A stretch of DNA of 20,000 nt. Source: Catajapyx aquilonaris. Its lineage: Eukaryota. Made by a program: the position numbers and the translations under genes. Under the pieces are notes generated by a model. That model did not search any database. It had not been told where the DNA came from and saw only the letters and a list, made by a program, of their open reading frames with translations. Positions 1 through 20,000 of the stretch are shown here, piece after piece. The DNA is taken from NCBI GenBank assembly GCA_000934665.2, contig JYFJ02002583.1, positions 44,405 to 64,404 of the forward strand, in the 5' to 3' direction. The stretch's first letter is position 1. Every line of letters starts with the position of its first letter.

Positions 1-22
1 ACCCACAGGTTGGGAACCACTG
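1..22. mobile_element. Right terminus of a hAT (Charlie-like) element
   Basis: ggttgggaaccactg is the reverse complement of CAGTGGTTCCCAACC, a typical Charlie-type hAT TIR. The element runs off the window. Confidence 0.5.
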
Positions 23-108
23 TTCTAAACTATGCGAACAACTCGATGCACATTTCCATATAACAAAGGCTTATCATTAGTTAATAATACATGGGAAATA
101 TAGTTTAA

Positions 109-329
109 GGCTGGGTATCCATGTAAAAGCTTCTCGTGCCAGAGTCGGCCAGTCCCCTCTTGCGCGAGAAAACTTGTCCGTCGAGACGGACTCTATGTCG
201 CCTCAAGGCCCCTCTGATCCCTCGGAAAGGGGATTAAAGTTGAAAATTTTCTACTTTTCCTCTTTCCTCCGATACGAGCATGCGCAGTTGGCCTCTCCGA
301 TAAGAGAAAACTCTGGCGAAAACCCAGCT
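109..329. mobile_element. Possible PIF/Harbinger-like MITE
   Basis: Short imperfect TIR ggctgggtat / aaacccagct flanked by TAA and TTA; CpG-richer interior than the flanks. Confidence 0.35.
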
Positions 330-481
330 TTAGATTGCAGCAGAAGTTTCAGAAACATCTTGGCACCATCACAAAGATGATTGCAGTAAGTTGAAATAAG
401 AGGATTATGGCACCACACATTTCTTCAGTGAATGAAGTCAATTTCATACCATTGGCAACAGAAAAATTAATCCACGAATAA

Positions 482-487
482 TTTATT
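482..487 (-). promoter_or_regulatory. Candidate polyadenylation signal AATAAA for the POT1-like gene
   Basis: TTTATT on the + strand ~410 nt downstream of the stop codon; hexamer match only. Confidence 0.35.
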
Positions 488-896
488 TTTACTCTCCTTT
501 GAACTATAGTACAAGTGCAATTAAAATGTTAGGACCACCATTTTAATACTTGTGCTGTTGAAAATGAAGCAATCATAAATTTTTGAACATTGTAGACAGC
601 AGGTTGTGTTTTGGTAGCCTCCAGCTTAACAGTGGTAATGCTGTCAGAATATTTCCATGCAGTCCTACTGCATTACATTCCTACATTCAGTGGAAATGTG
701 TTCAAGTAGGACTGTAGGAAAATATTTTCTACCAATACACTTTCCTGTACATTCCTGTCAACATCTTTAAATATTCTTTTTGACTCATGGCTATTAAAAA
801 TAAAATAAAACTAGCACTTGCACATTACACAGTGGCCTTCTCTTCCTCAGTGCTACAGAAAAAGTTTCTTTTTTAGATAAACGACAACCTCTTGGG

Positions 897-1075
897 CTAT
901 ACCAACTTGGTGTTGAGGATTTCATACTCCTTCAAACGTTTCCTGAACTTGACACACACATCCACTGGAACACCTGCATCTCGATGGGACACTTTCTTCA
1001 TCAGCTTCTCCCACTTCTGCTCTAGGGCTGACTTCTCAAAAGGTGTTCTGGTACAAAATTCTGCCACTGTGCAAC
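897..1075 (-). CDS. POT1: POT1-like terminal coding exon (179 nt incl. TAG); not in the ORF track
   Basis: tttattccag|GTTGCA, phase 1. Translates GCTVAEFCTRTPFEKSALEQKWEKLMKKVSHRDAGVPVDVCVKFRKRLKEYEILNTKLV* (cf. POT1 C-terminus PWLECFIKSY...YQIFDTTV). Confidence 0.88.
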
Positions 1076-4000
1076 CTGGAATAAACCAAGCATCTTTTAG
1101 TTAAAGTGACATCATCAATAGATAAAATTTGGCATTCCCATTTCATGGCACTTTTTGACTTTGCAAGAAGCAAAACAGTTTGAAAGGTTTTAAACAATGA
1201 ACAATGGCAAAAATAAGGCAAAAACATCAAAACTTGCAGGATACCTGTTCTATTGAAGAATTAACCCTATTTAGACGGGAGGTTTTTTGGCGATTTTGTC
1301 GGATTTTGCACAGGTCAGAAAATAAATCTCTCTTTCAAGTATTTGTGCTTCCACACACTGGACTTGACTTTTGTCTCGTCAGTAAATGTCCAAGCTAGAT
1401 TCTAGCAACACTTCTTGGTGCTTTAAGGAATTTAGGGCTTGCCAAACCTTAAGGCCCTACACCCCCTCCGTTCTACGCGGGTGTGTAAATCCCAAGGTTG
1501 CATGGCTTTTATATGTTGAAAAGGCACAAGAGGTGGCATGGGCGGAGTTTTTGCTACTGCGGATTTTTTTTTTTTTTTGATGGTCCTTTTCAGACCAAGG
1601 TGCAGTAGACTTGTGTGTCTGGCCCAGCCAAGCCGCTATTTACTCAGACGTGATTAGTCACATGCGTAGGTTGAGAGCTACGTAGGAATAAGAAACCGCC
1701 TACCCAGAGCGCAAACTTGGCCTCCCTCTGATCCCCCCTACCCAGACCTATCCACCTCGGGGAAGGCCCGCGGATGGCCGGGCAGGGGTGCCTCGCCCTA
1801 ATAATTGAGCACTATCCAACATTATTTATTTATTTTTAAAACCTATTAATNGGGGGGGAGGTTTTTTTTTTTCAGCGGCAGATGATGGGCAGAAAATGTC
1901 ATTTAAGTTAATCTGGTGGTTTATTTATGCAAGATTTTGTAGTCCAAAATTCGAATTTATTTTTACATGAGAGATATATAGTTTCACCAGCAAAATTTTT
2001 GAAACCAGCGTATCAGCACATGATAAGACCGTCTAAATAGGGGTGCTATGGAGACCCATTGCCAGGGATACCCCATTGCTATGGTAACCTCTGGCGCTAC
2101 GGACAACCCTTGCCATGGAACTCCTGTTGCTGTGGATGCCCGAGATGCCTGTTGCCATGGTAACCATTGGGATCAAGAGTAGGGGTGGTCGAGGGCAGGA
2201 GGAGGAGGAGGAGGAGGAGGGGGGGGGGCAGCAAAAGTGAGTATCCCTCTGTCAAAACTAACCAAAAAATTCCTCCGCTCTCTTTCCAAAAAGTCTCGTC
2301 ATCAGCATCTTTCCTTTTTTGTCCTGCAGATAGACAAATACTTGCAGGAACACTTCAATATCTTCCTCACAAGTGGAGCAGTAGAAGGTCACTTCCTCTG
2401 CATTCCCCTGCCTCACACGCTTCTCAGGGCAAGTTGAAAGATAAGGGTATTGTTGAGCACATCCTGTGCAGGTGCCAATTATGTAGGCATACCATGGATC
2501 TGAGATGAAGATAAAAATTGGTTGCATAGACTGGTTGAATCACACAATTAACTTACAATTAATCCCAGGATGACCTCCAACAAGATATGAGCATACACGG
2601 TGCACCTTTTCTTCAGGATGGGATAGTGCATGTGAAGCCTTCACTGGTGTCTTCGTCATATCTGTAGCTAGAAGAAATAAGCAATTTGAATGTTCAATTT
2701 CCTTGACACTATTCCTACTGCGTACTCAGATCCACATGCATGTACAGTTGGTTAAAGGATTCGCTTACCACATGAGGAAGACAAATTAGCCTCCAATAGA
2801 AGTACTGTACTTGCTACAGGAGTGCGAGTCATTGCATCAGGGGAAGGCAGCACGTCTGTTGGAGGCTAATTTCTCCGCCTCATGTGGTAAGGAAATCCTT
2901 TAACTGACTGTCCTGTAACTAGTAGTTGCCTCCCAACTCCACATGAGATGCAAACATATTTTACACCCAGGATAGGGATTGAACCTGCAATGGGTGCACA
3001 CATTATTACAGTGTAGGGCGTCACAGTGGCCGAGTGGTTAGCGCCACAGCCTTCCACCTCTGAGGTCCCGAGTTCGATCCCCGGGTCGGACAGAGGATGC
3101 TTATGTGGATACAGTTTCGATGGGTTCTCTATATGTTCGCGTGGGTTTTCTCGGGGTTCGCCCGTTTCCTCCCACTATCAAAATCCATCACATTACAGGC
3201 AAATGATTAAAGTTGGTCTATTAAAAGATGATCCCCTAAAAAGCCCAAGGAGGCTAATCACGGGGTATCCATTATTATCATTATTATTATTTATGAACTT
3301 CATTCTTTGTGGTGTATTTAAAAAATATAATTTTTGCAAGGTTTGCTCTTCTTGTCAGAACTTGTTGTATTATCTAGAAGCAACATACTGTATAATGAAA
3401 CTTGTGCATAAAGGAGCCACTTGACTGCATTTTGTGTGCGTGTGTGTGTGGGTGGACGTGTCTTGCTATCCTTGTGAGGAATTTTGTCATTACGAGGTAG
3501 TTTTCCTGTACCTCATAGTGAACACACGCCTCACAAGGATAGGGTAAAATCGAAACAATACCTCATAGAGGCAGTAAAAATATATTTCACCAAAATTTCG
3601 TGTTTCCTTGCAGGTTAGGTTAGGTTAGTTTTAAATTTCAAATTTTGGAAAAACCGAACAAGGATAGGAATGCCCGCCTGTGGGTGGGTGTGTGTGCATT
3701 TAACAGGATTTCATTACACAAGATTGAAAGAATAAGTTTAAAATCATCTGCTGGAACAAAATGAAAGTTCATAATGTAGGGGAAAGTGGGGAGAAATCAA
3801 ACGTGGGGGAAATTTGACAGTGGACTCTGTTAGTCACCAAACAACAAAGAGAAAATTTAAATGTGAAAAATAAAATTTAAATGTGAAAAATGTCCCATTC
3901 CCGGGCCTATTCTGCCTTACATGTTCCCACTAAATCCAGGGCCCATTATATGCATGCTTCACATTTCAGCACCCACTTATTAATTTGTTTATGAGAAAAC

Positions 4001-7000
4001 ATTTAAAATTAAACCAGAAAATAAATGCACCTGCACCAGAACATACCAATTAATAGAGTTTTAAAAAACCCTTACTTGTTAGGAACGTAGCATGGCCTTT
4101 GAGGCTGGGACTTATAAGTGAGGTTCCCGAGGCCTCAGGCAGCTTCTTCTTTGGTGAGGAAACTTGATTATCAGTGAGGGCTTTTTTTGTGTCCTTAGAT
4201 GATTCAAGTTCCGATATATCCATTTCTGACGAGTCCTTTCTCGACTTTTTAAATGCATTTTTGAACTCTGCAAGGACATTTTTTACTCGTCTCTTCTGCT
4301 TTTGGGGAGGCAAAGCTTCCTTATTCCTCTTTTCTTGCCTTACCAACTCATTTTTAGGTGGCTGGTCTGCAGTTTCACCTCCTGAGGGTATGAGTTCCAC
4401 ATTTGCATGTGCACTCTTCATCTCCCTCTCTGACTTGCCTTGATGGTGTCGTAATTTCCTTTGAGGGCTTTTATCTGGATGCTTTGATTTTGATGATGAT
4501 GCACTCCTCGTATGAGCACTAATGAAATCCTGCTCATTTTTTGGTGATTCTAGCTTTTCAGGCTGTTTAGTTGTTTCTAGATTTTCAGGCTGTTTAGTGG
4601 AGGAGACTTTACCAGGACCCTCATCAGGCAACTTTTTCAATTCTTGTCCTGAAGTCCTTCCTGTTTGAGTCTGCACCCTTTCAAGACAGACCCGTGGAGA
4701 CTTCAATGGGATGTGCTTGTTTTCAGTCTCTTTCCTTTCCGGAGTGACAGCTGACATGTCCATTGTTTCTCCTTTGGGCACCTCATCCAACTTCTCTGGT
4801 GAAGCTTCCCCAGCCAAACTGGCTGAACCTCCTTCCTGTTTATCCTTTGATGAGACCTCCTCAGTACTTTGTGACTCACTCTCACTTGACAACTTCTGGG
4901 ACTTCTCAGTGTCACTGCCCTGCAAGTCACACAGAAATTGTAAGCCGAACTTGCATCTTGCTGACCTCACTTCTATTTCAGTGTCAACCACATTTTTGGG
5001 AGTGCATGATGTATCTTCTTCAGCAGCCTTGTCTTCAGCATGTCCATCACATTGCCTCTTCCCTGGAGTGAACATTTCACCTTCAATACTGTTACCAACT
5101 CGCTGCTTTTTGGAACTGGATGCAGCAATTTCAGCACTGGTTCTCTTCTGAGAAACACGGGTCAGCTTACTTTTAGGAACTGGAATATGCCTTTTTAACA
5201 TTTGGATGATAGGATGACCAGAGACTAATGGAGTGGCACAACTGCTGCCACCATTCAGCTTGGCAGAATACAGGATAGTACCATCAGTCCATTTTGTGTC
5301 CTCAAAGATCTCAACACCATATAACATGCAGTAGGTGTTAACCTGCAGCTGAGAGATATCCTCCAGGTGATCAAACACCACGACTTCAAGGACAGGACGT
5401 GTTTCATCATACCAGAGGCTCTTCCTTCCACTGATCATGTCACTAAAGGTGCGACTAGGAAGACTAAAAGTGGTGCCATCTTCCACCCGAAGCATGGTCA
5501 CTTGGCGCTCGATCACCTGTTTTCAAGAGCAAAGAACAAATAAAACTTTCACCATTTCTTTCAGATCTTCCGTACATAATAGACCCTTAAGCGAAAACCA
5601 AGGTTCTGATACAAAAATACAGTGGGACCTCATACTTGGAACAGCCCTAACTTCAAACGTTCCCGATTTTAGACATTCATGTGAAATTCGATCCAGAGTT
5701 CGAATGATTCTTTAAAGTTTGAACATCTTGAGCAGTGAAAAAAAATACACTCATTGCATAAATGCCTTCTGTTGTGCGCCCAACTCGTCTCTCCCTCTCA
5801 CTGTCAGAGCATCTCTTGTGTTACGCATTATGCTGTTGTCAGTGCTTTTTAAGCTTTATTATTACAGTATTAATGCATTTTATTTATTGTTTTCCTGTTT
5901 TAATTTATTATTTAGGGCATTTTATTGTGTTATTTTTATCTGAAATTATGAATAATTGCTGTTAAGTTTATCGAACTTGCTATTTTTTAGAATCTGGGAA
6001 TTGATTAATTACTTTCCATCATTTCTAATGGAAAAATTTATTCGGATATCGAACTATTCAGAGTTCAAATGGCCCCCTGGAAAGAATGAAGTTTGAAGTA
6101 TGAGGCACCACAGTGAGTGAGATCAGCAGTGTCATGAACTTTTCAATGCCACTGTACCCATCAGCTGTTGACTGTATCAATCACAACTCCAATTTTAAAA
6201 ACTTCTAAGCAGATAATAATACCTCATTATCCCTTCCCCTGACTCAATTTAATCAGTCAATCATACTTGACAATTCAATATTCACACAAGTTCACAAATA
6301 AACTGGGCCTATTCTACTGGGCCTAATAATGGCCAAATGGAGAGTTCTTACAATACACTGTAGTTTCCATACCAGAAAGACGAAATGCACTGTACAGTAC
6401 AGTACTGGAAAAAATAGCCTGTATCCCCTCAAGCAGCACCAAACGGCCAGCCAAGTTGGCGCAGGTGGAAGCGTGCATGAAACCTGTTTCCACCTGCACT
6501 CACACTGGCACTGCTTGCAGGGGAGCAAGGCTATTTTTTCCAGTAGTGTGATATCCACATGTCAAATCAGAATTATTTTGTCTACTTCTCCACAAACTCT
6601 CCATCACAGTCAATGCAATCTGACCTGTGCATAAATTTTAAATTTCCATCGAGTAGCACTCTGTTCCAGTACATCCTAGATGACACATCGCAGGTTGAGA
6701 ATTACAAGGTTGTAACTGCATAGGATTTTCAAGCGCCCGATTCTCATAGCCACTAAGGGCGAAAGTCGCGTACAGGCCGTGCATCCATCCCTGCTGGGTT
6801 AGGGGGGAAGCGGGTACGCGACTTTCGCCCTTAGTGGCTACGGGAATTGGGCGCTTCGCGGCGGGATGGCAGAAAAGTGGAAAGACCACGGTTCTATTCG
6901 TGGTTTTTTACTAAGGACTAGTTGGAGTATCCATGGCCAAAATTGCAAATTTTTTAAAATACCACTTTTTGAGATATTTGACCTTGAAGTACGCAAATTT

Positions 7001-10000
7001 CGAAATTTCTCCAATTTCTGACCTAAAAATCGGCCAGAATGGCTTGCAACCGTGAATTTATTTTACCACGGCTGGATGTCCTCCCAGTCCGAGTTCTTGA
7101 AAAAAAATATCCACCCTGTTGTTTCAAGCCATTTTGATTTTGCATTTGAAAAGGGCAAAATTTATCATTTTGGAGGCAATATGTAAGACCATTAAAGTTC
7201 CAGTTACCAAAGTTTTATCCTACCTGTATGTACATATTCTGAAAGGCCAAGACCTCTACTTTCAGGAAGTGAAAAGCAAAACATCCTAACTTGAATAGAC
7301 ACCAAACAATAGGCATTTTTAAGAACCCTTGCAAACGCTTGTTTTTGCTCGCCGCAGTGAAGAAAAATGAGCATAAATCCAACATGGTGGCAGATAAAAA
7401 ATTAATAAAAATAGTTTTGAGCTAGTCAATATCAAGGCTACACTGCAAATCATGTGCTGACTATGTGCTATGTCGTAGATAGCACAAGGTGGTCTAGTTA
7501 GCACGGCCGTTAGCACAGGGAAATTTGAATCTTAAGTCAGCACCGACTCAGCACATGCGCAAGACTGTGCTGACTGGATAAATAGTCAGCACACGGTGTG
7601 CTAAAACAAATGCTTAGGCAGCACAACAGTCGGCACATGAAAGTCACATGATAAATCCAGACAGCACAATCCCATCAGCGCATGATTCATGCGCTGATCC
7701 GCTCTTGTGCTTCGTCGAGCGGGGGAAAACCTCATGCTTGCCATTGTGTTGGAGTCGGTTGGAGTTGGTTGGAGTGCAAGTTGCTCTCATTTCTGCTGCA
7801 CAGGTGACAGTTGGTGACACGGCAAGATGAGGGACTTGCAAATATATAGGATACTTGCAAATTATTTGCTCATTTTTGCAGCATTGCAGGAATGGTGGTG
7901 AAGACTCAGGTGGGGAGAGGCGGAGGAGGGCCTGGGGCAGGTTGGGGGGGGGGGAAGAGGGAGGAGGGGCAGGTCTCCTGTGCTGACTCTCATGTCAGCA
8001 CAATAGCCAGCACAGCAGATGGCATAAAAAAACAAATTTGTGCTGGCTCAGAGGCAGCACATAGTCAGCACATGATTTGCAGTGTACCTGTGGTGAAAAT
8101 ATAAAAAATTAACTACTATCCGTTTATTTAATATAGAGCCCTGTCTTTGACTCTAAACAACTCCCAGGAAAATTATCCAAAAAAATAATGGTATGTATCG
8201 TTAGAAAGCTTGTTTAAATCCACGTTACATAATATATGCGAGTTGTTTTCCTTTCGTCAGTCTGTAATTTTTTATCGTAAAAAGAAGGCGGAAAAGTGTC
8301 ATTTTTTGACTAGTTGCCGACGTTACACCGCAAAGGGAATTTTTTATGACACTTTCAGGTGGCCAAAAAAATCCCCCTGTGAACCATGAATAGTGCACAT
8401 CTTTGTCTATCTAATGATATATTTGAAACATTGAGATCACCATTTGTGTAATCATAATTAAGTTAATTGCACACCTCTGTTATCTCGGCTGTTTATAATC
8501 CAAATTACTTCACAAATGTATCGATGGCAAGCCAGAAATGTGCGTGATAAGATTACACCATACTCTATTACCCTAAAAATTTTAAAAGTATTTAAAAGTA
8601 TCACTGTCTATTCCCGCCAGAAAGCGGGCTGGGTCCTTTTCTATTAAACTCACTAAAACAATACTTTTAAATTTTTTAGTGTAATAGAGCACAATGTAAT
8701 CTTATCACCCACATTCCTGGCTTGCCGTCGATACATTCGGGAAGTAATTCGGATTATAAATAGCCGAGATAACAGAGGTGTGCAATTAACTTAATTATGA
8801 TTACACAAGTGGCAATCTCAATGTTTCAAATATATCATTAGATAGACACAGATGTGCACTATCCAGGGTTCACAGGGGGATTTTTTTGGCCTCCTGAAAG
8901 TGTCATAAAAAATTCACTTTTTGGTGTAACATCGACACTTTTCCGCCTTCTTTTTACAATACAAAATTAGAGACTGACGATAGGAAAACAACTCGTATAT
9001 ATGTAACGTGGATTTAAACTAGCTTTTTCACGATACATACCATTATTTTTTTGGATAATTTGCCTGGGAGTTGTTTAGAGTGAAACTCAGGGCTCTATAT
9101 TAAATAAACGGATAGTAGAGGGTCGAGCAACCACCCTGGCCCACTTCGCATGGAATGACTCTTTAGCAGAAACCTGTTCATCAAGAAAAGTCTTCGTGGA
9201 ACAATGAGAGTCCAATGCAGACAGATATTGTAGTGGATTCACTGTAATTACTGGTACTCTCTCCCTTACTTAAAAAAAACTTACCCCTCGACATGTAAAG
9301 CTGATTCTGCAAAAGAGGTTGAACACCCCAGGTCCTTTAACATCCTTGATTTGCTTTATACCCAGTGGCTTGCTGCTGATCCATTCTTGCAGCTTATCAA
9401 TTGCCCGTTCTGCATCCACTATGCCTGCAGTCACTCTCATAGATTCAGCTAATATCAGCTCCTTTTCACTGCTCTCAGTGTCTGCCTTGTTTAATTCTTC
9501 CTCTCTTGACAAGTAGAATTCTCTGAGGGCTTTGATGTGCTCACGATCTTCCTCTGAAACACAACCCTTCTCTTTACATATCAGCAATGTTTCAATGGTA
9601 CCTTACTTAAGGATCGATACAGTGATACAATGGGTGGCAGGAAATCAATGGAAGTAGATGTTTTAAGGCAAATGGAGCATAGAGGGGAAAAACGAGAGGA
9701 GTTATGAGTGTTGTGAAAGTTAGGCTCATTTTCAGAAACAGCAACATGCTGCATTAAATTTCTAATCAAAAGTAGCCCCTGGTGGTGTATATGCATTCCC
9801 CTGGATTTCTATAGTGAACAAACTCAAAAACTTTCCAAAATATTAGATTAAGACCAATGATTAAGACATACAAAAAAAACAGAAAATACAGGAAGTACCC
9901 GTTTACGCTGTTTCACATTAACGCATGATCAAAAAATTATATTTGAAAAATTTTAAGATGATAACACAATCTAAACATAAACACACCACAACACTTCTCA

Positions 10001-13000
10001 GAAACCAAACACACAACCGTGATTGCTCCTCTTTTGTTTTTCCTGGTGCCTTGTGGCAGGTTCTATCGCAGCGGTTCTCAACCTTCCCCACATTGGGCCC
10101 CTCTGGAAAGTAATTTCAGATATCTCATTTACTTACATTATTTATTAACAGCGTAAAACGAGTACTACCTGTACTGATATCGCAGTCACTCTGGCAGGAG
10201 AGCATGAGAAATTAATTCATATAAAAAGTAATACATAACATATGTCCAGGTAATTTGGAATTGACAAAAATGCTCACATTATGGTATTTTCTGCGAATGT
10301 ATTCACGCATATTGAGAATATTTTGAGATATATTGCAGACTTGCTTTTTAGAGCACAACTCTCCCATCTCAAGGTATCACCTAGGAACCAGACCATTCTT
10401 CACGTTATGCATGAATGGCTTGAAATGCTTGTGAAAGAATCCAGTTTCATTCAGCTACCATAAATTGGTCTTTTCAGTGTATGATGATCTTACAACTCCA
10501 TTACTTCACTTATCTGTCTATCATAATTAGCATGCCAATAAATGCAGCATTAATATACCGGATTGCAAGAAGTGGTACCTGTGAAAGTGTATGTCTTAGC
10601 AATGGTCCATGGCTCGAGATCCTCACCACTGCCTTTGTGGAAAACTACCAGGTCCTGCAGCCTGAAGATGCGGCCATCAAGCTTCTTCTCATACTGCTCC
10701 ACCTTCACAAAATAAGATGCCAATCGTGAAACCTTATAAGTAGTTGTTGCTCCGCAAGTGTGTGTCGTTATGGCTGCCCAGAAAGAGCCCGCCCTGCGGC
10801 AATTACCTTTTCTGCCTGTAGTGGTAAATGAAGCTCTCAAAAATTTGATTTTCTTTGTGATCTCGCCTTCATCTCCTATTGTTGCATTTGAGAAATATAA
10901 TTTATTGCAACTCGCGGCCGCCCCTAGGACAGTGCCTATTGTGCCTAATGGGAAATCTGGCGTTGATTATCTTCATGACCAGGTTGCGTATGTTGCCCGC
11001 ATCTGTTTTCCTCCCTACCACGTCTTCCAGTAAGGTTCTCTCTCTCCCGTCCACCCTCCCTCCCACTCTCTTCTGCCTGGAAGACAGTCATCTTGCCCCG
11101 GTGTTGAGGATGGTGTTCATGATCATGTTGCCTGTATGTTGCCCGCACCTGTTTTCCTCTCTACAGCGTCTTCCAGTAAGGTAATTATTTTTGTTGAAGA
11201 GCAGGATTGAGAAGAGCAGCCCCCGGACACTACCCTCTTATTATCGCCCTATGGGCCTGACGGGGCGTTTTGTGGGAGGTGACTGCATGTATTGCATGCA
11301 TAGTATTATAAGGCCATGGTGGAGAGATACAGACTCTGAGCAGTCAGCAGCATCGAAGCGACATCCGATGGTAACGACATTTGGCGGTAACATGCGGAAG
11401 TAGGTGACCTGAGAGACTGATAGTGGCACAATTGGGAATTGCGTGGAGCTGGCCTCGTGGTATTTGCAATTTACGTATTCCCTGTTCACTTTTTCCTAAA
11501 AACAAGTGGTGGGCATATACAGGGTGATCCAACTCTGTGGCACCAACAGTTATTGGAAAAATCAACAAGCTGCTTGTTTATAAGCAGGTCGTTGCTAAGA
11601 GATCAATAAGAGTTACTTTCTGGAGAATCGGGAATAGCACCTGCTGATATTAGGTCCAATGCCCATGTAACAATATTAATGAGGGAAAAAAGGATCATCC
11701 GTGGGAAACAGGCTGTTCTGGTGTTCGCTGGAGGGTTTCACATGAGGTCACTAGCTGCCAAACCAAAGGTCNGTGGATCGAGTAGTAAAAGTACGTGCCA
11801 CTAGATGGCATTGGAGTCAGCCGACAGCCATCACAAGATGGCGGCGACACTTACGAAGTGCACCAAAGAAGAACAGCGGGCCGTCGTGAGATTGTTGCGG
11901 AGTGAAGGGATTAAGTCGATCGAAATCCACTGCAGGATGGCCCTGAAATATGGGGACGTGTGCATGTCGCAGGGGGGAGTGTACGCGTGGTGCAAAAAAT
12001 TCGTAACAGGACCCGTATACTGGGCCCGTATACTGGCCGNATGTAACAATATTAATGAGGGAAAAAAGGATCATCCGTGGGAAACAGGCTGTTCTGGTGT
12101 TCGCTGGAGGGTTTCACATGAGGTCACTAGCTGCCAAACCAAAGGTCTAATCCGTCGGAACTGGACAGACCCGGGTGTGTCAATAAATAGGCCTTCTGGT
12201 CTGTTCATTGTTGGCCGCTGTTGGCAAAACTGAGACAGGTCAACAGGCAGCGTTGTTTAGTTACCAGCAAATAAAATATTATTGTTACATGGCCATTGGA
12301 CCTAATATCAGCAGGTGCTATTCCCGATTCTCCATAAAGAGCCAGAAAGCATCTCAGGCAATGGATTTCTTAGAGTGAACTGCTGGGCCCATGGCCCCGC
12401 CCCCAAACAAACTTCTCTCCTCCCTCCCCCACCACTTTGGCACCATGACAACATGTACATGGGTATCTCTCCGCCAGAGCCGGACAACTTATTCCGATGG
12501 TGCTTATGCGCGCCGAAAAGAAGTGAAAAGAAGAGATTCGAACACCGTTGCCTTGGATTCGAACAATGCTTCGAAATTACGTGGGCACGGATCCCGATGC
12601 TCTTTTGTCTCTCGCCTTGAAAGTAGTCCCCATGTGGCAAGGTTGCTGATTTTAATTTTTCTATTACGCTATTCTAAATAATGCTTTAGTGTTCATAAAT
12701 TATGTCAGAACCAAATAATTGATATCGGTCGAATTCCTTTTTAAAATACACATGTTAATTACAATTATGTATTTCACCTGGCAACCTCACTGTGACGCAC
12801 GGTCATACAGGCGACCCCATTGGTTCGTCCGTGGGGGCGTGTCTGTTCACTCTAAGAAATTCGTTACCTATAGCAACGACTTGCTTATAAACAAGCAGCT
12901 TGCGCGATTTTTTCAATAACTACTGGTGCCATAGAGTTGGATCACCCTGTATAGAAGACACTGGCAAAATTTTGAGAGCACTCCCAACGCTGTAGGCCGT

Positions 13001-15885
13001 ACGGTTCGGGCGGAGATATGGGTACAGTAGGATATTAATAATATAGATGACTGCTTTGGGGTCAGGCTAATGGCCAAAGCAAAGTGACTTGTCACAACAA
13101 CTACAACACAGCCATCACACAACTCATTACTAAAAAAAAAACTTATTTCATTGTTGGTTTACCCCTTCCCTCACAAAAATATAATCTACAATGGGGAGAC
13201 GGAGTGGCGCCGCGGTAACGCGCGCGCGCCCACGGAAGTTAAGGTCCCGGGTTCAATCCCCACCCGGGGTTCCCACCTTCTTTCGTGCAGAGTTGGGCCA
13301 TCTCTGGCTTAGTTTCGGGTGGCAATTTCCGATAGACTAAGCCACCCGGGGGAGTTCACAAAATGACGATTAGAGACATTGCACTTGCACTTTGCACATC
13401 CCCTCCCACCCACCCTTGGAGTACACTAATAAGATTCTATCTTAACTAGCTCCAACGAAAACCCCAATGGTGGTAATCCACCCCCCCTAAGGAGTACGTA
13501 ACTCCCCCCGTGGGGTAATTCAAAAAAAATAAACAAAATAAAAAAATAAAAAAAATAAAATAATATAATCTACAATATTCATACATGCAAAAATCTTTTG
13601 AGGGGGGAAGAGAGACCAAAGCCTGAATCTTAATTAATTAAGCATGTACTACCGTACATTTTTGGCTGTGTAACAAGATTTCCTTGTGCATAAAGCTTTT
13701 TATGGCTCAATTCTCTCTTTCATTGAAGTAATGTGTATTGAAACTGTAAAGGAATAACCAGTGATTATTGCATGCAAAAATCTTGCTCTCCACTATGGCT
13801 AGGACCTAATGCTAAACACACTGTTCCCCACCTTCATCCGATGAGCTCTCACAATATCCCCTTTCTCCAGTGGAGGTTTCTTGTCGCCCTTCTTGGAGTA
13901 AATGTGAAGAAGGAAGTCATCACAAGTCTCATCTTCAATGGCTACCATTGCATGGACCTTCACACCCTCCCTTGTGGGTGCTGGTTCCTGTTAGGTCACA
14001 AATGAGAAATTATAGATTAGGAGAAGGCAAAATCATTGCAGGTGCACACAGGGTGTAACTCTTAGATGTGTTAATTTTAATGAGTGATTTTTCATTCTAA
14101 TTTGCTTATTTTTTTAAACCAACTGCTTTGGAGTAGTTACTTTCATATTACTATAAGTATTAGCTGCTAATATTAGGCCAAATGGATTCATATTCCCAAG
14201 CTCTGAATTTCAATAAATTTTGATTTGGTTGACTGATATATACGTATTGGACTTTATATGGCACAACAGCAGCAGTGGCTATTCTGTGCCAGAAACAAAT
14301 TTTGAGTAGGAATGGCATATTGAAACAACTGGCAACAACCCATTTTTTTCAGCCCAGATTCCTTTGCAGGCATTTAAAAGGGCGGGTCCATGCAACCTGA
14401 CTTATCAATTAATACTCGTACTTCTGATAACCACTGCAGGTGACTATTCAAAAGTAACTGATTAAAAATACAGTTCACTGACAAAAAATAACCACCTAAA
14501 ATGGATATATCAATTGGAACACACTGTACACTTCAAACCGATCATCAAAGTATGCAACTGCTTACCTTTAGGATACTCTTGACTAATCCATACACATGAC
14601 ATTCCACCTTTGACAACTTAATATCTTTGAGAGATGTGTACTTATAATCATCTCTGCCTTTCTCATCTACTTTTGAAACAGTTTTTTCCGACACGTTCGT
14701 CTGTTTTACTGATGCTGTACTGGCTCTTCGGTCTCCTGTGGGAATTATGGCTTTCAGTGACTCACTTGACCTCTTTCTTAGTGAGCGTTTACTTCCTGAG
14801 CTAGGGCCAGCTTCCTCAGTGTCAACTTCTACATGTGGCAGTACTTTCAGAGACCCAGGACTTCCTCTTGCACGGGCAACTCTTGGCCTAGGTGGAGTTG
14901 TGGGCAGGTTGTCATTGCTAACTCCATGACTGTTATTTAATGAAGCCTCTGTATTGCTTGAATCATCAATGATCTTTTCCTTCCCCTTATTTTTGTTGTC
15001 TGCACTAGCACTTTGGTCTCGAGAGTAAGACACTGTTTTTGGTGACTGAGCAACATTTTTTTTTGGCAAGACTTCAGATTCTGAGTTAGGGTCAGCTTCC
15101 TTCGAGTCACGCTGAAGTGGCAACTTTTGTGGAGATGGATGTTCCAGGCACGTGACATATGTACTACCTGACTCCTGGCTCCCTTCTGTGCCGGAAATTC
15201 TAGGCGAAGGTGGACTTGTAGACAGGTTGTCATTGCCAACTACATGACTGCTATTTAATGAAGCATCTGTATCACTCGAGTCATCAACAATTTTCTTTCG
15301 TTTCCCCTTCTTTTTGTTTTCTCCACTGGCTCTTTGGTCTCGCGTGGAAGGAGTTGTTTTTGGTGATTCAAATAACTTCCTTCTTGGTGAGGGTGTATGT
15401 CTTGAGCCAGAGCCTGCATCCTCATTATCATGTTGAAGTGGCGACACCTGTGGTGACGTGTGATGTGTGACACATTTACTAACTGATTCAGGGCTTCCTC
15501 CAGCACTGGTGACTATGTGCACAGGTGGACTCATGGGCAGGTTGCTATTGTCAACTGTATGACTGCTATTTATTGCAGCCTCTGTATCACTTAAGTTATC
15601 AATAATATGTTTTGGCCTCTCTCTTCTTCTAAACCCAGTTTGCTTGACTCTTGATGGGGAAGTGTCAGAATCTGAGTCGGCAATAACAATCACATCTGAA
15701 GCATCTTTATCTTTTCTTGCAATACTACGTGTCACACGCACATTCTTCATGGCCTCACTGAGGTTTGTGTGTGTTGACACTGCCTCAAAATCTTCTGAAA
15801 AAGTTCCTGGCAAGCCCCACTCAAAGTCGAGTGTTTCTGGCATGTTCACAGCAAGTGAATCTACATCACCATCAGAGTTGTCATT
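897..15885 (-). CDS. POT1: POT1-like telomeric ssDNA-binding protein, multi-exon gene span (8 confident exons, ~1278 aa; true 5' start unresolved)
   Basis: Spliced translation gives colinear POT1 motifs: YKYTSLKDIK..HVYGLVK, IEDET..LHIYS..KGDIVRAHRMKVEQY (OB1); IKDVK..FNLFCRI, LRVEDGT, VVVFDH, KLNGGSS (OB2); CTGC..CSTC, YLQDKKG..AEEFFG, VDVCVK..YEILNTKLV* (OB3). All seven introns are GT-AG and intron phases match. Confidence 0.9.
1265..2042. mobile_element. piggyBac-like non-autonomous element
   Basis: TTAA (1261-1264) followed by CCCTATTTAGACGG; exact reverse complement CCGTCTAAATAGGG at 2029-2042. The right-hand TTAA is absent. Contains an n at 1851. Confidence 0.6.
2043..2165. repeat. Degenerate ~17-18 bp tandem array of TTGC(C/T)ATGG-type units
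   Basis: Units gtgctatggagac, attgccagggatac, attgctatggtaac, ggcgctacggacaac, cttgccatggaac, gttgctgtggatgc, gttgccatggtaac. Confidence 0.6.
2198..2228 (+). repeat. (GGA)n microsatellite plus poly-G
   Basis: ggaggaggaggaggaggaggagggggggggg read directly. Confidence 0.9.
2263..2499 (-). CDS. POT1: POT1-like exon (237 nt), OB3 with Zn ribbon
   Basis: atctcag|ATCCAT...TTTTTTG|gttag, phase 1-1, after a 57-nt intron. Encodes CTGC-x26-CSTC followed by FLQVFVYLQDKKGKMLMTRLFGKRAEEFFG. Confidence 0.88.
2557..2667 (-). CDS. POT1: POT1-like exon (111 nt), start of OB3; not in the ORF track
   Basis: ttatttcttctag|CTACAG...ATTAATT|gtaagt, phase 1-1. Translates TDMTKTPVKASHALSHPEEKVHRVCSYLVGGHPGIN (cf. 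TDHQYLERTPL..QQYRIRAKLRSYKP). An alternative in-frame acceptor lies 6 nt further on (exon start 2661). Confidence 0.8.
2745..2910. mobile_element. Tc1/mariner-type MITE
   Basis: Imperfect ~55-bp TIRs (cagttggttaaaggattcgcttaccacatgagg... / ...cctcatgtggtaaggaaatcctttaactgactg) with TA on the left. Confidence 0.75.
3016..3293 (+). mobile_element. tRNA-derived SINE with V-domain-like core
   Basis: A box TGGCCGAGTGG (3027-3037), B box GTTCGATCC (3072-3080), core gtgggttttctcggggttcgcccgtttcctcccac resembling the V-SINE domain, (ATT)n tail. Confidence 0.8.
3434..3697. mobile_element. (TG)n-flanked non-autonomous element with internal TTAGG repeats
   Basis: TG microsatellite at both ends; ctatccttgtgagg inverted to cctcacaaggatag and acaaggatag; AGGTTAGGTTAGGTTAG at 3612-3628. 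Confidence 0.6.
4076..5516 (-). CDS. POT1: POT1-like exon (1441 nt), OB2 plus long disordered linker
   Basis: aaacag|GTGATC...CTAACAA|gtaag, phase 0-1. Lies within ORF 4050..5516. The first ~110 aa (LRVEDGT, VVVFDH, KLNGGSS, IQMLKRHI) match OB2; the rest is S/K/E-rich. Confidence 0.9.
5620..6113. mobile_element. Tigger/pogo-like MITE
   Basis: TA + cagtgggacctcatactt ... aagtatgaggcaccacag (imperfect TIR); AT-rich interior. Confidence 0.7.
6400..6548. mobile_element. Small MITE (hairpin)
   Basis: TIR cagtactggaaaaaatagcct / aggctattttttccagtagtg, plus inner arms gcaggtggaa / ttccacctgc; TA on the left. Confidence 0.7.
6731..6856. repeat. GC/CpG-rich inverted repeat (43-bp arms, ~40-bp loop)
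   Basis: aagcgcccgattctcatagccactaagggcgaaagtcgcgtac / gtacgcgactttcgcccttagtggctacgggaattgggcgctt. Confidence 0.85.
7441..8084. mobile_element. Non-autonomous TIR element with CACTG ends and TA TSD (CMC/CACTA-like or Tc1-like)
   Basis: Perfect 29-bp TIR CACTGCAAATCATGTGCTGACTATGTGCT, TA on both sides, many subterminal gtcagcaca/tgtgctgac motifs. Confidence 0.85.
8113..9118. mobile_element. ~1-kb foldback/palindromic DNA element
   Basis: Arms of ~460-480 bp (ctactatccgtttatttaatatagagccctg... / ...cagggctctatattaaataaacggatagtag) with a short spacer near 8592-8658. Confidence 0.85.
9285..9553 (-). CDS. POT1: POT1-like exon (269 nt), OB1 terminal helix, linker and start of OB2
   Basis: gtttcag|AGGAAG...CGAGGG|gtaag, phase 1-0. 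Translates EEDREHIKALREFY...IKQIKDVKGPGVFNLFCRISFTCRG (cf. TEDHKMVEALRVW...LCDVQPMQYFDLTCQL). Confidence 0.9.
10069..10110 (+). mobile_element. hAT-like left terminus (partner end not found)
   Basis: CAGCGGTTCTCAACC at 10069-10083, a Charlie-type TIR. Confidence 0.4.
10579..10702 (-). CDS. POT1: POT1-like exon (124 nt), end of OB1
   Basis: gtgaag|GTGGAG...TTCACAG|gtacc, phase 0-1. Translates VEQYEKKLDGRIFRLQDLVVFHKGSGEDLEPWTIAKTYTFT (cf. POT1 IQVYKK...PRTSSKYFNFT). Confidence 0.88.
10993..11182 (+). repeat. Direct repeat pair of ~42 bp, ~146 bp apart
   Basis: ttgcccgcatctgttttcctccctaccacgtcttccagtaaggt versus ttgcccgcacctgttttcctctctacagcgtcttccagtaaggt. Confidence 0.7.
11622..12334. mobile_element. 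Nested MITE inside the 11520-12949 element
   Basis: ~55-bp inverted repeat ggagaatcgggaatagcacctgctgatattaggtccaatg / cattggacctaatatcagcaggtgctattcccgattctcc. Confidence 0.75.
11838..12011 (+). pseudogene. Mariner transposase N-terminal HTH fragment
   Basis: MAATLTKCTKEEQRAVVRLLRSEGIKSIEIHCRMALKYGDVCMSQGGVYAWCKKFVTG fits the Mos1-type HTH pattern (EQRAVIRFL..EG....EIH.R....YG..C.S...V..W...F..G). No DDD domain; bounded by n at 11772 and 12040. Confidence 0.85.
13193..13561 (+). mobile_element. Young tRNA-derived SINE with 15-bp TSD
   Basis: A box TGGCGCCGCGG (13205-13215), B box GTTCAATCC (13251-13259), A-rich tail, perfect TSD AATATAATCTACAAT at 13178-13192 and 13562-13576. Confidence 0.9.
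13832..13987 (-). CDS. POT1: POT1-like exon (156 nt), OB1 core; not in the ORF track
   Basis: aacag|GAACCA...ATGAAG|gtggg, phase 0-0. Translates EPAPTREGVKVHAMVAIEDETCDDFLLHIYSKKGDKKPPLEKGDIVRAHRMK, which matches the POT1 GDIVRFHRLK motif. Confidence 0.92.
14566..15885 (-). CDS. POT1: POT1-like exon (1320 nt): disordered repeat-rich N-terminal arm plus start of OB1
   Basis: Acceptor atttcag|AATGAC, donor CTAAAG|gtaag, phase 0-0. Contains most of ORF 14545..15849 and ends YKYTSLKDIKLSKVECHVYGLVKSILK, like the POT1 N-terminus (YIYTPLNQLK..NVYGVVK). Confidence 0.88.
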
Positions 15886-16146
15886 CTGAAATTTATAAAA
15901 CTATAATTACTGCCCATGTAACAAAATTCTCAAATGATTATGATAAATACTAACAAAGTAGGTTACAATACACATGCTATCAATACTAGTAATTAATACC
16001 ATTATATTTGTGTGCTGCATCTTGTTAACTGAACTACTGCCACCTAATATTATGATTCATTGACAGTATCAGGAAAAAACAAATAAGCAACTCCGATCAC
16101 TTCTGAACAAAATGCAGGTTTCAAGCTGAATTAACAAGTCATGAAC

Positions 16147-16283
16147 CTTTCTCCATCTCTGGGTACAAAGTTGCTTTCTGACACCAGATATCCTGACTTT
16201 CGCCACCATTGCATGACCAAAATAAGAACAGAAGCCTTCCATTTTGGTAGTGGTAGAGCATTTTGCCATGCACTTTATACAAA
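16147..16283 (-). CDS. Candidate upstream exon (137 nt), Cys-rich
   Basis: cacccag|TTTGTA...AGAAAG|gttcat, phase 1-0, compatible with both neighbours. Translates VCIKCMAKCSTTTKMEGFCSYFGHAMVAKVRISGVRKQLCTQRWRK. The donor is weak. An in-frame ATG at 16269 could be a start. Confidence 0.45.
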
Positions 16284-16377
16284 CTGGGTGAATATAAATT
16301 TTCTATGCAGACAAGTACTGCCATCAAGGATTTCAAACTGTCCGATACAAAGTCTACTTCAGCCAATGATGATGATA

Positions 16378-17136
16378 CATGGGTTGTTTCATAAGTCATG
16401 TCGTGTATTTTTTAAATTCAAAAACGGTAACACATACAGAGATGACCTCTGCTGAGATTTGAAGATCCGGCAATTACAATTTGGTCTGGCAAAGAGATGT
16501 CGCCCATATCACAACATTTGGGGGCCTGGAAACAAAAGAGGATCATGAGCCTCCACCTATCCATCTCCCTAAGCCTGACGCTCTTGGAGCTGTTGAACTT
16601 GGAATGCGGGACACTCAGCGATGGACAACACGAGAGCTTGATTTCGCGTGTGGGACAAGTGAGAGCATTATGCTTAGGACTCTGAAAAACTGAAAGGTCT
16701 CAAGAAGTTGGGAGTCCTCATTGGCTTTCTAGCCATCTCTCTGATGTGCGAAGGTGATGCCACTTTGCCCTTGCCGAAACCTTGGCCGAAACACATTGGA
16801 ACTCTGGCTCAGTGAGGGCCATGGTTTTCTTGAACGAAATGTGGCGACGGATGGCACATAGTGCTCTGACTTGTTCCACAGTCAAAATCAAGCTTCCGTG
16901 TTGTCCATCGTAGAGTGTCCTCCATGCAGCGTCCAATAGCTCCAAGCGCATCTTAGGCCAATGGCGCGGTGTGGGGTCACGATCCCCTTTTGTTTCCCTG
17001 CCACCCATGCGATATGGGCGACATCTATATACCATATCAAATTGTAATCGCTGGATCTTCAAAACTGAGCAAAGGTCATCTCCGTATGTGTTACCGTTTT
17101 TGAATAATAAAATACGTGCTGATGAAACAACCCACA
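16378..17136. mobile_element. Old long-TIR DNA element (Tc1/mariner-like)
   Basis: Diverged ~290-bp arms: gggttgtttcat...attcaaaaacggtaacacatac.gagatgacct / aggtcatctccgtatgtgttaccgtttttgaat...atgaaacaaccc. ORFs 16141..16455(+) and 16718..17137(-) share FKNGNTY.DDLC as a mirror effect. Confidence 0.8.
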
Positions 17137-17503
17137 CATAAGGTTTAGTAAGATCTGGCAGAAAATGTGTTTTTGCTAGGATGTACAGTAGTTTTCATAA
17201 TCCCCACCATAACCACCAGCAGTGTCTACAGTTGGTAGCCTATCCAACCAAAAATCCTACACACTAAACCCCCTTGAAATATGTAACTTTCGAATAAACT
17301 TAAACATGATCCGAGAGAAGTGAAATAGGCTGCGATAAATGACAATGCTCAGAAATTCGAGAAAGGCACATTTCATGCTATTCAGGCCTCACAGCAACAA
17401 CTTAGCAGCACTGGGTGACTTGAGACACTTCAGAATAGTTTGTCACATCCAGAAGTCCCTTTGACCAGTCTCATTTACTACGGGTAAAAATAAAAAGGGG
17501 CAC

Positions 17504-17797
17504 CTGCCTTTTCTGGAAGACCAGACTTTCTATTCTCATTGGTCCAGGCCACGTTCCAGGCAAGCCGCTGGCTAAGTAAGATCCGGGATTCTTCATGCTG
17601 CTCATTGTGAATCAATATCTCCCAGACACATTTCGTGTCCTTAAATCTCCTGGCATGTCCTTTAATGCACCGTACATCTGTTGGATTGTGCACAAGGATA
17701 AACGCATTCACCAGATTCGGGGCCCTCTCCAGGGTCTGTGCAAGTTGACCAGGAGCAATTAAAGAAACATGGTCACCCCGAGTGTAGTCTGGAAGGA
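17504..17797 (-). CDS. Candidate upstream exon (294 nt), globular-looking, unassigned
   Basis: tttttattccag|TCCTTC...AAGGCAG|gtgccc, phase 1-1, inside ORF 17478..17927. No convincing phase-1 donor found upstream. Confidence 0.4.
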
Positions 17798-19496
17798 CTG
17801 GAATAAAAAGCGAAACTGAGATGGTCTTGAGGAGTTCAAAGTAATGGCTCACTGATTTATGCAAACTCCTGTATGAACATGACAATAAATTACCCCAATT
17901 TAAAATTACATTAAGCCAGTCTTGCATTGCAGTTTGAAACTATTCATGTAAGATTTTACATTTATTGACTGTAACAATACTATAGTCTGACCATTCATAA
18001 ATTGTCTTGAGGTGCCTTTCAGATCAATTACCACCCTCCCTTGTTCAGAATACATTGGTAGCCATAGCCTAGCCCTGACCCTCCTGCTGCTCAAATTACT
18101 ATCATGCAGACTCAGTCATACATCCTGGAGCCTACCCCTAGCATGTAATGCCAACTGCTGAAATGTGCTCTTTGCTTAATTCTAGGGAAGGGAGTTTTCC
18201 AAATTCCCACAGAGGCCCTTCCACAAGTAACTTGCAATAAACCAGAATATCACCCTTTCTCTCATGGATTGTACACATTACCATTGTGCAAAAGCTTGTA
18301 GCCCTCTCTGTCCTAATGTCCCACATGTTGTCAGTCTGTGCCCTTGATAATAACACTGATCTGCATTTTCTGACTTTTTTTCTGTTGTTTTGAAATAAAC
18401 ATGTGTATCCAAACGGATTTTTTCTGCAGATTAGGAAAATGACATTGAAAATCTCCTACTACGTCCAGTTTTCGAGTTACAGGGTGTGTCATAAATTCAC
18501 GTTGGTATGTCCACATGTCCAGCACGTGACGTGGATGGAGTTGACCTACAGCAACGTCCTTACACCACAATGTTGTGACACGGATCCTTGTTACGACCAC
18601 CACCTTTCATTCCGATTGCATCATTCCACTGGGAGTTATGCACCTCTGAAGGTGTAAAAGTGTGGGTCAGAGGTGAATATCGGTGACCTTGCGGGTATCA
18701 AATAAAATCATAATTACGTAATTAATAAAGATACCATTAATTGTGATATTGTACGATGAGTAGGTGGCGATGCTCTATCATATTCCATCATCAAACAAAG
18801 TGCCTGACAATTCAAGATGTATCGGGAGTGTTTGGAAGAGACCCCCACCCATGCGCAAAGGGCAATTAATCGGGAAGGAACAAAGTATGCAACACTATAC
18901 GTTATGTGGATGGGTAGGGGTCTCTTCCAAACGCTCCTGATCCATCTTGAATTGTCATGCACTTTATTTGATGATGGCGTATGATAGAGCATCACCACCT
19001 ACTCATCGTGCAATATCACAATTAATGTTATCTCGATTAATTACACAATTATGATTTTATTTGATGCCCGCAAGTTCACCGATATGCACCTCCTACCCAC
19101 ACTTTTACACCTTCTGAGGTGCATAACTCCCAGTGGAATGATGCAATCGGAATGAAAGGTGGTGGTCGTAACAAGGATGCATGTCACAACAATGTGGTGT
19201 AAGGACGTGGCTGTAGGTCAACTCCATCCACGTCACGCGCTGGACATGTGGGCATACCCACGTGAATTCATGACACACCCTGTAACTCGAAAAGTGGACG
19301 TAGTAGGAGATTTTCAATGTCATTTTCATAATCTGCAGAGAAAATCCGTTCAGATAGACATTTCCATTTCAAAACAACAAAACCTTGAATATTAGTGTAA
19401 TCCGTCTGTACCAAGTATCCCTGGTAGTAAAGTTATGGCCGTACTTTCAACGTCCTGGTAAGCAGCGATGGGGCAGAGCGAGGGGGAGTGTGACAT
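17798..19496 (-). pseudogene. Decayed OB-fold-like coding tract, frameshifted and interrupted by a palindromic transposon
   Basis: Abutting minus ORFs in shifting frames (18138..18356, 17906..18094, 17478..17927). The segment DV*LSLHDSNLSSRRVRARLW...GQTIVLLQSINVKSYMNSFKLQ has the OB-fold strand pattern but an in-frame TGA. The frame stays open across the 18354-19397 insertion when it is removed in silico. Confidence 0.4.
18354..19397. mobile_element. ~1-kb palindromic CACTA-like element with TAA TSD
   Basis: Ends CACTG...TAGTG, TAA on both sides (18351-18353, 19398-19400), ~470-bp arms with spacer near 18860-18905. Mirror ORFs 18403..18657(+)/19105..19329(-) and 18331..18603(-)/19159..19395(+). 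Confidence 0.85.
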
Positions 19497-20000
19497 CTAA
19501 GCAGTCAGTAGCCTATGTAGTTCAATAAACATCTCCGAATATCTCATTTTTAAAATGGAATATAGAACCATGTTCGGGTTATTTGTGTTTTCCGGTTATC
19601 CGGGCACATTTGTGCATTAACGCAGATATGCCGAGTGTGCCCTATAGGGGACACCTGCACAGTTATTACATTTTAATTTTTTGCACAGGTTCTTCTGCTG
19701 CTAAAGAGCTGGCAGTAGTGATGGGGGCTTCAGTAGAGTCCCAGCTAACTATACAAGTTCAAACCTGCTCAATATTGCTTTAGATTTTTAAGATACAGGT
19801 GATTGAATTTTAACGCAGGAAATAATGGCTGCACCTCCACGTTCCGAAGACGATTAGTAATTAATTCTCGAATGTTGATTAGCATTATGAGTTATTTTTT
19901 GTTTGTAATACTTAGAAAACTTATGAATGATGATGTCCATGTGGAAATATAGGCATTTTTTACTTTCCTTGTCTGAGGGTGGCGTTGAAATCGGGTGTCC

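Follow-up and report, generated by a model that had tools for sequence, protein, structure and literature searches.

The locus analyzed here raises two questions: whether a gene with several OB-like folds encodes a POT1 protein, and whether the unusual size of its product is real. Human POT1 has 634 residues, whereas the protein described here has at least 1374, more than twice the usual size. The original prediction for this eukaryotic DNA (approximately 42% G+C, gene on the minus strand) was a double-sized POT1-like protein with two disordered arms. We analyzed the window (the whole stretch of 20,000 nt) through: (i) an exon model built by a search for phase-compatible acceptor and donor sites on the minus strand; (ii) alignment of the contigs of a public run, X1 (85,611 contigs, 31.8 million letters), to the whole window; (iii) segmentation of the protein by FoldIndex and composition; and (iv) family, structure, and homologue searches with translated exon pieces. 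The record of run X1 is silent on library type, and we read the run as cDNA because several intron bins have zero depth.

The exon search independently rebuilt the previously proposed phase-consistent coding sequence of about 1278 amino acids, with identical exon coordinates. Its eight exons join in phase from 15885 to 897 (minus strand) into 3837 nt comprising 1278 codons and the stop codon at 897-899, with no internal stops and with GT..AG at all seven introns. The two longest exons, of 1320 and 1441 nt, have the sizes given earlier. The model is incomplete at its 5' end: the coding sequence does not start at 15885, which is a splice acceptor, and the frame there has no Met. Rfam and tRNA scans of the window returned no matches. 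From 5' to 3' of the gene, the features of the eight-exon model are the following:

14566..15885, minus strand: exon of 1320 nt, comprising linker 1 (residues 1-412 of the model) and, in residues 413-440, the initial strand region of OB1; both ends spliced in run X1
13832..13987, minus strand: exon of 156 nt, middle of OB1; junctions confirmed by run X1, sub-threshold Pfam match to POT1
10579..10702, minus strand: exon of 124 nt, end of OB1; junctions in run X1, no Pfam match on its own
9285..9553, minus strand: exon of 269 nt, helical acidic OB1-OB2 connector and first OB2 strand; junctions in run X1
4076..5516, minus strand: exon of 1441 nt; both ends spliced in run X1
5181..5516, minus strand: rest of OB2, the 5' part of the 1441-nt exon; positive FoldIndex, OB-fold neighbours in the Atlas
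4101..5180, minus strand: disordered linker 2 (OB2-OB3 hinge, 360 residues) within the 1441-nt exon; from FoldIndex and composition
2557..2667, minus strand: exon of 111 nt, start of the C-terminal OB (OB3); junctions in run X1
2263..2499, minus strand: exon of 237 nt, OB3 core with an embedded Cys4 zinc ribbon; junctions in run X1, sub-threshold Pfam matches
897..1075, minus strand: last coding exon, end of OB3, stop codon at 897-899; junction in run X1
537..896, minus strand: 3' UTR of at least 360 nt; a contig of run X1 spans 537-1072

Downstream of the 3' UTR, the minus-strand AATAAA at 482-487 is likely the poly(A) signal of the gene. The window as a whole holds 47 copies of AATAAA, against 22 expected from shuffles. 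The 57-nt mini-intron at 2500-2556 is a multiple of three in length with one in-frame stop; it is spliced out in run X1, and its retention would truncate the protein just upstream of the zinc-ribbon exon.

Segmentation of the 1278-residue model gave a clean split by FoldIndex, positive for the OB segments and negative for the linkers:

Residues 1-412: linker 1, unfolded, FoldIndex -0.07; S 16%, D, P, and K 8% each
Residues 413-535: OB1, folded
Residues 536-597: OB1-OB2 connector, helical, acidic
Residues 598-735: OB2, folded, FoldIndex +0.23
Residues 736-1095: linker 2, unfolded, FoldIndex -0.15; S 14%, K 13%, E 11%
Residues 1096-1278: C-terminal domain, folded

The low-complexity content of about 770 residues that had been proposed corresponds to 772 residues (1-412 and 736-1095), 73-74% of which are S, K, E, P, D, T, N, Q, G, or R, with negative FoldIndex.

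To place the folded domains, we performed family tests on single unspliced exons, that is, on partial domains, which weakens each test. First, a Pfam scan of nine exon pieces gave PF02765 (POT1) as the sole match of the OB1 exon of 52 residues (E-value = 0.15; 12.3 bits against a cut-off of 29). The alignment places exon residues 19-52 on positions 42-81 of the 140-position profile, as expected from the 45 domain residues (27 + 18) that precede the match in the spliced protein. The 45- and 41-residue pieces flanking this exon had no Pfam matches. As a further lead, the beginning of OB1 and, within the 52-residue exon, the stretch G-D-I-V-R-x-H-R-x-K appear very similar to human POT1.

The second domain was analyzed through a piece of 135 residues that is devoid of the domain's first strand, and PF16686 (POT1PC) matched none of the nine pieces at E ≤ 10. 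The Pfam comparison of single exons thus returned PF02765 below threshold, in a colinear position, and POT1PC not at all. As a lead only, the Atlas neighbours of the OB2 piece were OB-fold clusters (POT1, POT1PC, SHLD2_OB1, and REPA_OB_2) with scores of 0.80-0.83, which lie within the range of shuffled sequences. Two POT1/POT1PC clusters are among those listed, the POT1PC-bearing one with a score of 0.82. The ten best family-bearing neighbours all agree with the top one in family or clan, those listed being OB-fold, an agreement that a third of shuffled proteins also reach. Single-sequence AF2 modelling of the OB2 piece gave a pLDDT of 45.6, too weak to classify.

Pairwise searches returned little. 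None of six phmmer searches with exon pieces of 52-480 residues (partial domains) found a POT1, TEBP, or RPA chain in the PDB at E ≤ 10; these exon-level searches detected no pairwise similarity between the protein and solved POT1 chains, human POT1 being represented by structures 1XJV and 5UN7/5H65 (cited in the available sections of PMC8653790 and PMC10197580). The best PDB match of the OB2 piece was 5gus, a bacterial "helix-turn-helix domain-containing protein" (E-value = 0.0042 over 40 residues), which is probably a chance match. The same piece had no relatives at E ≤ 0.001 (phmmer, 1.84 billion representatives), and a metagenome scan with it yielded 142 pattern-matching stretches, none of them confirmed. 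Word-based homologue searches against longer proteins likewise gave no match for the 480-residue exon, for the coding exon found upstream of the model (see below), or, at E ≤ 10, for the 52-residue exon.

Finally, the OB3 exon encodes a C-x2-C-x9-C-x16-C-x2-C pattern at 2369-2470 (minus strand) inside the hydrophobic C-terminal domain, and this pattern contains the four Zn-binding Cys of the POT1 C-terminal OB. The fold of this Cys4 domain would be an OB. Its exon had sub-threshold Pfam matches to Rep_fac-A_C (E-value = 0.0023-0.0066; 16.7-18.1 bits against a cut-off of 28.5), KDM6_GATAL (E-value = 3.5e-4), DUF4503 (E-value = 0.066-0.1), and further zinc-ribbon families. According to the available sections of PMC8653790, the OB3 of POT1 is an RPA70-C-like OB, which in invertebrates lacks the vertebrate HJRL and carries variable inserts, the Zn-binding Cys being always kept. 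The Rep_fac-A_C and zinc-ribbon matches fit this description. In the protein described here, OB3 has almost no insert, with Cys pairs 26 residues apart, and the HJRL insert of human POT1 is absent.

Taken together, the POT1-like character first proposed for this protein is supported by OB-like folds in POT1 order and by an OB1 exon that matches POT1 only, and it is weakened in that every curated threshold was missed. We consider membership of the POT1 family quite probable. The order of parts is shared with human POT1: OB1, OB2, a flexible Ser-rich hinge, and a C-terminal OB with four Zn-binding Cys. The hinge covers about 40 residues in human POT1 (aa 299-341; PMC10197580, available sections) and about 360 here, and this protein further carries, unlike human POT1, an additional domain upstream and a linker of 412 residues with repeats. 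Our preferred reading is a POT1 orthologue with expanded linkers, to which we assign a probability of approximately 0.68.

An alternative, in line with the missed POT1 thresholds, is another RPA70-like multi-OB protein with long disorder (SHLD2-, RADX-, or HROB-like), acting on single-stranded DNA at breaks or forks. RPA70 (RPA1) resembles this protein as a multi-OB protein with a zinc ribbon in its last OB, reflected here in the weak Rep_fac-A_C match, and the available sections of PMC8653790 give RPA70 as the proposed ancestor of POT1. SHLD2 resembles it in combining a long disordered region with RPA-like OB folds. The Atlas clusters of SHLD2_OB1 (score 0.81, 13% of members carrying this family) and REPA_OB_2 score nearly equal to the POT1 clusters, and the sub-threshold matches of the OB3 exon to Rep_fac-A_C and DUF4503 point in the same direction. 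Against this, the OB1 exon matches POT1 only, at a colinear profile position, and none of the nine single-exon pieces matches the SHLD2, RADX, or RPA OB-A/B Pfam families at E ≤ 10, REPA_OB_2 and tRNA_anti-codon included. A true RPA70 orthologue should have thousands of relatives, whereas the search with the OB2 piece gave none; conservation at the level of RPA70 is missing, and the Rep_fac-A_C match lies below its cut-off. In addition, SHLD2, RADX, and RPA70-like proteins have three contiguous OBs, those of SHLD2 at its C-terminus, unlike the arrangement split by a 360-residue hinge observed here. We therefore regard a protein of this kind as unlikely.

A POT1-derived paralogue with a non-telomeric or specialised role (e.g., germline-, repair-, or replication-linked binding of single-stranded DNA), while a compact POT1 encoded elsewhere caps the chromosome ends, would account for the very divergent sequence, for an OB2 piece with no database relative, and for the long, fast-evolving repeats in the protein. 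Rodents provide a precedent, with POT1 duplications that divide the labour (PMC8653790 and PMC10197580, available sections). On the other hand, the complete set of predicted POT1-type domains is retained, including the putative partner-binding zinc OB3, a second POT1-like sequence was not seen within the DNA analyzed, and we judge a paralogue improbable relative to the orthologue with expanded linkers.

The second question was whether the size of this protein is real. Contigs of run X1 bridge all seven introns of the eight-exon model at the exact predicted boundaries, so that each junction predicted from the sequence is present in these contigs. From 5' to 3' of the gene, the contigs skip 578, 3129, 1025, 3768, 1408, 57, and 1187 nt, all with CT..AC on the plus strand. 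One contig of 1773 nt runs from 537 in the 3' UTR across the last three introns to 4961 in the 1441-nt exon, and another of 1164 nt runs from 5026 in the 1441-nt exon across four introns into the 1320-nt exon. With the upstream exon described below, all eight introns of a nine-exon model are bridged at canonical boundaries, and these account for eight of the nine joints listed for run X1 in the window. The ninth joint, 10057->10121, was rejected as an intron of the gene, given its intronic position, non-canonical AG..GA ends, and a shorter side of 20 letters. The POT1-like locus is a genuine, transcribed, and spliced gene of at least nine exons.

The contig pieces listed cover 886 nt (4076-4961) and 489 nt (5026-5514) of the 1441-nt exon, and approximately 125 nt, 248 nt (14748-14995), and 257 nt (15629-15885) of the 1320-nt exon. 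Within this partial coverage, transcripts neither skip nor trim the long exons, both ends of which are spliced, and none of the joints listed falls inside them. The two exons are contained in stop-free frames of 451 and 490 codons, whose chance occurrence at the base composition of the window is about 1e-12 and 9e-14, respectively. It is very improbable that the long exons arose artefactually, through retention or mis-joining of sequence or through a chimera of transcripts from two genes, and that the real protein is of normal size: the unrecorded library type and the piecemeal coverage leave some room for this explanation, whereas the canonical splice sites in use at both ends of both exons, the frame kept throughout, the lack of listed internal joints, and the chance of 1e-12 or less for such frames all argue against it.

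Run X1 also extended the gene in the 5' direction, with two additional features:

17508..17797, minus strand: upstream coding exon, 96 codons, no Met; 3' end joined to 15885 in run X1, 5' boundary predicted
15886..17507, minus strand: GC-AG intron of 1622 nt; joint 15885->17508 in run X1, ends CT..GC on the plus strand

The intron reads AAG|GCAGGT ... TTTCAG| and keeps the reading frame open through 96 further codons, and the 5' boundary of the exon was predicted from an acceptor at 17798-17800 (a polypyrimidine tract followed by cag). Because this exon is in frame through the GC-AG intron, the gene comprises at least nine coding exons and encodes at least 1374 residues; because it has no Met, the start codon lies further upstream. 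When 17798-20000 was searched for a phase-compatible exon with an ATG, just two candidates emerged, both implausible and no longer than 3-5 codons. A large share of this region is a 1-kb foldback repeat: just upstream of the exon, 18380-19382 is an almost perfect palindrome of 1 kb, with 478-nt arms that are 91% complementary and a 47-nt spacer, which is probably a foldback transposable element. Within the GC-AG intron, 16409-17112 holds a nested pair of inverted repeats (arm lengths 105 and 96 nt), and 16718-17194 (minus strand) holds a 158-codon frame with no Pfam matches; these repeats and this frame are probably a decayed mobile element.

The upstream exon encodes 96 hydrophobic, β-rich residues (FoldIndex +0.05), which probably form a folded N-terminal domain. 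Its single-sequence AF2 model (pLDDT 57.2, too weak to classify) has the order strand, helix, four strands, helix, and Foldseek and VIA searches for an OB fold with this low-pLDDT model retrieved unrelated small β folds only. The original prediction compared the protein with a POT1 in which OB1 comes almost first; according to the available sections of Myler et al. (2021; PMC8653790), this arrangement is limited to primates and rodents, and an additional OB at the N-terminus, OB-N, is present in most metazoan POT1s. An OB-N has also been described in the Pot1 of Ustilago maydis (PMC9119445, available sections). By analogy, the domain encoded by the upstream exon is a candidate OB-N. The protein resembles the four-OB metazoan POT1 described in the same sections of PMC8653790 in having a folded domain N-terminal to OB1 and conserved Zn-binding Cys in OB3; it differs in that the upstream domain is only a candidate OB and that 412 disordered residues precede OB1.

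The upstream exon also changes how the two disordered segments are to be seen. Linker 1, which had been described as a free N-terminal arm, is internal, between the N-terminal folded domain and OB1, and the second arm corresponds to an enlarged OB2-OB3 hinge of 360 residues. Long disordered insertions are common in orthologues. Linker 1 contains three tandem repeat units of about 105 residues at 14650..15615 (minus strand), namely 15615-15301, 15300-14980, and 14979-14650, each with a head of the form K-I-[IV]-D-[DN]-x-S-[DN]-T-[DE]-A ... N-x-N-L-x-x-[ST]-P-P. The units share 44-48% amino acid identity and 65-69% nucleotide identity in pairwise comparisons, and Tandem Repeats Finder did not detect them at the DNA level. 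Third codon positions have diverged almost as much as the other positions, and linker 1 motifs thus give no sign of selection. A motif scan of linker 1 identified one strong and three weaker acidic motifs resembling SUMO-interaction motifs (SIMs), the strongest of which precedes the three repeats:

15658..15693, minus strand: SUMO-interaction-like motif, VIVIADSDSDTS, a hydrophobic core followed by an acidic/Ser run; from the motif scan

Judged by the SIM consensus, VIVIADSDSDTS is a putative SIM. Linker 1 also has basic clusters (e.g., KKKGKRKK) and many S/T-P sites, and linker 2 carries acidic Ser clusters together with basic clusters.

In our preferred reading, the gene product would be a POT1-family protein that binds single-stranded telomeric DNA, with a predicted alternating layout of an N-terminal folded domain, 412 disordered residues, OB1, the connector, OB2, 360 disordered residues, and the zinc-ribbon OB3. 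By analogy with human POT1, OB1 and OB2 would grip the G-rich 3' overhang, while the zinc-ribbon OB3 may hold a TPP1-like partner and the upstream domain would correspond to the OB-N of most metazoan POT1s. Both long segments could be lineage-specific expansions of the OB-N/OB1 linker and of the OB2-OB3 hinge, acting as flexible tethers and regulated docking sites. Rich in Ser and Asp, the hinge of human POT1 (aa 299-341) binds Ctc1 in a manner that depends on phosphorylation (PMC10197580, available sections), and in fission yeast SUMO-SIM contacts connect Tpz1/TPP1 to Stn1-Ten1 (PMC4197044 and PMC5955624, available sections). Taken by analogy, these findings suggest the most concrete putative mechanism for both expansions: in the hinge, which is much longer here than in human POT1, the acidic Ser clusters could bind CST once phosphorylated, and the acidic VIVI-type motif together with the repeat heads could bind SUMO-modified partners. 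That the disordered segments would serve as built-in recruitment arms, as originally proposed, is a reasonable but speculative hypothesis, as is the idea that such arms would take the place of TPP1/TIN2. A stronger version, in which an arthropod-lineage POT1 would be a self-contained telomere hub whose linker 1 motifs and phospho-acceptor hinge directly recruit CST, telomerase, or duplex-binding factors and replace TIN2/TRF bridging, has in our estimation only a slim chance of being correct.

Arthropod chromosome-end proteins are almost unstudied. A BLAST survey from 2014 reports, in its available sections, no POT1 or other shelterin orthologue in two aphid species, four other insects, and two mites (PMC4296714), and the main metazoan shelterin survey excluded arthropods from its TRF analysis (PMC8653790, available sections). 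In the sections of the literature available to us, two reviews and a paper on lepidopteran telomerase RNA included, we found no description of an arthropod POT1 architecture, and the only arthropod POT1 in print was a POT1 homologue of Daphnia, mentioned from the PANTHER database in a 2015 paper that, in its available sections, does not give the architecture (PMC4427308); sequence databases may hold annotated arthropod POT1s. The gene described here encodes a probable new architectural variant of POT1, in which a repeat array and two disordered expansions, placed where linkers lie, account for the size. As a transcribed POT1-like gene, it would offer a concrete entry to the arthropod telomere cap, and its long hinge and repeat-bearing linker would lend themselves to testing how the linkers of POT1 control the recruitment of CST and other partners.

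Outside the gene proper, the window contains further expressed or mobile sequences. The 3129-nt intron holds, in antisense orientation, a Met-initiated frame of 142 codons at 11805-12233 (plus strand) with one assembly N and no Pfam matches, which we take to resemble the N-terminal helix-turn-helix of mariner/SETMAR-type transposases. Two intronic stretches, 2669-3335 and 12674-13340, have summed contig depths of 134 and 515 in run X1, against 1-11 on the exons; their translations resemble copies of a tRNA-derived SINE, in line with dispersed expressed repeats. At the upstream edge of the window, 19344-20000 is covered by contigs of run X1 at a depth of 46-55, with single-base differences at 19685 and 19781, and these contigs represent either an expressed or repeated element or the region of the next upstream exon.
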